Assembly (NCBI GenBank): GCA_009929695.1
Contig: RZZW01000011.1
Coordinates: 159-64,158, forward strand
DNA: 64,000 nucleotides
Source of the DNA: Clostridia bacterium
GTDB taxonomy: Bacteria > Bacillota > Clostridia > Oscillospirales > Ruminococcaceae
Reading direction: 5' to 3'
Shown: positions 1 through 64,000 of the stretch, in pieces
How positions within the stretch are numbered: the stretch's first letter is position 1
Layout of the letters: every line of letters begins with the position of its first letter
The notes under the pieces: generated by a model
Databases searched by the model: none
What the model was told of the DNA's origin: nothing
The model's input: only the letters and a program-made list of their open reading frames with translations
Translations under genes and position numbers: made by a program

Positions 1-65
1 TAAATCCGCCGCTGTGGCGGTTTGAGGGCAATTTTAAAGGTTTATAATTTCAGATGATAATTTGA

Positions 66-1454
66 TTATTTGCTTTTAATATACTCATCAATCGCTTTTG
101 CGGCTTGTTTGCCGGCGCCCATTGCCAAAATTACTGTGGCTGCTCCGGTTACGGCGTCGCCGCCGGCGTAGACGGCGGGGCGGGTGGTTAGGCCGTCGTC
201 GCCGTTTGTTACTATGCAGCCGTGCTTATTTGTTTCAAGTCCGGGGGTTGTCGAGCGGATAAGCGGGTTCGGGCTTGTGCCGATTGACATTATCATGCAG
301 TCGATATCGAGTGTGAACTCGCTGTTTTCCTTGACAATCGGACGGCGGCGGCCGCTTGCGTCGGGCTCGCCGAGGGTCATTTCGACACATTTCATGCCGC
401 AGACATAGCCCTTTTCGTCGCCGAGAACCTCTGTTGGGTTGCAGAGCGTTTTGAAGATGATGCCCTCCTCCTCGGCGTGCTCGACCTCCTCTTTACGTGC
501 GGGGAGCTCTTCCATGCCGCGGCGGTAGACTATGTAAACCTCGTCTGCGCCCATGCGCTTTGCGCTGCGCGCGGCGTCCATTGCGACGTTGCCGCCGCCG
601 ACTACTGCGACGCGCTTTGCGTGCATTACAGGCGTATTTGTGCCCTCTTTGTAGGCCTTCATCAAATTTATTCTCGTCAAAAATTCGTTTGCGGAATAAA
701 CGCCGTTAAGGCTTTCGCCGGGGATATTCATAAATCTTGGCAGACCTGCGCCTGAGCCGATGAATACGGCTTCTGCGCCGTCGTCGAAGATTTCGTCGAT
801 TGTGATTGTTTTGCCGACGACTACGTTTGTCTCAACGTCAACGCCGATTGCTTTGAGGCCGTCGACCTCGTTTTGAACGATTGCTTTGGGCAGACGGAAC
901 TCGGGTATGCCGTAGCTTAAAACGCCGCCCGCGACGTGAAGCGCTTCGTACACAGTGACCTTATAGCCCATTTTGGCTAAATCGCCCGCTGCTGTAAGTC
1001 CGCTTGGGCCTGAGCCGATGACGGCTACCTTATGTCCGTTTTGCGTTGGCATGGCGGGCTTTTCTGCTCCGTGCTCGCGGTGATAATCGGCGACAAAGCG
1101 CTCTAAACGGCCTATGCCGACGCTCTCTGCCTTGATGCCACGAACGCATTTGCCCTCGCACTGGCTCTCCTGCGGGCAGACGCGTCCGCACACGGCGGGC
1201 AGGCTGCTTTGAGCGTGCAATACGGCGTATGCGCCCTCGATATCCTCTGCGGCAACCTTGCCGACGAACGCGGGAATGTCTATCTTCACAGGGCAGCCTG
1301 ACACACAGGGCTTGTTTTTGCAGTTGAGGCAGCGTTTTGCCTCTTCGACTGCCATTTCGTATGTGTAGCCGAGAGCTACCTCGCTGAAGTTTTTATTTCT
1401 AACATCCGGCTCTTGAACAGGCATCGGACATTTATTGGGGGTCATGTTTGGCAT
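66..1454 (-). CDS. nfnB: NfnB-type NADPH-dependent oxidoreductase (GltD-like, homotetrameric glutamate synthase family)
   Basis: 462-aa ORF. N-terminal Cys clusters (CLNCKNKPCVSGCP and CGRVCPQESQCEGKC) fit two 4Fe-4S sites. Dinucleotide fold VAVIGSGPSGLTAAGDLA. Sits downstream of an NfnA-like gene. Confidence 0.85.
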   Translation of the reverse strand: MPNMTPNKCPMPVQEPDVRNKNFSEVALGYTYEMAVEEAKRCLNCKNKPCVSGCPVKIDIPAFVGKVAAEDIEGAYAVLHAQSSLPAVCGRVCPQESQCEGKCVRGIKAESVGIGRLERFVADYHREHGAEKPAMPTQNGHKVAVIGSGPSGLTAAGDLAKMGYKVTVYEALHVAGGVLSYGIPEFRLPKAIVQNEVDGLKAIGVDVETNVVVGKTITIDEIFDDGAEAVFIGSGAGLPRFMNIPGESLNGVYSANEFLTRINLMKAYKEGTNTPVMHAKRVAVVGGGNVAMDAARSAKRMGADEVYIVYRRGMEELPARKEEVEHAEEEGIIFKTLCNPTEVLGDEKGYVCGMKCVEMTLGEPDASGRRRPIVKENSEFTLDIDCMIMSIGTSPNPLIRSTTPGLETNKHGCIVTNGDDGLTTRPAVYAGGDAVTGAATVILAMGAGKQAAKAIDEYIKSK

Positions 1455-1490
1455 TTGTGTGACGTCTCCTTTTTAAATTTTAAGGTAATT

Positions 1491-1621
1491 GCGGACGAGC
1501 GAAGCTCGCCCCTACAATTGTAATTGCATCGCCGTTAGTTTGGGTGAAGCTGCGCGGGTCGTCGAGGACTCTGGCCCCTACGCACCTTGCAAGAATGTAG
1601 GGACGCCATATATGGCGTCCG
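1491..1621. repeat. Three GTAGGG-headed hairpin units (REP-like) between nfnA and nfnB
   Basis: gcggacgagcgaagctcgcccctaca (1491-1516), gggtcgtcgaggactctggcccctacg (1556-1582) and tgtagggacgccatatatggcgtccg (1596-1621). The same unit types recur at 4525, 22150, 29026, 38346 and 49222. Confidence 0.85.
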
Positions 1622-1633
1622 AAGTTGCAGGTT

Positions 1634-2467
1634 TTATTTATTTAATAAATTGCATGTCGCTTCGCGGGCGTGGGCTTCAAAGTCTTTGTACATTGAGCCG
1701 CGGTGCATGGCTTCGTCGAAGTCGACTAAATGGCCGTCGAAATCGGGGCCGTCTACGCAGGCGAATTTTGTTTCGCCGCCGACTGTAAGGCGGCAGCCGC
1801 CGCACATGCCTGTGCCGTCTATCATGATTGGGTTCATGGAGACTATTGTTTTTACGTTATATTTTTTTGTTGTTGCGCAGACGAATTTCATCATTATGAC
1901 AGGCCCTATTGTGATGACCTCGTCGTAATTTTCGCCGTCGTTTATAAGCTTTTCGAGCGCGTTTGTGACAAGACCCTTTTCGCCGTGGCTGCCGTCGTCT
2001 GTCATCATGACAAGCTTGTCGGAGACAGCGGCGAAATCGTCCTCTAAAATCACCAAATCTTTATTGCGGAAGCCGACGATTGAGTGAACTATTGTGCCTT
2101 GCTCGTGAAGTGCCTTTGCGATTGGGAACGCGATTGCGCAGCCAACGCCGCCGCCTACTACGGCGACCTTTTTAAGCCCCTCAATATGCGTTGCGGTGCC
2201 GAGAGGGCCGACGAAATCGCAGATATATTCGCCCTCGTTAAGAGCGTCGAGCGCCATTGTTGAAGCGCCGACTATCTGATAAATTATCGTGACTGTGCCC
2301 TTTTCGCGGTCATAATCAGCGATGGTGAGCGGCACGCGCTCGCCGTCCTCGGTTGCTCTGAAGATGATGAACTGACCCGGCTTCGCCTTTTTTGCCACTA
2401 GTGGCGCTTCGACAACCATCTTTGTGACGGTTGGGTTAAGGCTTATTTTTGAAACTATTTTATACAT
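1634..2467 (-). CDS. nfnA: NfnA-type ferredoxin-NADP+ reductase subunit (FAD / 2Fe-2S, PyrK/SudB-like)
   Basis: 277-aa ORF with the C-terminal DGTGMCGGCR 2Fe-2S motif and a PyrK-like FAD/NAD fold pattern. Paired with the GltD-like subunit. Confidence 0.85.
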   Translation of the reverse strand: MYKIVSKISLNPTVTKMVVEAPLVAKKAKPGQFIIFRATEDGERVPLTIADYDREKGTVTIIYQIVGASTMALDALNEGEYICDFVGPLGTATHIEGLKKVAVVGGGVGCAIAFPIAKALHEQGTIVHSIVGFRNKDLVILEDDFAAVSDKLVMMTDDGSHGEKGLVTNALEKLINDGENYDEVITIGPVIMMKFVCATTKKYNVKTIVSMNPIMIDGTGMCGGCRLTVGGETKFACVDGPDFDGHLVDFDEAMHRGSMYKDFEAHAREATCNLLNK

Positions 2468-2490
2468 TTCCCTGCTCCTTTGAAATTGGA

Positions 2491-3762
2491 TTACTTTATT
2501 GCGTCAAAGCCTGCTTGCAAATCTTCGATGATATCGTCGATGTGCTCAAGCCCGACGGAAAGTCTGATTAATCCCGGCGTGATGCCGCAGGCGACAAGCT
2601 GCTCGTCTGTTAGCTGACGGTGTGTGCTTGACGCGGGGTGCAAAACGCAGGTGGCGATGTCGGCAACGTGCACGACGTTATTTGCGAGCTTTAGGCTGTC
2701 CATAAATTTGACGGCAACCTCGCGCCCGCCCTTTATGCTGAACGAAATTACGCCGCTTGCGCCGTTTGGAAGATATTTTTGCGCAAGCTCGTAATAGGTG
2801 TTGTTTTTAAGCGTTGGATAATTGACAAACTCGACACACGGCTGTGCGGCGAGGAACTCGGCGGCTTTTTCGGCGTTGCGGCAATAGCGCTCCATGCGGA
2901 CGGCTAGTGTTTCAAGCCCTAAATTGAGATAAAACGCCGCTTGTGCACCGGGATACATGCCGAAATCGCGCATGAGCTGAACGCGCGCCTTTGTGATGTA
3001 AGCGGCTTTGCCGAACGACTTTGTGTAGGTCAAGCCGTGGTAGCTTTCGTCGGGGGTGCAAAGGCAATCAAACTTGCCGTTATCCCAGTCGAAATTGCCG
3101 CTGTCAACGACTACACCGCCGACCTGTATGGCGTGACCGTCCATATATTTTGTTGTTGAATGTGTGATTATATCTGCGCCGAACTCAAACGGACGGCACA
3201 TCACCGGCGTTGCGAACGTGTTGTCGATGATCAGCGGCACGCCATTTTTATGGGCGACGCGGGCAAATTTTTCGATATCTAAAACGTCGATTGACGGGTT
3301 TGCGATTGTCTCGCCGAACATCGCTTTTGTGTTTGGCTTGAACGCCTTTTGAAGTTCATCCTCGCTTGCGTTTTGGTTAACAAATGTCACGTCGATGCCA
3401 AAGCGGCGCAGTGTGACGTTGAAGAGGTTAATTGTGCCGCCGTAGATTGTTGACGAGCAGACAAAGTGGTCGCCTGCTTCAAGAATATTTGCGATTGACA
3501 AAAAGCTTGCGGCCTGACCACTTGTTGTGCAAAGCGCGCCCACGCCGCCCTCAAGCGCCGCGATTTTTTCTTCAACCGCCGCGACGGTGGGGTTAGAAAT
3601 ACGCGAGTACATATGGCCGTCGACCGATAAATCAAACAGCTTGCCGATGTGCTCTGTAGAGTCGTAGGTATATGTGGTGCTTTGGTAAATAGGCAGCGCC
3701 TTGGGCTCGCCGTTTTTAGGCTGATAGCCCTCGTGGAGACATTTTGTTTCGATGTGAGACAT
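2491..3762 (-). CDS. metY: O-acetylhomoserine sulfhydrylase (PLP-dependent Cys/Met metabolism family), paralogue 1
   Basis: 423-aa ORF with conserved SxTKYxxGH PLP-lysine region (HSTTKYMDGH) and the family-typical C-terminal LIRLSVGLEHIDDII. Second paralogue at 30203..31486. Confidence 0.85.
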   Translation of the reverse strand: MSHIETKCLHEGYQPKNGEPKALPIYQSTTYTYDSTEHIGKLFDLSVDGHMYSRISNPTVAAVEEKIAALEGGVGALCTTSGQAASFLSIANILEAGDHFVCSSTIYGGTINLFNVTLRRFGIDVTFVNQNASEDELQKAFKPNTKAMFGETIANPSIDVLDIEKFARVAHKNGVPLIIDNTFATPVMCRPFEFGADIITHSTTKYMDGHAIQVGGVVVDSGNFDWDNGKFDCLCTPDESYHGLTYTKSFGKAAYITKARVQLMRDFGMYPGAQAAFYLNLGLETLAVRMERYCRNAEKAAEFLAAQPCVEFVNYPTLKNNTYYELAQKYLPNGASGVISFSIKGGREVAVKFMDSLKLANNVVHVADIATCVLHPASSTHRQLTDEQLVACGITPGLIRLSVGLEHIDDIIEDLQAGFDAIK

Positions 3763-3787
3763 ACTTCTTTCTTCTTTCTTCTTTCTT

Positions 3788-4300
3788 CTATTTTCTTTGT
3801 AAAACCGTCCCCGACTCCACTTTTGCCTGCGGGGGGACGATATTATTTGCTTTTATAATTGCGCCGGGGGCTATGTGGCAGCAGACGCCGAGCGTGCAGT
3901 CGTGGTCTATGAGCGCGCCGATGTTTATTATGCTGCCGTCCTCTACCTTTGTGTTTGTGTTTATGACGGCGTTTGGCAGCACTATTACGCCGAAGCCTAT
4001 GTCTGCCGAGGGACTTATGTAGGCGTGCGGGTGTATCATAGTGGGGACGAAATAGCCTGCGTCGTGAAGCTCCTTCATCCATGCGTAGCGCAGTGAGTTG
4101 TCGCCGAACGCGGGGTATGCGTCGGAAAATTCCGAAATAAGGCTCTCGCGACGGTATGCGCCGCAGTGGGCTATAACGTCATCGGCGTCGAGCGCGCCGT
4201 CGTCGAGAAAGGCTATGTGGTCGTAATCTCCAAGTGATATCGCAAGCTCGCGCACGGTGCGTCCAAAGCCGCCCGCGCCGAGAATAAGCAGACTTTTCAC
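3788..4300 (-). CDS. NeuD/PglB-type left-handed beta-helix (hexapeptide) acetyltransferase
   Basis: N-terminal LLILGAGGFGR Rossmann-like motif followed by hexapeptide-repeat-like C-terminus. The ORF opens at 4372, but GTG at 4300 preceded by AAGGGAAG is the more plausible start. Confidence 0.65.
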   Translation of the reverse strand: MKSLLILGAGGFGRTVRELAISLGDYDHIAFLDDGALDADDVIAHCGAYRRESLISEFSDAYPAFGDNSLRYAWMKELHDAGYFVPTMIHPHAYISPSADIGFGVIVLPNAVINTNTKVEDGSIINIGALIDHDCTLGVCCHIAPGAIIKANNIVPPQAKVESGTVLQRK

Positions 4301-4524
4301 GATGTCGCTTCCCTTCACAAATGCATATGTTATACGTTTTTTATTATAGCATAAACTATTTGAAAATTCCACTTTAAGCCTTAATTATACAATTTTAGTA
4401 GCATTTCACAATTCTTTTTATTATATAAGGTAAAAATTTGTAGGCATTCAAAGTACTTTTTCGGTCAAAACTATTTAAAAATTTTGTAAATTTGATATAC
4501 TTAAGATATTTACAGCCGCGCAGA

Positions 4525-4602
4525 ACGTAGGGACGCCATATATGGCGTCCGCATGGCTTTGCGTGAATTATCGGCTTCGGACGCCATGTATGGCGTCCCT
4601 AC
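4525..4602. repeat. REPIN-like inverted doublet of GTAGGG hairpins, just upstream of potA
   Basis: cgtagggacgccatatatggcgtccg (4525-4550) and cggacgccatgtatggcgtccctaca (4577-4602) are inverted copies, separated by a 26-nt spacer. Confidence 0.85.
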
Positions 4603-4639
4603 ATTAAACCCTGCATGGGTTTAAAACGAAAGGTAAGAA

Positions 4640-5716
4640 ATGGCGGAAACTATACTTAAATTGGATCACATAACAAAGACGTTTGGCGACACGCAGGTTT
4701 TGAGTGATATAAACCTTGAAGTTCAGCGCGGGGAATTTATAACGCTGCTCGGGTCGTCCGGCTGCGGCAAAACGACGACGCTGCGCATTATCGCGGGGCT
4801 CGAAACACCCGACGGCGGCACTGTTATGCTCGGCGGCAAGGACGTTACAAATGAAGAGCCGAACAAGCGCAACGTCAACACGGTTTTTCAGAGCTACGCG
4901 CTTTTTCCGCACATGACTGTCGCGCAGAACGTCGCGTACAGCTTAAAGCTTAAAAAGGTGGACAAGGCGACTATACAAAAAGAGGTTGCATCCGTGCTGA
5001 CACTTGTGCAACTTGAGGGCTATGACGACCGTATGCCGTCTGAGCTTTCGGGCGGGCAGCGCCAGCGCGTGGCGATTGCGCGCGCGATTGTCAACAAGCC
5101 GCACGTGCTTTTGCTTGATGAGCCGCTCGGCGCGCTTGATTTGCAGCTTCGCCGCCAGATGCAGCTTGAATTAAAGCACCTGCAAAAAAAGCTTGATATG
5201 ACCTTTATATACATCACGCACGACCAGGAAGAGGCGCTTAACATGTCCACGCGCATAGCCGTTATGCGCGACGGGCTTTTTGAGCAGATTGGCACTGCGG
5301 CGGAGATTTACAACCGCCCGAAAACGGCGTATGTGGCGAAATTTGTGGGCAGTGCAAACATTGTAAACGGCGTTGTCAAGGCGCAAAACGGCAGCGCGCT
5401 GACGGTTGAAGTGGCGGGCGGCGAGGCCGAGGCGTTTGCTTTTGACGAAAAATATGAAGGCGGGCAGAAAATCTGTCTCGCCGTGCGCAGCGAGCACGTG
5501 CTTATACACCACTGCGAAAACGAGCCGCAGGGGCTGTGCGCCGTTGTGACGGAGAAATCTTTCGCGGGCGGAATGCTGCGCATTGTGTTTAAGCTTGAGG
5601 ACGGCACGACGCTCGTCGCGAGCAGACACGGCATCGACATCGACTTTTCCGTGGGCGACAAAGCCTGCGTGGGCTGGGCGGCTGAAAACGCCGTGCCGGT
5701 GGAGGCTGACGAATGA
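4640..5716 (+). CDS. potA: Spermidine/putrescine ABC transporter ATP-binding protein
   Basis: Walker A GSSGCGKTT, signature LSGGQRQRV, Walker B LLLDEP and a PotA-type C-terminal TOBE-like domain. First gene of a potABCD-ordered operon. Confidence 0.9.
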   Translation: MAETILKLDHITKTFGDTQVLSDINLEVQRGEFITLLGSSGCGKTTTLRIIAGLETPDGGTVMLGGKDVTNEEPNKRNVNTVFQSYALFPHMTVAQNVAYSLKLKKVDKATIQKEVASVLTLVQLEGYDDRMPSELSGGQRQRVAIARAIVNKPHVLLLDEPLGALDLQLRRQMQLELKHLQKKLDMTFIYITHDQEEALNMSTRIAVMRDGLFEQIGTAAEIYNRPKTAYVAKFVGSANIVNGVVKAQNGSALTVEVAGGEAEAFAFDEKYEGGQKICLAVRSEHVLIHHCENEPQGLCAVVTEKSFAGGMLRIVFKLEDGTTLVASRHGIDIDFSVGDKACVGWAAENAVPVEADE

Positions 5717-6579
5717 AGAAAAAGTCCCTTCGCAAAAACGGCAGCTCGTGGCTGATGCTGCTGCCGCTTTACATCTTTACGCTTTTATTTGTGCTTGGGC
5801 CGCTTGTTTACATGGTGGTGCTTAGCTTTAAAATGCGCGCTGATGTTTGGGGCGTGCTTGATATTTTTACGCTTTCAAACTACAAAAATATATTTGAGCC
5901 TGTTTATTTAAACACGTTTTTGCAGTCGTTTAAGCTCGCGTTTACATCGACTGTGCTCATTGCTCTGATAGGCTATCCGTTTGGATATTTTATGGCGAAG
6001 CTGTCGGCGGCGTGGAAAAAGCGCATGATGATTGTGCTTATGATTCCGTTTTGGACGAACAGCCTCATACGCCTTTATGGGTGGATTATCATTTTCCGTG
6101 CCAACGGCTCGCTTGATAAAATACTCATGGGAACAGGCATAACAAGCGCACCATTAAAGCTTTTGTACACATACCCCGCAGTTGTTGTGGGCATGGTGTA
6201 TGCGCTTTTGCAGTTTATGATTTTGGCCGTGTATTCAAGCGCCGAAAAGATGGACTGGAGCCTTGTTGAAGCCGCGCGCGACCTCGGCGCAACCTCGTGG
6301 AAGGCGTTTACTTCGGTGACGCTTAAAATGACGCTGCCGGGGCTTATGTCGGGCATTATACTGACGTTTATCCCGTCGATGGGCTTATTTTTCATCGCGG
6401 ATATCCTCGGTGGAAACAAGGTAGTGCTTGTCGGCAGCCTGATACAAGACCAGCTTATGAAGGCGCACAACTGGCCGTTTGCCGCGGCGTTAAGCGTAGT
6501 TTTAATGATAATGACAACGCTGATGATTTCGCTTTATAAAAAGCTGACTAACACGACGGAACTGGAGGGCTTGCTGTGA
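5713..6579 (+). CDS. potB: Spermidine/putrescine ABC transporter permease
   Basis: 288-aa multi-TM protein with an EAA-type loop (EAARDLGATSWKAF). Overlaps the potA stop by 4 nt. Confidence 0.85.
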   Translation: MKKKSLRKNGSSWLMLLPLYIFTLLFVLGPLVYMVVLSFKMRADVWGVLDIFTLSNYKNIFEPVYLNTFLQSFKLAFTSTVLIALIGYPFGYFMAKLSAAWKKRMMIVLMIPFWTNSLIRLYGWIIIFRANGSLDKILMGTGITSAPLKLLYTYPAVVVGMVYALLQFMILAVYSSAEKMDWSLVEAARDLGATSWKAFTSVTLKMTLPGLMSGIILTFIPSMGLFFIADILGGNKVVLVGSLIQDQLMKAHNWPFAAALSVVLMIMTTLMISLYKKLTNTTELEGLL

Positions 6580-6738
6580 AATTCTTTCACAGCAAGCTCC
6601 TCGCGGGGCGATGCGCAGTGACATACGCGCTTGCGCGCTCCGTCCCTTATGCGCAAAAATCATCTTATCATTCTGCTGATTTGTGTGATAAGATGAGTGC
6701 TTCTTTTTAATTTATCCCAACACAAAGCAGCAGAATGG

Positions 6739-7560
6739 ATGATTTTAGTGAAAAACCGTACAAAGCTCCCCAATATTTACATCGGAATTGTATCTGTGAT
6801 AATGTATCTGCCCATACTGCTTGTGATAATATACTCGTTTAACGAGAGCAAGATAAGCAGTGTTTGGGGCGGGTTTTCGCTCAAATGGTACGAGACGCTT
6901 TTCAAGAACAGGGCGATGTTTGAGGCGCTTTTAAACAGCGTTATACTCGCCGTGTCATCGGGCGCGCTTGCCGCCGCAATAGGCACAAGCGCCGCTGTTG
7001 GCTTCACGCGCATAAAGCCGAAGAGCAAGGGCGCAATTGAGTATTTATCAATGCTGCCGATGATGACGCCGGAGATTATTCTCGGAATGGTGTTCATGGT
7101 GTTTTTCTCGCTTTTGGGGCTTCCGTTTGGCATGTTGACGCTTATTTTAGCGCACACGGCGTTTTGCATACCGTATATATACATGCTTGTAAAGGCAAGG
7201 CTTGTCGATATGGACAAGAGCATCTTAGAGGCGGCGCGCGATCTTGGCGCAAACGAGTATCATGTATTTTTTGACATAACTCTGCCGCAGCTTATACCCG
7301 CGATTATTTCGGGTATGCTTTTAAGCTTTGCAATGAGCTTTGACGACGTTATAATAAGCCTGTTTGTGACGGGCGTAAACGTCAACACGCTGCCGATAAA
7401 GGTATACACGCAGATGAAAACAGGCGTTACGCCTGAAATTAACGCGCTGTGTACGCTAATGCTTTGCGTGACCGTAATTTTGGTGTTGCTTTCGAGCGTT
7501 ATTAGTAAACCCAAGCGCTCAAAAGTTAAACATAGAGAGGATTTGGAGGTAACCAAATGA
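6739..7560 (+). CDS. potC: Spermidine/putrescine ABC transporter permease
   Basis: Multi-TM protein with the EAARDLGANEYHVF loop. The ORF opens at 6697, but ATG 6739 (MILVKNRTK...) gives the usual basic N-terminus. Confidence 0.85.
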   Translation: MILVKNRTKLPNIYIGIVSVIMYLPILLVIIYSFNESKISSVWGGFSLKWYETLFKNRAMFEALLNSVILAVSSGALAAAIGTSAAVGFTRIKPKSKGAIEYLSMLPMMTPEIILGMVFMVFFSLLGLPFGMLTLILAHTAFCIPYIYMLVKARLVDMDKSILEAARDLGANEYHVFFDITLPQLIPAIISGMLLSFAMSFDDVIISLFVTGVNVNTLPIKVYTQMKTGVTPEINALCTLMLCVTVILVLLSSVISKPKRSKVKHREDLEVTK

Positions 7561-8660
7561 AAAAAATTCTTGCAATCACACTGACACTTGCACTGGCTGT
7601 ATCAGCTTTTGCAGGCTGCGGCGCGGCATCATCGTCAGCCGCTGTATCGACAACGACACAATCAGCTTCAACCGCTTCGGCGGCAGGCAGCACAGAGCTT
7701 AATCTGTACACATGGGAGGGCATGTTCCCGCAGGAGGTGCTTGACGGCTTCACGGCAGAGACAGGCATCAAGGTAAACTATTCAAGCTTTGACACAGACG
7801 AGACAATGCTCGCGAAGCTTGAAACGTCAAAGGGCGGCGACTACGACCTCGTTATAGCTGACGATTACATCATCGAGACAGCTATCGCGGAGGGACTTGT
7901 CACAGAGCTTGACAAATCGCTTATTTCAAACATCGGCAACATCAACCCTGTGTATCAAGGTCAGTTCTTTGACCCTGAGGACGCATACACTGTCCCCTAC
8001 GGCGCGGGCGTGCAGACAATCGTCTACAACCCCACAGTTATCACTAAAGAGATAAATGGCTATGCCGATTTATGGGACGCGTCACTCGCGGACAGCATCG
8101 GTATCATCGGCAACTACCGCGTTATCGACGGCATGGCGCTTAAAGTCCTCGGCGAAAGCTACAACACAACCGACACCGCCACAATCGAAAAAGCTGGCGC
8201 AAAGCTGCTTGAGCTTGCACCGAACATTCGTCTTATAAAGGACGACAACCTGCAGGACGACCTTATCTCGGGCGAGATAAACGCCGCCGTAATGTACACA
8301 AGCCAGGTGACAGCCGCCTGCCTTGCAAACCCTGATTTGAAGGTTGTATATCCGTCTGAGGGCATCGGCTTTGGCGTGATGGCACAGTTTATTCCGTCAA
8401 ACGCGCCGCATTCAGACGCGGCATATGCGTTCATCGACTATATTTTGAAGCCCGAGGTTTCAAAAACATGCTTTGAGGCGCTTGGCTACTACTGCACAAA
8501 CAAAGCCGCCGACGAGCTTATCGACGACGCGTACAAATCATTCCTCACACTGCCGTCAGACTTTAGCGGCGAGACAGAGATGATTCAAAACATTGCAGCC
8601 GAAGCAGACGAAGCACATGTTAAAGTGTGGACAGAATTTAAGTCTGCCTGCGGACAATAA
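7557..8660 (+). CDS. potD: Spermidine/putrescine-binding lipoprotein (ABC substrate-binding protein)
   Basis: Signal peptide plus lipobox (LAVSAFAGC), a Ser/Thr/Ala linker and PotD-family length. Overlaps the potC stop and ends in TAA followed by a hairpin. Confidence 0.85.
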   Translation: MKKILAITLTLALAVSAFAGCGAASSSAAVSTTTQSASTASAAGSTELNLYTWEGMFPQEVLDGFTAETGIKVNYSSFDTDETMLAKLETSKGGDYDLVIADDYIIETAIAEGLVTELDKSLISNIGNINPVYQGQFFDPEDAYTVPYGAGVQTIVYNPTVITKEINGYADLWDASLADSIGIIGNYRVIDGMALKVLGESYNTTDTATIEKAGAKLLELAPNIRLIKDDNLQDDLISGEINAAVMYTSQVTAACLANPDLKVVYPSEGIGFGVMAQFIPSNAPHSDAAYAFIDYILKPEVSKTCFEALGYYCTNKAADELIDDAYKSFLTLPSDFSGETEMIQNIAAEADEAHVKVWTEFKSACGQ

Positions 8661-8683
8661 ACCTATCGCTTTCCAAAACATTT

Positions 8684-8725
8684 CCCTGCCAAAAGTTTAA
8701 CGCTTTTGGCAGGGAAGATTATTAT
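8684..8725 (+). terminator. Hairpin terminator candidate after potD
   Basis: ccctgccaaaag (8684-8695) pairs with cttttggcaggg (8702-8713). It is followed by an A/T-rich tail with only a weak T-run. Confidence 0.5.
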
Positions 8726-8752
8726 TTAAAGAAAAAATAAGGGGGCTTATTT

Positions 8753-10051
8753 ATGGACACAATTGAGCGTGCCATTATTGCGGCTGTTGATGAAAACAGG
8801 TCGGCTTTGATTGCGTTTGCCAAGGATGTTGGGGCGCATGGGGAGGCGGGCTTTTTTGAGGATAGGACGGCGAAAAAGGCGGCGGAGTTTTTGGCGGGGC
8901 TGGGGCTTACAGTCAAGACAGGGCTTGCCAAAACAGGCTTAAAGGCTGTGCTTAATGAAGCAAAACCGCGCGTTGCCATTATTGCCGAGCTCGACGGAAT
9001 TTTGTGCCCTAAGCACCCCTTTGCAAACCCCGAAAACGGAATTTCACACGCGTGCGGGCACAATTTGCAGCTTTGCGCAATGCTTGGCGCGGCGGCGGCA
9101 CTTTCCATGCCAGAGGTTAGCGCGGCGCTTGACGGCAGTGTTGAATTTCTTGCTGTGCCCGCGGAGGAATACGTGGCTTCACGCATACGCAAAACGCTTA
9201 AAGAGACTGACGACATACAGTTTTGCAGCGGCAAGAGTGAGCTTTTAAGGCGCGGCGAATTTGACGATGCCGACATAGCGCTGACTGACCACGTACATAT
9301 GATACCGTGCGATGAATACCTGCTTGCGGGCAATGTGGCGTGCAACGGCTTTGTGTGCAAAACGGTGCGCATACACGGCAAAGCGGCGCACGCGGCAACT
9401 GCACCGTTTGACGGCATAAACGCTTTAAACGCGGCGGCGCTTGCCATTTCGGCAATAGGTATGCTGCGCGAGACGTTTCGCGAAGAAGATACAATCCGCG
9501 TTCACACAAACCTCATCGACGGCGGCAAGGCGCTCAATGTTGTGCCTGATTTAGCGGTTGTTGAGCTGCAAATACGCGCGAATAACATTGCGGCGCTTGA
9601 TAAAGTATGCGCCGACATTGACCGCGTGTTTAACGTCTGTGCCTCGGCGCTTGGCGCGACGGCTGAAATAATAACCGAACAGGGCTACATGCCTGTGCGC
9701 CCGATGGCGGCAAGCGAAGCGACACTTAAAGCCGCCGAGACGCTTGGCATAAAAAGCGTAAAATGCCAATCGCCCGAAATGCGAAATATGGCGAGCACCG
9801 ACGTTGGAGATTTGACACAGGTGTTGCCTGTTATAAACTATACACACGGCGGCGTGTGCGGCTCTTTACACTCGGCAGATTTTGCCGTGACGGACGAAGA
9901 AATGGCGTATATTATGCCCGCGAAGCTTTTTGCATTATCGGCGTACTACCTTTTAAAGGACGGCGCGCAGCTTGCCAAAAAGACAATGGCGGACTTTGAG
10001 CCTGCGATGACAACGCAGCAATATGTTGACAAAGTAAAGGAGCAGATGTAG
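8753..10051 (+). CDS. M20-family amidohydrolase (AbgB / aminoacylase-like)
   Basis: 432-aa ORF with the HACGHN metal-binding motif and a dimerisation-domain-length insert. RBS AAGGGGG lies upstream. Confidence 0.75.
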   Translation: MDTIERAIIAAVDENRSALIAFAKDVGAHGEAGFFEDRTAKKAAEFLAGLGLTVKTGLAKTGLKAVLNEAKPRVAIIAELDGILCPKHPFANPENGISHACGHNLQLCAMLGAAAALSMPEVSAALDGSVEFLAVPAEEYVASRIRKTLKETDDIQFCSGKSELLRRGEFDDADIALTDHVHMIPCDEYLLAGNVACNGFVCKTVRIHGKAAHAATAPFDGINALNAAALAISAIGMLRETFREEDTIRVHTNLIDGGKALNVVPDLAVVELQIRANNIAALDKVCADIDRVFNVCASALGATAEIITEQGYMPVRPMAASEATLKAAETLGIKSVKCQSPEMRNMASTDVGDLTQVLPVINYTHGGVCGSLHSADFAVTDEEMAYIMPAKLFALSAYYLLKDGAQLAKKTMADFEPAMTTQQYVDKVKEQM

Positions 10052-10912
10052 ATGGCACAGCGTATTTGTTTTTTGGGGCGCGGCGGCAGCGGAAAGAGCA
10101 CCGTTGCGCAAAATTTATGCCACGCGCTGGCGCAAAAGGGCTATCACGTGCTACTTGTGGGCAATGATATTTCCCTTTCGTCAACTGTTTTGCTTCGCGG
10201 CGAGGCGGATATTCAGCCCGCGCTTGAAGATTACCGCGAGCATTATGAGATAGATTTAAACGACTACGTTATTACCACGCAGAGCGGCGTTTATTGCTTA
10301 GAGCTTGGCAGCATTGACCCCGGCGTCGGCTGCATGGCGCGCGGCGTGAGCCTTATTGACGAAATGCTCGACACGCAGGGCGTGAACGCCAATTTGCAGA
10401 TTGACTACATATTTTACGATATGTCCGGCGAGACACCGTGCACAGGCTATGTGCTGCCGATACGCGAGGGCGTTATGCAGCGGTGCATCATAGTGACAAA
10501 CGGCAGCTTTGCGGCGGTGACGACGGCAAACAGCCTTTTGCAGGCGATAGTTCGCGCGTCCGGCACTGACACCTTTCCCGTGCAATTGATAGTTAACAAC
10601 GCCGGCACGCGCGAGACTCGAGACGAGCTTGCGAGCTATGCACAGCGCGCGACGATTGAAATTTTGGCACATCTTGACTACGACAGAGAGCTTGAATACG
10701 CCTCGCTCGCGGGCAGAACGGCGTTCAGCGTAAACCCCGATTCAAGCGCATCGAAGCTGTTTTCACAGATTGCAGACGATTTGCTTTGCGGCGCAATACC
10801 CACGCGACTCACGCCTATCCCCCGCCGCGAGCTTATAACATGGCTGCGCGGTTGGCAGCGCCGAGAGCTTGAGCGCAAGCTTTTGACGTTGGAGGGAGCG
10901 CGCGATGTATGA
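10052..10912 (+). CDS. Divergent NifH/BchL-family (SIMIBI) ATPase with both 4Fe-4S-ligand cysteines
   Basis: P-loop GRGGSGKST. GVGCMARG aligns with NifH GVGCAGRG, and YDMSGETPCTGYVLPIREG aligns with YDVLGDVVCGGFAMPIREN. ATG abuts the TAG of the upstream gene, and the 3-prime end overlaps the next gene by 8 nt. Confidence 0.7.
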   Translation: MAQRICFLGRGGSGKSTVAQNLCHALAQKGYHVLLVGNDISLSSTVLLRGEADIQPALEDYREHYEIDLNDYVITTQSGVYCLELGSIDPGVGCMARGVSLIDEMLDTQGVNANLQIDYIFYDMSGETPCTGYVLPIREGVMQRCIIVTNGSFAAVTTANSLLQAIVRASGTDTFPVQLIVNNAGTRETRDELASYAQRATIEILAHLDYDRELEYASLAGRTAFSVNPDSSASKLFSQIADDLLCGAIPTRLTPIPRRELITWLRGWQRRELERKLLTLEGARDV

Positions 10913-12257
10913 TGTCACCTTTGAAAACGGACTTGTCATCGACGTGCGCGGCAAAACCTCGCGCATTGCAAATGTAGCTGTAAAAAACGGCGTTATAGCG
11001 GAGATTTCGGCGCGTGAGCTGCCCGCAAAACGCACGATAGACGCGTCAGGGCTTGTCGTCGCGCCCGGCTTTATCGACCCTCACTCGCACCTTGACGGCA
11101 TGCCCTACGCGGGGCAGCTTTCGGCCTTGCAGGGCATAACGACTATCGTCGGCGGCAACTGCGGGCTTTCGCCTGTTGACATGGCGGCGTTTTTTGACGA
11201 GCAGGACAAGCGCGGCTATGTGCTCAATCAGCTCATGTGCGTGGGACACAGCTTCAGTTTACGACGGCACGTCAGCGTGACCGACCACGACGCTCACGCG
11301 GGCGCGGCGCAGACTGACGCTATGGCGCGCCTTGCGAGAAAAGCGCTTGACGACGGCGCGTGCGGCGTGTCGCTTGGGCTTGACTACGCCCCGGGCACCT
11401 CGCTTGCCGAGATAGACGCAATGGCGCAGGCGGCGGCGGAATACGGGCGCGTACTCAGCGTGCACACGCGGCTTTTCACGCAAAACGACCTCTACTCGCT
11501 GTATGAAATGCTCGCGGCGTCAAAGCGCGCGAACGTGCGTCTGTTATTCAGCCATTTTGTGTATCAGTACAGCGGTTTCGGCACGATGGAGCCTGCGATT
11601 GACGTCATAAACACGGCGCGAGAGAGCGGGCTTGACGTGTGGACGGACACCGGAATGTACACCGACTGGGCGACTGGCATAAGCACCGCGACGTTTGACG
11701 AGCAGACGATAAAGGACAATTCTCTGCGATTTGGAGACATGGTTGTCGCGACAGGAAAATACACAGGTCAGCGCCTCAACCGCGATTTATATATGCTATT
11801 GCGCAAAAAATATCCCGACACCTCCGTGATATGCTTCACGGGCTGGGCGGAGGAAATTTACGCCGCAATGAAGCAGCCGTATGCCATGCCGAGCACCGAC
11901 GCGGCGGAGTATGCAAAGGGCGAGGGGCACCCGCAGATAGCGGGGAGCTTCCCGAAATATCTTCGCGAAATGGTGCGCGAGCAGAAGCTTATCTCGCTTG
12001 AAGAGGCCGTTTACAAGGCGACGCTTTTGCCCGCAGAGGTGTTTAAAATACCACAGCGCGGCGTGCTTGAAGAGGGCTATGCCGCCGACATAACTGTTTT
12101 TGACATAAACACAGTAGCCGAGCTTGCCGCCATGCCCGACATCGGCGAGCCGGACGCGCCGCCAAGAGGCATACCGTATGTCATGGTGAACGGCGAGCTG
12201 GCAGTTGACAGCGGCGAATACATGCACACGCTGTCGGGCAGGACAATAAGATACTAA
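10905..12257 (+). CDS. Amidohydrolase-superfamily protein, D-aminoacylase (N-acyl-D-amino-acid deacylase)-like
   Basis: 450-aa ORF with N-terminal beta-sandwich pattern (VTFENGLVIDVRGK) and the GFIDPHSHLDG metal-binding HxH motif. Confidence 0.75.
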   Translation: MYDVTFENGLVIDVRGKTSRIANVAVKNGVIAEISARELPAKRTIDASGLVVAPGFIDPHSHLDGMPYAGQLSALQGITTIVGGNCGLSPVDMAAFFDEQDKRGYVLNQLMCVGHSFSLRRHVSVTDHDAHAGAAQTDAMARLARKALDDGACGVSLGLDYAPGTSLAEIDAMAQAAAEYGRVLSVHTRLFTQNDLYSLYEMLAASKRANVRLLFSHFVYQYSGFGTMEPAIDVINTARESGLDVWTDTGMYTDWATGISTATFDEQTIKDNSLRFGDMVVATGKYTGQRLNRDLYMLLRKKYPDTSVICFTGWAEEIYAAMKQPYAMPSTDAAEYAKGEGHPQIAGSFPKYLREMVREQKLISLEEAVYKATLLPAEVFKIPQRGVLEEGYAADITVFDINTVAELAAMPDIGEPDAPPRGIPYVMVNGELAVDSGEYMHTLSGRTIRY

Positions 12258-12460
12258 AATTATTTTATAATTTCTGCGGCAATCACATTCTAATGGTTTG
12301 CAGCTTTCCTGTCATTCTGAGCGAAGCGAAGAATCTTAAAACCTACGATAACGCGCAAAAGATTCTTCGCTTCGCTCAGAATGACAGGGTGTGCTACCCA
12401 TTAAAATGTGCCGTTGCTGCGGCACTCCTTAATTCTTCCGTTTTCACTTTTTTAACAAAA
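12258..12460. repeat. Composite nested palindrome containing a 25-bp perfect inverted repeat (family A)
   Basis: gtcattctgagcgaagcgaagaatc (12311-12335) and its exact reverse complement (12361-12385). Flanked by cacattctaatgg / ccattaaaatgtg and the small hairpin gtgccgttgctgcggcac. Confidence 0.9.
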
Positions 12461-12477
12461 TAAATACCGCAAAAGCA

Positions 12478-12506
12478 TTGAAAGTGTGCAAACAATCTAA
12501 TATAAT
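12478..12506 (+). promoter_or_regulatory. Sigma-70-type promoter candidate for the broken hybrid kinase
   Basis: TTGAAA (12478-12483), a 17-nt spacer, then TATAAT (12501-12506). Confidence 0.5.
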
Positions 12507-12537
12507 TACATTATATAAAGTGGTTTACTATGACGCG

Positions 12538-12617
12538 CCGTAGGGCGGGGGGCTTGCTCCCGCCGTTGCAAAGCGTATGCCGCAAGTTTCGGCGGAAGCA
12601 AGCCCCCGCCCTACGGT
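12538..12617. repeat. REPIN-like inverted doublet (family E, GTAGGGCGGGGG head)
   Basis: ccgtagggcggggggcttgctcccgcc (12538-12564) and ggcggaagcaagcccccgccctacgg (12591-12617). A second copy lies at 49115-49191. Confidence 0.85.
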
Positions 12618-12664
12618 GTACCGTGAATTTATGAGGGCGGGCAAAGTGTGTAGGAGAGATTTTG

Positions 12665-15600
12665 ATGGACGATAAAAAGATAATGCTTATTGCGGACGAC
12701 ACGCAGACGGGGCGCGAGCTTTTGGCAAGCTTTTTAGTGAAGACTACGAAATAATTTACGCCTGCGACGGCGAAGAGACTGTCAAGCTTATCGAAAAATA
12801 ATCAAGCAAAATCGCAATGGTGCTGCTTGACATAATAATGCCTATGATGGACGGCATCGAGGTGCTGAAGTGGCTGTCAGCCTCGAAATATAACGGCATA
12901 CCTGTCATTGCTGTGACGGCGGAGCCTAGCTATCAGCTTGAGGCGCTTGAAAACGGCGCGTGGGACTTCATTGCAAAGCCTGTTGCAAGCAGCATAATAA
13001 AAGCTCGCGTGAACAACGTGCTCAGCCGCTGTACCTTTGAGAGAATACGCGACGACATGGGTGCCCCGCTCACTCCCGCGACATTTCAGCGGCTTTTGAG
13101 CATGACGGAGCTTTACAGCTGCCTTGTGAGCGAGAGCCAAAGCGCAATTTACGTCAGCGGCACAGACACCTATGACTTTTTGTTTATAAACGACGCCGGC
13201 CTCTCGTGGCTTGGCAAGGACGGCAAAAATTATTCCGGCAAAAATGCTATGAGTTTTTATTTAACCGCACGTCTCCGTGCGAATTTTGCCGAATAAATGA
13301 CATGAACTCAGAAAGCTTTCTTGAGCGCGATTATTTCTATCCGCGCACAGGGCGCACATATTTTATGCGCGGAAAACGAACGCAGTGGAACGGCATAAAC
13401 GCGCATGTGGAATATCTGCTTGACGTGACGGAAAACCGCAACGCCATGCGCGAAAACGCAAAGCTGACGCAGCAGCTGACATTAAATCAGCTAATGTACG
13501 AGGTGGCCATAAAAAGCTCCGGCATAAACATTTGGGAATACGACATACAAAACGACTCGCTTTTTGTGGTGTCAAACTCGCAGAGAATAAAGCAAAACTG
13601 CTTTCACATCGAAAACTACATCGAGTCCACAATTAAAAACGGATATGTGCGAGAGGACAGCATAGCCACCTTCCGCAGCATATTCACCCGTCTGCAAAAC
13701 GGAGAGCGCGAGATAACCGAGGACATTTGGTATAAGACGACAGACGAGCTTGGCTGGTGGTGCGAGCGCGTGACATACACCGCTTGCTTTGACGAAAACG
13801 GCAAGCCGCTTAAGGCGTTTGGCGCGGGCAGAGACGTCACTCGCGAAAAGGAAGCCGAGAAAAAGTTCTACGAGGAGATGTCGTACCGCGAAGCGCTGCA
13901 AAGCGGCAACTTGGCATCCATAAAAATAAATCTCACAAAAAACCTAGTCATAGAATGTTCAAGCCCGTTTAAAACGGTGAAAAAGCTTTCAAACGCGACG
14001 GCCGATGAATATTTTAGCAAGACGGCCTCGTATATGTCGCACAAGTCAATGCGCAAGGCGTTTTCAAAGCTGTTTAACCGCGCCATGCTTTTAAATAAAT
14101 TTAACACGGGCGAATACGTTGTGACGCTTGACGCAACGCGCGCGTTTGACACGCAAAAGGTGTACTGGATAAACTACACCGTGCACCTTATGAAAAATCC
14201 TGACAGCAACGATATTTTTGCATATGTGAGCTCCACAGACATCACGCACGAAAAGGTGATGCAGACGATAATATCGACTGTCGCTAAAACAGACTACGAC
14301 TTTTTTTGTCGTTGTGAACGGCAGCACAAATTCAGCGCTTGACTACGGCGTTGACGACGCACACCATCTTTTTTGCGAAGACGAAAACTTTGAAGAGCGA
14401 AACGAGGCTCACATAAGAGGCTGCGTTTGCCCCGAGGATGTTGAGCGCGTTGTTGAGGAATGCAAGATAGACACCGTTTGGAAAAACCTCGATAACGACG
14501 GCGTGCGCAAGCTAAATTTCAGCATGCGCGATAAAAACGGCGAGATACGCCGCAAGCAATTGCAGCTCACGCTCATCGACAAATCGCGCAAGACCTTTTT
14601 GATGACGCGCATCGACGTAAACAATATTTATGTTGAGCAGGAAAACGCAAAAAAGCGCCTGCTTGAAGCGCTTAACGCCGCCGAGCAGGCGAGCAAGGTA
14701 AAGACGGACTTCCTCGCGCGCATGAGCCACGATATCCGCACGCCGATGAACGCGGTTATCTGCCTTGCAAATTTAGGGCAGACATATCCTGACATCGACG
14801 AGACGCACGACTGCCTTAAAAAAATAGAGGCGTCGGGGCAATATCTTTTGGCGATAATAAACGATGTTTTAAATTTGAGCAAAATGGAGAGCCAGACAAT
14901 CATTTTTCACCCGACAGTTGTGCGCCTGCAAGACTTTATACGCGAGACGCTCGCGATAGTTATGCCGAGCGCCAACGAAAAAGCCTTGCGCGTTGATGTG
15001 AAGCAGATAGGCATAACGAGCAAATATGTGAAGCTTGACACCACATATACGCGTCAGGTGGCTGTGAATCTTTTGTCAAACGCCATCAAATTTACGCCGC
15101 ACGGCGGGCTTGTTCAAATTATTTTTGAAAACATTTCACGCGAGGGCAAATTTGTCCGCGGGAAGATGATTGTAAAGGACAACGGCGTGGGCATAAGCCG
15201 CGAATTTTTGCCGAGGGTGTTTGCGCCCTTTGAGCAGGAAAATGCACAGGACGACGCGGGGCGGCAGGGCACAGGGCTAGGGCTGTCCATCGTAAAAAAC
15301 ATCGTCGAGCAGATGGGCGGCACTGTGAGCGTTGAGAGCGAAAAGGGCAAGGGCACGGCGTTCACCGTTTAATGGTCGCTTGAAGTGGCGGACGAGAACG
15401 AGTTTGAGGGGGCGTCACCGCAAATCGCCGCGCGGCTTGCATCTTTGGCAGGCAAACGCGTGCTGCTTGTGGAGGATCACCCGCTGAACACCGAGATAGC
15501 AAGAAAGCTGCTCGAGCGCGAAAAAATGCTCGTTGAGGACACAGCTAACGGCAAAGAGGCCGTCGAGCGCTTTGAGGCGTCCGAAACAGGCTATTACGAC

Positions 15601-15828
15601 GCGATTTTAATGGACATCCGCATGCCTGTGATGAACGGCCTAGACGCGGCAAAAGCAATAAGAGCACTGCCCCGCCCCGACGCGGCGACAGTGCCCATAA
15701 TAGCCATGACCGCCAACGCCTTTGACGAGGACGTCAAAACCACTCTCGAATCCGGCATGAACGCTCATTTGTCAAAGCCGATAGAGCCAAATGTGATGTA
15801 CGATACCTTGAGCAGATTTATTAAATAA
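12665..15828 (+). pseudogene. Hybrid PAS sensor histidine kinase with N- and C-terminal receiver domains, disrupted by three frameshifts and two in-frame TAA
   Basis: Domains present: REC (MDDKKIMLIADD ... DIIMPMMDG), PAS repeats, H-box FLARMSHDIRTPMNAV, HATPase GTGLGLSIVKNIVEQMGG, and a second REC (DAILMDIRMPVMNG). Frame breaks at the T5 run 12731-12735, A5 run 13240-13244 and T7 run 14301-14307. In-frame TAA at 12799-12801 and 15370-15372. Paralogue of 23206..26544. Confidence 0.85.
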
Positions 15829-15860
15829 CACATACTATATAGAAACGGAGGGCGGCTGAT

Positions 15861-16856
15861 ATGACAAGCATTTATTTGGTCACAGGCGCGGCGGGGCATC
15901 TCGGCGGCGTGATAACGCAAAGCTTACTAGCGCGCGGCGAAAGCGTTCGGGTGCTTGTTTTGCCTAATGAAAAAGCAGTGCTGCCCGACGGCGCGGAGGT
16001 TTTTGAGGGCGATGTGCGCGATATTGACTCTCTGCGCGGCTTTTTTACAGCCAGCGGGTATGACAAGGTTATTGTGCTGCACTGCGCGGGAATTGTGACT
16101 ATACAGTCCGGTCTTGGCAAAAAGGTCATAGACGTGAACGCGGGCGGCACGGCGAATATTATACGGCTGTGCATGGAAAAACGCATTGACAAGCTTGTAT
16201 ATGTAAGCTCTGTGCACACCATTAAAGAGCAGCCCGAGGGGACAATAATAGCCGAGACTGATATATTTAAAGCGCGTGACGTCGCGGGCATTTACGCAAA
16301 GACAAAGGCGTGCGCGACGGCTATGGCGCTAAAAGCCGCGCGGCACGGGCTCGACGTGAGCGTGGTGCACCCGTCGGGGATAATAGGCCCGCAAGACACA
16401 AGCGGCAACAACCATTTGACAAAAATGATTAAGGATTTTTGCGGCGGCAGGTTGCCTGCGGGGCTTAAGGGCGGGTATGATTTTGTGGACGTTCGCGACG
16501 TGGCGGACGGCGTTATAGCGTGTGCACAGCGCGGAAAAAGCGGCGAATGCTATATTTTATCTGGACATTACGCGACGATAAAAGAGCTTTTTGCGCTGCT
16601 TGAAAAGGTGTCGGGTGCAAAAGCGCCGCAGACATATCTGCCTCTGCCCGCCGCAATGCTTTTCGCCCTCGGCGCGGAGCTGACGGCAAAAATAGCGCAC
16701 AAAAAGCCGCTTTACACCGCATATTCAATCTACACCCTAGGCACAAACGCCCGCTTTTCACACGAGAAAGCAAGCAAAGAGCTAGGCTACTCCCCTCGCC
16801 CGCTTGAGGAAACGCTGCGGGATACGGTTGCGTGGATTAATGAGAATCAAACATAA
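15861..16856 (+). CDS. NAD(P)-dependent epimerase/dehydratase-family SDR (dihydroflavonol/cinnamoyl-CoA reductase-like)
   Basis: 331-aa ORF with N-terminal VTGAAGHLGG Rossmann motif and a YxxxK-type region (YAKTK). RBS GGAGGG. Confidence 0.75.
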   Translation: MTSIYLVTGAAGHLGGVITQSLLARGESVRVLVLPNEKAVLPDGAEVFEGDVRDIDSLRGFFTASGYDKVIVLHCAGIVTIQSGLGKKVIDVNAGGTANIIRLCMEKRIDKLVYVSSVHTIKEQPEGTIIAETDIFKARDVAGIYAKTKACATAMALKAARHGLDVSVVHPSGIIGPQDTSGNNHLTKMIKDFCGGRLPAGLKGGYDFVDVRDVADGVIACAQRGKSGECYILSGHYATIKELFALLEKVSGAKAPQTYLPLPAAMLFALGAELTAKIAHKKPLYTAYSIYTLGTNARFSHEKASKELGYSPRPLEETLRDTVAWINENQT

Positions 16857-16915
16857 ACAACGCCGCTGTTGCGGTGTTTGAAAGCACAGAGCCCACGCAT
16901 TTTTTGTAAAATTAA

Positions 16916-16955
16916 AATAGCTGTTCAGATACATCTGAACAGCTATTTGTTTTAT
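16916..16955. terminator. Bidirectional hairpin terminator between convergent genes
   Basis: aatagctgttcaga / tgaacagctatt stem with loop tacatc. Flanked by an A-run upstream and tgtttt downstream. Confidence 0.6.
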
Positions 16956-16959
16956 GTGA

Positions 16960-18879
16960 TTATATCGCGTTTGCGGCGTCGTAGGCGGTGCGGATGGCGT
17001 TGCCTATGTCGGCGGGGCGGGCGGCGCAGTCGCCTACTGAAACGACTTGCACGCCTGCGGCTTCGTATGCTGCTGTGTCAAACGCTGTGGCGTGTGCGCC
17101 GGCGGCCATGACTACAAAGTCACACTTAAAGCTTTGAGTGCCGTCTTTTGTTTTGCAGTTGACGGCTGTGGCGGTGATATCCGTGACTGTCGCGTCGGTG
17201 TGCCATGTCACGCCTTTTGCGTCAAATTCTTCCATGAGCGTCGGCAGGACGGTTATGCTTTCGCCTGTGGCGATTTTGTCGAGCATTTCGACAATGGTCA
17301 CCTTGCAGCCCTGTGCGGCGAGATATTCGGCTGTCTCGCACCCGACAAGGCCGCCACCTATGACGACTATTTCGCCAAACACGGACGTTTCACCCGCGAG
17401 CACGCTCCATGCGTCGCGGACGTTTTTGCCGTCTGCGCCTTTAATATGCGGCACAAAATTGTATGCGCCGACGGCGGCTATAACTGCGTCGGGATTCAAG
17501 GCAAGCACCTTTTCAGGTGTTGCGGCTTCGCCCAGGCGAAGTGTTATCGGCAGCGAGCACACGGCGTGAGATAAATCTTGTGTTGCGCGGCGAAGCTCGT
17601 CCTTGCGGGGCGGCACGGCGGCTAAATTCATCTGACCGCCGAGCGCGGCTGATTTTTCAAATAATGTGACTGTGTGACCCTTTAAGGCTGCGACACGCGC
17701 CGCCTCCATGCCTGCGGGGCCGCCGCCTATTACTACGACGTTTTTCTTGACATCGGCGGGCGTTATTTGGCGCGTTTGCTCATAGCCGTTTTCAGCGTTG
17801 AGGACGCAATTTAAAAACGCTCTGTTTTGGATATTGTCGGTGCAGCCCTTGTTGCACGAGATGCAGCGGCGGATGTCGCACGCTCTGCCGTTTGCAAGCT
17901 TTACGCCCCAGTCGGGGTCTGCGAGAAGCGGGCGACCGAGAGCGACGATATCGGCAAGGCCGTCCTCGACAATGTGCTCTGCCATGCTTACGTCAACTAT
18001 GCGGCCGACTGCGCTTACAGGTATGCCGACGGCTTTTTTGACCTTTGCGGCATACGGCACAAAGAAGCCGTAGGGCTGAACTCCCATCGGGGGGATTGTG
18101 TCCGCCATGTTGCCTGTGTGGTTGCCCTGTGCGACGTGAAGCATATCAACGCCCGCCGCTTCAAGACACTGTGCAAACCGAACAGCGTCGTCTGCGTTTA
18201 TGCCGCCTTTGCCGCGCTCGGGTGTGATAATCGAGAGCTTATAGTCGATGAGCATATCGGGGACTGCTTTGCGCAGCGCTTTTACAAATTCAAGTGCAAA
18301 GCGCGTGCGGTTTTCAAAGCTTCCGCCGTATTCGCCTTGGCGGTGGTTCATTTTGGGGCTGCAAAGTGCGCCGAGAAGCCTGTCGCCGTGGATTTCGATT
18401 GCGTCAACGCCCGCTTTTTGTGCGCGGACGGCGCATGCGACCATTTTGTCTAAGATCACGGCAAGCTGCTCTTTTGTCACCTCGTCTGTGAAGTGCATCA
18501 TGTCGTGGTGCATTTTGGCGCGCACCTCGTCCATTTTGCCCTGTGCCATCAAAGAGGCAAGCGCTTCGACGTCGTATTCAGGGTGGAAAATCTGCACCGC
18601 CAGCTTTGCGCCGTGCTTATGTACTGCGTCTGCAAGCGCGGCGAAGGACGGTATCTGCTCGTCTGAATGAAGGCGCGGCGTTGGGGAAAAGCTTGGGATT
18701 GGGTTTACGTCGCCGATGACTATATACGCCGCGCCGCCCTTTGCTATGCGCTTGTAAAACGCAAGGCTCTGCGGTGTGATGCTACCGTCGCGCCCCTCGT
18801 AGCCTGTTGTGAGCGGAGGGAACATGATGCGGTTTTTAAGTGTGACTTTGCCGACCGTGATTGGCTCGAGAATTTTCAT
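16960..18879 (-). CDS. Two-domain FMN/FAD enoate reductase (OYE-like NADH:flavin oxidoreductase fused to an FAD/NAD(P) domain; 2,4-dienoyl-CoA reductase family)
   Basis: 639-aa ORF. The N-terminal TIM-barrel OYE pattern is followed by a Cys cluster (CISCNKGC). Two GxGxxG folds (VIGGGPAGMEAA and VIGGGLVGCE). Confidence 0.8.
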   Translation of the reverse strand: MKILEPITVGKVTLKNRIMFPPLTTGYEGRDGSITPQSLAFYKRIAKGGAAYIVIGDVNPIPSFSPTPRLHSDEQIPSFAALADAVHKHGAKLAVQIFHPEYDVEALASLMAQGKMDEVRAKMHHDMMHFTDEVTKEQLAVILDKMVACAVRAQKAGVDAIEIHGDRLLGALCSPKMNHRQGEYGGSFENRTRFALEFVKALRKAVPDMLIDYKLSIITPERGKGGINADDAVRFAQCLEAAGVDMLHVAQGNHTGNMADTIPPMGVQPYGFFVPYAAKVKKAVGIPVSAVGRIVDVSMAEHIVEDGLADIVALGRPLLADPDWGVKLANGRACDIRRCISCNKGCTDNIQNRAFLNCVLNAENGYEQTRQITPADVKKNVVVIGGGPAGMEAARVAALKGHTVTLFEKSAALGGQMNLAAVPPRKDELRRATQDLSHAVCSLPITLRLGEAATPEKVLALNPDAVIAAVGAYNFVPHIKGADGKNVRDAWSVLAGETSVFGEIVVIGGGLVGCETAEYLAAQGCKVTIVEMLDKIATGESITVLPTLMEEFDAKGVTWHTDATVTDITATAVNCKTKDGTQSFKCDFVVMAAGAHATAFDTAAYEAAGVQVVSVGDCAARPADIGNAIRTAYDAANAI

Positions 18880-18922
18880 GATAATTACCTCTAAAAATAG
18901 CGCTTTCAGCCTTAACGCACTT

Positions 18923-18997
18923 TGTCATTCTGAGCAAAGCGAAGAATCTTATCCCTCGTTGTGGAAACTAAAGATTCTTCGCTGCGCTCAGAATGAC
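18923..18997. repeat. Family A inverted repeat (diverged copy)
   Basis: tgtcattctgagcaaagcgaagaatc and gattcttcgctgcgctcagaatgaca flank a 25-nt spacer. Lies between the esterase stop and the enoate reductase start. Confidence 0.85.
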
Positions 18998-19014
18998 ATG
19001 GTGGGCGCGGAGGC

Positions 19015-19770
19015 TTATAGCTGCTTTGTTAAAAAGTTTGCCGTGGCTTCTTCGCACGCGGCGCGGGCGGGAATACTGGCGAAATTGTGGTCGCCGCCTT
19101 CGATGTGTACAAATTCGCAATTATCGCCGTAAAGCTCGACATACTGCTCGCACGCGCCGTCGTCGACAAGCTTGTCGTTTGTGCCGCGGATGATTATTAC
19201 CGAGCCGTCGTAGCCTTTTGCGTCCTGCCAGGGGTTATATTTTGCAAGGTCGTAATTGAACGACATGTCAAAGCGCAGACCTTCAACGTCTGCCCAGCTT
19301 TGCCCGCTTTGCACAATTGCGTCGGCGCGCTCTTTGCAGCCGTACCACATGCCCGCACCGGGACATTGCAGCACGAGCGCTTTGGGGTTTAATTTCGGCG
19401 CGGCGCTTGCAGCCACAAAGCCGCCCATGCTTTGACCTGAAAGCCCTAGCCTGTCTGCGTCTGCCCACGGCTGAAGCTTTAGCCAGTTAAATAAATCCTC
19501 GGTGTTTTCGAGAAGTGATGTAAATGTCATATCCTCAAATTCGCCGTCGCTCTCGCCGTTGCCGTAAAAGTCAAAACGTGCGCAGCCTATTCCCTTTTGG
19601 GCTAAAGCGCGAGCCATGTGTGTGTAGGACGAGCGGTAGCCGCTGCGGCTGCCCATAAAGCCGTGCAGATGAAGCACGACGGGGGCTTTTTCTATGCCAT
19701 CAGGCAGTGTGATTATGCCGCGCAGTGTTTTGCCGTCGCGGTTGATTGCTTCTGCTTGGATAGTTGTCAT
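19015..19770 (-). CDS. Alpha/beta hydrolase, cinnamoyl/feruloyl-esterase-like
   Basis: HLHGFMGS oxyanion region, nucleophile elbow GQSMGG, RFDFYGNGESDGEFEDMT segment and C-terminal GGDHNF. ATG 19770 is preceded by GGAGG and follows the transporter TAA directly. Confidence 0.7.
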   Translation of the reverse strand: MTTIQAEAINRDGKTLRGIITLPDGIEKAPVVLHLHGFMGSRSGYRSSYTHMARALAQKGIGCARFDFYGNGESDGEFEDMTFTSLLENTEDLFNWLKLQPWADADRLGLSGQSMGGFVAASAAPKLNPKALVLQCPGAGMWYGCKERADAIVQSGQSWADVEGLRFDMSFNYDLAKYNPWQDAKGYDGSVIIIRGTNDKLVDDGACEQYVELYGDNCEFVHIEGGDHNFASIPARAACEEATANFLTKQL

Positions 19771-19773
19771 CAA

Positions 19774-21156
19774 TTATGCCTCCGACTTCTGCTGCGATTC
19801 AAGTGCTGCTTCGCGTTTGTCGGCAAGGGCTTTCAGCATTTCGGCTGTTTTCTTTTTTGTCAACGGATAAAGGAAATACAAAACAAGAACTGCCGCGAGG
19901 TAGCCTACTACATAGATGGCTGTGTAGGTTTTCCAGATATTGCCCGCAACCTGCTCGGTTTGGACGGCGGCGTTGACGTTATAGCCCGCGATTGCAAGCG
20001 CAAAGCTGCCCATGCTGCCCGAAACGGCGTTTGCAAGCTTGCGAAAGAACGTGTAGAACGAGTAGACAATGCCCTCGTTGCGCTCGCCTGTTGTTAGCTC
20101 GTGATAGTCGATAGAGTCGTTTACCATAGCCCAAATGAGAATTTGGAAGCCCGAAACGCCCATGTAGCATATGCCGTTGATGATAATGAAAATCATAGCG
20201 TCATTTATCGGGAAGAAGAACAGCACCGCGAAAACCAATACGCTGAACAGCGCGGAGCCCATTATCCATTCCTTTTTGCCAAACGCTTTTACTGCATATT
20301 TGATGCCGAAAAACGCGATAAGGCTCCACAGAACGCTTAACATACCGGAGATGCTCATGACCTTGACGTTGCCGAAATAATCCTTGAAAAGATATGTGTT
20401 GAGCGCGTTTACCATGCCTGCGCCGACTATGCCGATAAAGCTTGAAAGCATAACGCCGAGCAAGGCTTTGTTGCGCGAGACGTCCTTGATGATTGAGACG
20501 TAGTTCATTTTTTCTTTAGGACGCGGCGCGAGCACTACGCGTTCTTTGCACCAAGAGCAGGTGACCATGAGGCAGAGAAAACCGATTGCGGCGCAGATGG
20601 CGGACATGATGAGGAAGTTGCCCGCGACAGGCTGATTGTCCTTATAAAAGAAAAGCGGGCCTGCGATGACGATGACTGTCATGAAGATTGTGCCGCCGAG
20701 GCTGCGGTAGCGCGAGAGGTCTGTGCGCTGATTTGCGTCGTCTGTCATAACGCTTGAAAGCGTGCCGAACGGGACGTTGACGCAGGTGTAAAATATTTCA
20801 TATGTGACGTAAGAGACAAACATGTAGATGATTCTTGCGCCGTAAGCCCAGTTGCTCACGTTTACAAAGCCGAGCACGCACATGACGGCTGTGGGCAGTG
20901 CAAAAGCGCGAATCCACGGGATAAATTTGCCCTTGCCGGTATTTTTGTGGCTGTCAACGAGCGCACCGATGATGGGGTCGTTGATAGCGTCCCAAAACTT
21001 TGTGATGAGCATTAATATGCCGACGTGGACAGGGTTTACCTTTAGTACAAGTGTGTAAAAGACCGCCAAAAACATTGCGCGGAACTGCTCTGTGCAGCAG
21101 TTGCCTAAGTCGCCCAGTGTGTAGCCGAGCTTGTCCTTCATAGAAAAGGGTTTCAT
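19774..21156 (-). CDS. GPH-family glycoside/pentoside/hexuronide:cation symporter
   Basis: 460-aa, 12-TM-like protein with N-terminal KLGYTLGDLG and WDAINDPIIG motifs typical of MelB/GusB-type carriers. Confidence 0.8.
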   Translation of the reverse strand: MKPFSMKDKLGYTLGDLGNCCTEQFRAMFLAVFYTLVLKVNPVHVGILMLITKFWDAINDPIIGALVDSHKNTGKGKFIPWIRAFALPTAVMCVLGFVNVSNWAYGARIIYMFVSYVTYEIFYTCVNVPFGTLSSVMTDDANQRTDLSRYRSLGGTIFMTVIVIAGPLFFYKDNQPVAGNFLIMSAICAAIGFLCLMVTCSWCKERVVLAPRPKEKMNYVSIIKDVSRNKALLGVMLSSFIGIVGAGMVNALNTYLFKDYFGNVKVMSISGMLSVLWSLIAFFGIKYAVKAFGKKEWIMGSALFSVLVFAVLFFFPINDAMIFIIINGICYMGVSGFQILIWAMVNDSIDYHELTTGERNEGIVYSFYTFFRKLANAVSGSMGSFALAIAGYNVNAAVQTEQVAGNIWKTYTAIYVVGYLAAVLVLYFLYPLTKKKTAEMLKALADKREAALESQQKSEA

Positions 21157-21330
21157 AGTGCTTTCCTCCTTATTTGGGACGGCTTTCGTCCCTTACAGTT
21201 TGATTATAATATTTGCGCTGATAAAAAAACTGTTGAAAATTGATATAAAAGTATGGTATATTGATATTACAGCACATTTGTGCAAAAAGGACATTTTATT
21301 GAATATTTTTTGTAGTATTTATGAGGGCGT

Positions 21331-22149
21331 ATGGAAAAATACCGTGTGGAGACATTACAGCTTGACACAGCGGGCAGGCGGTCGCTTCAAGGCGGCGGGT
21401 ATTACAACATGTTTTTTATAGTGCGCGGGCAGTGCATTTTTAAATGGGGCGACGAGCGGCACGTGTGCGGCGTTGACGACATTGTGCTGATGAAGCCCGA
21501 CGAGAGCATGACGCTTGAGCACACGGGCGGCAGAGCGGCGGAGATAACGTGGGTGCGCGTGACGGCCTCGATGCTGCGGCGTTTGAGCGACGAAAAAAAC
21601 GACCTTGAAAAAAGCTTCAACGTCGTTCCTTTTAGGTGCGCAGCCATCCATGCGGGCAGCACGAGCGCACTTCTCATGAAAAATTTTGCGGGTAGATTAA
21701 AGGCAGGGGCGGCGGACAGCGAGGAGTTTGCAGAGGATATTTTTCAAAGCGGACTTTTGAGCCTGCTTGTGGTGCTTGTTTTGCGGTCCGGAATGCGGGC
21801 GGAATTTCGCACAAAGGACACCTTGCGCACGCATTTTATGGTGGACGAGGTGTTTGTGTATCTGCGGGCGCACTTCGCCGAGGAAGTTACGCTCGAAACG
21901 CTGTCGCGGCATTTTTACGTGAGCCGCGAGCACATAGCGCGTGAATTTAAGCGTCAAAGCGGCCAAAGCGTGCACGCGTACCTTGTGAAAATGCGCATAG
22001 ACTCAGTGTGCGAACAGCTTAACGCAGGGCAAAAGGTAGAGGAAGCCGCACGCATTGCGGGTTTTCAAAGCTACAGCGCGTTTTTGCAAGCGTTTCAAAA
22101 GCAGATGGGCTGCACACCGACGGGGTATAGGAAATTGCGTAAAACCTAA
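21331..22149 (+). CDS. AraC-family transcriptional regulator (cupin sensor domain plus AraC HTH)
   Basis: 272-aa ORF. The C-terminal double HTH ends with GFQSYSAFLQAFQKQMGCTPTGYR. Divergent from the transporter-esterase operon. Confidence 0.85.
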   Translation: MEKYRVETLQLDTAGRRSLQGGGYYNMFFIVRGQCIFKWGDERHVCGVDDIVLMKPDESMTLEHTGGRAAEITWVRVTASMLRRLSDEKNDLEKSFNVVPFRCAAIHAGSTSALLMKNFAGRLKAGAADSEEFAEDIFQSGLLSLLVVLVLRSGMRAEFRTKDTLRTHFMVDEVFVYLRAHFAEEVTLETLSRHFYVSREHIAREFKRQSGQSVHAYLVKMRIDSVCEQLNAGQKVEEAARIAGFQSYSAFLQAFQKQMGCTPTGYRKLRKT

Positions 22150-22562
22150 CGGACGCGCAATGCGCCCCCCTACAAATTGACGTGAATTGGCGGTGAACCG
22201 TAGGGGCGGATTCCATATCCGCCCGCAATCTCGCGCAAATTTGCGGTGTGGCACATTTGTAGGGGTCGATGTCCACATCGACTCGCAGCCGTGGCGATGT
22301 GCGAACCTATCGGACGCGCGAAGCTCGCCCCTACAAAGGTTGCTGTCTCCCCATAAAACCACATCATAGGGGACACATTGCCCTCTGCAAGAGCGTGACG
22401 TCGAGGACGCCGTCTCCTACAATTTGCCGTAAATGCACGGTAAACCGTAAATATTTCACCTCATCAGTCGCCTTCGGCGACAGCTTCCCCTCAAGGGGAA
22501 GCCTACGAAAGCCTTCCCCCTTGGGGGAAGGTGGCGCGACGAAGGAGCGACGGATGAGGTGA
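22150..22562. repeat. About 410-bp array of at least six GTAGGG-type hairpin units plus one 107-nt family D element
   Basis: Hairpin units at 22150-22174, 22199-22226, 22258-22285, 22311-22335, 22345-22377 and 22395-22421. The family D element spans 22456-22562. Confidence 0.9.
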
Positions 22563-22610
22563 GTTTGTATAATCCAAATCGTACGCGCAATGCACGTTGT
22601 AAATGTGTAT

Positions 22611-22856
22611 TTACATCTTCTTAACCGGATAGCACACCTCGGTGACTAATTCATCGGGGTTATTTGTTTGGGCGGGGCTTACGTGGTAGTTGCAAAACAT
22701 CGCAGCGTTAAACTCGTAGCCGCTGTTGCGCACCCAGTTTGCTACTGCTCTGTGCACATCTGTGCTTTTTGGCGCGAGCAAACCCAGCTCGTCGTAATGG
22801 CGCAGCATGCGTATACTAATTCTTGATAATTTTGAAAAATCACCTATTTTAAGCAT
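22611..22856 (-). pseudogene. MerR-family regulator remnant (HTH fused directly to the last part of a GyrI-like effector domain)
   Basis: 81 aa. MLKIGDFSKLSRISIRMLRHYDELGLL is a MerR HTH, and ...WVRNSGYEF...YHVSPAQTNNPDELVTEVCYPV is a GyrI-like C-terminus. The roughly 190 residues normally found between them are missing. Confidence 0.6.
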
Positions 22857-22898
22857 TTGTTTTTACCTCACAGACTGTGTTGTTTTGAGCTCATTGTC

Positions 22899-22929
22899 AT
22901 TATAGAGTATACCATAATGGGAGAGTCAA
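22899..22929 (-). promoter_or_regulatory. MerR-type promoter with 19-nt spacer
   Basis: On the minus strand, TTGACT (22929-22924), a 19-nt spacer, then TATAAT (22904-22899). It lies upstream of the MerR remnant. Confidence 0.6.
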
Positions 22930-23205
22930 GGGGTATTTTGCGGTATTTTGGTAAATTTGCGCTTAAAATTGTTGTTTTGATTGAAAAAGCCTTAATAATA
23001 AAGTAATAAATAGTTATAGTGATTAATGTTGGGAGATGTGGGCGTGGAGAACATTCTTAAAAGCTTTGGCGAATGCTATGATGCAAGTCCCTTTGCTTTT
23101 ACTGTTATCGAGGTGCTTACGAACGAGAGCGGCAAGGCGTATGACTTTGTTTCAAAATACATAAACGACGCGTGAGCCGCTATTATAGGCGCCCCGCGCG
23201 AAACG

Positions 23206-26200
23206 TTGACGGACAAAAAATGGCTTGATATATACTCTGATGTTGCGTTTAACGGCGCTTCGCGAAGCATTGTAGAATACAGCCCCGAAATAAAAAAATA
23301 TTTGATCGTACAGTGCTACTGTCCATTGCACGGCTACTGCGCGTGCCTGTTTAAGGACGTGACTGAGCAAAAGGAGCTTGAGGCATCGCTTAAAAACCAA
23401 GAGGCGTTTTACACCCTCGCGATGGAAAACATCGACATAAACACTTGGCAGTACAGCCTTGAGACAAACACGGCATACCTGACGGAAAACTCGGCTAGAG
23501 TGCATCATATAAAGTCGCTTGTGCTTGAGAATTTTCCGCAGTGTGTGCTTGAGATGGGCATTGTGAAAAAAGAGAGCACAGCGGATTTTTGGGCGCTGAC
23601 GGACGGCTTAAAAAACGGCGAAAAGCGCACTTCAAAAGACGTTTGGCTTTTTGACATTGAAAAGGCTGTGTACTGGTGTGAGAGAATAACCTACATAGCC
23701 ATATGCGACGAGAGCGGCAAGCCCGTGCGCGCCATAGGCATTGGCAAGGACGTGACGAACGAGAGCCGCGCTATCGCCGAAAAAAGGATAGTCGATATCG
23801 CGCTTGAAAACTCCGAGATACATATTTGGGAGCACGATATAATAAACAAACTCTCTATACAGTCATCGGATGTTATGGATATTTTTGGCGTGCCTAAAAT
23901 TATCGAAAACGCACCTGATGAGGAAATTCGCCTCGGAATAATTTGCCCCGAGAGCGCAAATGAATACCGCCGTATGCACAAAGAGATAGAAAACGGCGCA
24001 GAGCAGTCAAACGCTGAAATAAAAATGCGCAGACCCGACGGCAGCATCGTGTGGTATCAGCTTAACCTTACGACTATTTTTGACAGCGCACACAAGCCGA
24101 TTAAGGCTGTGGGCTGCGGCGTTGACATAACAAAATCAAAAAAGCTTGAAAAGCAATACAAAGAAGAGCTTGCATATCAAAACGCCGTGCAGAGCGAAAA
24201 CCTTATAGCAAAGGTGCGCTCGAATTTGACGAAGAATATTGTGGAGTCTTATGTCGCAGACCCCGGCATAGCTGTCGCTCAGGTGGGCTCATCTTACACC
24301 GAAAGTGCTACGAAGCTGGCGAACTCGGCATTTTCGCAGGAAGACCGCATAAAGCTTAACGAGGTTCTTGACAGAGAACGCGTTTTGCGGTCATTTGCAG
24401 ACGGCCAGACGGAGTACAGCTACAGCTATCGCCGCATAATAGATACCGGCTCGGTGATATGGGTAAACACCACCGTCAAGACGTATCAAAACCCTGAAAA
24501 CGGCGACGTTATGTCGTTTATGTACAGCTATGACATCAACGAGGAACGGCTGAAGGACGGCATAATTAAGACAGTCACCGAGGCTGAATATGACTATGTT
24601 ATGTGTGCAGATTTAAAGCACAACACCTACAAGCTGTATCTTGGGCACGAAAACAACATGATGATGCCGTCGTCAAGCGGCGATGATTTTGAGGGCATGG
24701 TGCGCGAGGTAAACCGCGCTGTGGCCTTGCCGGAGGATGTTGAGCGCGCGATATATGATATGTCGCCCGCAACTATACTTAAAAATCTTGAGACAAAAAA
24801 GATTTTTTCGTCTATTTACAACGCCTATAACGACGACGGTCAGGTGCGTCAAAAGCGCATAGAATACACATATCTTGACAAGGACAGCCAGCTTATAATC
24901 TTCACGCGCAGCGACGTGACGGAGCTTTTGCGCGAAAAGCAGGCGCAGCAGCAGGTGTTGCAGGACGCTTTATATGCCGCAGAGCAAGCAAACGTGGCGA
25001 AATCGGAATTTTTGTCGCGCATGAGCCATGAGATACGCACGCCGATGAACGCGATAATAGGCATGGCCGCCATAGCCGCGCAATATATAAACGACCCCGA
25101 CCAAGTGGCGGACTGCATATCAAAAATCGGTATCTCGTCGCGCTTTTTGCTGTCGCTGATAAACGACATTCTCGACATGAGCCGAATTGAGAGCGGAAAA
25201 ATGCTGCTTTCAAATGAGGAAATTCCGTTTGAGGAATTTTTGAACGGAATAAATTCGATATGCTTCACACAGGCCGACGCCAAAAATATCGACTACGAAA
25301 ATATTGTTGACCCGAATATCGCCGACTACTATGTGGGCGACGCAATGAAGCTGCAACAGGTGATAATAAACATTTTGTCAAACGCTGTGAAATTTACGCC
25401 CGAAAACGGCAAGGTATCGCTTCAGGTGCGTCAGGTGAGCGAAGAGGGCGGAGGCGCGATATTGCGCTTCACCGTGAACGACACGGGCTGCGGCATATCG
25501 GAGGAGTTTATTCCGCATTTGTTCGACGCGTTTTCGCAGGAGCATTCGGGGCTGACAAGCATGTATGGCGGCACAGGGCTTGGCCTTGCGATAAGCAAGC
25601 ACATGGTTGAGCTGATGGACGGCAAAATAGGCGTGCGCAGCATCGTAGGCGTTGGGACGGAGTTTACCATAGACGTAAAGCTTGGCATAAGCGAGCGCTC
25701 GCGCATACCGCGAGCAAAGAGGGCACGCTTTGACTTTTCTCAGCTAAACGCGCTTGTTGTCGATGACGACGTTATAATGTGCGAGCACTCCGTGATAACC
25801 TTGAAGGACATGGGGCTGAAGGCTGAATGGGTGGACAGCGGCAGGCAGGCTGTCGAGCGAGTGAAGCTTAAATGGGCGAAAAAGGAATATTTTGACCTTG
25901 TTTTGATAGACTGGAAAATGCCCGAGATGGACGGCATTGAGACGGCGCGTCAGATACGCGAGATTGTCGGGCCGGACGTGACGATAATAATAATGACGGC
26001 ATACGACTGGACGGCTATCGAGCACAAGGCGAAGATGGCGGGTGTGAACCTGCTGATATGCAAGCCGATATTTAAAACCTCGCTTATTTCCGCATTTCAA
26101 AAGACGCTTGGCGAGCATGAAGAAGACAAAGCGCCGGTGGTCAATAATTTTGATTTTACAGGTAAGCGACTGCTCATCGCGGAGGATCATCCGCTTAACG

Positions 26201-26544
26201 TTGAGGTGGCAAAAAAGCTGCTTGAGTGCAGAGGCTTTCTTGTTGAAGTGGCTGAAAACGGTGTGCGCGCCGTCGAGATGTACGCAAAGACACCGCCGCA
26301 TTATTACGACGCCATTTTGATGGATATTCGCATGCCTGAAATGGACGGTCTGCAAGCGGCAAACGCGATAAGGCACATGAGCAAAAAGACATCAAAGACA
26401 ATCCCGATTATCGCCATGACCGCCAACGCCTTCGAGGACGACATCAAAAAGTCCCACGAGGCCGGCATGAACGCCCATTTGGCAAAGCCAATAGAGCCGC
26501 AGCTTTTATACGTGACACTGGCGGAGCAGCTGGGGATGTTATAA
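23206..26544 (+). CDS. Hybrid PAS sensor histidine kinase with two C-terminal receiver domains
   Basis: 1112-aa ORF from TTG 23206. Multiple PAS repeats, H-box FLSRMSHEIRTPMNAI, HATPase GTGLGLAISKHMVELMDG, and REC domains with DWKMPEMDG and DIRMPEMDG. An in-frame ORF 23026-23172 upstream of TGA 23173-23175 encodes the missing first half of the first PAS domain. Confidence 0.85.
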   Translation: MTDKKWLDIYSDVAFNGASRSIVEYSPEIKKYLIVQCYCPLHGYCACLFKDVTEQKELEASLKNQEAFYTLAMENIDINTWQYSLETNTAYLTENSARVHHIKSLVLENFPQCVLEMGIVKKESTADFWALTDGLKNGEKRTSKDVWLFDIEKAVYWCERITYIAICDESGKPVRAIGIGKDVTNESRAIAEKRIVDIALENSEIHIWEHDIINKLSIQSSDVMDIFGVPKIIENAPDEEIRLGIICPESANEYRRMHKEIENGAEQSNAEIKMRRPDGSIVWYQLNLTTIFDSAHKPIKAVGCGVDITKSKKLEKQYKEELAYQNAVQSENLIAKVRSNLTKNIVESYVADPGIAVAQVGSSYTESATKLANSAFSQEDRIKLNEVLDRERVLRSFADGQTEYSYSYRRIIDTGSVIWVNTTVKTYQNPENGDVMSFMYSYDINEERLKDGIIKTVTEAEYDYVMCADLKHNTYKLYLGHENNMMMPSSSGDDFEGMVREVNRAVALPEDVERAIYDMSPATILKNLETKKIFSSIYNAYNDDGQVRQKRIEYTYLDKDSQLIIFTRSDVTELLREKQAQQQVLQDALYAAEQANVAKSEFLSRMSHEIRTPMNAIIGMAAIAAQYINDPDQVADCISKIGISSRFLLSLINDILDMSRIESGKMLLSNEEIPFEEFLNGINSICFTQADAKNIDYENIVDPNIADYYVGDAMKLQQVIINILSNAVKFTPENGKVSLQVRQVSEEGGGAILRFTVNDTGCGISEEFIPHLFDAFSQEHSGLTSMYGGTGLGLAISKHMVELMDGKIGVRSIVGVGTEFTIDVKLGISERSRIPRAKRARFDFSQLNALVVDDDVIMCEHSVITLKDMGLKAEWVDSGRQAVERVKLKWAKKEYFDLVLIDWKMPEMDGIETARQIREIVGPDVTIIIMTAYDWTAIEHKAKMAGVNLLICKPIFKTSLISAFQKTLGEHEEDKAPVVNNFDFTGKRLLIAEDHPLNVEVAKKLLECRGFLVEVAENGVRAVEMYAKTPPHYYDAILMDIRMPEMDGLQAANAIRHMSKKTSKTIPIIAMTANAFEDDIKKSHEAGMNAHLAKPIEPQLLYVTLAEQLGML

Positions 26545-26699
26545 AAGAAGAGATAAAAGAGAAGAAAGAAAAAATTAAGTAGAGCGTCTACGTGAGATTT
26601 ATATAAATCTTTTTGTAGACGCTCTACTTATTTGAATGTTATGGCGCAGCCATAACTCCATACTTTTTCTTTCTTCTCTCTTCTTTTTTCTTTTTTCTG
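26545..26699. repeat. Composite palindrome with polypurine/polypyrimidine arms enclosing two hairpins, between convergent genes
   Basis: Arms at 26545-26576 and 26664-26699 share gagaagaaagaaaaa. Perfect 13-bp inverted repeat gtagagcgtctac / gtagacgctctac (26579-26591 / 26615-26627). Hairpin gttatggcgcagccataac (26638-26656). Confidence 0.85.
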
Positions 26700-28054
26700 C
26701 TAAATCGAAAACAAATCGTTGAGTGCTTCCGTCATTGTTGGGTGAGTAAAGATGTTGTCGCGGAGATACTGATAAGTGGCGTCAAAATCCATTGCGGCTT
26801 TGACGGTGTTTATCATTTCATACGACTCCTCGCAGAGAAGCATCACGCCGAGAATTTTGTCTGTTTTTGCGTCGATAACGGCTTTGAGCATGCCCTGCGT
26901 TTTGTTTAGCACCTGCGCTTTTGGAATTGCGGCGGCGGGCATTTTGGCGATTTTTACTTCGTAGCCCGCTTTGACTGCCTCGCGCTCGTTTAAGCCGACG
27001 CGTGCGAACGGTGTTGCCATGAACACGCTGTACGGCACGTTTTGTCTTGCGTTCAGGCTGTAATCTCCCGCGCCGTTAAGCTGCTTTGCGACTATGCGAT
27101 AGTCGTCGAGCGATGTGTAGGTGAACTGCAAGCCGCCTGTCACGTCGCCCATTGCCCAAATGCCGGGCTGTGTCGTGCGCAAAAGCTCGTCCACCTTTAC
27201 AGCGCCGCGCGGTGTCGTTTCAACATTTGCCGCGCTCAAATTTAAGCCGTCTGTGTTAGGGCGGCGGCCTGTGGCGATGAGAATTGCGTCAGCTTTGTCG
27301 CCGTACTGCGCGCCCTGCCATTCATATGAAACCGTGCCGTCTTTAGCTACGCCTTGTATTTTTGCGCCAAGTTTAAGCTGTATCCCCTGCCCTTCGAGCG
27401 TTTTGCGAATGGCGTCCGCGATGTCGTCGTCCTCGCGCGGGATAAACTGCTCGGTGTCCTGCAAAACTGTGACCTTTGAGCCAAAGTTTGCGTACATTGA
27501 CGCAAATTCAAGCCCTATGTAGCCTCCGCCGATGATTACAAGCTGCTTTGGCAATGCTTCAAGCGACATTAGTGTGTCGCTGTAATATACGTGCTCGTTA
27601 TTTTCAATGCCGTCGATTTTGGGAATGACGGACGTTGAACCTGTGTTGATGAAAATATTATCGGCGGTGAGCGTAAATTCTTCGCCTGCCGTTTTGACGC
27701 TGACCGTTTTGCGTCGACAAATGCAGCTGTGCCGTTTATGACGGTGACGTTTGCGTTGTCATTTAGCTTGTCGAAATTCTTCTTGCGCAGCATCGAGGTC
27801 ACGCGCTCTCTTTCGGCCACTGCGGCGGCGTAGCGAGATGTTTTCTTGTCGAAATCGTCCTTTTTGTGTGCGGCTGACGCGGCGGCGCTGTGCACGAGAG
27901 ATTTTGACGGTATGCAGCCCACGTTTATGCAGGTGCCGCCGTACATTTTGTCTGATTATTCTATGAGCGCGACCTTTTTGCCCTTTGCGGCAAGGCTGCC
28001 GGCGAGCGTTTTACCGCCCTTGCCAAAGCCGATTATTATTGCGTCATAATTCAT
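26700..28054 (-). pseudogene. Class I pyridine nucleotide-disulfide oxidoreductase (redox-active CxxxxC), disrupted by an ochre codon and a frameshift
   Basis: MNYDAIIIGFGKGGKTLAGSLAAKGKKVALIE-TAA(27956-27958)-SDKMYGGTCINVGCIPSK. Frameshift in the run 27707-27710, after which the frame continues TVSVKTAGEEFTL...VIIGGGYIGLEF. C-terminal dimerisation motif THPTMTEAL. Confidence 0.85.
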
Positions 28055-28472
28055 TTTTATTCTCCTTAAAAAGCTGTTTATCAATGTCGTCTATTGTTAT
28101 TGACGCAAGCTGCGCTTTACAGCTTGCGTCAAGCGTATTAAAAATTCCGTCCATTACGCCCGCCATGCCGGACGCAACCTCACAGTCCATATCCGTGTCG
28201 CCCGAGCGCCATTTTATCTTCACAACGTCAAGCTCCACCGCGGCTAAAACGTCGCGCAGTGTGACGGCTTTTGGGTCTTTTTCAAAAAAATATCCGCCGT
28301 CTGTGCCGCCCTTTGACGAAATAAGGTCGGCTTTTTTGAGCTTTAAAAGTATTTTGCGCACGCGGGCGGGGTTTGTGCACACGTTTTCCGCAATCATTTC
28401 ACTAGAAAGGCTGCATTTTTTGTGGTTTAAAAACACTAGCGAGTGCACCGCCACAATAAATTCCGCTGTCAA
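28044..28472 (-). CDS. Rrf2-family transcriptional regulator
   Basis: 142 aa with a winged-helix pattern (AVHSLVFLNHKK ... SSEMIAENVCTNPARVRKILLKLKKADLISSKGGTDGGY). TTG start preceded by GGAGGA. Overlaps the downstream oxidoreductase start by 11 nt. Confidence 0.8.
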   Translation of the reverse strand: MTAEFIVAVHSLVFLNHKKCSLSSEMIAENVCTNPARVRKILLKLKKADLISSKGGTDGGYFFEKDPKAVTLRDVLAAVELDVVKIKWRSGDTDMDCEVASGMAGVMDGIFNTLDASCKAQLASITIDDIDKQLFKENKNEL

Positions 28473-28489
28473 ATTTACATTCCTCCTGT

Positions 28490-28894
28490 TTATTTTACAG
28501 TCTCGTACGGCCAGTCGATTATCCCGCCGAAATCGTAGATTTTTGTGTAGCCCATCGCGACAAGCTTGTCTGAAGCCTGCTTGCTGCGCTTGCCTGAACG
28601 GCAGTAGACTAGGATTTCAGCATCTAGGTCAGGCAGCTGTTCGGGCTGTGTTTTGTCGATTGTCTCGTTTGGTATAACGATGGCGTTTGCGATGTGGCCC
28701 TCGTCGTATTCAGCCTGTGTGCGAACGTCGACTATGATTATTTTGTCGCCGCTGTCCATGCGCGCCTTTGCCTCGTCGGGCGTTATTGAGTGGTAAACAG
28801 CGGCGTTTGATGCTGCCGGGCTGCTTTGCGCCTGTGCGCCGCAAGCGGTGAACAAGGTACAGCCAAGCATGGCCATTGCAAGTAATTTTTTCAT
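28490..28894 (-). CDS. Rhodanese-domain lipoprotein
   Basis: MKKLLAMAMLGCTLFTACG signal peptide with lipobox. Rhodanese active-site loop VYCRSGKRS. ATG 28894 is preceded by AAAGGAG, and the ORF opens further upstream at 28972. Confidence 0.8.
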   Translation of the reverse strand: MKKLLAMAMLGCTLFTACGAQAQSSPAASNAAVYHSITPDEAKARMDSGDKIIIVDVRTQAEYDEGHIANAIVIPNETIDKTQPEQLPDLDAEILVYCRSGKRSKQASDKLVAMGYTKIYDFGGIIDWPYETVK

Positions 28895-29025
28895 GTTGAC
28901 TCCTTTTTCCGATAAGTAACCGAGTTGATTACTGTTTAATGTAATTATATCGGTTACAGTTAATTTTGTCAATACATTATATGCAAAAATGTTTTATTTT
29001 GCGCAAATTTGCAGCGTGGCGCATG

Positions 29026-29238
29026 TGTAGGGGGGCGATGCCCACATCGATCCGCAGCCGTGGCAATGCGTAAACCATGCGGGACGTCGAGGACACCGTC
29101 CCCTACATTTGCTGTGAATTTCGGTTGATTGTAGGGAACGCATTGTATGCGTTCCGGTTCGTTTGCCCTCTGCAAAAGCGGACGAGCGCAGCTAGCCCCT
29201 ACCAAGTACACAATGTAGGGGCGAGCTGCGCTCGTCCG
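29026..29238. repeat. Cluster of five GTAGGG-type hairpin units
   Basis: Units at 29026-29054, 29079-29107 and 29130-29156, plus an inward-facing doublet at 29179-29202 / 29214-29238. About 75 nt are homologous to 22229-22305, with changed stem bases. Confidence 0.9.
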
Positions 29239-29259
29239 ATATCGGTTTTATTTATACTA

Positions 29260-30192
29260 TTATTCCGCGAAAAGTGCGGTGGAGAGGTATCTGTCGCCGG
29301 TGTCGGGGAGTAAAACTACTATGTTTTTGCCCTCGTTTTCCTTGCGTTTGGCAAGCTGCCATGCCGCCCACACTGCCGCGCCGGAGGATATGCCGACTAG
29401 TACGCCCTCAGTTTTGCCGATTTCGCGTCCGATTTCAAACGCGGAGTCATTTGGCACGCCGATTACCTCGTCGTAAATTTTTGTGTTGAGCACATCCGGC
29501 ACAAAGCCTGCGCCGATGCCCTGAATTTTATGCGGGCCTGCCACGCCTGTCGCAAGCACTGCCGATGCCTCGGGCTCCACTGCGACGATTTTGACGTTCG
29601 GGTTTTTGCTCTTTAGATATTCGCCAACGCCCGTCACAGTGCCGCCTGTACCAACGCCCGCGACGAAGATATCGACGTTGCCGTCGGTGTCGTCCCATAT
29701 CTCGGGGCCTGTTGTGAGGCGGTGAACCTCGGGGTTTGAGGGGTTGACAAATTGCCCGGGCACGTAGCCGCCCTCAATCTCCTTTGCAAGCTCCTCGGCT
29801 TTCGCGATAGCGCCCTTCATGCCGAGCGCGCCCTCTGTGAGCACAAGCTCTGCGCCGTAGGCCTTCATCAAATTGCGGCGCTCAACGGACATTGTCTCGG
29901 GCATGACGATGATTATGCGGTAGCCGCGTGCGGCGGCGACGGACGCAAGGCCGATGCCTGTGTTGCCCGATGTCGGCTCGATAATTACGGAATCCTTTGT
30001 GATTATGCCCTTTTTCTCCGCGTCGTCGAGCATCGCCTTTGCAATTCTGTCCTTAACGCTGCCTGCGGGGTTGAAATATTCAAGCTTTGCGAGGATTTTT
30101 GCTTTAATGTTGTGCTTTTTTTCAAAATTAGACAGCTCTAAAAGCGGGGTTTTGCCGATGAGCTGGTCTGCTGATGTGTAGATATTTGCCAT
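29260..30192 (-). CDS. cysK: Cysteine synthase A (O-acetylserine sulfhydrylase)
   Basis: 310 aa with PLP-lysine context [19 protein letters not shown] and GTGGT loops. Confidence 0.9.
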
Positions 30193-30202
30193 AATTTTTC
30201 TC

Positions 30203-31486
30203 CTATTTTATTGCCTCAAAGCCGTGCTTGAGGTCGTTTATGATGTCGTCGATGTGCTCTGTGCCGATTGAAAGGCGCACCGTTGTTGGCGTTATGCCAA
30301 CGTCGGCGAGCTCTTTTTCTGAGAGCTGCGAGTGTGTTGTTGACGCGGGGTGAATTACCAGTGATTTCACGTCCGCGACGTTTGCGAGAAGCGAGAAAAG
30401 CTGCAACGATTCGGTAAATTTTTTCGCCTGTTCCTGCGTGCCTTTGACTTCAAATGTGAAAATTGACGCGCCGCCGTTTGGATAGTATGCGTCATAAAGC
30501 TCTTTTTCACGCCCTGCCTTGAGCGAGGGGTGGTTGACCTTTGCCACCTGCGGGTGGTTTTTCAGAAAATCAACAACCTTTAAGGCGTTTTCAACATGGC
30601 GCTCGACGCGAAGCGAGAGGGTTTCAAGCCCTTGCAGAAGCAAGAATGAATTGAAAGGACTTATCGTTGCGCCGGTGTCGCGCATTAATGTCGTCCGCGC
30701 TTTGATTATGTAGGCTAAATTGCCCGCCGCCTCGGTGAAAACTACGCCGTGGTATGACGGATTTGGCTGTGAAAGACCGGGGAATTTGTCGTTTTGCGCC
30801 CAGTCGAACTTGCCTGAGTCCACTATCACGCCGCCCATCACAGAGCCGTGACCGCCGATAAATTTTGTTGCGGAATGCACTACGATATCCGCTCCGTGCT
30901 CGATGGGACGGAACAGATACGGCGTTGCGAACGTGCTGTCGATGATGACAGGAATGCCGTTTTGGTGGGCGATTTCGGACACCGCATCGAGGTCGATTAT
31001 GTCTGAATTGGGGTTGCCGAGCGCTTCAAGATAGAGCGCCTTTGTGTTTGGCTTTATCGCGTCGGCGAAATTTTGCGGGTTGTGACCGTCGACAAACGTC
31101 ACGTCGATGCCTATTTCTTTAAATGTATTTGCAAAAAGGTTGTAGGTGCCGCCATAGAGCGTTGTTGAGGAGACAATGTGGTCGCCGTTTTTGGCTATAT
31201 TGCGCACGGCGTAGTCTATTGCCGCAGAGCCTGTGGCTGTTGCGAGTGCCGCCGCGCCGCCCTCTAAAGCGGCTATGCGCTTTTCAAAAACGTCGCTTGT
31301 GGGGTTCATGAGGCGTGTGTAAATGTTGCCGCCCTCGGAGAGGCCAAAGCGCCCTGCCGCCTGTGCTGAATCTTTAAAAACATACGAGGTAGTGGCGTAA
31401 ATTGGCACGGCGCGCGCGTCTGTGGCGCTGTCTGCTGTTTCTTGACCGACGTGAAGCTGTAGTGTTTCAAATTTATAGTTAGACAT
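30203..31486 (-). CDS. metY: O-acetylhomoserine sulfhydrylase, paralogue 2
   Basis: [17 protein letters not shown]-terminus, [13 protein letters not shown] site and C-terminal [17 protein letters not shown] 31486 is preceded by GAAAGGAAA, and the ORF opens at 31573. Confidence 0.85.
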
Positions 31487-31621
31487 TGTGATTTCCTTTC
31501 GGTAACGCGTTAATGTTCGGTCAACATCGACACATTCGCCCGAAACGGAAATTGCTGCGAAGCAGCGCTTCAAATATATGCTTCATTATACTTTACCTAC
31601 CATTCTTGTGGGTATGTAGGG

Positions 31622-31650
31622 ATTATATCGCGATTAACATATATTGTCAA
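31622..31650 (-). promoter_or_regulatory. Consensus sigma-70 promoter upstream of metY-cysK
   Basis: On the minus strand, TTGACA (31650-31645), a 17-nt spacer, then TATAAT (31627-31622). An inverted repeat acctac...gtaggt lies just downstream. Confidence 0.65.
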
Positions 31651-31661
31651 GCTTTTTTAAT

Positions 31662-31889
31662 AAAAAGTGAAAAATAAAAAATGAAAAATTATTGTGTGAC
31701 GCTAGAGCGTCACATTTTAATGGGTATTGCACCTTGTCATTCTGAGCGAAGCGAAGAATCTTTTACGCGTTATTGTAGGTTTTAAGATTCTTCGCTTCGC
31801 TCAGAATGACAGACAACTGCAAACCACTATAATGTGATGCCCGCAGGCATCACTCCTTAATTTTTCACTTTTCACTCTTCATTTTTCAC
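31662..31889. repeat. Composite nested palindrome with a family A core
   Basis: A-rich arm (31662-31690) and its complement (31859-31889). Hairpins gtgacgctagagcgtcac and gtgatgcccgcaggcatcac. Perfect 25-bp inverted repeat 31736-31760 / 31786-31810. Confidence 0.9.
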
Positions 31890-32327
31890 TTAAATAATAT
31901 AATTGTCCCCCGCTTGCTGCTTTGTCTCCTCCGTAAGCTCAGAAAGGGTTATTCCCTCGAAGAAATTGTCTATAAGCGTGTCTAGCTTTTGCCACATGAG
32001 AAGCGTGCGGCACTCGGCGGCGCGCTGGCATGGGGCGGCGTTTTCTTCAAGACACGCGACGGGTGCAAGCGTGCCCTCTGTGAGCTTTAATATGCTGCCG
32101 ACCGTGTAGCTTTCGGGCTGACGCGTGAGCTTATAGCCGCCGCCTTTGCCGCGCAATCCCCGCACAAAGCCCGCTTTGGCGAGCACAGAGATAATTCTTT
32201 CGAGATATTTTGCGGATATATTTTGACGCTCGGCAATGCCGCCAAGCGGGATATACTCGCCTGTGTTATGCTCGGCAAGGTCAATCATAACGCGCAGGGC
32301 ATACCTGCCTTTTGTGGAAACCATCAT
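31890..32327 (-). CDS. Rrf2-family regulator with three C-terminal Cys (CymR/IscR-like)
   Basis: MVSTKGRYALRVMIDLAEH ... GGIAERQNISAKYLERIISVLAKAGFVRGLRGKGGGYKL, with Cys spacing C(x7)C(x5)C. Upstream of metY-cysK. Confidence 0.8.
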   Translation of the reverse strand: MMVSTKGRYALRVMIDLAEHNTGEYIPLGGIAERQNISAKYLERIISVLAKAGFVRGLRGKGGGYKLTRQPESYTVGSILKLTEGTLAPVACLEENAAPCQRAAECRTLLMWQKLDTLIDNFFEGITLSELTEETKQQAGDNYII

Positions 32328-32432
32328 AGATATGTCACTCCTTTTAACCCAGTATACCATAGGGTTTATAGGTTTACAATATGTATTATTAAGTGCTATA
32401 ATGGGGCAAAAATAAAGATGCGAGGTAACGCC

Positions 32433-33116
32433 ATGCCTTACAAAATACTTATAGCGGAGGACGACGCGGATATTGTGGAGCTTTTGCGGCTGTACCTTGT
32501 CAGCGAGGGCTTTGAGGTGATAAGCGCCGCAAACGGTGATGACGCGCTGTCGCTTATCGAAAAAGAGCAGCCATCGCTTGCGATACTTGACATAATGATG
32601 CCGAAAATGAACGGCTATGAGCTGACCCGCGCCATACGCGAGCGCGGCAGCCTGCCTGTGCTTATTTTGTCGGCAAAAAGCATGGATAACGACAAGATTT
32701 TGGGCCTTAGCCTCGGTGCTGACGATTATCTGACAAAGCCGTTTAACCCGCTTGAGCTTGTTGCGCGTGTGAAATCTGCCTTGCGCCGCGCGTATGAGCT
32801 TGTGCCGACGGCAGGCAGCGACAGCGTGTGCAGCGTCGGAGAAATAAGCATTGAAAAAAATAATTTCACCTGTATAAAGGACGGCGTGCAGATAGCCTTA
32901 ACGCCGATGGAATTTAAGATTTTGGCACAGCTTATGAGCGCGCCAGGGCGCATTTTCACAAAGGTGCAGCTATATGAAGCGATAAACGGAGACTTTTTTG
33001 AGAGCGACGACAACACGATGATGGTGCATATTTCAAAGCTGCGCGACAAAATAGAGGACGACCCCAAAAAGCCGCGCTTTATCAAAACGATAAGGGGGCT
33101 CGGGTATAAAATTTAA
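32433..33116 (+). CDS. OmpR-family response regulator
   Basis: MPYKILIAEDD, LDIMMPKMNG, a winged-helix C-terminus and the ending RGLGYKI. RBS GAGGT lies 6 nt upstream. Confidence 0.9.
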   Translation: MPYKILIAEDDADIVELLRLYLVSEGFEVISAANGDDALSLIEKEQPSLAILDIMMPKMNGYELTRAIRERGSLPVLILSAKSMDNDKILGLSLGADDYLTKPFNPLELVARVKSALRRAYELVPTAGSDSVCSVGEISIEKNNFTCIKDGVQIALTPMEFKILAQLMSAPGRIFTKVQLYEAINGDFFESDDNTMMVHISKLRDKIEDDPKKPRFIKTIRGLGYKI

Positions 33117-33147
33117 AAGGAATAGGGCGGGCGGCAGCCTTTTTTGG

Positions 33148-34680
33148 ATGCTGCTGCGGTATTTTGCGCTGTTTATAGGGCTTTTTATGCTGCTTGGGCT
33201 TGCGGTGTCCGAGATTTCCGACATGATATATTCCTCGGCGCTTGGCATACAAAGCGTTGACATGGCGGATTATCAAAAACAGCTTTATAATGAAAGCTAC
33301 TCTAAAATAGCATTTGAAAAAATTGTCGGCAAGGGCGGCTATGCGGAGGTGCTTGACGAAAGCGGCGCTGTTGTATACTCGACAGGCGTGGCGAAGCTTG
33401 GAGGCTACACGCAAAGAGAGCTTGAGTGCATAAGCGAGTTTTCGGGGTATGCAACCTACGGCGGCGTTGAAGCCGTGAGCCTTAACGAGAGCAACGAGAC
33501 GCTTGTGATTTTTTATTCACGCGCGGGCGACGAAAAAAGCAGGCTTCTTATAGCTGCCGACAAAACGCTTGTTGCGGGCGAGGTTGGCGGGTCGTCTGAC
33601 GCGCTGACGGACACTGAATTTGCGCTTTTGACAGGCGCATATGAGCCTGATTTTGCGCTGACGCAATACAGCTTTGCGACAAAAAGCGGCGTGCGGACGA
33701 TTATTTTTCACGCTCAAATGCCCGACGATAGCATGTATATCGCGGCGTCGAGAATTACCGACATGATAAACATCGGCTACATTATAGTTGGCATTTTGAT
33801 GTTTATGCTGATGGCGTATGTGCTTGCGCGAAAGGTGAAAAAGCCGCTTGCACTTTTGGACGCGGCGATAGAAAACGTGGCGACGGGCAAGGCAGAGCCT
33901 GTGCTTTACAAAGGGCCGTCGGAATTTACGCAGATATGCGACAGTTTTAACGCGATGTCGAAACGGCTTGACGAGAGCGAGGCGCAGCGCCAAGCACTTG
34001 AAGCGGCGCGCCAAAAGCTGCTTGCGGACATATCGCACGACCTCAAAACGCCCGTGACGGTGATACGCGGCTAAGCAAACGCGCTGACGCAGGAGCTTGT
34101 TCCTCCCGAAAAGCAAAAACAGTATTTGACGGCGATAGCGCAGAAATCCGAAAATTTATCGGAGCTTATCGACTCATTTCACGAATTTTCAAAGCTTGAG
34201 CATCCGCAGTTTGTGCTTGATAAAACGCGCACGGAGCTTTGCGAATATCTGCGCGAATATCTTGCGATGAAATACGACGAGATACATCTTGCGGGCCTTG
34301 AGCTTGAGCCGGAAATACCCGACGAGAGGATTTATTGCCAGGTAGACAAGGTGCAGTTTGCGCGGGCGCTTGATAATCTTGTGTCAAATTCTCTGCGGCA
34401 CAGCGGCGCGGGGACGACAATAAAGCTTGTGCTTTATAAGGAAGGCGCGTCTGCGCACATCACCGTGGCGGACAACGGCGCGGGCATTCCGCTTGACGCC
34501 GTGAGCACGATTTTTGAGCCATTTATAAAAGGCGACGACGCCCGCAGCGCCCACGGCAGCGGGCTAGGGCTTGCGATAGCCAAAAAAACAGTAGTGGCAC
34601 ACGGAGGGTTTATACGCCTTATAACACCGCCGCAAAAGGGGTTTAGCACACAGTTTGAGATTGTGCTGCCCACAATATAA
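33148..34680 (+). pseudogene. Membrane sensor histidine kinase (HAMP-HisKA-HATPase) interrupted by an in-frame TAA in the H-box region
   Basis: LLADISHDLKTPVTVIRG-TAA(34072-34074)-ANALTQEL. Kinases of this class normally have Gly-Tyr/Phe at this position. The second half, 34075-34680, is in the same frame and carries the N, G1 and G2 boxes (DNGAGIP, GSGLGLAI). Confidence 0.85.
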
Positions 34681-34721
34681 AAAAGAAGAGAGAAAAAAGA
34701 AGAAAGAAGATAGTTATAACT

Positions 34722-36242
34722 GTGGTGGGTCTGGCGCTTTGTGCGGGGGCTGCCATAGCGGGGTTTTCAGCGCTTAAGTCAAAGCCTGCCGCGACAGACG
34801 AAAAGCTTGACTACGCGCGCACTATGCTGCTTGAAAAGGGCACTCTTAACAACTCCGTCAACGTGAGCGGAACGGTTGAGAGCGCGGAAATTTCGTCCGT
34901 GACGACATCGCTGCCATATAAAGTAACCGCCGTCAACGTGAAGGTTGGCGACGTTGTGAAAAAAGGTGACGTGATTGCAAAGCTTGACAGCACCGACGTT
35001 GAAAAAGAGATAAACGACAAGAAGAAAGACCTTGCGGATTCCGTAAAAACGCTTCAGACAGCCGTTGACGCGGCGCTGAAATCAATTGAGAACGCAAAGG
35101 GCGACAAGACTCGCGAGCAGGCTGTGCAGGACACGATTGTAAACTCCGCAAAGGGCGCGCTTGACGCCGCGAACAACGACTTGAACGCCGTCACGCCCGC
35201 CTACAACACCGCAAAAAGCAATTTTGACGCGATGAACACAGGCATTGCCGCCGCGCAGACCGCCTTCGACGCGGCTGTTGTGGCAAAGGACAACGCCTAC
35301 CGCGTGTGGATTGAAGCCGGCGGCAAAGCGGAGGGCGACCAGTACAACGCCTACACAGCAAGCGAAACAGATTTGACCGCAAAGCAGACAGCGCTCGACG
35401 ACGCAAAAAAGCTTTATGACGCGCCCACCTACACCGCGAGCTACAACGCCGCGGCGGAAATTTACAACCAAAAGCTCGCCGCGCGTCAGGCTGCGCAAAA
35501 TACATATGACACCTCCGTGGCAGAGCGCAATAAAGTATTAAACGGCATAGACGGCACCGTGAGCGCGGCGCTTGAAACATGGAAAACAGCAAATGACGCG
35601 CTTAAAAAAGGCTCGACGAACACTGTTCTTGAGGATCTCAACAAAAAGCTTGAGAGCACGACGCTCAAAGCCGACTCAAACGGCAAGGTTACGGAGCTTA
35701 AGGTTACCGTCGGCCGCATCGTCAAGGACGGGCTTGTGGCGACTATTCAATCTGCCGACAAGCTGATTATTTCCGTCAAAATTCCCGAATACAGCATAGG
35801 CAAGCTGACGACAGGGCTTAAGGCGAACATCACGACAGACGCTTCGACCGCCGTTATACCCGGGACACTGTCGCGCATATCCCCCACCGCGCTAACAGGC
35901 GAGGCTGGCAGCGGATTTGCGGCTGACATCTCCGTAGACGCGCCCGACGGCTTATTTATCGGCACAAAGGCAAAGGCGGAAATCGTCATTTTCTCAAAGG
36001 AAAACGTATATTCTGTGCCGCTTGACGCCATAAAAACAGGCGAGGACGGCAAGAGCTACATTGTTGTAAAGCAGGATGACGGCAAATTTACTGACGTTGA
36101 ATTCACGACAGGCACCGCGAACGAATTTTACACAGAGGTGAGCGGCAAGGACATAAAGGACGGCATGGAGGTGCTTGCAAACGCACAATGGTCAGACCTC
36201 GTCACCGCGCAGTCCGCCGCCGCCAATCAGGAAGGATTTTAA
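34722..36242 (+). CDS. HlyD/MacA-type periplasmic adaptor (membrane fusion protein) with a long coiled coil
   Basis: N-terminal TM segment, an Ala/Lys/Asp-rich coiled-coil middle and a beta-barrel C-terminus. It precedes the MacB-like ATPase and permease. The start is uncertain: GTG 34722 lies directly in the TM segment, and the upstream in-frame extension has no start codon. Confidence 0.7.
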   Translation: MVGLALCAGAAIAGFSALKSKPAATDEKLDYARTMLLEKGTLNNSVNVSGTVESAEISSVTTSLPYKVTAVNVKVGDVVKKGDVIAKLDSTDVEKEINDKKKDLADSVKTLQTAVDAALKSIENAKGDKTREQAVQDTIVNSAKGALDAANNDLNAVTPAYNTAKSNFDAMNTGIAAAQTAFDAAVVAKDNAYRVWIEAGGKAEGDQYNAYTASETDLTAKQTALDDAKKLYDAPTYTASYNAAAEIYNQKLAARQAAQNTYDTSVAERNKVLNGIDGTVSAALETWKTANDALKKGSTNTVLEDLNKKLESTTLKADSNGKVTELKVTVGRIVKDGLVATIQSADKLIISVKIPEYSIGKLTTGLKANITTDASTAVIPGTLSRISPTALTGEAGSGFAADISVDAPDGLFIGTKAKAEIVIFSKENVYSVPLDAIKTGEDGKSYIVVKQDDGKFTDVEFTTGTANEFYTEVSGKDIKDGMEVLANAQWSDLVTAQSAAANQEGF

Positions 36243-36247
36243 GCGCT

Positions 36248-36964
36248 ATGGCACTTATAGAGCTGAATAAAGTTGTTAAAACCTATAACGTGGGCTGTGA
36301 AAACGAGCTTGAAATTTTGCACGGGATAGATTTAAAGATAGATAAGGGCGAATTTGTCGCCATCGTGGGCGAGTCCGGCAGCGGAAAATCGACGCTGATG
36401 AACATTATCGGCGCGCTTGACAAGCCGACTAGCGGAGATTATATTCTCGACGGCATAGCCGTGGCAAAGGCGGAGCGCGACGAGATGAGCGACGTGCGCA
36501 ACAAAAAAATAGGGTTTGTGTTTCAAAACTTTAACCTTATAGGGCGCACTACCGCGCAGAAAAACGTTGAGCTGCCGATGCTGTATGCGGGCGCGGGCAA
36601 AGCGGCGCGTCAAGAGCGAGCCAACGAGCTGCTTTCGCTCGTTGGCATGAGCGACCGCAGCGACCATCAGCCGTCGGAGCTTTCGGGCGGGCAAAAACAG
36701 CGCGTTGCCATTGCGCGAAGCCTTGTGAACAACCCCGCAATAATACTTGCCGACGAGCCGACAGGCGCGCTTGACAGCGCAACGAGCCGCAACGTGATGG
36801 ATATTTTTCACACGCTGCACCGTCAGGGAAAGACTATTATACTTATAACTCACTCTCGCGAGCTTGCGCAGGAATGCCCGCGCATTGTCACCTTGCTCGA
36901 CGGAAACATCGTGCAGGACGACAAAAAAGCGCCGCACGGAAAGGAACAGCATGCAGATATTTGA
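36248..36964 (+). CDS. MacB/LolD-type ABC transporter ATP-binding protein
   Basis: [12 protein letters not shown] Walker [16 protein letters not shown] signature and [11 protein letters not shown] Walker B. Confidence 0.9.
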
Positions 36965-38243
36965 AAACATACAGCTTGCGCTGACAAGTCTTGTCGCAAA
37001 CAAAATGCGCTCGATATTGACGATGCTGGGCATCATAATCGGCATAGGGTCTGTGATTGCGATAGTGACTATTGGCGACTCGATGACAGGCGCTATGAAC
37101 GCTGAAATGGCGGGCTTCGGCGCGCGCAACGTGACGATTAACTTTCAGCCAAAGGACAACATGGCGGAAATCACAGACGAGGATGGAAACATCGACTGGG
37201 ACAGATACGAGCAAAAAACAGCGACGAGCGATGATTATTTAACCGACGCGATGCTGAAAGATTACGAGGCGCGGTTTAAGGACGTGCTTGACGTGCTGTC
37301 GATAAACGAGACAGTGGGCAGCGGAAAAGCGACAAACGGACGCCTGCACGCGAGCGTAAACGTGAGCGGGTGCAGCCCTGACCGACAAAAGCTCGACGGA
37401 CTCACAATGCTCGCGGGGCGGTATATAGAAAAGCAGGACGTTGACGCCATACGCTCTGTAGCCGTTGTGAGCAGTGAATTTGTGACGAAATATTTTGGCA
37501 ATAAAACGAAAAACGACGACGTGCTCGGCAAGGCATTCACGGTGCCTGTGAACGGCAAGGACCTGCGTTTTTACATAATCGGCGTTTACAAATATGTGAA
37601 GCCGGACTCGCAGTTTATGATGGGCGGAGACACCGAAACCACGGTGTATGTGCCCTACACCTCGGCAAAAAGACTTATGCAGCTGCCCGCAGGCTACTCT
37701 AACGTGACCGTGCGAAGCAAAAAAGAAGCTGACAGCAGCGAATTTTTGACAAACACCAGCGCGTATTTTGCAAGCTATTATACGCACAACAAAGACTTTA
37801 CCGCCGCCGCAAACAGCATGGAAAACATGATGAAATCCATGAACAAAATGCTCGGCAGCGTAAAGCTCGGAATTAGCGCCGTCGCCGCAATATCGCTTTT
37901 AGTAGGCGGCATCGGCGTTATGAATATAATGATGGTATCAGTTACGGAGCGCACGCGAGAGATAGGCATACGCATGGCGCTTGGGGCTAAATCAAGGGTG
38001 ATTTTGCTTCAGTTCATCGTGGAGGCGATAATCATTTGCCTCATAGGAGGGTTTATAGGTGTGGGCATAGGCGTTGCACTTGGCAGAATTGGTGCACAAA
38101 TGCTGAAATACGCCGCGCGCCCCTCTGTGATAGCCATACTTGTGGCAGTGAGCTTCTCGATGGCAATAGGCGTTTTCTTTGGCTATTACCCCGCAAGCAA
38201 AGCCTCGAAGCTAGACCCCATCGAAGCGCTGAGATACGAATAG
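36951..38243 (+). CDS. FtsX/MacB-type ABC transporter permease
   Basis: [32 protein letters not shown]-terminus, a large periplasmic domain and a C-terminal FtsX-like 3-TM bundle ending PIEALRYE. Confidence 0.9.
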   Translation: MQIFENIQLALTSLVANKMRSILTMLGIIIGIGSVIAIVTIGDSMTGAMNAEMAGFGARNVTINFQPKDNMAEITDEDGNIDWDRYEQKTATSDDYLTDAMLKDYEARFKDVLDVLSINETVGSGKATNGRLHASVNVSGCSPDRQKLDGLTMLAGRYIEKQDVDAIRSVAVVSSEFVTKYFGNKTKNDDVLGKAFTVPVNGKDLRFYIIGVYKYVKPDSQFMMGGDTETTVYVPYTSAKRLMQLPAGYSNVTVRSKKEADSSEFLTNTSAYFASYYTHNKDFTAAANSMENMMKSMNKMLGSVKLGISAVAAISLLVGGIGVMNIMMVSVTERTREIGIRMALGAKSRVILLQFIVEAIIICLIGGFIGVGIGVALGRIGAQMLKYAARPSVIAILVAVSFSMAIGVFFGYYPASKASKLDPIEALRYE

Positions 38244-38306
38244 CGCAACCCCCACCCCACGCTGCGCGATACAGCGTGGGGTGGGGGTGTTTTTGTCATC
38301 AACTAT

Positions 38307-38416
38307 TGTTATTCTGAGCGAAGCGAAGAATGGCAAAACCTCGATTGTAGGGGCGAGCTTTGCTCGTCCGCTTTCAACGCGCATACTTGTTCGGACGAGC
38401 AAAGCTCGCCCCTACA
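38307..38416. repeat. Half family A arm followed by a REPIN-like doublet
   Basis: gttattctgagcgaagcgaagaatg (38307-38333). Then tgtaggggcgagctttgctcgtccg (38346-38370) and its inverted copy (38392-38416). Confidence 0.85.
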
Positions 38417-38456
38417 AATGGAAAAGCTAAAACCGCAAATTTACGCAAACCGTATG

Positions 38457-38774
38457 TTATATTAAATCATGCAAAAGGTTTGGGTAATCTTTGCGTGCAT
38501 CCACTATGTGATATATTTCTATAACATCTGTGCTCACTTTATAAAAGCAGATATAATTGCCTGAAAGCAGCACGCGAAAGCCCTGCTGCGCCAAGGCTGT
38601 ATCCTTTGCCACCATGCCCATAAATGGGTTTTGGGACAGATTCTCAAGCAATTTCATTATTGAATTTGTGATTTTTTCTGCCGATGTCTCGCCTGCAAGT
38701 GCAAGGTGCATATCGGCAATTTCGTCTAGCTCCGCAAAGGCGGGCGCAAGAAATACGATATCATAATTTGGCAC
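38457..38774 (-). CDS. ParE/RelE-family type II toxin
   Basis: 105 aa of the plasmid-stabilisation toxin type (...FRVLLSGNYICFYKVSTDVIEIYHIVDARKDY). Overlaps the upstream antitoxin by 14 nt. Confidence 0.75.
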   Translation of the reverse strand: MPNYDIVFLAPAFAELDEIADMHLALAGETSAEKITNSIMKLLENLSQNPFMGMVAKDTALAQQGFRVLLSGNYICFYKVSTDVIEIYHIVDARKDYPNLLHDLI

Positions 38775-39033
38775 TTTCGTATTTCTCCTTCAGCGCTTTT
38801 TTTGCGTCTGACAGCGAAACCGTCGGCTCGCCACAGGCTTTGCTGTACTCGGCGGCGGCAAGCTTTGCCTTTAGGCGAAACATCTCTTCTCTTTTTTCAA
38901 AGGCTTCGATGCTCATAACCACCATGTCGCCCTCGCCGTTTTTTGTTATATAAATAGGGTCGCTTTGCTCATGGGCAAGCTTTGAGATAGCGCCATAATC
39001 ATTGCGCAGTGTTGTTGAAGATTTAATAAGCAT
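38761..39033 (-). CDS. Phd/YefM-family antitoxin
   Basis: 90 aa. N-terminal TTLRNDYGAISKLAHEQSDPIYITKNGEGDMVVMSIEAFE is typical of Phd/YefM. RBS AGGGAGG. Confidence 0.75.
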   Translation of the reverse strand: MLIKSSTTLRNDYGAISKLAHEQSDPIYITKNGEGDMVVMSIEAFEKREEMFRLKAKLAAAEYSKACGEPTVSLSDAKKALKEKYESAKL

Positions 39034-39109
39034 AGCAAAAGCCTCCCTTTATTATATACTTATAATACCATTATTCTACTATAATATCAATGCTATTATA
39101 CACAAAAAC

Positions 39110-39145
39110 AGCGACCCATAAATCGGGTCGCTTCTTTTTCGTTTT
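39110..39145. terminator. Bidirectional hairpin terminator
   Basis: agcgaccc (39110-39117) pairs with gggtcgct (39125-39132). Flanked by an A-run on one side and tctttttcgtttt on the other. Confidence 0.65.
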
Positions 39146-39155
39146 AATATAAAAT

Positions 39156-39560
39156 TTACAGCGTCGGGTTGACGATGTTGCGCCAGTCGAGGTCGCCGCG
39201 CTCTAGGCCGTGGATTAGAACCTCGGCGGTGGCTATATTTGTGGCTATGGGGATATTGTGCACGTCGCACAGGCGCAGAAGGTTCATTTCGTTTGGCTCG
39301 TGAGGCTTGGCGCTGATGGGGTCGCGGAAGAAAAGCAAGAGGTCAATCTCGTTGCAAGCTATACGCGCGGCTATCTGCTGGTCGCCGCCGTGCGTGCCGG
39401 AGAGGAAGCGCTGTATTTTAAGGCCGGTTGCGTCCGACACAAGCTTGCCCGTCGTGCCTGTTGCCACAAGGCTGTGCTGTGACAATATGCGGCAGTAGGC
39501 TGTGCAGAACTGCACCATTAACTCCTTTTTTGAATCATGCGCTATTAAAGCTATATTCAT
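39156..39560 (-). CDS. mgsA: Methylglyoxal synthase
   Basis: 134 aa. [18 protein letters not shown] ... LVATGTTG ... GGDQQI are hallmark MgsA motifs. Confidence 0.9.
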
Positions 39561-39588
39561 TTAAATCCCCTCCTGTGAGATGTATAAT

Positions 39589-40320
39589 TTATTTTATTAC
39601 AAGCGGCGTTTCGCGGCCACAAAGACGCGCGGCGACGGCGTTAAACGCTTTGGCTGCCTTGCTTTTTGCGGGTATGCGCGAGCCGTTTACTGCGGCGCGC
39701 ATTATATCGTCGCTTTGCGGAATTACGCCTATAAGACGCGCACTGACGGTGTCTATGCACTCGTCAAGGTTTGCTATGCCTGTGCCGTCGAGCGTGGTTG
39801 GAACTTTATTTAGTATAAGCCGCAAATTCGCCCTGCCCTTTTCGGCTATGGTGTCTGCGACTATGCGTCCGTCGCGCACTGTTATGGGGTCTGGCGTGAC
39901 GACTATAAGCGCAAGCTGTGCCACGCTTAACGCCGAGATAAACGGCGCGCCCATGCCCGCGGCGGTGTCGAGCAATATGTACTCAAACGCCTCGCCCACC
40001 GTGCTTATAAAAGCGGCAAGCGCCGACGGACGGACTGTGCCGCCCGAATACGGCGCGGATATAACGTAAAGATCGCTGTATAAAGGGCTTTCTACGACTG
40101 CCTTTTCGGCGCTGCATCGGCCTGACAAAACGTCCTCAATGTCGTAAACGGTTTTGCCGTACACGCCCGAGATAAGGTCAACGCTGCGAAGCCCCGAATC
40201 GAGCTCGACAAGCAGCACCCTTTCCCCTCTTGCGGCAAGCGCGCCGCCAAGCATTACGGACACTGTGCTTTTGCCTGTGCCGCCCTTGCCGGACGCGAGC
40301 ATTATAACTTTTGCGCCCAC
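39589..40320 (-). CDS. MinD/ParA-family P-loop ATPase (deviant Walker A)
   Basis: ASGKGGTGKSTVSVMLGGALA deviant Walker A. 243 aa, with no obvious MinD C-terminal amphipathic helix. Confidence 0.7.
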   Translation of the reverse strand: MGAKVIMLASGKGGTGKSTVSVMLGGALAARGERVLLVELDSGLRSVDLISGVYGKTVYDIEDVLSGRCSAEKAVVESPLYSDLYVISAPYSGGTVRPSALAAFISTVGEAFEYILLDTAAGMGAPFISALSVAQLALIVVTPDPITVRDGRIVADTIAEKGRANLRLILNKVPTTLDGTGIANLDECIDTVSARLIGVIPQSDDIMRAAVNGSRIPAKSKAAKAFNAVAARLCGRETPLVIK

Positions 40321-40453
40321 TTATAAATCTCCTTCAAACGCCTAAAACGCCATAATGACCTTTATACTGCGCTTACAGTATAGCACAAAAAAGGGCGTGT
40401 TACAACACTATTTTTTGCACATAGTAACAAAAAAGTGGCGTTTTTTTTGACTT

Positions 40454-41014
40454 TTAATTTAGTTTAACGTTAAATTTTTGTAATATTTTCGCAATATGTG
40501 CCACGGGCAAGCCCATGACATTGTAATAACAGCCGCCGATGCCGCGCGTATATTTTGCCGCCCAGCCCTGTATTCCGTATGCGCCCGCTTTGTCGTAAGG
40601 CTCGGCGGTTTTTATGTATTTTGCTATGTCCGATTGCGAAATATGGTCAAAAAATACATATGTTGTCTCTGCAAAGCTTATGCTAAAACCGTTTTTGCTT
40701 ATGCACACGCCTGTGTGAACGAGGTGTGTTCTGCCTGAAAGCAGTGATATCATACGCGCCGCGTCAGCTTCGTCTGCGGGCTTGCCGAGCACCTCGCCGT
40801 CTACTTCGACAACGGTGTCGCAGCCGATTACAGTCTCGTTTTTATGCGTGGCTGCCACCGCGAGGCACTTGGCTTTTGCCAGGCTTTTGGCGAGCGCTTT
40901 CGGCGGGAAAATTATGCTTTCGCTCTCGTCGACATCGCTTGTCTGCACGGTGAAATTTGGTGTGATGAGCGTCAAAAGCTGTTTGCGGCGCGGGGACTGT
41001 GATGCAAGTATCAT
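40454..41014 (-). CDS. maf: Maf-family nucleoside triphosphate pyrophosphatase (septum formation protein)
   Basis: MILASQSPRRKQLL N-terminus and AGAYGIQG motif. The ORF opens at 41053. Confidence 0.85.
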   Translation of the reverse strand: MILASQSPRRKQLLTLITPNFTVQTSDVDESESIIFPPKALAKSLAKAKCLAVAATHKNETVIGCDTVVEVDGEVLGKPADEADAARMISLLSGRTHLVHTGVCISKNGFSISFAETTYVFFDHISQSDIAKYIKTAEPYDKAGAYGIQGWAAKYTRGIGGCYYNVMGLPVAHIAKILQKFNVKLN

Positions 41015-41018
41015 GATG

Positions 41019-41273
41019 TTATATCCTTGTTTTGTTATAGATGAAAATGGCAAGGCTGAGGGTGATAATTTGCGCGACGGTGATGCTCATTGACGCGCCG
41101 AGGGTGAATTTAAACACCACCAAATCGACAGTGACGGCGTTGAAGCCGATGGAATTTCCGTAGGCGAGCCAGTTTAAAACAGGCACATTTGCGCAGACAT
41201 TTGCAAGCAAACTGCCTGTTATTACGCCCGCGAGGATAAAAAAGAAAAGTAAAAAGGTGCGTTTTAGTTTCAT
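41019..41273 (-). CDS. Small membrane protein, DUF4321-like
   Basis: 84 aa with two TM segments. It occupies the position upstream of maf that is conserved in Clostridia. The family assignment is from memory of sequence style. Confidence 0.6.
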   Translation of the reverse strand: MKLKRTFLLFFFILAGVITGSLLANVCANVPVLNWLAYGNSIGFNAVTVDLVVFKFTLGASMSITVAQIITLSLAIFIYNKTRI

Positions 41274-41348
41274 TTTAAAATTCCTTTGTGTTGGATTTTC
41301 GGCGTTGACGATTTATGCAAATCTTATGGTCACACGTTGCGCTGACTT

Positions 41349-41451
41349 GCCTCATCCGTCACTCCTTCGTCGCGCCACCTTCTCCTCAAGGAGAAGGCTT
41401 TTGGCTTCCCCTTGAGGAGAAGCTGTCGCCCGCAGGCGACTGATGAGGTGA
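41349..41451. repeat. Family D multi-hairpin element (inverted orientation relative to 22456 and 52289)
   Basis: Outer stem cctcatc...gatgagg. Inner hairpins ccttctcctcaaggagaagg, cttccccttgaggagaag and gtcgcccgcaggcgac. Confidence 0.9.
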
Positions 41452-41454
41452 AAT

Positions 41455-41898
41455 TTAAACCTTGCCTGTCGACCCAAAGCCGCCTGCACCGCGGGTGGTG
41501 CTTGACAAATCATCTGCGGCGGTGAAATCGGCTATTATGACGGGCTGAATGCACATTTGGGCTATGCGCTCGCCGTTTTGGATTGTGTAGGGCTCGGTTG
41601 AAAGGTTGACAAGCCCGACGCTTATTTCGCCGCGATAATCTGAATCTATAACGCCCACGCCGTTTGACAGCGCAAGCCCGCGCTTGACGGCAAGGCCGCT
41701 TCGTGCGTATATAAACGCGGCGTATTCGGCTGACGGCAGCTCTATTGCGACGCCTGTCGGCACAAGCGCGCGTGCGCCTGCTTCAAGCGTTATGCCCTCG
41801 TCTGCGCACACGGCGCAAAGGTCGGCTGCTGCCGCTCCGTTTGTGGCGTAGCGCGGCATCTGCGCGCCGTCGCGGACAAGCTTTATTTTAATTTGCAT
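41455..41898 (-). CDS. dut: dUTP diphosphatase
   Basis: MQIKIKLVRDGAQMPRYATNGAAAADL, GVIDSDYRGE and C-terminal RGAGGFGSTG motifs. The ORF opens at 42108. Confidence 0.9.
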   Translation of the reverse strand: MQIKIKLVRDGAQMPRYATNGAAAADLCAVCADEGITLEAGARALVPTGVAIELPSAEYAAFIYARSGLAVKRGLALSNGVGVIDSDYRGEISVGLVNLSTEPYTIQNGERIAQMCIQPVIIADFTAADDLSSTTRGAGGFGSTGKV

Positions 41899-41899
41899 A

Positions 41900-43939
41900 T
41901 CACTGTGTTCCTTTATAATATAGTGCGCGTGTAAATTCGCCCTGCGGCTTTGCTTCGTCTTTATACGCCTGCAAAATCTGCTCGATTTGCTGCTGCGGTT
42001 CTGTTGTGAACGACAAAAGCGCGATGTCGGCAGGGATTTCGCCGAGCCTGTCGAGCATATAAATCGGCACTGTGTTATATATCGTCCGCGCGGTTTCGGC
42101 GCCGTCACAGCGGACGGCGAACTTTTTGCCCATGCGGTCTGTCAGAGTGCCTTTATGTGTGCAGCCCTTGCATGAATGTACGTTGTGCAAAGGGCACGCG
42201 CGCGTTAGCATAAGCGGCATATAGCCGTATGCAATGGCGGCTGTTTTGGCGGCGGGGGCGATTTTTTCCATGTCGTTAAGCGTCAATTCAGGGCTTAGTG
42301 TCAAGGCTTGAAGCCCAAGCTCGGCATACTTTTGCGCCGACATTTGATTTGTGACATTTAAACCAAACGCGCCGAACGTTTTGTGCTCTTTGCACAAATA
42401 AATATGCGCGAGGTTTTGCACAAAAAAGCCTGCGAAGCCGTATTTTGCGGCGTCGTCAATCATGCTTTGCGCCTTTTCCTCCTGTGCGCCGTAAAGCGCG
42501 CGGGGAATGGCTAGATACGTTTTTGCGCGTATGACAAGCGGTACGTCGTGCCATTCGGAAATCGGAAAGACGAACATATCGGCACGCGTGCCAAACGGCA
42601 TCTGATCAACCGACGCAAACTGCAACGCCGTTAAAGCAGGGCGCATAGCGTGGTGCTGCTGCGGTATTGGCTGCGGCGGGTTTACCTTTATATTAATAGG
42701 CGCAGAGCGCTTTTCAAGCAATTGCTCGAGCGCGCGGCGGCGCATATCGTTTATTTCTCCCGCGGGGATAAATGCCGTCTCTGCGCCGTTTAAGGTGATT
42801 TTATTAACATAAAACGGTGTGCCGCCTGTTTTTGAAAGCGCGGCTTCGTATGCCTTTGAGGGGTCTTTTTGCGCTGTTTGCGGCGGTGTTTCGCCGTAAA
42901 TTACAGCTTTTGTGCCGTCTTTATCGGTGGCGGAAAGCTTCGAGCCGTCCTCCTCTATTGTGAGCGCCATGTCGACGGCGACGCGCTGACCCTCGCGGCG
43001 GAAAAGCTCGCGCAGCTTTGGCACTGAGTCCTTTGCCGCCTTTGCGTCAATTTCCGTGCGCACGCCGAACATACTGCCGTCGCGCACGCCTTTTATATAA
43101 CCATCTGTAAAACCCGAACGTGAAAATACGTTCTGTAATAGCTGCTTGTCGTAGCTTTCGCCCTCGATTGCTTTTTTGCAGGCGTTGACGGCGGCTGCGG
43201 CGTATTCGGGTGTGCGGAGTCTGCCCTCGATTTTGACGCTTGCCACGCCCGCTTTCGCAAGTTGCGGCAGCATGTCTATGACGGACATATCCTTTAAGCT
43301 TAAATGATGCTCGCCCGCCTGTGACGCTGAAAAAGGCAGACGGCACGGCCCTGCGCACGCGCCGCGGTTGCCGCTTCTGCCGCCCAAAAATGCGCTCATG
43401 TAGCACTGGCCGGACACGCTCATGCAAAGCGCGCCGTGCACGAAAACCTCTGTCTCGATGCCGCAATTTTGCGAGATGTGCTCTATCTCGGCAAGCGATA
43501 ATTCACGCGACAAAATGGCGCGTTTAAAGCCCATTTTAGCGAGCTGCTTTGCGCCGCCCGTCGAGTGGACGCTCATCTGCGTTGAGCCGTGAAGCGCGAG
43601 GCTTGGCGCTATTTGCATGCAGAGCTCAGCGACCGCTAAATCCTGCACAATTACAGCGTCAGCGCCCGCTTTGGCTATGAAGCTTATGAAGTCCGCCGCC
43701 TGTTCAAGCTCGTTTGGGTAGAGCGTTGTGTTGAGCGTGACGTGCACCTTTACGCCGCGTGCGTGGCAGAACGCCGCCGCCTCGGCAAAGGCTTCTTTTG
43801 TGAAATTGGCGGCGCTGCGGCGCGCGTTAAAGCTCTCAAGGCCGAGATACACGGCGTCTGCGCCTGTGTATACTGCGGCCTTGAGCATTTCGGCGCTGCC
43901 CGCCGGAGCAAGTATTTCTATTTTGCCGTTACTCTTCAT
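41900..43939 (-). CDS. Peptidase U32 family protein (collagenase-like)
   Basis: 679 aa. N-terminal ILAPAGS...AAVYTGADAVYLG is typical of the U32 family. Confidence 0.8.
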   Translation of the reverse strand: MKSNGKIEILAPAGSAEMLKAAVYTGADAVYLGLESFNARRSAANFTKEAFAEAAAFCHARGVKVHVTLNTTLYPNELEQAADFISFIAKAGADAVIVQDLAVAELCMQIAPSLALHGSTQMSVHSTGGAKQLAKMGFKRAILSRELSLAEIEHISQNCGIETEVFVHGALCMSVSGQCYMSAFLGGRSGNRGACAGPCRLPFSASQAGEHHLSLKDMSVIDMLPQLAKAGVASVKIEGRLRTPEYAAAAVNACKKAIEGESYDKQLLQNVFSRSGFTDGYIKGVRDGSMFGVRTEIDAKAAKDSVPKLRELFRREGQRVAVDMALTIEEDGSKLSATDKDGTKAVIYGETPPQTAQKDPSKAYEAALSKTGGTPFYVNKITLNGAETAFIPAGEINDMRRRALEQLLEKRSAPINIKVNPPQPIPQQHHAMRPALTALQFASVDQMPFGTRADMFVFPISEWHDVPLVIRAKTYLAIPRALYGAQEEKAQSMIDDAAKYGFAGFFVQNLAHIYLCKEHKTFGAFGLNVTNQMSAQKYAELGLQALTLSPELTLNDMEKIAPAAKTAAIAYGYMPLMLTRACPLHNVHSCKGCTHKGTLTDRMGKKFAVRCDGAETARTIYNTVPIYMLDRLGEIPADIALLSFTTEPQQQIEQILQAYKDEAKPQGEFTRALYYKGTQ

Positions 43940-44573
43940 TTATTGTCTCAAATTCAATTGTGGGTGATAATATCTCGGCGGGTTTTTCAAGCTTTTCGGG
44001 CGCATCGGCGGGCTGTGTATTGGGAACCTCCGCCTGCATACCTGCCGCCGCCTGCTGTGCCGCCACCGTGCGGGCAAGCTGCTGCTGACGCGCGCGCTGT
44101 GCGGCAAGCTGTGCCGCCTGCTGCGGTGTGATGGGTTGGCCGTTTTGTGCCGCCTGTGCCGCGTGCTGCTGCATATTTATGGCGCGCTGTGCCTGCTGCG
44201 CCTGATATGCCGCTATTTGCTGACGCAGATACGTCACCTCGCGGCGCAGACGCTCTATCTCCTTGTTCGCCGTTTCAGTCTCGGCGTGCGCCTCCTCGGC
44301 GGCAAGCTTTGACTTCGCGGTGTCCTCAAGATAATCCTTAATTTGTGCGCGCATGTTCGCCGCGCCGTCCTCGGTCTTTTTCATCTCGTCGAGATAATCA
44401 AGAGCGGTGATGACGGCTGCCGTGGCTGTTGAGGCTGAAGGTGTGGCGGTCATCACGGCGGTCATGTCCTCGTCGAGCTTTTCGGCAAGCGACTTGACAT
44501 ACTCCTCGGTGTCCGTTGTTGTGATGACGTAATCCGTCCCGCAAACATTAAAACGCATCTTATTGGCAGACAT
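43929..44573 (-). CDS. zapA: ZapA-like cell division protein with a Gln/Ala-rich C-terminal extension
   Basis: N-terminal RFNVCGTDYVITTTDTEEYVKSLAEKLDEDM is a ZapA-domain pattern. A coiled coil follows, then a low-complexity QQAAQLAAQRARQQQ tail. Confidence 0.7.
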   Translation of the reverse strand: MSANKMRFNVCGTDYVITTTDTEEYVKSLAEKLDEDMTAVMTATPSASTATAAVITALDYLDEMKKTEDGAANMRAQIKDYLEDTAKSKLAAEEAHAETETANKEIERLRREVTYLRQQIAAYQAQQAQRAINMQQHAAQAAQNGQPITPQQAAQLAAQRARQQQLARTVAAQQAAAGMQAEVPNTQPADAPEKLEKPAEILSPTIEFETINEE

Positions 44574-44802
44574 ATGTAAATACCCCTTTTCCTTATGGTA
44601 ATTCTGTTTTAGAGCATAATTCGTATATATTATAAACTAAATCGCACAATTAAGAAAGGCTATTTTTGAAAAAAAGTCAAAAATAAGATAAAAAGCCTTA
44701 TTTTGATTGAATAAAATGGTAAAATATATTATAATAAATTAACACGTGATTATTTTGGCAATGCGTGGTTGAACGTAAAACACTATTCTGACTGAAACAG
44801 GA

Positions 44803-47220
44803 GTGAAGCTATTGAATATCAAATATACAAAAAAAGAATTTGACAAGCTGCTGACAGAGAAGCTTTTCAGCGAGTTTGCCATTGACGTTGCATCTGCAAC
44901 CGACGACCAGATTTACCGTGCGCTCGCATTGATCGTCCGACAGACATTAAGCGAAAAGCGCAAGAGATTTATGGCTCGCACATACGGCTCTAACAACAAA
45001 CAGGTATATTACCTATGCATGGAGTTTCTCATGGGGCGCAGCCTGCGTATAAACCTTCTCAACCTCGAGCTCGACAGCGTTGCGGGCGAGGTGCTCAAGT
45101 GCTACGGCATGAATCTTGACAATATATATGACCAAGAGCCCGACGCAGGGCTTGGCAACGGCGGCCTCGGGCGCTTGGCGGCGTGCTATCTCGACGGCAT
45201 GGCGACGGACGACATCCCCGGCACAGGCTATTCTATTTTGTATGAATACGGCATTTTCCGCCAGAAAATCGTTGACGGCTGGCAGCAGGAGCGCGCCGAC
45301 AACTGGCTGCCCGGCGGCGGCGTATGGCTGAAAAGTCACCCCGACCAAGCTATCGAGATAAAATTCGACGGCGAAATTCAAGAGTCGTGGGACGGCGGAT
45401 ATCACCACGTTGAGCACGTGAATGCGACAACCGTCATGGCTGTGCCGAGCGATATGTACGTCGCGGGCTACAACTCGCAGGGCGTGTCTCAGCTTCGTTT
45501 GTGGCAGGCAAAAGCGCCGAACTTTGACATGGACAGCTTCAACGCGGGCGAATATGGCAACGCGATGACAAAAAGCGCCAACGCGGAGCTTATAAGCAAG
45601 GTTTTGTACCCGAACGACAACCACGTCGAGGGCAAAATTCTGCGTCTGCGTCAGCAATATTTCCTCTCGTGCGCGTCTGTTGGCGACATCGTGAAAAATC
45701 ACCTCGCGCAGTACGGCACGCTTGACAATCTGCCCGACAAAATTGCAATTCACATAAACGACACTCACCCGACGCTTGCGATCCCCGAATTAATTCGCAT
45801 TTTGCTCGACGACTGCGGCTACGGCTGGAACGCCGCCGTGAACATTGCGCGACGCGTGTTTGCATACACAAACCACACCGTCATGAGCGAGGCGCTTGAA
45901 AAGTGGAGCGTTGACATATTTAAAAAGACGCTGCCGCGCATTTATCAGATTTGCTGCGAGCTTGACAAGCAGTGCCGCGCAGACCTTGAGCTTAAATTCC
46001 CCGGCGACGAGGGCAAAATCAACTATATGGCAATCCTCGGCGACAATCAGGTGCGCATGGCGAACATCTGCTGCTATGTGTGCCACTCGATAAACGGCGT
46101 GTCGAAGCTGCACAGCGAGATAATCAAGGAGAGCGTTTTCCACGATTATTTCTTGTATTCACCGAAAAAATTTACAAACGTCACAAACGGCATAGCTTAC
46201 CGCCGTTGGCTGCTCGGAGGCAACCCCGCCTTGACGAGCCTTTTGACCGAGACTATCGGCGACGATTTCAAAACAGACGCTTCACAGCTTAAAAAGTTTG
46301 AAAAATTTGCAAAGGATAAGACCGTCCTTGCAAAGCTTGGCGACGTAAAAGAGCACAACAAAGTCTTGTTTGCCGAGCATTTGAAGCGCACGACAGGCCA
46401 GATAATCAACCCGCACTCGATTTTCGACGTGCAGGTAAAGCGCATGCACGAGTATAAGCGCCAGCATTTGAACGCGCTAAATATCGCCGCACAGTACCTT
46501 TATATCAAAAATAATCCTAACGCGGACTTCACGCCGAAAACATATATCTTCGGCGCAAAGGCAGCGCCTGGCTACTATTTCGCAAAGCAGATGATTAGAC
46601 TTATCTGCAAATTAGGCGAGCTTATCGACGAGGACGCGGCGGTGCGCGAAAAATTAAGCGTTGTGTATCTTGAGGACTACTGCGTCACGACAAGCGAGCG
46701 CTTGATGCCCGCCAGTGAGGTTTCGGAGCAGATAAGCCTTGCGGGCACAGAGGCGTCGGGCACAGGCAACATGAAGTTTATGCTCAACGGCGCTATCACG
46801 CTAGGCACACTTGACGGTGCAAACGTCGAGATTGCCGACGCAGCGGGCAAAGAGAACGAAATCATCTTCGGTATGCTTACACCCGAGGTCAACAGCCTGA
46901 AGAGCTTCGGTTATCATCCGTCGGCCTTTATCAATACAAATGATGAGGCCGAGGAAGTGCTGTCGTTCATCGAAAAGGGCTGGAACGGCGAGAGCTTTAA
47001 CGAAATTGCGAACAATCTGCGCACGTCTGACCCGTATATGGTCATGGCTGACTTTGCAGATTATCGCCGCGCACAAAACGACGAGGTGCGCCTTTACAAC
47101 GACAGAGAAACATGGAACCGCATGAGCCTTAAAAATATCGCCAACAGCGGCATCTTCTCCGCCGACCGCTCCGTCATGGACTACGCGCGCAACATTTGGA
47201 GCATTAAGCCGATAAAATAA
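44803..47220 (+). CDS. glgP: Glycogen/maltodextrin phosphorylase (GT35)
   Basis: 805-aa ORF with the EASGTGNMKFMLNGA PLP-lysine motif. TTG 44812, 8 nt after AGGAG, may be the real start. Confidence 0.9.
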   Translation: MKLLNIKYTKKEFDKLLTEKLFSEFAIDVASATDDQIYRALALIVRQTLSEKRKRFMARTYGSNNKQVYYLCMEFLMGRSLRINLLNLELDSVAGEVLKCYGMNLDNIYDQEPDAGLGNGGLGRLAACYLDGMATDDIPGTGYSILYEYGIFRQKIVDGWQQERADNWLPGGGVWLKSHPDQAIEIKFDGEIQESWDGGYHHVEHVNATTVMAVPSDMYVAGYNSQGVSQLRLWQAKAPNFDMDSFNAGEYGNAMTKSANAELISKVLYPNDNHVEGKILRLRQQYFLSCASVGDIVKNHLAQYGTLDNLPDKIAIHINDTHPTLAIPELIRILLDDCGYGWNAAVNIARRVFAYTNHTVMSEALEKWSVDIFKKTLPRIYQICCELDKQCRADLELKFPGDEGKINYMAILGDNQVRMANICCYVCHSINGVSKLHSEIIKESVFHDYFLYSPKKFTNVTNGIAYRRWLLGGNPALTSLLTETIGDDFKTDASQLKKFEKFAKDKTVLAKLGDVKEHNKVLFAEHLKRTTGQIINPHSIFDVQVKRMHEYKRQHLNALNIAAQYLYIKNNPNADFTPKTYIFGAKAAPGYYFAKQMIRLICKLGELIDEDAAVREKLSVVYLEDYCVTTSERLMPASEVSEQISLAGTEASGTGNMKFMLNGAITLGTLDGANVEIADAAGKENEIIFGMLTPEVNSLKSFGYHPSAFINTNDEAEEVLSFIEKGWNGESFNEIANNLRTSDPYMVMADFADYRRAQNDEVRLYNDRETWNRMSLKNIANSGIFSADRSVMDYARNIWSIKPIK

Positions 47221-47265
47221 TTTATTTGCGCAAACCAAAAAAGTAAAACATTTTTGCGAGGAATT

Positions 47266-49080
47266 ATGAGTATTTATAACAGCCGGGACACATTTTTCAA
47301 AACGCCGTTCGGCGCTGTGCGTTCGGGTGAAAAGGTTACTTTTACATTAGCGGTGCCAAAGGTTTTTGGCTGTAAAACGCCTTATATGATACTTAACAGG
47401 GACGGCGAAGCGCCGTCCCTGTTCCCGCTTCGGAGCGACGAAGGACATGTGGACAGCAGCACAGACGACTTTTTCACACTTGATTTTGAAGCGCGCGAAA
47501 CGGGATTGTATTTTTACTATTTTGACCTTTACACCGACTACCGAAAGCTTTTCTGCGACGATTTGGGCGAGGCGTATATCACCAATGAAAACGGCACGCC
47601 GTGGCAGCTCACCGTGTACGACAAGCATTTTGAAACGCCGCAGCACCTCAAAGGCGGCGTTATTTATCAGATTTTCCCCGACCGCTTCTGCGAGGGCGTA
47701 AAGCACCGCGAAATGCCATATGCTGACCGCATTTACCGCGCGGACAAGGACGGCGAGCCGTATTTTTGGCCAAACGAGCAGCACGAGGGCTACCTCAATA
47801 TGGACTATTACGGCGGCGACCTCGAGGGTATACGCCAAAAGCTTGATTATCTTTCGTCGCTCGGCGTGACGTGCATTTACCTTAACCCAATATTTGAAGC
47901 GCACTCAAACCACCGTTACAACACGGCTGATTACATGAAAACCGACCCGCTGCTTGGCGACGAAGCCGACTTTTCACGTCTTTGCAAAGACGCAAAAGCG
48001 CATGGAATTGACATTATTCTCGACGGCGTGTTCAGCCACACGGGGTCTGACTCTGTATATTTTAACCGCGAAGGGCGTTATGAGGCTTGCGGGGCGTATC
48101 AGAGCGAACAGAGCATATACCGTAAATGGTACGATTTTTCGCCAAAATATGCCTGCGGTTACAGAAGCTGGTGGGGCTTTGAAACACTGCCGGAGGTGAA
48201 CGAGGAAAATGCCGACTTCCGCAAATTTATATGCGGCGATGGCGGCGTGATAGACCACTGGCTAAAGCTTGGCGCGTCGGGCTTCAGGCTTGACGTCGCA
48301 GACGAGTTGCCCGACGATTTCATTGAGGACATACGCAAGGCGGTGAAGCGCGGCGGCAGCGAAAAATACCTGCTGGGCGAGGTGTGGGAGGACGCGACCA
48401 CAAAATGGAGCTACGGCGTGCGCCGCACATATCTTTTGGGCAACGGGCTTGACGCCGTGATGAATTATCCGTTTAAAGAAGCCGTTTTGGCGTTTTTACA
48501 CACGCACAACGCGCGCCGGTTTGCAAGCGACGTAATGCGCATATGTGAAAATTATCCCGCGCCCGCGCTTAATGTTTTGATGAATTTTATGTCCACACAC
48601 GACACCGTGCGCGCGATAACAGCGCTTGCGGGCGAGCCTGTTGACGGACATAACCGCTACTGGCAGAGCGGCCGCACGCTCTCGCACGACGCATATGAGC
48701 GCGGCGTGAAGCTGCTGATTTTGGCATATGCGCTGACGTTTACACTGCCCGGAATACCGAGCATATATTACGGCGACGAAATAGCAATGCAGGGCTATAA
48801 AGACCCGTTTAACAGACGCTTTTTCGACTGGAACAGCGGCGAAAAGCGCGTTATAAACGTGATTAAAAAGCTGTCCACCGCGCGCAGCGAATGCAAAGCG
48901 TTTGAGGACGGCAGCATGAGATTTATCCGTTTTGACGGCGAAATAGTACATTTCGAGCGAGCCGCAAAAGGTCACAAAGCGGAAATCTGCGTCAACATGT
49001 CCCCTGTCTCCATAATCGAACCAATGCTAGGCAGCATGGTAAGAGTTGAAAGCCGAGGGTTTGAGATTAGGACGGAATGA
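47266..49080 (+). CDS. GH13 alpha-glucosidase/neopullulanase-like enzyme with an N-terminal beta-sandwich domain
   Basis: GH13 conserved regions are present: DGVFSHTG, GFRLDVADEL, LLGEVWED and FMSTHDTVR. YQIFPDRF lies upstream of them. Confidence 0.85.
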   Translation: MSIYNSRDTFFKTPFGAVRSGEKVTFTLAVPKVFGCKTPYMILNRDGEAPSLFPLRSDEGHVDSSTDDFFTLDFEARETGLYFYYFDLYTDYRKLFCDDLGEAYITNENGTPWQLTVYDKHFETPQHLKGGVIYQIFPDRFCEGVKHREMPYADRIYRADKDGEPYFWPNEQHEGYLNMDYYGGDLEGIRQKLDYLSSLGVTCIYLNPIFEAHSNHRYNTADYMKTDPLLGDEADFSRLCKDAKAHGIDIILDGVFSHTGSDSVYFNREGRYEACGAYQSEQSIYRKWYDFSPKYACGYRSWWGFETLPEVNEENADFRKFICGDGGVIDHWLKLGASGFRLDVADELPDDFIEDIRKAVKRGGSEKYLLGEVWEDATTKWSYGVRRTYLLGNGLDAVMNYPFKEAVLAFLHTHNARRFASDVMRICENYPAPALNVLMNFMSTHDTVRAITALAGEPVDGHNRYWQSGRTLSHDAYERGVKLLILAYALTFTLPGIPSIYYGDEIAMQGYKDPFNRRFFDWNSGEKRVINVIKKLSTARSECKAFEDGSMRFIRFDGEIVHFERAAKGHKAEICVNMSPVSIIEPMLGSMVRVESRGFEIRTE

Positions 49081-49114
49081 AACGCGCTGCGACGCGAGTG
49101 AAGAGTATTTCACA

Positions 49115-49302
49115 CCGTAGGGCGGGGGCTTGCTCCCGCCGAAAATTACGGTTTACGGTCGCAACGGCGGGAGCAAGCCCCCGCCCTACGGTGCACGTTG
49201 TAAAATTGCGGAGACGGATACGGGACGGGAAACCCGTCCCCTACAATGCACATTGCGAATGTGTGTGAACCAATGCGGAGCGACGAGGGCGTCGCTCCCT
49301 AC
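49115..49302. repeat. Family E REPIN-like doublet plus two GTAGGG-type hairpins
   Basis: Doublet 49115-49140 / 49167-49191. Hairpins gggacgggaaacccgtcccctaca (49222-49245) and cggagcgacgagggcgtcgctccctacg (49275-49302). Confidence 0.9.
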
Positions 49303-49580
49303 GATGCACGTTGTAAAAAATAGCGTGTGCACAAAAAAATGAATAATATTAAGCATTTGCGAGTATTCGCGAGCATACGCTTGTATATGAAAGCTATGCG
49401 CGCCAAAGCGCCCCGTGTATGTGGGGTATGCGGCAGTGAGTAGGTTTGTGAAATCGGGTTCTAAGGGGTAAAATCGGCTCAAATCGGCTTTTTTAGATGT
49501 TTGCCGTTTTTGCAAGGTTCTGTTATGATATATATGTCGACAATACATCGGCTGTATACAGTCGAGAAAGGCAGGACACC

Positions 49581-50027
49581 ATGTATATTTCATTTTTATT
49601 TATTGTTTGGATAGGCTTAACGATCCTGTTCGCGGTTGTAGAGGCGGCGACAGTCTCTCTTGTGAGTATATGGTTTGTGGGCGGCAGCGTCGCGGCGCTT
49701 ATTGCGTCGGCGTTTACAAGCTCACTTGGCATACAAATCGGCGTATTTATAATAGTGAGCGCACTGCTTTTGCTTTTGACGCGCCCGCTGATTATAAAAA
49801 AGCTTTCGCCTAAAACTGTGCATACTAATGTGGGCATAAATATCGGCAGACGCGCGACAGTTATCGAGGCCATTACACCCGAAAAGGCAGGCCGAGTGAA
49901 GCTTGACGGCGTAGACTGGCGCGCGAGCTGCGACACTGCGCTTGACGTTGGCGAGGGCTGCATAGTGCACGCCGTCAACGGCACAACACTTGACGTTACA
50001 CCCGAAAAGCAAACCGAAAAGGCTTAA
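49581..50027 (+). CDS. NfeD-family membrane protein
   Basis: Three N-terminal TM helices and a C-terminal OB-like domain (GRVKLDGVDWRA). Immediately upstream of the SPFH gene. Confidence 0.8.
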   Translation: MYISFLFIVWIGLTILFAVVEAATVSLVSIWFVGGSVAALIASAFTSSLGIQIGVFIIVSALLLLLTRPLIIKKLSPKTVHTNVGINIGRRATVIEAITPEKAGRVKLDGVDWRASCDTALDVGEGCIVHAVNGTTLDVTPEKQTEKA

Positions 50028-50044
50028 AATAAAGGAGGAACATT

Positions 50045-50938
50045 ATGCTTATCGTATTTCTTGTATTAATTCTGCTTATCGTCTTAATTGTTATCACAAA
50101 CCTGCACATCGTGCCGCAGGCGACAGCATACGTAGTTGAGCTCATGGGCAAATACTACACCACATGGGAGGCGGGCGTACATTTTAAAGTGCCGTTTTTC
50201 TCTCGCGTTGCGAAAAAGGTTTCGCTTAAAGAGCAGGTTGTCGATTTTAAACCGCAGCCTGTTATCACACGCGATAACGTAACAATGCAGATAGACACCG
50301 TCGTATTTTTCCAGGTGACGGACTCAAAGCTGTTCACATACGGTGTTGAGCGCCCGCTTTCTGCCATTGAAAATTTGTCGGCGACAACACTGCGCAACAT
50401 CATCGGTGACATGGAGCTTGACCACACGCTGACAAGCCGTGACACCATCAACACAAAAATCACCGCAACGCTCGACGAAGCCACAGACCGCTGGGGCATC
50501 AAGGTAAACCGCGTTGAGGTGAAGAACATCATTCCGCCGCGCGAAATTCAAGACGCGATGGAAAAGCAGATGAAGGCAGAGCGCGAGCGCCGCGAGAGCA
50601 TTCTGCGCGCCGAGGGCGAAAAGCGCAGCGCGATACTTGTCGCCGAGGGCGAAAAAGAGAGCGCAATCCTGCGTGCAGACGCTGTGCGCGAGCAGCGCAT
50701 CCGTGAAGCCGAGGGTGAAGCGAAGGCTATCCTGGCAGTTCAGCAGGCACAGGCAGACGGCATAAAGCTGCTAAACGCAGCCGCGCCGACAGCACAGGTG
50801 CTTACAATAAAGAGCCTTGAAGCCCTGCAAAAGGTGGCTGACGGCAAGAGCACAAAGATGATTATCCCCACAGAGCTAGCAAGCCTCGGCGGCTTAGTTG
50901 CAAGCGTAAAAGAGCTTGCGACGGAGCCTAAGGCTTAA
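50045..50938 (+). CDS. SPFH/band 7 (stomatin/slipin-like) protein
   Basis: N-terminal TM segment, an SPFH core and an EAEGEAKA-type coiled coil. RBS AGGAGG. Confidence 0.9.
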   Translation: MLIVFLVLILLIVLIVITNLHIVPQATAYVVELMGKYYTTWEAGVHFKVPFFSRVAKKVSLKEQVVDFKPQPVITRDNVTMQIDTVVFFQVTDSKLFTYGVERPLSAIENLSATTLRNIIGDMELDHTLTSRDTINTKITATLDEATDRWGIKVNRVEVKNIIPPREIQDAMEKQMKAERERRESILRAEGEKRSAILVAEGEKESAILRADAVREQRIREAEGEAKAILAVQQAQADGIKLLNAAAPTAQVLTIKSLEALQKVADGKSTKMIIPTELASLGGLVASVKELATEPKA

Positions 50939-51136
50939 AAGAAAAAAGAAGATAGAAGATAGAAAAATTGAGGAGTTACCGCTTTGCGGTAACTCCTTTG
51001 TCATTCTGAGCGAAGCGAAGAATCTTTTGCACATTGCCATAGGTTTTAAGATTCTTCGTCGCTTCGCTCCTCAGAATGACACATACTTGAAGGTGTGAGG
51101 TATATATGCAACAATCGCGCCTTCTTTTTTCTTTCA
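50939..51136. repeat. Composite nested palindrome with a family A core
   Basis: Polypurine arm 50939-50970, hairpin ggagttaccgctttgcggtaactcc, family A arms 51000-51024 / 51050-51078, and pyrimidine arm 51119-51136. Confidence 0.85.
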
Positions 51137-51224
51137 ATTGTTTTTCAATAAACAGTGTAAAATTTTACTTTTATGTGCTAAAATGTTGAGTAGAAATACT
51201 TCTTGTTTCGAGAGGAGAAACGTC

Positions 51225-52275
51225 ATGAAGCTTAACAACAAACGCACTGTGCTCGTGGGGCTTGCCTTTATGTCTATTTGCGCATTTTGGCAGGTGTACG
51301 ACAACGTAATTCCGCTTATTTTGAAAAACACTTTTCATGTAGACGACAGCCTTATCGGTGTTGTGATGGCGCTTGACAACGTTTTGGCGCTGTTTATGCT
51401 GCCGATTTTCGGCAAATTGTCCGACAGCACGCGCACGAAAATCGGCAGGCGTATGCCGTATATCGTCGGCGGCAGCATAATTGCGATACTCTGCCTTGTG
51501 CTTTTGCCGACGGCGGAGAAAACGAACAACGAAGTGCTTTTCTTTGTCGGCTTGGGGCTTGTGCTGATTGCTATGGCTACATACCGCTCACCCGCCGTTG
51601 CGCTTATGCCGGACGTCACGCCAAAGCCGCTGCGCAGCAAGGGCAACGCCATCATAAACCTGATGGGCGCTGTGGGCGGCATGCTTATGCTCATGGCGAT
51701 GTCGCTGTTCCCTGTCACGGGTGACGCGCCGAATTATGCGGCGGTGTTTGCCATTTTGGGCGCTGTGATGGCGCTTTGTGTGGCTGAAGGGCAACTTTGC
51801 AATGGTGCTCATGGTGTGCACCGCCGCCGCGATTGTGGCGTATATTCCTGTCGGCGTTATCGCGTCAAAAATTGGGCGCAAGCTGACTATTTTAATAGGT
51901 ATACTCATGCTTGGCGTGTCGTTCACCGCGGGCATTTTCTTCCACGAGGTGTCGCCGCTGCTCTACATTTTCTTTGCGTTTGCGGGCTTTGGGTGGGCCT
52001 TTATAAACGTGAACAGCTACCCGATGGTGGTCGAGCTATCGCAGGGCAGCGACGTTGGAAAATACACGGGTTACTACTATACAGTCAGCATGACGGCGCA
52101 GATAATCACGCCTATTGTGTCGGGCTTTTTGATGGGGCACGTAGGCTACCGCACGCTGTTTCCCTACGCGGCGTTTTTCGTATTTGCAAGCTTTGTGACG
52201 ATGCTTTTTGTAAAGCACGGCGACGCAAAGCCGAGCGCGAAAAAGGGGTTAGAAGCGCTTGATGTTGATGATTAA
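51225..52275 (+). pseudogene. MFS transporter with a frameshift between the two six-helix halves
   Basis: Frame A (MKLNNKRTVLVGLAF...AILGAVMALC) loses membrane-protein character after about 51780. Frame B (WLKGNFAMVLMVCTAAAIVAY...) continues to 52275. The switch lies in ctttgtgtggctg (51774-51786). Confidence 0.75.
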
Positions 52276-52288
52276 GTGGATGGTGGTT

Positions 52289-52393
52289 TCACCTCATCAG
52301 TCGCCTGCGGGCGACAGCTTCCCCTCAAGAGGAAGCCTTTAAAGCCTTCTCCCTTTGGGAGAAGGTGTCGCGCGAAGCGTGACGGATGAGGGT
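52289..52393. repeat. Family D multi-hairpin element
   Basis: tcacctcatcagtcgcctgcgggcgac...ccttctccctttgggagaagg...gacggatgaggg. Same orientation as 22456-22562. Confidence 0.9.
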
Positions 52394-52403
52394 AAATTCC
52401 CCA

Positions 52404-52432
52404 TTGACTTTTCTAGCATTTTATCCTATAAT
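52404..52432 (+). promoter_or_regulatory. Consensus sigma-70 promoter upstream of prfC
   Basis: TTGACT (52404-52409), a 17-nt spacer, then TATAAT (52427-52432). Confidence 0.6.
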
Positions 52433-52464
52433 TAGTTGTTAAACATTATCTATCGGAGGAACTT

Positions 52465-54066
52465 GTGAGCGAATTTATTGAAGAGATTGACAAGCGCCGC
52501 ACGTTTGCGATAATATCGCATCCTGACGCGGGCAAAACAACGCTGACTGAAAAGCTGCTGCTTTACGGCGGAGCTATTCAGCAGGCGGGTATAGTTAAGG
52601 GCAAAAAGGGCGCAAGAGCCGCTGTGTCCGACTGGATGGAGATTGAAAAGCAGCGCGGAATTTCGGTTACGTCGTCCGTAATGCAGTTCAATTACGACGG
52701 TTTTTGCATAAATATCCTAGACACGCCCGGACATCAGGACTTCTCGGAGGACACCTACCGCACGCTTATGGCGGCGGACAGCGCCGTGATGGTCATCGAC
52801 GCGGCAAAGGGTGTTGAGACGCAGACAATCAAGCTTTTCAAGGTTTGCACAATGCGTCATATCCCCATTTTTACGTTTATAAACAAGATGGACCGCGAGG
52901 CGCAAAGCCCATTTGAGCTGCTAGAGGACATCGAGCGCGTGCTCGGCATCGAGACATATCCGATGAACTGGCCTATCGGCTGCGGCAAGGAGTTTAAGGG
53001 CGTTTATGACCGCCGCGAGGGCGAGATTATCGCGTTTGAGCAGGTTGGCAAGACAGGTCAGCAGCAGGTTAAATCAATTGAGGCGAAGCTTGGCGACGAA
53101 AACCTCGACGAGCTTTTGACGCAGCCTTTGCATCAGACGCTTGTTGACGACATTGAGCTGCTTGACGGCGCGGCGTATGATTTTGACACGGATAAAATCG
53201 GCGCGGGCAAGCTTACGCCTGTGTTTTTCGGCAGTGCGCTGACGAATTTCGGCGTTGAGCCGTTTCTTGAAAACTTTTTACAGCTGACAACCTCCCCGAA
53301 AGCACGCACCTCGTCTATCGGCGTTATTGAACCGAAAAGCGACTTTTTCTCGGGATTTGTGTTTAAAATACAGGCCAACATGAACAAGGCGCACCGTGAC
53401 CGCATTGCGTTTATACGCATTTGCAGCGGCAAATTTGAGCGCGGCATGGACGTTTTGCATGTGCAGAGCGGCAAAAAAATAAAGCTTGCGCAGAGCACAC
53501 AGCTTATGGCAAGCGAGCGAGAAATTGTGGACGAGGCATACGCGGGCGATATCGTCGGCTTGTTTGACCCGGGCATTTTCTCGATTGGCGACACGCTGAC
53601 GACATCTAAAGAGGTGTTTGAATACGAGGGCATACCGACGTTTGCGCCGGAGCATTTCGCGCGTGTATCGCAGGTGGACACCATGAAGCGCAAGCAGTTT
53701 GTCAAGGGCATGGAGCAGATTGCGCAGGAGGGTGCTATTCAGATTTTCAAAGAGCTTGGCGGCGGCATGGAAGAGGTCATTGTGGGCGTTGTCGGCGTTT
53801 TGCAGCTTGAGGTGCTTGAATATCGCCTTAATAATGAATACAATGTTGAAATTCGTATGCAAAACCTTCCGTATTCGAGCATTCGCTGGATAGACAACAC
53901 GCTTACAGACCCCGACTACGACGTTAAGGCACTGAGCCTGACAAGCGACACAAAGCGCGTAGAGGACTTCAAAAACCGCAAGCTTCTGCTTTTCACAAGC
54001 CCGTGGAACATCACGTGGGCTGAGGAGCATAACGAAGGGCTGCTGCTTTCGGAAGTGGGCAAATAA
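52465..54066 (+). CDS. prfC: Peptide chain release factor 3
   Basis: GTPase motifs AIISHPDAGKTT, DTPGHQDF and NKMD, with RF3 length. GTG start preceded by GGAGGA. Confidence 0.9.
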   Translation: MSEFIEEIDKRRTFAIISHPDAGKTTLTEKLLLYGGAIQQAGIVKGKKGARAAVSDWMEIEKQRGISVTSSVMQFNYDGFCINILDTPGHQDFSEDTYRTLMAADSAVMVIDAAKGVETQTIKLFKVCTMRHIPIFTFINKMDREAQSPFELLEDIERVLGIETYPMNWPIGCGKEFKGVYDRREGEIIAFEQVGKTGQQQVKSIEAKLGDENLDELLTQPLHQTLVDDIELLDGAAYDFDTDKIGAGKLTPVFFGSALTNFGVEPFLENFLQLTTSPKARTSSIGVIEPKSDFFSGFVFKIQANMNKAHRDRIAFIRICSGKFERGMDVLHVQSGKKIKLAQSTQLMASEREIVDEAYAGDIVGLFDPGIFSIGDTLTTSKEVFEYEGIPTFAPEHFARVSQVDTMKRKQFVKGMEQIAQEGAIQIFKELGGGMEEVIVGVVGVLQLEVLEYRLNNEYNVEIRMQNLPYSSIRWIDNTLTDPDYDVKALSLTSDTKRVEDFKNRKLLLFTSPWNITWAEEHNEGLLLSEVGK

Positions 54067-54287
54067 ATAAAGAGAAAAAATAAGATAGAAGAAAGAAGAA
54101 GTAATGAGTTACGGCTGCGCCGTAACATTCTAATGATTTGTGACCATGCTGTCATTCTGAGCAACGCGAAGAATCTTTAAACCGTAGAAATGCGCAAAAG
54201 ATTCTTCGCTTCGCTCAGAATGACAAAATGGTTGTTTCATTAGAATGTGATTGCAACGCAATCACACATTACTTCTTCTTTCTTCTT
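54067..54287. repeat. About 220-bp multi-layer nested palindrome between convergent prfC and trmB
   Basis: Perfect 20-bp outer inverted repeat agaagaaagaagaagtaatg (54087-54106) / cattacttcttctttcttct (54267-54286). Hairpins gttacggctgcgccgtaac and gtgattgcaacgcaatcac. Inverted repeat acattctaatga / tcattagaatgt. Family A arms 54151-54175 / 54200-54224. Confidence 0.9.
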
Positions 54288-54992
54288 TTATATGATTTCT
54301 TTCGCAACATCTTGTGCATCGTCGGGTTTTGCAACTTTCTTTGCTATAAGCGCCTTTGTTGGTATTCCCTTTTCGGTGAACATTTGTTCGTGTTCGGTGC
54401 GGATATTCCATTCCGGCTCGTTTTGGTGGAGGTCGCGGGTTTGCCAGGTGATTTCAAAGCCGGCGGCGGGGAGGTAGCGCAGGGTGTCGTTAAAAAGCTC
54501 TTCCTCGTCGCATTTGAAATATATTTCGCCGCCGTCTGACAAAAATTCGCGGTACTGCAAAAGCTGGCGCGGGTGGGTAAGGCGGTGCTTTGTGTGATTT
54601 GCCTTGACGTTCCACGGGTTACAGAAATTTATGTAGATGCGCTCGACGGTGTCCGCTTCGCTCATCATATAGCGTATGCGTTCGATGTCGAACGTGGCTA
54701 TTTTCACGTTGTCTATCGGCAGATTTTTTTCAGCGTATGCCGCTTCGATATTGCGCTTTGCGAGCACGAGCACCTTGTCTGTCATATCAATGCCGAGGTA
54801 ATTTATATTTGGGTGAGCACTCGCAAGCTGTGCCAAAAAGCCGCCCTTACCGCAGCCAAGCTCTAAATGCATAGGCTGATTTGGGTGCGCAAAGCTTTGG
54901 TGCCAAATACCCCGCAGCTCGCGCGTGAAATCGTAAGCATACCCGCAAGCCTCAAGCTCCCCGCGAGCATATGGTTTAAAACGCATTCGCAT
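54288..54992 (-). CDS. trmB: tRNA (guanine-N7)-methyltransferase
   Basis: LELGCGKGGF SAM motif and a YINFCNPW (DPW-type) motif. ATG 54992 is preceded by GGAGA, and the ORF opens at TTG 55004. Confidence 0.85.
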   Translation of the reverse strand: MRMRFKPYARGELEACGYAYDFTRELRGIWHQSFAHPNQPMHLELGCGKGGFLAQLASAHPNINYLGIDMTDKVLVLAKRNIEAAYAEKNLPIDNVKIATFDIERIRYMMSEADTVERIYINFCNPWNVKANHTKHRLTHPRQLLQYREFLSDGGEIYFKCDEEELFNDTLRYLPAAGFEITWQTRDLHQNEPEWNIRTEHEQMFTEKGIPTKALIAKKVAKPDDAQDVAKEII

Positions 54993-55017
54993 AGTTTTCT
55001 CCAAAATTTATGAATAG

Positions 55018-55093
55018 TGTAGGGCAAGGGCTCTGCTCTTGCCGTAGCCTACCGATATAGGTTGCGGCGGCAAGAGCAGAGCCCTTGCCCTGC
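55018..55093. repeat. REPIN-like inverted doublet
   Basis: tgtagggcaagggctctgctcttgccg (55018-55044) and cggcaagagcagagcccttgccctgc (55068-55093). Confidence 0.85.
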
Positions 55094-55100
55094 TGTTATT

Positions 55101-55616
55101 TTATTTCCCTGTCCATCTCTCGCCGTCATACCATATGGCTTTTTGGGCGGAAAGGCTTTTGGGGACGTCTAAAATTCTTTGGTTTTTGCTGCCTCTGAAG
55201 CGCAGGTCAAGGTTGCGTTTGCTTAAAACAAACTCTCCGTCGACAAGCACATCAAGGCTTTGAAGCAGCTTTTTTTGCGCGTCTGTGCCCGCTAAAAGCT
55301 CCTCAAATGTGTAGCCCGAATAGCTTGCGACCTCGTAGCCGTCTTTTTTTAAAAGTTCGGCAAGCTCGGCAAAGCCCTCCGCTTGGCTGAACGGCTCTCC
55401 GCCCGAAAGCGTGATGCCGCTCGCAAGCGGATTGTGCTTTACAGCGTCGTAAAGCTGCTGCACCGTCATGTCTGTGCCGGTGCCAAACGCGTGGCTTTGC
55501 GGGTTGTGGCAGCCCTCGCAGCGGCGGGGGCAGCCCTGTGCAAATATCGTCACGCGTATGCCCGGGCCGTCAACAATGGAGTCCTCAATAATGCCCGCAA
55601 TGTTTATCGTAGACAT
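55101..55616 (-). CDS. nrdG: Anaerobic ribonucleoside-triphosphate reductase activating protein (radical SAM)
   Basis: MSTINIAGIIEDSIVDGPGIRVTIFAQGCPRRCEGCHNP carries the CxxxCxxC-type cluster motif. ATG 55616 lies 1 nt after the stop of the small upstream ORF. Confidence 0.9.
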   Translation of the reverse strand: MSTINIAGIIEDSIVDGPGIRVTIFAQGCPRRCEGCHNPQSHAFGTGTDMTVQQLYDAVKHNPLASGITLSGGEPFSQAEGFAELAELLKKDGYEVASYSGYTFEELLAGTDAQKKLLQSLDVLVDGEFVLSKRNLDLRFRGSKNQRILDVPKSLSAQKAIWYDGERWTGK

Positions 55617-55617
55617 A

Positions 55618-55773
55618 TTACTTGGCAAGACCATGCTTTACGCGGTCATGCTCCTCTGACTTTTTGGCGTCGTTCCATTTGTCCATTGTGCCAACGAGGT
55701 AGCCTGTGATGCGGCGAATGCGCTCAAAGCCTACGCCGCTGCCTAATTTTTGTTCTTTTGATGTCATAACCAT
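55618..55773 (-). CDS. 51-aa peptide corresponding to the C-terminal glycyl-radical segment of NrdD
   Basis: Not in the ORF track because it is under 60 aa. Sequence MVMTSKEQKLGSGVGFERIRRITGYLVGTMDKWNDAKKSEEHDRVKHGLAK. RRITGY and the ...KK.EE..RVKH tail match the extreme C-terminus of class III RNRs. AGGAGG lies 10 nt upstream of the ATG. Confidence 0.75.
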   Translation of the reverse strand: MVMTSKEQKLGSGVGFERIRRITGYLVGTMDKWNDAKKSEEHDRVKHGLAK

Positions 55774-55846
55774 AATTGAATTTCCTCCTAATTGATATCT
55801 TATATTAATATTATACCATATTTGTTAATTATTCGCAACCACAAAA
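55768..55846. other. 79-bp AT-rich insert flanked by the 9-bp direct repeat TGATGTCAT (55759-55767 and 55847-55855)
   Basis: 18 G/C of 79 by hand count. On the minus strand it encodes FCGCE plus TAA, then TGGTATAAT (55818-55810), AGGAGG (55789-55784) and ATG (55773). Confidence 0.8.
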
Positions 55847-58114
55847 TGATGTCATTTCGGGATATAATTTGCGAAGCTCTTCTATTTTTTCAAACGGAAT
55901 TTCTTCACCCTCGTGGCGGCCACAGCGCGGGCAAACCTCACCGATAACGCCCACGTAGCCGCAGACAGGGTCGCGGTCTACAGGGTGGTTGATGCTGCCG
56001 TAGCCAACGCCTGCGTCGTGCATGCAGCGCACCACGCTCTCGAATGCCTCGATGTTGTTTGCGGTGTCGCCGTCAAGCTCGACATAGCTGATGTGGCCTG
56101 CATTTGTGAGCGCATGGAACGGCGCTTCCTTGTGAATTTTGTCGTAGGCGGAAATGCCGTACCACACAGGGATATGGAAGCTATTTGTGTAGTAATCTTT
56201 ATCCGTCACGCCCGCGATTTCGCCGTAGCGCTTTTTATCCATGCGGATAAAGCGGCCCGAAAGACCCTCGGCGGGCGTTGCGAGCAAGCCGTAGTTGAGG
56301 CCTGTTCTCTTGCTCTCGGCGTCTGTGAAATCGCGCATATGCTTGACGATTTCAAGGCCCTTTTGCTCCATCTCCTCGCTCTCGCCGTGATGATGGCCGT
56401 AGAGTGCTGTCAGCGTTTCGGCAAGGCCGATAAAGCCGATTGAAAGGCTGCCGTGCTTTAACACCTCGCGCAGCTCGTCGTTGGGGCCGAGGTTGTCGGA
56501 GTCGATCCAAACGCCCTGACCCATGAGGAACGGATAGTTGTAAACATGCTTTGTCGCCTGTATCTCAAAGCGGTCAAGCAGCTGACGTGCCACAAGCTCA
56601 AGCATTGCGTCGAGCTTTTTGTAGAACAAATTCTCGTCGCCCTTTGCCTCGATGGCAAGGCGCGGGAGGTTGATTGAGGTGAACGAGAGGTTGCCGCGGC
56701 CATAGGCGATTTCGCTGTCGGGGTACGCGGTGTTTGCCATGACGCGTGTGCGGCAGCCCATTGTGGCGACCTCTGTCTCGGGGTGACCCGCCTTATAATA
56801 TTGAAGATTGAACGGGCTGTCGAGGAAAACATAGTTCGGGAAAAGGCGCTTTGCGCTGACGCGGCACGAGAGCTCGAACAAATCGTAGTTCGGGTCGCCC
56901 GGATTGTAGTTTACGCCCTCTTTTACTTTGAAAATATGAATGGGGAATATCGCTGTTTCGCCGTGGCCGAGGCCTGCGTCCGTGGCGAGAAGGATATTTT
57001 TTATCGCCATTCTGCCCTCGGGCGTTGTGTCTGTGCCGTAGTTGATGGACGAGAACGGCGTCTGTGCACCGGCGCGGCTGTGCATTGTGTTGAGATTGTG
57101 CACAAAGCCCTCCATAGCTTGAAACGTCTCGCGATCCGTCTGCTGTGTGGCGCGCTTGCGAACTGTTTGGACGAGGTGTGCGGCGTGCGCGTTGTCCATG
57201 CGGCCGTCCTCATATATTGTGCGTATGACGGCTGCGTCAAATTCATCGGCGTCGATTTCAAGGCGCGGTGCGTTGCCTGTCGCCTGTGATGCTTTTTCTA
57301 TCGCGAGTGTGGCGAGAGCCTTCTCGTCGTCTGATTCAAGCGCGTCCTCAAGACCTTCCTTGAGCTTGCGTGCATATATTGAAGCAAAGGACTTTGCGAC
57401 GCCCTCGGCCATTGAATAGTCGAAGTTCGGCACGCCCTGACCGCCGTGCTGGTCGTTTTGGTTGCTCTGAATAGCTATTGCGCCAAGTGCGGCGTAGCTC
57501 GCGATGCTTTTCGGCTCGCGGAGGTAGCCGTGGCCTGTCGAAAAGCCGTTTTTGAACAGCTTTAAGAGGTCGATTTGGCAGCAGGTGGTGGTGAGGGCGT
57601 AGAAATCGAAGTCGTGAATATGAATGTCGCCCTCGGCATAGGCTTTATTCTGCTCAGGTGTGAGCAGATATGCGGCGTTGTAGGCTTTTGCGCCCGCGCA
57701 GCCGATTTGAAGCATGCTGCCCATGGCGGTGTTGCCGTCTATATTTGCGTTGTCGCGCTTCATGTCCGAAAGGCGCGCGTCAACGTTTGTAATCTCGTCG
57801 ATTGACTTCATAAGGCTTGTGTTTGCCTCACGAATACGTGTGCGGTTTGCGCGGTAGAGGATATATTTTTTGGCGGCGTTGTCAAAGCCCGCACGCATGA
57901 GCCCCTGCTCAACCGCGTCTTGAATTTGCTCAATTTTGGGAGGATTTTCTCCGCATTCGGCTGTCAATTTTGCCTGAACGGAATCCGCAAGCTGCTTCGC
58001 CGATGCGTCGTCGCCCTCGCCTGATGCCGCAAGTGCCTTCGAGATGGCCTTTTGAATTTTCGACTCGTCGTATAATACAACTCGTCCGTCGCGCTTAACA
58101 ATGTTCTTGATCAT
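55829..58114 (-). CDS. nrdD: Anaerobic ribonucleoside-triphosphate reductase, large fragment lacking the glycyl-radical C-terminus
   Basis: 761 aa with an N-terminal ATP-cone (IVKRDGRVVLYDESKIQKAI), a class III RNR barrel and a Cys-rich CPRCG region. It ends ...LYPEMTSFCGCE without an RxxGY motif. Confidence 0.9.
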   Translation of the reverse strand: MIKNIVKRDGRVVLYDESKIQKAISKALAASGEGDDASAKQLADSVQAKLTAECGENPPKIEQIQDAVEQGLMRAGFDNAAKKYILYRANRTRIREANTSLMKSIDEITNVDARLSDMKRDNANIDGNTAMGSMLQIGCAGAKAYNAAYLLTPEQNKAYAEGDIHIHDFDFYALTTTCCQIDLLKLFKNGFSTGHGYLREPKSIASYAALGAIAIQSNQNDQHGGQGVPNFDYSMAEGVAKSFASIYARKLKEGLEDALESDDEKALATLAIEKASQATGNAPRLEIDADEFDAAVIRTIYEDGRMDNAHAAHLVQTVRKRATQQTDRETFQAMEGFVHNLNTMHSRAGAQTPFSSINYGTDTTPEGRMAIKNILLATDAGLGHGETAIFPIHIFKVKEGVNYNPGDPNYDLFELSCRVSAKRLFPNYVFLDSPFNLQYYKAGHPETEVATMGCRTRVMANTAYPDSEIAYGRGNLSFTSINLPRLAIEAKGDENLFYKKLDAMLELVARQLLDRFEIQATKHVYNYPFLMGQGVWIDSDNLGPNDELREVLKHGSLSIGFIGLAETLTALYGHHHGESEEMEQKGLEIVKHMRDFTDAESKRTGLNYGLLATPAEGLSGRFIRMDKKRYGEIAGVTDKDYYTNSFHIPVWYGISAYDKIHKEAPFHALTNAGHISYVELDGDTANNIEAFESVVRCMHDAGVGYGSINHPVDRDPVCGYVGVIGEVCPRCGRHEGEEIPFEKIEELRKLYPEMTSFCGCE

Positions 58115-58183
58115 GGTGTTCTCCTCGTTTTGCTTTACTGTCTGTATATTTTAGGCACTCACTAAATATCGGAAGCAAGTACT

Positions 58184-58212
58184 ATTATTACACTACATCT
58201 TGTGTTTGTCAA
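58184..58212 (-). promoter_or_regulatory. nrdD promoter candidate with an NrdR-box-like palindrome in the spacer
   Basis: On the minus strand, TTGACA (58212-58207), a 17-nt spacer, then AATAAT. The spacer contains acacaagatgtagtgt (58205-58190), which resembles the 16-bp NrdR box acaCwAtATaTwGtgt. Confidence 0.5.
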
Positions 58213-58313
58213 GCAAAAGAGAGGTAAATTTTTTAAAAGAATTTTGGTACATTTGCTATATTTTATTTTTCGCGCTATAATATAGTATATTTTGTATCGA
58301 GGGAAGTGAGTGT

Positions 58314-58862
58314 ATGCCCCAAAAACCGCAGATAATAGAAAGCAAAGGAATAGAATACACTCTGACTAGAAAGCGTGTAAAAAATATAAATATGCGCATT
58401 GCACCCGACGGCACGGTGTCTGTTTCGGCACCTCGCCTGTGCCCTGTTGAAAGGATATCACACTTTGTGTCCGATAAAGCGGACTGGATAGAAAAATCCC
58501 GCGCCCGCTATGCCGAAAAAGCCTTAGAAACCGCCATGCCATGCCGTTTTACGCACGACGAGGCAATGCAAATTTTCACAGAGATAAGCGATATATACTA
58601 CCCTCTTTTCGCGGGGCTGCTCGGGTTTGAAAAGCCTGTCATAAAGGTTAGGCTGATGAAAACGCGCTGGGGCAGCTGCATACCGTCAAAAAGGCAGATA
58701 ACGTTTAATCAGCGCCTTGCCGAAAAGCCTCGCGCGGCCATTGAATATGTTGTGCTGCACGAGTATGCACACTTCGCCCAGTGCAACCATTCGCCCGCAT
58801 TTTGGGGCGTTGTGGCGGCATATATGCCCGACTACAAGCAGCGCGAGCGCTTGCTTAAATAA
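58314..58862 (+). CDS. YgjP-like (DUF45) zinc metallohydrolase
   Basis: 182 aa with an HExxH motif (VVLHEYAHF) in the C-terminal part and the typical RWGSC segment. Confidence 0.75.
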   Translation: MPQKPQIIESKGIEYTLTRKRVKNINMRIAPDGTVSVSAPRLCPVERISHFVSDKADWIEKSRARYAEKALETAMPCRFTHDEAMQIFTEISDIYYPLFAGLLGFEKPVIKVRLMKTRWGSCIPSKRQITFNQRLAEKPRAAIEYVVLHEYAHFAQCNHSPAFWGVVAAYMPDYKQRERLLK

Positions 58863-58903
58863 ATATACATACCACAATATATAGTGGTGAACCGGAGTAC
58901 AAT

Positions 58904-60310
58904 ATGGATAAATACAAGCGATTGATGTCAAATACCATGCTGTTTGCCATAAGCACCTTTTCGTCTAAGGTGCTGAGCTTTTTCCTCACGTCGTACCACA
59001 CGCACATCATGGGCACGGAGAGCTACGGCGCTATAAATGTAGTTATATATATAGGCAATCTGCTGATACCCGTCGTGAGCCTCGGCATATCAAACGCTGT
59101 AATTCGCTATGGCATACAAAAGGGCATAAGCAAAAAGGCGGTGTACACAAACGGCATCATAGCCACGTTTATGGGCTTTTTGCTGCTGCTTGCGCTCACG
59201 CCCTTGCTGTCGATAATACCGTTTATAGGCGGCAATGTGCAGGGCTACTGGCCGCTATTGCTTGTGTTTGTGCTCGTGAGCTGTCTGCGCACCTTAAACT
59301 GCCAAATAGTGCGCGCCAAAGAGGCCGTGCGGCTGTATGCGTTTGACGGCATACTCGCCACTGCGACAAACCTCGGCTTCAACATACTTTTTCTATCCGG
59401 CTTCGAGATACGTCCCGACGGCATTTTGCTTGCGACGATATGCTCGGACGCGTGCAGCACTGTATTCCTTTTCTGCGTGTCAAAGCTTTGGCGGTATATT
59501 GATTTTAGAAAAATAAACAGACCGCTGTTTAAAAAGATGCTCGTTTACTCTCTTCCGCTTATCCCGACGAGCGTTTTTTGGTGGGTGACTAACGTGAGCG
59601 ACCAGCTTTTTGTGACGCATTACTGGGGCGACGGCGCGACGGGCATATATGCCGCGAGCTATAAAATACCGACGCTTATAAGCATAGTGGCGACGCTTTT
59701 CACCGAGGCGTGGCAGCTTTCGGCGTTCACGGACGGTCAGGAAAAAGGGCGCGAGGAGTTTTTCACAAAGGTTTTCGGCGCGTATCAGGGGCTTATGTTC
59801 CTCGCGGGCGGCGGCCTGATACTTTTATGCAAGCCGATAATGACGGTATTTGTGTCGTCCGCATATTTTGAGGGCTGGCGGTATATCCCTGTGCTCATCG
59901 CGGCGATGATTTTTTCAAGCCTAAACAACTATTTAAACAGCATTTATATGCTCATGCAGAAAAGCAAAATGTCGCTTTATACGATGGCGCTCGGCGCGAT
60001 TTCAAACATACTGCTCAACTGGCTTTTGATACCGCGCGTCGGCGTTATGGGCGCGGCCGTGGCGACGTTTATAAGCTATCTGCTTGTGTTTATAGTGCGT
60101 GTTTACAGCACGCATAAGCTTATCGCGATGGAATATTCGGGGCTGCGGCTCGCCGTAAACCTCGCGGCGGTGGTGCTTGAAAGCCTTATCGTGCTGCTTG
60201 AATTAAAACTGTGGTGGCTCTGGAGCGCAATTCTATGCGCGGTGATACTTGTGATAAATTTCGGCGCGCTGTGGAATACGGTTATGAAGCTGCTGCGCAG
60301 AAAGGCCTAA
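58904..60310 (+). CDS. MOP-superfamily polysaccharide/oligosaccharide flippase (Wzx/SpoVB-like)
   Basis: 468 aa with about 12-14 TM helices. N-terminal MSNTMLFAISTFSSKVLSFFL is typical of polysaccharide biosynthesis protein family members. Confidence 0.75.
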   Translation: MDKYKRLMSNTMLFAISTFSSKVLSFFLTSYHTHIMGTESYGAINVVIYIGNLLIPVVSLGISNAVIRYGIQKGISKKAVYTNGIIATFMGFLLLLALTPLLSIIPFIGGNVQGYWPLLLVFVLVSCLRTLNCQIVRAKEAVRLYAFDGILATATNLGFNILFLSGFEIRPDGILLATICSDACSTVFLFCVSKLWRYIDFRKINRPLFKKMLVYSLPLIPTSVFWWVTNVSDQLFVTHYWGDGATGIYAASYKIPTLISIVATLFTEAWQLSAFTDGQEKGREEFFTKVFGAYQGLMFLAGGGLILLCKPIMTVFVSSAYFEGWRYIPVLIAAMIFSSLNNYLNSIYMLMQKSKMSLYTMALGAISNILLNWLLIPRVGVMGAAVATFISYLLVFIVRVYSTHKLIAMEYSGLRLAVNLAAVVLESLIVLLELKLWWLWSAILCAVILVINFGALWNTVMKLLRRKA

Positions 60311-60313
60311 TAA

Positions 60314-60994
60314 ATGTGTGAAATGAAAATAATCGCGCGGGTGCACACTGATTTCGGGACGAAATTTGGCATACCGCGCCAAAGCGGAATTGCGAGCGAG
60401 CTTTGCGGCGAGGTTATATTTGAGCCGGAATACCGCAATTTAGACGCTGTGCGCGGGCTTGATGGCTTTTCGCACGTGTGGCTTATATGGCAGTTTTCCG
60501 AAAATATCCGCGAGGGCTTTTCTCCGACAGTTCGCCCGCCGCGCCTCGGTGGAAACAAGCGCATCGGCGTATTCGCAACGCGCTCCCCTTTCAGACCAAA
60601 TCCGATAGGCCTTTCGTGCGTTGAGCTTGAAAGCGTCGATTTTGACAGCCCCCTCGCCCCGATTTTGCACATAAAAGGCGCAGACTTAATGGACGGCACG
60701 CCGATTTTTGACATAAAGCCCTACATTCCCTACACCGACAGCCACCCGCAAGCCACAGCAGGCTTTGCAGACGCCGTGAGCGCTCATCATTTAGACGTAG
60801 ACATCCCGCCCGCTTTGCTCGAAAAGCTTCCAAATCAAAAGCAATCCGCCCTCATAACCACCCTATCCCAAGACCCCCGCCCCTCCTACCAATCCGACCC
60901 AAAACGAACATACGGCATGGTTTTTGCGGGGTTTGAGGTGAAATTTAAAGTTGATGATAATATTTTAGAGGTTATTGAAATTGAAAAAAAGTAG
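60314..60994 (+). CDS. trmO: TrmO/TsaA-family tRNA methyltransferase
   Basis: IARVHTDFGTKFGIPRQSG, FSHVWLIW, RSPFRPNPIGLS and DGTPIFDIKPY are hallmark YaeB/TsaA motifs. Confidence 0.85.
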   Translation: MCEMKIIARVHTDFGTKFGIPRQSGIASELCGEVIFEPEYRNLDAVRGLDGFSHVWLIWQFSENIREGFSPTVRPPRLGGNKRIGVFATRSPFRPNPIGLSCVELESVDFDSPLAPILHIKGADLMDGTPIFDIKPYIPYTDSHPQATAGFADAVSAHHLDVDIPPALLEKLPNQKQSALITTLSQDPRPSYQSDPKRTYGMVFAGFEVKFKVDDNILEVIEIEKK

Positions 60995-62847
60995 GGTGGC
61001 ATTGCTACTTGATTTTTTTCATACTCTCCATTTATGGCCTTTACAAACAATTGCACTATATTCTGATTGACACAATATTTATTGTTTTGAATTTCTTCGG
61101 CAAGCAATTTCAAGCTTTCTTCATAAGCTATTTTTGCATAATTGTTAGCTATTATAATACACACACTATGCCAACAACCAACCCAACCAAAAGCGTTCTT
61201 TAAGTAATCATTTAGCATTGAATAATACTGCTTAATATTATAATTGCTGATTACAACAATAACCATTTCTTTTTTGATGTTTTTTTGCGCTTCTAATATG
61301 TAGGCTATTTCGTCGTTGTCTGCTTCTCTTTCTATTCTTTTTCCGTCGATAACTTCTACGATTGAATAAACATCATTGTATATTATGTATCCGTTCTTTT
61401 TGAGCCTGTTCAGCGATTTATAAAAAATATTATTTATACGCTCTCTTACACGGCTATCAAAAGCATTGAGCTGATAAAAGGCTTGTTTTTCGTTTAGCTT
61501 ATTTGCTGCTTTGTATTTTTCCAGATACGTTTCTTTTTGTATTTCGTCATTATACTTATAATTTACCATTCCACAAACTTCATACCACCTGCTTTTTGGC
61601 AAAGTAGCATGATTTTTTTCTGTTTTAAGAAGATAGTCACACAAAAGCACTTGCATATACTTACTGTACACATCATCAATGCGAAAAGCGGGCGGCAATG
61701 GTGTGTCATATACTTCATCAATGATAAATGCGTTGCTCTGTTTGTGATAGCCAAAATATCTTTGCCACTCTTTAAGCTGTGATGTTTTTGCTGTGCCATT
61801 TGTCACTTTTTCATCAAGCAATATGCACATCTCTTTATAGTTTTTAATGGTCGCAAATTGCAATTGCAATTTGCGATAAGTTTTCATTCTATTTAATGGA
61901 CTAAAGTTTTGATACATTTTTTGCAAATCTTTTTCTGTTATATCCAAATACGCCTGTTCGGTTATTTTTACGCTTGAATGCCCTAAAATGCGTGACAGTG
62001 TATAGATATCCCCGCCGTTCATTAAAAACCGCTTTGCAAAATTATTTCTAAAATTATGCGGGTGCACTCTTTCAATGCCTATATTATTGCAATATTTTCT
62101 TATGTTGACCTCAAAATTATTTACCGTCACTTTATTGCCACAATTAGTGCAAAACAGATATTCTGTATCACGGTGTCTGTCTCTGAAATTAAACCAACGC
62201 CGTAATTGCTTCGCCATTTTCGTTCCAAAAAACACATACCTTGCTTTTTTGCTTTTGGTAACATCTTCGGGTATAAAGATAGTATTGTTGCTTAAATCTA
62301 TATTTTCATCTTTTAACTGCAAACATTCACCGATGCGCATACCTGCGTCAAGTAATAGTTGAATGATTACACTATCGCGCACTTGTGAAAACGCAACGAT
62401 ATCCAGCGACTGAATAAGCTTTTGAAATTCATCATCTGTGACAAATTCGAGCGGTTTTCTTTTCACTTCCATAAAATCCGTCTTCTTTATTGGGCTTTCC
62501 GATATAATATTCTCTGTTACAAGCCAGTTGAAGAATACCCGCATATCTTTAAGTGCTCCGTTAATTGTTGTAGCTTGGATATCCTTGCCCTTGTCGTGAC
62601 GGTTATCGGGTGTATTGCTGCGTCTGCTGTTTTGGTTTACGGCAACAGTGTATTTTCCCCTTTCTTTCATATATTGTAAATACTGCTGTATCTGCGCATT
62701 TTTGATTTTCTTTTCGTCTGTTATGCCGCTACTTTCAAAATATTGCTGCATAAGCCTTAATGTGTGCTCGTAGTTCGTGACTGTTTTCGGTGCTAGCTGC
62801 CTGTTTGTGCAGATGATTAGGAATTGGTCGATGTGCGTTTCTAACAT
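60886..62847 (-). CDS. Tyrosine recombinase/integrase fused in frame to a roughly 290-aa domain of unknown function, with its 3-prime end reading into the antisense of trmO
   Basis: Catalytic R (AGMRIGE), HxxR (HPHNFRNNF), LGHSSVKITEQAYL (H and Y). There is no stop between ...SPLNR and MKTYRKLQLQF (Met at 61887). The last roughly 35 codons lie beyond the low-GC boundary. ATG 62847 is preceded by AAAGGGG. Confidence 0.8.
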   Translation of the reverse strand: MLETHIDQFLIICTNRQLAPKTVTNYEHTLRLMQQYFESSGITDEKKIKNAQIQQYLQYMKERGKYTVAVNQNSRRSNTPDNRHDKGKDIQATTINGALKDMRVFFNWLVTENIISESPIKKTDFMEVKRKPLEFVTDDEFQKLIQSLDIVAFSQVRDSVIIQLLLDAGMRIGECLQLKDENIDLSNNTIFIPEDVTKSKKARYVFFGTKMAKQLRRWFNFRDRHRDTEYLFCTNCGNKVTVNNFEVNIRKYCNNIGIERVHPHNFRNNFAKRFLMNGGDIYTLSRILGHSSVKITEQAYLDITEKDLQKMYQNFSPLNRMKTYRKLQLQFATIKNYKEMCILLDEKVTNGTAKTSQLKEWQRYFGYHKQSNAFIIDEVYDTPLPPAFRIDDVYSKYMQVLLCDYLLKTEKNHATLPKSRWYEVCGMVNYKYNDEIQKETYLEKYKAANKLNEKQAFYQLNAFDSRVRERINNIFYKSLNRLKKNGYIIYNDVYSIVEVIDGKRIEREADNDEIAYILEAQKNIKKEMVIVVISNYNIKQYYSMLNDYLKNAFGWVGCWHSVCIIIANNYAKIAYEESLKLLAEEIQNNKYCVNQNIVQLFVKAINGEYEKNQVAMPPYFFSISITSKILSSTLNFTSNPAKTMPYVRFGSDW

Positions 62848-63026
62848 GGTTGTTGCCCCTTTCAAAATAGGCAACCTACATTTTTGTCAACCGTAAAATA
62901 AAAAAATAGTAGGTCGGTGTGAACATTCGTCCACTCAAACCTACTGCATGAAAACATGAGTGCTTACAATATTTTCCAGTATCAACAAATGGCTTTATAC
63001 CGCCATTTATGGAACATTTTTAACTT
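60995..63026. mobile_element. About 2-kb low-GC integrative islet remnant (one recombinase-fusion gene)
   Basis: Single lines are about 30% G+C, against about 58% in flanking genes (hand counts). It contains only the tyrosine recombinase fusion ORF. The 10-bp direct repeat ccatttatgg occurs at 61028-61037 and 63003-63012. Confidence 0.7.
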
Positions 63027-63180
63027 AAAAAAACTCCCCGCCTCTGCCGTCTGCAGCCAAACAAACCTACCATAATGGCAGGTGGGTGCTCTGCCGAAGT
63101 TTCATGCTCCCTTCTTCCGCTGGCGACCGAAATCGGGCGGGAGGTCTGCAATCCCTTTCATTGGACTCCGAGCTCCCTTT
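63027..63180 (-). ncRNA. Candidate structured RNA or complex terminator of unknown class
   Basis: GC-rich non-coding block. ccucccgcc (63144-63136) can pair with ggcggggag (63042-63034), enclosing about 93 nt with local hairpins (ccgauuucgg, ggcag...cugcc, ccugcc...gguagg), followed by U7 (63033-63027). I could not match it to any family. Confidence 0.25.
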
Positions 63181-63237
63181 AAATGTTTAGTAGGATTAAA
63201 CATGACTGCAACAAATCTAGCAGCGCAGGAAGTGTTT

Positions 63238-63567
63238 TTATTTGAAGTCGTCGGGGTCTATGTCGTATACGTCGCGCAGGCGCTCTGCGAACATTGCGCC
63301 GACGTCGTAAATTTCATCGTCGTCGTCAACTATGTCGAGGAACTCCTCGCCGTTCTCTTCGCTCACGCGCATGATGATGAGGTTTGCGTCCTCTTCCACG
63401 ACGTCCTCGGCGTTTTCCTTATAAGGCACAACGGCAAGATAACGCTCGTCGTGATAATCCGCGGCGTCGATCACTTCAAACTGAAATTCGTTGTTCTCCT
63501 CATCGGTCAAGGTGATTATATCGGGGTCATACGACTCTTCTTCAAGTATATCGTTATTATCTGCCAT
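63238..63567 (-). CDS. DUF1292-family small acidic protein
   Basis: MADNNDILEEESYDPDIITLTDEENNEFQFEVIDAADYHDERYLAVVP pattern. ATG 63567 lies 7 nt after AGGAG, and the ORF opens at 63636. Confidence 0.7.
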   Translation of the reverse strand: MADNNDILEEESYDPDIITLTDEENNEFQFEVIDAADYHDERYLAVVPYKENAEDVVEEDANLIIMRVSEENGEEFLDIVDDDDEIYDVGAMFAERLRDVYDIDPDDFK

Positions 63568-63723
63568 AGCTTTGCTCCTATACGTTAAATGTTTATCGGA
63601 CATATATATTTTATCCGTTATATTGTTTCGCGTCAAGGTGTATATGAAAAATAATAGGGTGTTAAATCGTTTTATTTTATGCTACAATACTATTATATAT
63701 AATTAAAATCAGGAGTATACTTT

Positions 63724-64000
63724 ATGATATATAAAAAATTTGCAGCGAGCTTGTGCATATGTGTGGCGCTGCTTTTGTGCGCGTGCTCAGAAACAATAGG
63801 CATGGGCGGCTCGACAACGCGCGGTGCGTACACCTCCGAGACAGAGGCGCAGCTTATGCCTCCTACAGAGGGTGTGACGACTGCCGTATTTGTGACGAGC
63901 ATGGGGACGTTTAAGGCATTTTTGTTTGAAACGGACGCTCCGATGGCTTGCCAAAACTTTATAGGGCTTGCAAATAACGGATATTTCAACGGAATAAGCT
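63724..64000 (+). CDS. Cyclophilin-type peptidyl-prolyl isomerase lipoprotein (5-prime partial, runs off the window)
   Basis: Absent from the ORF track because no stop falls in the window. MIYKKFAASLCICVALLLCAC signal peptide with lipobox, then VFVTSMGTFKAFLFETDAPMACQNFIGLANNGYFNG, a cyclophilin N-terminal pattern. RBS AGGAG. Confidence 0.75.
   Translation, partial: MIYKKFAASLCICVALLLCACSETIGMGGSTTRGAYTSETEAQLMPPTEGVTTAVFVTSMGTFKAFLFETDAPMACQNFIGLANNGYFNGIS

What the first reader, a model, noticed from the sequence alone, without database searches (positions are those of the whole stretch)
8753..12257. Orphan NifH-like Fe-S ATPase translationally coupled between two amidohydrolases
- The 286-aa protein keeps the two cysteines that ligate the inter-subunit 4Fe-4S cluster in NifH/BchL. 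GVGCMARG aligns with GVGCAGRG, and ETPCTGYVLPIREG aligns with DVVCGGFAMPIREN.
- Its deviant Walker A is GRGGSGKST, with Arg in place of the signature Lys. The switch I region is VGNDISLSST instead of VGCDPKADST.
- There is no NifDK/BchNB/CfbD-like partner in the window.
- Its ATG directly follows the TAG of an M20 hydrolase, and its last 8 nt overlap the start of a D-aminoacylase-like amidohydrolase.
- Known NifH-family proteins act as ATP-driven electron donors to catalytic partners. Pairing one with two hydrolases, directly downstream of potABCD, does not match any pathway I know.
Basis: partly seen in the sequence, partly recalled or inferred. Interest (0 to 1): 0.65.

Follow-up and report, generated by a model that had tools for sequence, protein, structure and literature searches.

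The report
NifH-like ATPase paired with an amidohydrolase
A very divergent relative of the nitrogenase iron protein is always encoded directly in front of a D-aminoacylase-type amidohydrolase and never beside a nitrogenase-like partner. This suggests that an ATP-driven iron-sulfur protein serves a hydrolase, a pairing I did not find described.

Summary
Three tightly packed genes lie on the + strand:
- an M20 amidohydrolase at 8753-10051
- a 286-aa NifH-family protein at 10052-10912
- a D-aminoacylase-like amidohydrolase ("Amh") at 10905-12257

The NifH-like protein is a real Fe-protein homologue:
- PF00142 scores 161 bits.
- The AF2 model matches MarH and NifH at TM 0.82-0.90.
- Both cluster cysteines are conserved.

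It belongs to a small, deep-branching clade that falls below every curated NifH, CfbC, BchL and BchX threshold. Its switch I is rewritten to NDISLSST.

In all 48 loci with downstream DNA (38 distinct sequences, down to 39% identity), the Amh orthologue follows within -20 to +97 nt. These loci come from Oscillospiraceae, Lachnospiraceae and Selenomonadales. No NifD/K-like gene lies within about 8 kb in any of them.

M20 and the PotABCD-like transporter are optional neighbours. Amh orthologues also occur without the NifH-like gene, so that gene is an add-on to Amh and not the reverse.

Best reading, which is inferred: the protein is a dedicated ATP-dependent Fe-S accessory (activase or maturase) acting on the Cys-bridged metal site of Amh. 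The substrate and the chemistry are unknown. I found no description of this pairing in the searchable literature.

The parts
10052..10912 (+). NifH-like Fe-S ATPase, 286 aa. It belongs to a new deep-branching clade of the Fe-protein family.
   Evidence: - PF00142 scores 161 bits, but the protein is below all NCBIfam equivalog cut-offs.
- The best PDB match by sequence is MarH 9fmg_D at 150 bits.
- The AF2 model has pLDDT 90 and matches MarH/NifH at TM 0.82-0.90.
- The clade is monophyletic and distant from other NifH-type domains.
- dN/dS is 0.03-0.20.
10076..10102 (+). Deviant Walker A motif, GRGGSGKST. The signature Lys (Av2 K10) is Arg here.
   Evidence: - K15 is kept in 86 of 88 family sequences.
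- Position 10 is R in 69, K in 17 and H in 1.
10157..10186 (+). Rewritten switch I, VGNDISLSST (canonical VGCDPKADST).
   Evidence: - D39 is kept in 84 of 88 family sequences.
- Av2 K41 is replaced by S in 78 of 88.
- Av2 D43 is replaced by S in 69 and N in 11.
10331..10333 (+). Cys94, equivalent to Av2 Cys97 and predicted to be a [4Fe-4S] ligand. It lies in the PGVGCMARG loop, with R97 equivalent to Av2 R100.
   Evidence: - C94 is present in 85 of 88 sequences. The three exceptions are two alignment gaps and one Ala.
- R97 is present in 85 of 88.
10418..10465 (+). Switch II and the second cluster ligand, DMSGETPCTGYVLPIR. Equivalences to Av2: D123 = D125, E127 = D129, C130 = C132, R138 = R140.
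   Evidence: Counts in 88 family sequences: C130 88, D123 87, E/D127 87, R138 87.
10814..10855 (+). Family-specific C-terminal helix motif, P-x2-R-x2-L-x2-W-x3-W.
   Evidence: - Counts in 88 family sequences: P255 83, R258 83, W264 83, W268 85.
- MarH shares a W-x3-W here.
- The model predicts a long helix over residues 258-282.
10905..12257 (+). D-aminoacylase-type amidohydrolase (Amh), 450 aa. It is the invariant neighbour of the NifH-like gene.
   Evidence: - Pfam gives Amidohydro_3/1.
- The best PDB match by sequence is N-acyl-D-Glu deacylase 3gip at 161 bits.
- The AF2 model has pLDDT 92 and matches 3gip, 1v4y and 1m7j at TM 0.88-0.89.
- Ligands H60, H62, C86, H187, H217 and D332 are invariant in 37 of 37 NifH-linked orthologues.
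- Amh follows the NifH-like gene in 48 of 48 loci.
8753..10051 (+). M20 amidohydrolase of the aminoacylase/dipeptidase type, 432 aa. It is a facultative neighbour.
   Evidence: - TIGR01891 scores 169.8 bits against a cut-off of 153.75.
- The nearest PDB matches are Xaa-Arg dipeptidase and YxeP.
- It lies directly upstream of the NifH-like gene in 16 of 34 genome loci.
4640..8660 (+). PotABCD-family ABC importer: potA 4640-5716, potB 5713-6579, potC 6697-7560, potD-like 7557-8660. It is a frequent neighbour but not an obligatory one.
   Evidence: - The NCBIfam Pot models give the best hits, but the PotD-like protein scores 200 bits against a cut-off of 582.
- In the alignment to E. coli PotD, the positions I recall as key spermidine-binding acidic residues are not conserved.
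- The importer is adjacent, upstream or downstream, in 22 of 34 genome loci.
8681..8717 (+). Terminator-like hairpin between potD and M20. It has 16 pairs and is followed by a T-rich tail.

Best explanation
**What it is**
The 286-aa protein is a genuine but highly divergent member of the nitrogenase Fe-protein (NifH) family.

**Proposed mechanism (all steps inferred)**
1. It forms a homodimer that holds one [4Fe-4S] cluster between the subunits on Cys94 and Cys130, and it binds MgATP.
2. Its dedicated partner is the D-aminoacylase-type amidohydrolase (Amh) encoded immediately downstream and translationally coupled to it, not a NifD/K-fold protein.
3. It docks by its cluster face on Amh. It uses ATP binding and hydrolysis to deliver electrons to the Cys-bridged binuclear metal site of Amh. 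A variant is that it delivers iron or a cluster.
4. This installs the site or returns it to its active reduced state in these strict anaerobes.

The protein is therefore an accessory activase or maturase, not part of the hydrolytic chemistry. Related Amh enzymes work without it.

**Pathway**
Amh then removes an acyl group from an imported N-acylated amino acid or amine-like compound. Where M20 is present, it acts with Amh. Import is by a PotABCD-family ABC transporter, or by an Opp-type one in one lineage.

**Shown versus inferred**
- Shown: family membership, the fold, conservation of the ligand and nucleotide-site residues, purifying selection, strict gene pairing, and the absence of a NifD/K-like gene nearby.
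- Inferred: the cluster itself, physical contact with Amh, the direction and purpose of any transfer, and the substrate.
For: **The protein is a NifH-family member**
- Sequence and fold both place it in the NifH family.
- Counts in 88 family sequences: C94 85, C130 88, K15 86, D39 84, D123 87, R97 (= Av2 R100) 85, R138 (= R140) 87.
- dN/dS is 0.03-0.20, as low as for Amh.

**The pairing with Amh is strict**
- Amh follows the NifH-like gene in 48 of 48 loci (38 distinct sequences, three Firmicutes lineages) with a gap of -20 to +97 nt. In 19 loci the overlap is the same 8 nt.
- The most divergent members, at 39-40% identity, are also paired. One of them sits beside a different (Opp-type) transporter.
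- All other neighbours vary.

**No canonical partner is nearby**
- No NifD/K-like gene lies in the window or in any family locus.

**The NifH-like gene looks like an add-on**
- Amh orthologues at 42-50% identity occur without the NifH-like gene, and they are mostly basal in the Amh tree.
- Amh keeps the complete D-aminoacylase ligand set, including the bridging Cys, and has no extra Cys cluster. The metal site is therefore the only evident acceptor.

**Precedent (from my own knowledge)**
- NifH itself matures the P-cluster and FeMo-co.
- The SIMIBI relatives CooC, UreG and HypB load metal sites. UreG loads urease, which is an amidohydrolase-superfamily enzyme.

**Expression**
- RNA-seq contigs with no mismatches cover all three genes, and one spans the M20/NifH-like junction. 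This evidence is weak.
Against: - There is no biochemical evidence of any kind.
- No complex model could be computed with these tools.
- To my knowledge, D-aminoacylases are not known to need reductive activation or a chaperone.
- Close Amh relatives, for example in Blautia, lack the NifH-like gene.
- Amh shows only a few residues specific to the NifH-linked clade: F117, F191, L203, D271 and C310. There is no obvious docking or cluster motif.
- Switch I has lost Av2 K41 and D43, and the signature Lys is mostly Arg. ATP hydrolysis may therefore be slow or altered.
- Whole genomes were not searched for a distant NifD/K-like partner.
Confidence: 0.4

Rival explanations
1. The protein is a catalytic electron donor. 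The NifH-like protein and Amh form a true two-component ATP-dependent reductase, and the amidohydrolase-fold protein carries out reductive chemistry on its substrate at the metal site. This would require continuous turnover, as in nitrogenase, DPOR or MAR.
For: - The gene pairing and translational coupling are the same as for the best explanation.
- The cluster ligands and the docking arginines R97 and R138 are conserved as in redox-active Fe proteins.
- The closest characterised relative is the reductase component MarH.
- An extra Cys (C310) is enriched in NifH-linked Amh: 33 of 37 linked against 1 of 6 unlinked.
Against: - Amh keeps the unaltered hydrolytic ligand set and the D-aminoacylase fold.
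- Orthologues at about 50% identity lack the NifH-like gene yet sit in the same M20/Pot context, which implies the same hydrolytic job.
- Amh has no second cluster site.
- Switch I changes (K41S, D43S) argue against a fast ATPase cycle.
Confidence: 0.2
2. The partner lies elsewhere. The NifH-like protein serves a NifD/K-fold or other redox enzyme encoded at another locus, and sits next to Amh only because both belong to one pathway or regulon, for example sulfur or nitrogen scavenging.
For: - One Amh orthologue that lacks the NifH-like gene lies divergent to a cluster of Cys/Met genes, a NifD-like gene, a NifK-like gene, a NifX-like gene and a radical-SAM gene.
- Some NifH-like/Amh pairs lie next to PALP, Rrf2 and Cys/Met genes or next to MsrAB.
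- MarH, from a sulfur-salvage system, is the nearest characterised relative.
Against: - The pairing is 48 of 48 with overlapping stop and start codons, while every other neighbour changes.
- No NifD/K-like gene lies within about 8 kb in any family locus.
- The family is far more divergent from canonical Fe proteins than those are from each other. BLOSUM distances are 0.72-0.77 against 0.46-0.51, which fits a changed partner.
Confidence: 0.1
3. The protein is a non-redox ATPase. It has lost electron-transfer function and acts as an ATP-dependent switch, scaffold or regulator of Amh, in the manner of MinD/ParA/Get3. Alternatively it binds a single metal ion on the four cysteines, as CooC does, without an Fe-S cluster.
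For: - Switch I is rewritten and Av2 K143 is lost.
- The HMM score is low for a NifH (161 bits against 250-350 for typical family members).
- SIMIBI relatives often act this way (from my own knowledge).
Against: - Both cluster cysteines and the surrounding loops are kept almost exactly as in Fe proteins: GxGCxARG and CTG[YF]xLPIR.
- All organisms carrying the pair are strict anaerobes, where such clusters are stable.
Confidence: 0.2

Closest known systems
MarH, the Fe protein of methylthio-alkane reductase (NFL group IV-C; PDB 9FMG)
   Same: - It is the best match by sequence (150 bits, about 31% identity) and by fold (TM 0.87-0.90).
- It shares the P-loop, the two cluster cysteines, switch II and a C-terminal W-x3-W motif.
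   Different: - MarH works with the NifDK-fold MarDK and keeps the canonical CDPKxDST switch I.
- The window protein has no such partner nearby, has NDISLSST instead, and is much more divergent.
NifH, VnfH, AnfH, CfbC, BchL and BchX (canonical Fe proteins)
   Same: - Same Pfam family and same fold.
- The cluster ligands (Av2 C97/C132), R100, R140, D39, D125 and D129 are conserved.
   Different: - The window protein is below every equivalog cut-off: nifH 150/394, CfbC 137/402, BchL 98/345, BchX 93/331.
- K10 is replaced by R, K41 by S, D43 by S/N, and K143 by V/L/I.
- The partner gene is a TIM-barrel amidohydrolase.
Metal-centre maturation NTPases of the SIMIBI class (UreG for urease, CooC for CODH, HypB for hydrogenase, Mrp/Nbp35/ApbC as Fe-S carriers)
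   Same: - They offer a working analogy: dimeric P-loop NTPases with a Cys site at the dimer interface, encoded next to the metalloenzyme they service.
- Urease is itself an amidohydrolase-superfamily enzyme (from my own knowledge).
   Different: - They are different subfamilies. The window protein scores far better on NifH than on the ParA/NUBPL or CbiA models (161 against 38-41 bits).
- No such factor is known for D-aminoacylases.
D-aminoacylase and N-acyl-D-glutamate deacylase (PDB 1M7J, 3GIP), for the partner Amh
   Same: - Same fold (TM 0.88-0.89).
- Same ligand set: HxH, the GNCG Cys, His, His and Asp.
   Different: - Identity is only about 27-30%, and the score is below the PRK09061 cut-off (215/340).
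- Amh forms a separate clade in anaerobic Firmicutes linked to Pot-type or Opp-type importers.
- Its substrate is unknown.

Membership tests
NifH/Fe-protein family (PF00142) | The family HMM scores above the gathering threshold over the full length. | tested here: met
   The score is 161 bits against a cut-off of 25. Residues 3-264 match profile positions 1-264 of 271.
NifH/Fe-protein family (PF00142) | Fe-protein fold. | tested here: met
   - The AF2 model has pLDDT 90.1.
- The top 50 PDB matches are all Fe proteins (MarH, NifH, VnfH) at TM 0.81-0.90.
NifH/Fe-protein family (PF00142) | Two cysteines per subunit ligate the inter-subunit [4Fe-4S] cluster (Av2 C97 and C132). | tested here: met
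   C94 is present in 85 of 88 family sequences and C130 in 88 of 88. They align with C97 and C132.
NifH/Fe-protein family (PF00142) | Deviant Walker A motif GKGGxGKS/T with the signature Lys. | tested here: inconclusive
   - The motif is present as GRGGSGKST.
- The signature position is R in 69, K in 17 and H in 1 of 88.
- The positive charge is kept but the residue is changed.
NifH/Fe-protein family (PF00142) | Canonical switch I, CDPKxDST. | tested here: not met
   The family has NDISLSST. D39 is kept, but K41 is replaced by S and D43 by S/N.
NifH/Fe-protein family (PF00142) | A [4Fe-4S] cluster is actually bound, with ATP-dependent redox behaviour. | not testable with these tools
   This needs anaerobic purification followed by UV-vis, EPR and potentiometry.
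Nitrogenase-like (NFL) two-component systems (Nif, Vnf, Anf, Cfb, Mar, Isr, DPOR, COR, Nfl) | A NifD/K/E/N- or BchN/B-fold (PF00148) catalytic partner is encoded with the Fe protein. | tested here: not met
   - tblastn with four PF00148 domains found nothing in the 64-kb window or in any of about 50 family loci, each with about 8 kb of flank.
- Whole genomes were not searched.
Specific Fe-protein equivalogs (NifH, CfbC, BchL, BchX) | The score reaches the curated NCBIfam cut-off. | tested here: not met
   Scores against cut-offs are 150/394, 137/402, 98/345 and 93/331.
MinD/ParA/Mrp-type ATPases | The protein scores better on these models than on NifH. | tested here: not met
   - CbiA scores 41 bits, ParA/NUBPL 38 and MinD_arch 57, against NifH at 150-161.
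- PDB MinD scores 38 bits against MarH at 150.
D-aminoacylase subgroup of the amidohydrolase superfamily (for Amh) | Ligand set HxH, bridging Cys (GNCG), His, His and Asp on a (beta/alpha)8 barrel. | tested here: met
   - H60, H62, C86, H187, H217 and D332 are invariant in 37 of 37 NifH-linked orthologues.
- The fold matches 3gip, 1v4y and 1m7j at TM 0.88-0.89.
PotD spermidine/putrescine-binding protein (for the upstream SBP) | Equivalog score, and the acidic and aromatic polyamine-binding residues. | tested here: not met
   - The score is 200 bits against a cut-off of 582.
- In the alignment to E. coli PotD, E36 is G, D168 is Y, E171 is I, W255 is G and D257 is M.
- The residue list is from my own memory of the PotD literature.

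The most novel reading that the evidence does not exclude
An Fe-protein-type ATPase has a physiological partner with a TIM-barrel amidohydrolase fold and not the NifDK/BchNB fold. The Fe protein couples ATP to low-potential electron transfer. This would be a new class of two-component system in which an ATP-driven Fe-S protein activates a 'hydrolase' metal centre or takes part in its catalysis.
Probability: 0.35. Interest if true: 0.85.

Novelty: new variant of a known kind. Interest (0 to 1): 0.7.

Why it matters
Every characterised NifH-family protein hands electrons to a NifD/K-fold partner. This covers nitrogenases, DPOR/COR, CfbCD, MAR and ISR, and a 2026 review classifies the whole superfamily by that partner.

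A clade that has swapped this partner for an amidohydrolase would widen what ATP-driven Fe-S 'Fe proteins' can do. It would also show that some amidohydrolases in strict anaerobes need an energy-dependent redox or metal-loading helper.

The pair occurs in cultured gut and environmental anaerobes, so the idea is directly testable. Examples are Ruthenibacterium lactatiformans, Anaerocolumna sedimenticola and Propionispira raffinosivorans.

There is also a practical warning. These genes are sometimes auto-annotated as 'nitrogenase iron protein NifH', which can inflate nifH-based counts of diazotrophs in gut and wastewater metagenomes.

Tried and rejected
1. **Natural fusion as interaction evidence.** P0246 (705 aa, NifH-like plus Amh) looked like a Rosetta-stone fusion. 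It has an internal deletion that removes C94 and a frameshifted C-terminal third. P0092 and P0033 are similarly frameshifted. These are assembly artefacts, not evidence.
2. **A second Fe-S site in Amh.** Only the ligand Cys86 is invariant. C310 is enriched in the NifH-linked clade, but it is a single residue.
3. **Reading the substrate from neighbours.** The sulfur genes (PALP, Rrf2, Cys/Met, MsrAB), thiamine-salvage genes (ThiM, ThiE, ThiD-like), ThiF, sugar genes and Opp are each confined to a few lineages. None is consistent across the family.
4. **Polyamine as the imported substrate.** The PotD-like protein lacks most of the spermidine-binding acidic residues, so I did not adopt 'polyamine'.
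5. **Expression.** Wastewater RNA-seq contigs match all three genes exactly, but depth is low and DNA carry-over cannot be excluded.
6. **Literature.** Searches combining NifH or 'nitrogenase iron protein' with amidohydrolase or D-aminoacylase, for orphan NifH-like genes, and for PF00142 found no description of this pairing.
7. **Riboswitch or leader.** An Rfam scan of 4000-13500 found nothing credible.

Full report
**The observation**

- 8753-10051, 432 aa
- 10052-10912, 286 aa
- 10905-12257, 450 aa

The TAG of the first gene abuts the ATG of the second. The last 8 nt of the second overlap the start of the third, as ATGTATGA. Each gene has its own Shine-Dalgarno-like sequence.

Pfam and NCBIfam assign the three proteins as follows:
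- an M20 amidohydrolase (TIGR01891, 170 bits, above its cut-off)
- a NifH-family protein (PF00142, 161 bits)
- an Amidohydro_3/1 protein (PRK09061, 215 bits, below its cut-off of 340)

Upstream lies a PotABCD-family importer at 4640-8660. A 16-bp terminator-like hairpin at 8681-8717 separates it from M20.

**The middle protein**

It is a true Fe-protein homologue and not a ParA/MinD ATPase.
- HMM scores are NifH 150, CfbC 137, BchL 98, BchX 93 and archaeal MinD 57 bits.
- By sequence against the PDB, the best match is 9fmg_D at 150 bits. That chain is MarH of methylthio-alkane reductase. NifH follows at 118 bits or less, BchL at 69 or less and MinD at 38 or less.
- An AF2 model (pLDDT 90.1) matches MarH and NifH structures at TM 0.81-0.90. 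All top 50 hits are Fe proteins.

It is nevertheless very divergent.
- It is below every curated equivalog cut-off.
- An exhaustive HMMER search of 1.84 billion representative proteins found only 31 hits with an E-value of 1e-30 or lower. There is a score gap between the family (168 bits or more) and ordinary NifH/CfbC-like proteins (137 bits or less per domain). Many of the latter are fused to PF00148.
- In a neighbour-joining tree of 152 NifH-type domains the family is monophyletic. The midpoint root falls between it and everything else.
- Its BLOSUM distance to MarH, NifH and CfbC is 0.72-0.77. The distance among those three is 0.46-0.51.

**Residue conservation**

Counts in 88 near-full-length family sequences:

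| Residue | Av2 equivalent | Present in |
|---|---|---|
| C94 | C97 | 85 |
| C130 | C132 | 88 |
| K15 | K15 | 86 |
| D39 | D39 | 84 |
| D123 | D125 | 87 |
| E/D127 | D129 | 87 |
| R97 | R100 | 85 |
| R138 | R140 | 87 |

Family-specific changes are as follows.
- The signature Lys10 is Arg in 69 sequences and Lys in 17.
- Switch I is NDISLSST: K41 is replaced by S and D43 by S/N.
- K143 is replaced by V/L/I.
- New invariants appear: D103, E104 and a C-terminal W264-x3-W268. MarH shares the latter.

dN/dS is 0.03-0.20, as low as for Amh. The nucleotide and cluster machinery is therefore kept under selection. The element that in nitrogenase links the nucleotide site to the partner has been rewritten.

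**Gene context**

A scan of one genome per species found 34 loci. These came from three groups:
- Oscillospiraceae: Ruthenibacterium, Angelakisella, Anaerofilum, Anaeromassilibacillus
- Lachnospiraceae: Anaerocolumna, Herbinix, Anaeromicropila, Lachnotalea
- Selenomonadales: Propionispira, Massilibacillus, a veillonellaceous MAG

Look-ups of individual homologues added further loci.

In all 48 loci with 300 nt or more of downstream DNA (38 distinct NifH-like sequences), the Amh orthologue (47-72% identity) follows directly. The gap is -20 to +97 nt, and 19 loci have the same 8-nt overlap. The one locus my script flagged as unlinked is a frameshifted read-through of the same two genes.

The two most divergent members (39-40% identity) are also paired. 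One of them sits next to an Opp-type transporter instead of a Pot-type one.

Everything else varies.
- M20 is directly upstream in 16 of 34 genome loci.
- A Pot-type importer is adjacent, on either side, in 22 of 34.
- Elsewhere the neighbours are MsrAB, PALP/Rrf2/Cys-Met genes, thiamine-salvage genes, ThiF or sugar genes.

No PF00148 (NifD/K-like) gene occurs in the window or in any family locus.

**The partner, Amh**

Amh belongs to the D-aminoacylase subgroup.
- The best PDB matches by sequence are N-acyl-D-Glu deacylase 3gip (161 bits) and D-aminoacylase 1m7j.
- The AF2 model (pLDDT 91.9) matches them at TM 0.88-0.89.
- The ligands H60, H62, C86 (in GNCG), H187, H217 and D332 are invariant in 37 of 37 NifH-linked orthologues.
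- There is no additional conserved Cys cluster. Only C310 is enriched in linked sequences, at 33 of 37 against 1 of 6.

The dependence runs one way. Amh orthologues at 42-50% identity occur without any NifH-like gene:
- in M20-Amh-PotABCD order (Blautia)
- in Amh-PotABCD or PotABCD-Amh order
- alone

In an NJ tree the unlinked Amh sequences are mostly basal. The linked ones form a large derived clade with one probable secondary loss (the tree has no support values).

The NifH-like gene was therefore added to an existing hydrolase-plus-importer module. Once present, it stayed attached to Amh.

**Mechanism**

*Shown.* The protein is a conserved, selected NifH-fold protein with intact cluster-ligand and nucleotide-site residues. 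It is strictly and tightly co-encoded with a metallo-amidohydrolase and has no NifD/K-type gene nearby.

*Inferred.* It holds a [4Fe-4S] cluster, docks on Amh, and uses ATP to deliver electrons (or iron) to the Cys-bridged binuclear site. In this reading it acts as an activase or maturase. I prefer this to a catalytic reductase role for three reasons:
- Related Amh enzymes manage without it in the same operon context.
- Amh keeps an unaltered hydrolytic site.
- The altered switch I suggests a slower, switch-like ATPase.

Precedents, from my own knowledge, are NifH's maturation roles and the UreG, CooC and HypB-type NTPases. The rivals are a true reductase, a partner encoded elsewhere, and a non-redox ATPase. 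They are listed with the results that would refute them.

*Substrate.* It is unknown. The PotD-like protein scores 200 against a cut-off of 582 on the PotD model. In the alignment to E. coli PotD it lacks most of the acidic residues that I recall as binding spermidine. 'Polyamine' is therefore only a family label.

**Novelty**

The 2026 Chem Rev survey of nitrogenase-like systems classifies all groups by their NifD-like subunit. It contains no occurrence of the word 'amidohydrolase'. Dos Santos et al. 2012 treat lone NifH-like genes as false positives. Targeted full-text searches found nothing on this pairing.

Public records name these proteins 'P-loop NTPase', 'hypothetical protein' or, wrongly, 'nitrogenase iron protein NifH'.

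I rate this a new variant of a known kind. The protein family is known, but it has a new, strictly conserved partner of a different fold.

**Limits**

- No complex prediction was possible with these tools.
- Whole genomes were not searched for a distant NifD/K-like partner.
- The trees are neighbour-joining trees without support values.
- The RNA evidence is thin.

Noticed in passing
window 12306-12390; other arms at 18924-18997, 31736-31810, 38308-38332, 51000-51024 and 54151-54224: A dispersed palindromic repeat has arms reading GTCATTCTGAGCGAAGCGAAGAATC. Ten arms occur in the window where none is expected by chance. The copy just downstream of Amh has the highest depth in the wastewater RNA-seq contigs, and many of those contigs run on into unrelated sequence. 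It is a REP-like intergenic element or a transcribed hairpin.
   Followed up: partly
window 12538-12615: A second long GC-rich inverted repeat (GCCGTAGGGCGGGGGGCTTGCT...AGCAAGCCCCCGCCCTACGG) lies in the same intergenic region, upstream of the response-regulator gene.
   Followed up: no
window 12664-15828: A hybrid sensor kinase (REC, an unassigned region, HisKA-HATPase, REC) appears split over at least four overlapping ORFs in different frames. The ORF at 12817-13296 holds only the C-terminal half of a receiver domain, and the N-terminal half is in another frame upstream, with stop codons between. This is either a pseudogene or a run of assembly frameshifts.
   Followed up: partly
L131 1-9245 (- strand), divergent from the Amh orthologue at 10001-11350: This Amh orthologue has no NifH-like gene. 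It sits back-to-back with a cluster encoding Cys_Met_Meta_PP, PALP, LCM, Cys_Met_Meta_PP, a NifD-like protein, a NifK-like protein, a NifX-like protein, a radical-SAM protein and Cys_Met_Meta_PP. This is a MAR-like sulfur-linked nitrogenase-like system with no Fe-protein gene in the 10 kb seen.
   Followed up: partly
P0103, P0105-P0107, P0111, P0113, P0114: Among the nearest non-family relatives are proteins with two tandem NifH domains in one chain (571-596 aa), or two or three NifH stretches, in one case (P0106) with a PF00148 domain as well (807-1081 aa). Many others are single NifH-NifD-like fusions of about 700 aa. These are covalently linked Fe-protein 'dimers'.
   Followed up: no
L129 1717-8571: In the most divergent lineage the NifH-like/Amh pair is followed by an Opp/Dpp-type peptide ABC transporter instead of a Pot-type one. 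This suggests that the imported substrate class differs between lineages while the pair stays constant.
   Followed up: partly
window 6697-7560 (potC): The longest ORF starts at a GTG at 6697, 117 nt after potB ends. Homologues align only from about residue 17-19, so the true start is probably some 50 nt downstream.
   Followed up: no

Follow-up and report, generated by a model that had tools for sequence, protein, structure and literature searches.

The gene for the class III ribonucleotide reductase (RNR), nrdD, is in two parts in the 64-kb stretch of DNA analysed here (the window), one encoding a catalytic body and the other a peptide of 51 aa that bears the predicted radical glycine. Judged from comparison of sequences, this two-gene nrdD is neither a recent insertion nor a dead gene, but an old and conserved arrangement that is widespread among gut anaerobes. 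The radical peptide is most likely supplied in trans, and there is a strong probability that the enzyme is naturally a two-subunit class III RNR, the radical segment of which would be a separately translated peptide that docks in trans.

Organization of the nrdD locus

The NrdD catalytic body (761 aa, 55829..58114, minus strand) ends in LYPEMTSFCGCE and a stop codon, and has no glycyl-radical motif. Next in the direction of transcription, a small ORF (51 aa, 55618..55773, minus strand) begins MVMTSKEQKLGSGVGFERIRRITGY and contains RRITGY, and its TAA is separated by 1 base from the ATG of nrdG at 55616. All three of these points had been made in an earlier note on this DNA, and they stand. The features of the operon are listed below.

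58184..58212, minus strand: putative main operon promoter, TTGACA-17-AATAAT with TG upstream (consensus scan, 11/12 matches)
58190..58205, no strand: NrdR-box-like palindrome ACACAAGATGTAGTGT (coding strand) within the main promoter, with 2 mismatches to ACACWATATATWGTGT
55829..58114, minus strand: nrdD body, 761 aa, with ATP-cone, alpha/beta barrel, MGCR finger loop (residue 452) and putative zinc-site cysteines C718, C728 and C731 (Pfam, NCBIfam, motifs)
55832..55903, minus strand: lineage-specific body tail, residues 738-761, EEIPFEKIEELRKLYPEMTSFCGCE (locus alignment; canonical NrdD is without the tail)
55847..55855, minus strand: upstream copy of the 9-mer ATGACATCA, coding for Met-Thr-Ser of the body tail (sequence; ATGACAACA in sister strains)
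55810..55838, minus strand: putative internal promoter, TTGCGA-17-TATAAT with TG upstream, i.e. an extended -10 (consensus scan, 10/12 matches)
55774..55828, minus strand: AT-rich spacer of 55 nt, from the body stop codon to the peptide start codon (sequence)
55784..55789, minus strand: Shine-Dalgarno sequence AGGAGG, 10 nt 5′ of the peptide ATG (sequence; Shine-Dalgarno and ATG in 62/62 split loci)
55618..55773, minus strand: glycyl-radical peptide gene, 51 aa, with a variable N-terminus of ~15 aa and then FERIRRITGYLVGTMDKWNDAKKSEEHDRVKH (matches the last ~32 positions of NrdD models)
55759..55767, minus strand: downstream copy of the 9-mer ATGACATCA, coding for Met3-Thr4-Ser5 of the peptide (sequence)
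55702..55704, minus strand: codon for Gly24 of the peptide, the predicted radical glycine, within RRITGY (aligned to QRITGY of Prevotella copri NrdD)
55101..55616, minus strand: nrdG activase, 171 aa, from the ATG at 55616 (TIGR02491, 141.5 bits against a cutoff of 126)
55016..55098, no strand: long hairpin 3′ of nrdG, likely operon terminator (sequence)

The sequence ACACWATATATWGTGT is reportedly the NrdR-box consensus (Rodionov and Gelfand 2005). The -35 of the putative internal promoter overlaps the final codons of the body. A search of the operon against Rfam returned only spurious sub-threshold hairpin matches at the terminator, and no intron match.

The body was matched by PF13597 (NRDD, E = 1.3e-181), with the Pfam ATP-cone and NRDD domains present (NRDD positions 1-531 of 562), and by NF005497 at 1063 bits (cutoff 764). 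Coverage of the latter model joins seamlessly between the two products, since the body accounts for positions 1-713 and the peptide for 711-744 out of 746. RxxGY is absent from the polypeptide that holds the barrel, which stops at position 713 of the model. The finger-loop cysteine motif, defined as MGCR/MCCR (PMC9669993), is found at body residue 452 as MGCR and the catalytic motifs are intact. Cysteines C718, C728 and C731 align with the zinc site of P. copri NrdD, and the first Cys of CLDC is not conserved. This cysteine site is followed by the 24 aa tail, where canonical NrdD has the glycyl loop; the tail is missing from P. copri NrdD (8P23), relative to which the split point falls inside an insertion of ~32 aa. 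The peptide matches only Pfam NRDD (PF13597), at the NrdD C-terminus, and has no match to PF01228 (Gly_radical). The role of the radical glycine in class III RNRs is established, and the glycyl radical domain of NrdD is a highly mobile unit (PMC11226230). Within the 64-kb window, no second glycyl segment, contiguous nrdD or other class of RNR was found.

In existing annotation, each body carries the name of a complete NrdD, and the peptides are called either hypothetical or NrdD. Pipelines may therefore misjudge the completeness of RNRs, and this branch may have been overlooked or thrown out in surveys of full-length NrdD.

Conservation of the body and the peptide

The split is shared by 62 of 80 related loci, which include cultured isolates from several phyla. 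Among the taxa represented are the Oscillospiraceae, Lachnospiraceae, Fibrobacter, Treponemataceae, Mogibacterium and Holdemanella; the isolates include Allofournierella massiliensis DSM 100451 and Acutalibacter caecimuris, and Pygmaiobacter massiliensis is another cultured carrier. The contiguous nrdD genes among the 80 have no linker whatever. The best 120 database matches of the body, RefSeq isolates included, are all of the split type (752-791 aa), and each of the best 120 matches of the peptide is a stand-alone protein (50-82 aa); likewise, nearly all of the best 150 clusters at 50% identity for the peptide are short proteins. Ten independent assemblies have the identical layout, which argues against misassembly. 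A neighbour-joining tree, computed without support values, interleaves split and contiguous forms, and a single origin of the split is therefore not established.

Every one of the 62 split loci has a peptide ATG with a Shine-Dalgarno sequence, and the peptides are of 48-65 aa. This bears out the suggestion in the earlier note that nrdD is divided into a body and a separately translated radical peptide. The gene directly 3′ of the peptide gene is nrdG in 55 of the 62, mostly overlapping the peptide stop codon. The distance from body to peptide ranges from 5 to 262 nt, being at most 35 nt in 22 loci, and the three frame offsets are about equally represented (22/21/19). A single in-frame stop codon is the sole separation in 10 of the 62. 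In rare metagenome fragments (P0002, 3, 5, 6, 7, 8), the gap is read through as a single ORF.

The body tail is kept in 59 of the 62 loci (E86% ... E90% L97% R K. Y75% P92%). Beyond YP its length is 9-10 residues in 49 of these 59, its end (F.G.E and stop) is conserved, and Met-Thr is conserved both in the tail (YPEMxx) and at the peptide N-terminus (MT[IV]K...). For the peptide core dN/dS is 0.078, and for the body tail it is 0.30, as computed on an alignment anchored at the zinc motif. Between the two strain lineages the peptide ORF differs by ~17 substitutions, all of them synonymous.

The absence of the essential glycine from the body could mean that the gene is a decaying pseudogene, with a body that is non-functional without its radical domain and a small ORF that is a leftover, as the earlier note had also considered, and another class of RNR could be present elsewhere in the genome. 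This is highly improbable. The dN/dS of the peptide core is that of a sequence under constraint, bodies from different genera share 75-81% identity and their catalytic motifs do not vary, each peptide gene has its Shine-Dalgarno and ATG, the coupling to nrdG is retained, and the architecture is kept across phyla.

The 9-mer repeat and the spacer

On the plus strand, TGATGTCAT is present at 55759-55767 and again at 55847-55855, with 79 nt of 22.8% G+C between the copies. Deletion of 88 nt would join the ORFs in frame (...LYPEMTS|KEQKLG...). These observations, first made in the earlier note, are correct, and had been read there as a recent insertion of ~79 bp, with a 9 bp target-site duplication, into an intact nrdD. 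In a shuffle test at the window locus alone the repeat has p ~0.005; however, with 62 loci tested, one such value is unremarkable. Exact 9-mer direct repeats no more than 100 nt apart number 144 in the window, and this one is among three short repeats within a 221-nt stretch.

Comparison with relatives makes the insertion extremely improbable. The other 61 loci are split without a flanking 9-mer repeat, their longest matches being of 4-8 nt, as in shuffles, and their gaps of 5-262 nt. The earlier note had itself held that the same two-ORF layout in relatives lacking the duplicated 9-mer would point to an old stable architecture, and this is what the relatives have. Even in sister strains of the same species, the upstream copy is ATGACAACA and the downstream copy ATGACATCA, an 8/9 match. 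An alignment with close relatives had been proposed to see whether the gene is contiguous there, but an empty site is not present among the best 120 bodies, all of which are already split and terminate at the same position. The supposed insert does hold the extended -10 (TGGTATAAT), the AGGAGG and the ATG 10 nt further on, as described; its five codons and stop (FCGCE), however, belong to the conserved F.G.E tail end. The spacer is single copy in the window and has no terminal inverted repeats, and the fused product would retain a linker of ~32 aa foreign to canonical NrdD. A 27-mer taken from the spacer had no match in a scan of metagenomes, an uninformative outcome. The 9-mer repeat of the window is, on the sequence evidence, coincidental.

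The matched 9-mers, 88 nt apart, would also yield an in-frame product if ribosomes were to bypass the gap between the ATGACATCA sites, as in T4 gene 60. Recoding of this kind, or by frameshift or read-through, would restore a full-length NrdD, and the metagenome fragments in which a single ORF spans the gap are in keeping with it. It is nevertheless very unlikely, because the matched codons are absent from the other 61 loci and neither the frame offsets nor the gap lengths show any constraint. Few loci (10/62) are separated by only an in-frame stop, and each peptide gene has a strong Shine-Dalgarno and ATG of its own. In the window, the stop codon does not adjoin the putative take-off site but comes five codons later, and the spacer RNA is unstructured, folding no better than shuffles (z = +1.0). 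Post-translational ligation, a variant of the same explanation, is opposed by the absence of ligase and intein motifs. Two further candidates were rejected: a split intein, for which motifs are absent and the extensions of 24 and 14 aa are far too short, and a group I intron, given gaps of down to 5 nt.

Putative promoters and expression of the peptide gene

The TGnTATAAT of the putative internal promoter is kept in both strain lineages, and promoter-like sites are also seen in the gaps of several long-gap relatives. In one locus (L010) the peptide gene is preceded by a terminator and a promoter, together with an almost perfect NrdR box. These sites, along with the tight coupling of the peptide gene to nrdG rather than to the body, could indicate that the peptide is chiefly regulatory or consumable, with RNR activity set by peptide and activase made from the internal promoter, or with free peptide that is activated off the enzyme and shuttles the radical. 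This is unlikely as the main role. In 22 of the 62 loci the gap is 35 nt or less, too short to accommodate a promoter, so that transcription of the peptide gene by itself is not a general property. A glycyl radical is also unstable when exposed, and activation of YfiD takes place only in the bound state (PMC8683613). The regulatory role would in any case elaborate upon a two-subunit enzyme and does not exclude it.

A proposed two-subunit class III RNR

In the two-subunit enzyme proposed here, the body would supply the ATP-cone, the catalytic barrel with its MGCR loop, and the zinc site, and the radical loop and C-terminal tail would come from the 51-codon gene, which has a strong ribosome-binding site of its own and appears to be translationally coupled to nrdG. 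The peptide would dock non-covalently into the barrel, the lost covalent tether probably being replaced by the body tail (E..h.ELRKKYP and 9-10 aa) together with the ~15-residue N-terminus of the peptide. NrdG would install the glycyl radical on the peptide, from which it would pass to the cysteine of the finger loop, as happens in ordinary NrdD. The likely benefit is that oxygen cleavage at the radical glycine would cost a 6-kDa peptide, after which the 86-kDa body could be re-armed. A promoter of their own may also drive expression of the peptide and activase. The split is probably ancient, and inherited or transferred as a unit. An AlphaFold2 model of the concatenated body and peptide, made with a bodies-only alignment, was poor (pLDDT 62, pTM 0.54) and renders the glycyl segment as one long helix; it therefore gives no structural support to docking or to a role of the tail.

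The case is evenly poised for a more specific proposal, that of a large and hitherto unrecognised branch of class III RNRs in gut and rumen anaerobes that are obligate two-chain enzymes, in which a detachable 'cartridge' peptide of ~50 residues would carry the glycyl radical, be made with the activase, dock via a dedicated body tail and be replaceable after oxygen damage.

Glycyl radical enzymes are seen as single chains, in which the buried C-terminal glycine must swing out to the activase, and exposure to oxygen destroys the glycyl radical site irreversibly. If the obligate two-chain reading is true, this would be the first glycyl radical enzyme in which the cofactor-bearing segment is always a separate polypeptide, and it would provide a natural minimal substrate for the question of how activases reach a buried glycine. 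A natural NrdD with this segment as a free peptide would be a simple system of two components in which to study activation, docking and the hand-off of the radical, and would carry 'spare part' logic past formate lyases, to an enzyme that anaerobic DNA synthesis cannot do without. It would also suggest a cheap repair route that could aid strict gut anaerobes under transient oxygen. No description of a split NrdD was found in the literature searched, most subscription journals being outside its scope, and this is absence of evidence only.

Comparison with known systems

The canonical NrdD/NrdG systems (E. coli, phage T4 and P. copri; PDB 8P23) share with the window the protein family, the domain order of ATP-cone, barrel, MGCR loop, zinc site (in the window a putative one), RxxGY loop and C-terminal tail, and an adjacent nrdG. 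Here, however, the break in the chain falls after the zinc site and before the glycyl loop, and the radical glycine is on a polypeptide of 51 aa. As the canonical zinc site is ~8 residues from the radical loop, a cut at this point is structurally drastic; ~40 extra residues (the 24-aa tail and ~15 aa of the peptide N-terminus) replace this ~8-residue connection.

The likeness to the bypass in T4 gene 60 is superficial, consisting of identical short sequences around a non-coding gap in the window. In contrast to T4 gene 60, the split loci conserve neither the matched sites nor the frame relation nor the length of the gap, and the peptide gene always has a Shine-Dalgarno and ATG of its own.

RNR catalytic subunits encoded by two consecutive ORFs whose products reassemble are described for Aeromonas phage Aeh1 (nrdA-a/nrdA-b, through mobE insertion) and Pseudomonas aeruginosa (NrdJa/NrdJb), as are phage nrdD genes that an intron or a homing endonuclease has divided (PMC2988022, PMC3653736, reference in PMC9669993). 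The split NrdA of Aeh1 is fully functional (PMC2988022). Such genes in pieces either belong to class I or class II or result from interruption by an intron or endonuclease within a single phage lineage, whereas the cut described here isolates the radical cofactor segment and its layout is kept across many bacterial genera. No endonuclease, intron or intein was found in the 55-nt non-coding gap (sequence, Rfam); an ancestral event of the homing-endonuclease type may lie behind the split.

GrcA/YfiD is a small stand-alone protein that copies the C-terminal glycyl-radical segment, serves pyruvate formate-lyase (PFL) in trans and is activated once bound; its recognition elements are a disordered N-terminus and residues next to the break (PMC8683613). 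According to a 2026 review, formate lyases are the only enzymes with known spare-part proteins (PMC13450708). The peptide of the window is likewise a small stand-alone protein, with homology to the glycyl-radical segment of the enzyme that it would serve. It differs from YfiD in being homologous to NrdD rather than PFL, in its length (51 aa against 127 aa) and in being encoded in an operon beside the activase. GrcA/YfiD is a backup after oxygen cleavage, with PFL keeping its own radical domain, whereas the body here has no glycyl site of its own; the peptide is therefore not a spare, but the only source of the radical segment.

Layout of the locus

Based on Pfam and NCBIfam profile searches, two minus-strand ORFs are consecutive pieces of one anaerobic ribonucleotide reductase, NrdD. 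The body matches positions 1-713 of NF005497 (746 positions) and retains the catalytic motifs, the MGCR finger loop among them, and the peptide matches positions 711-744.

Features of the nrdD locus
58184-58212: predicted main nrdD promoter, -35 and -10 elements (consensus scan)
58190-58205: NrdR-box-like palindrome ACACAAGATGTAGTGT between the -35 and -10, two mismatches to the consensus
55829..58114, minus: nrdD body ORF, 761 aa, C-terminus CPRCGRHEGEEIPFEKIEELRKLYPEMTSFCGCE, then stop
55-nt gap, minus: between the body ORF end and the 51-codon ORF
55618..55773, minus: glycyl-radical peptide ORF, 51 codons, translation MVMTSKEQKLGSGVGFERIRRITGYLVGTMDKWNDAKKSEEHDRVKHGLAK
55616, minus: ATG of nrdG, one base past the peptide stop

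This nrdG start (171 aa, MSTINIAG...) is favoured by the NrdG profile and relatives over 55634, where the mechanical ORF list and certain gene callers begin a 177-aa version reaching into the peptide gene. Within the 64-kb window, neither another NrdD nor another glycyl segment was found. A long, near-perfect hairpin 3′ of nrdG (55016-55098) is likely to be a terminator; sub-threshold Rfam matches to microRNA families there are spurious.

Distribution of the split form

With a protein query spanning the junction, distant NrdDs (55-65 % identity) cross it, whereas the closest (77-98 %) all end at one point, with the tail ELRKxYPxxxxFxGxE before the stop. The five codons that the earlier note had credited to an insert are therefore conserved protein sequence. 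The best 120 database matches to the body all fall within 752-791 aa, longer ones having mis-called N-terminal starts, and include Ruthenibacterium, Pygmaiobacter, and Gemmiger isolates from RefSeq annotated plainly as NrdD. The best 120 for the peptide all stand alone (50-82 aa), annotated 'hypothetical' or 'anaerobic ribonucleoside-triphosphate reductase', and when 1.8 billion cluster representatives were searched exhaustively, short proteins made up nearly all of the best 150 50%-identity clusters. The window's layout recurs unchanged in ten independent assemblies of different samples, so the misassembly that had been considered possible is excluded.

In a survey of one genome per species, 62 of the 80 loci obtained have the two-ORF layout, including those of Oscillospiraceae, Lachnospiraceae, Fibrobacter, Treponemataceae, Mogibacterium, Holdemanella, and others, with Allofournierella massiliensis DSM 100451 and Acutalibacter caecimuris as cultured carriers. 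In contiguous relatives within this set the linker is absent (CPxCGRxExxxxxxFERIRRITGY). Split and contiguous forms are interleaved in a neighbour-joining tree without support values, despite which the tail is homologous across all split forms. The split NrdD is old, conserved, and widespread.

Recoding by bypass, frameshift, or read-through could in principle yield one full-length NrdD. It is excluded as a general mechanism because frame offsets 0, 1, and 2 are random (21, 22, and 19 loci), gaps vary from 5 to 262 nt (median 55), and all 62 peptide genes, encoding 48-65 aa, have an ATG and a Shine-Dalgarno sequence (AGGAGG in 27). Rare single ORFs reading through the gap with a long linker occur in metagenome fragments (P0002, P0003, P0005, P0006, P0007, and P0008). 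Since their linkers hold residues encoded by a former Shine-Dalgarno and ATG (e.g. GGIIM, KGESIM), they are either natural re-fusions of split forms or assembly errors.

The longest gap (262 nt, A. massiliensis) is GC-rich, holds several hairpins plus a site resembling TATAAT, and has no similarity to other gaps. A phage-borne member of the family, in Eggerthella phage EL753P1 (OP172808.1, 391-3830), has a 102-aa acidic ORF of no assigned function between body and peptide. Its deposited peptide ORF is broken inside RRITGY by a 5-nt insertion (ATTTGACC repeated); possible explanations are a frameshift, a pseudogene, and an error in sequencing.

Selection on the two pieces

In loci picked through the body rather than the peptide, dN/dS by the Nei-Gojobori method comes to 0.078 in the peptide core (33 codons) and to 0.30 in the tail (15 codons after CPxCGRxxGE). 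This purifying selection excludes a pseudogene, the dead nrdD suggested previously. E, E-L-R-K, and Y-P are near-fixed in the tail, and 9-10 residues follow YP in 49 of 59 loci. The largest group of bodies ends in FQGIE. Many others have CxC-type ends (FCGCE, HCDC, PCDCNH, GCGCG, CGYCG, TCHC), found in the window (55832-55846) and at related loci L001, L026, L030, L032, L036, L037, L038, L041, L053, L057, L062, and L068; these could have a metal or redox role, or none.

The 9-mer repeat

The earlier note described the sequence correctly (ORFs, motif, 9-mer, 79 nt, in-frame fusion, and nrdG spacing). The 9-mer ATGACATCA is present in both ORFs, the copies 88 nt apart and separated by 79 nt of 22.8 % G+C, and deletion of 88 nt fuses the frames. 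Its interpretation as the target-site duplication of an insertion is wrong, as relatives have the same layout without the duplicated 9-mer. In a comparison of body ends (last 45 nt) with peptide-gene starts (first ~48 nt) across the 62 split loci, a 9-mer match was seen in the window alone, the others having 4-8 nt, as in shuffled controls; p ~0.005 for a single locus is unremarkable among 62. Sister strains of this species carry ATGACAACA as the upstream copy, an 8/9 match. The Met-Thr encoded by the 9-mer is conserved twice over, as part of YPEMxx in the body tail and of MT[IV]K at the N-terminus of the peptide. The window has 144 exact 9-mer repeats spaced within 100 nt, and ATGACATCA is one of three short direct repeats across 221 nt. 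The spacer is single-copy in the window, no terminal inverted repeats were found in it, and RNA folding detected no structured RNA.

Position of the cut

In the closest solved structure, Prevotella copri NrdD (8P23), CPKCGSHH runs straight into DKLQRITGY; the window has ~32 extra residues here (linker ~40 aa). The P. copri glycyl radical domain comprises a zinc site, a buried glycine loop, and a surface tail, and is highly mobile, being invisible in the dATP-inhibited state (PMC11226230). Because the split falls in the extra residues between the CPxCG and RITGY segments, the predicted zinc site stays with the body, whereas the peptide receives the glycine loop and the C-terminal tail. The body's predicted zinc site (residues 710-731, about 55922-55987) has three cysteines only (C718, C728, and C731), the first of the P. 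copri CLDC motif being replaced in this lineage (DRDPVCGY).

Operon and putative promoters

Across the split loci with nrdG directly 3′, nrdG usually overlaps the end of the peptide gene by 4-23 nt or begins 1 nt beyond its stop. The upstream palindrome points to ordinary regulation of the split operon by NrdR. The window gap has a sigma-70-like putative promoter (TTGCGA-17-TATAAT, TG upstream), with TGnTATAAT retained in both strain lineages, and promoter-like sites occur in the long gaps of several relatives. In a Lachnospiraceae MAG (L010) the 171-nt gap has a hairpin resembling a terminator, a promoter-like TTGACA site, and a near-perfect NrdR box (ACACAATATATTGTGG), where peptide and nrdG may form their own NrdR-regulated unit. 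Since the gap is no longer than 35 nt in 22 split loci, a separate peptide promoter is not a general feature.

Proposed mechanism and comparison with known systems

The comparative evidence shows that the body and peptide genes are both under purifying selection and carry separate translation signals, and that they occur as a pair accompanied by nrdG (directly 3′ in 55 of 62 split loci). This strongly supports supply of the radical domain in trans, as the earlier note had proposed, although not its origin by insertion. The peptide would dock into the body barrel, NrdG would install the radical on it, and oxygen damage would cost only the small peptide. YfiD binds pyruvate formate-lyase (PFL) through PFL residues beside the break and its own disordered N-terminus, and is activated only inside the complex (PMC8683613); by analogy, the conserved body tail and the ~15-residue peptide N-terminus are the proposed docking elements. 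An AlphaFold model of body and peptide was poor, and no conclusion rests on it.

Of the class III ribonucleotide reductase features tested, the system has the catalytic barrel, the finger-loop cysteine motif, and the adjacent NrdG activase, and it departs from the class in the defining arrangement of barrel and glycyl loop on one chain. The mode of working would be similar to that of GrcA/YfiD, yet the peptide is NrdD-type and outside that family. It is also not a spare, as GrcA/YfiD is, because the body itself carries no radical site. Like the reductases with genes in pieces (Aeh1 NrdA, P. aeruginosa NrdJa/b), NrdD appears to be functionally split; unlike in these, a mobile gene is lacking and it is the cofactor segment itself that the cut separates off. 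No earlier description was found in the full-text literature searched, which covers few of the subscription journals, and the variant is apparently previously unrecognised. It is directly testable in cultured organisms.
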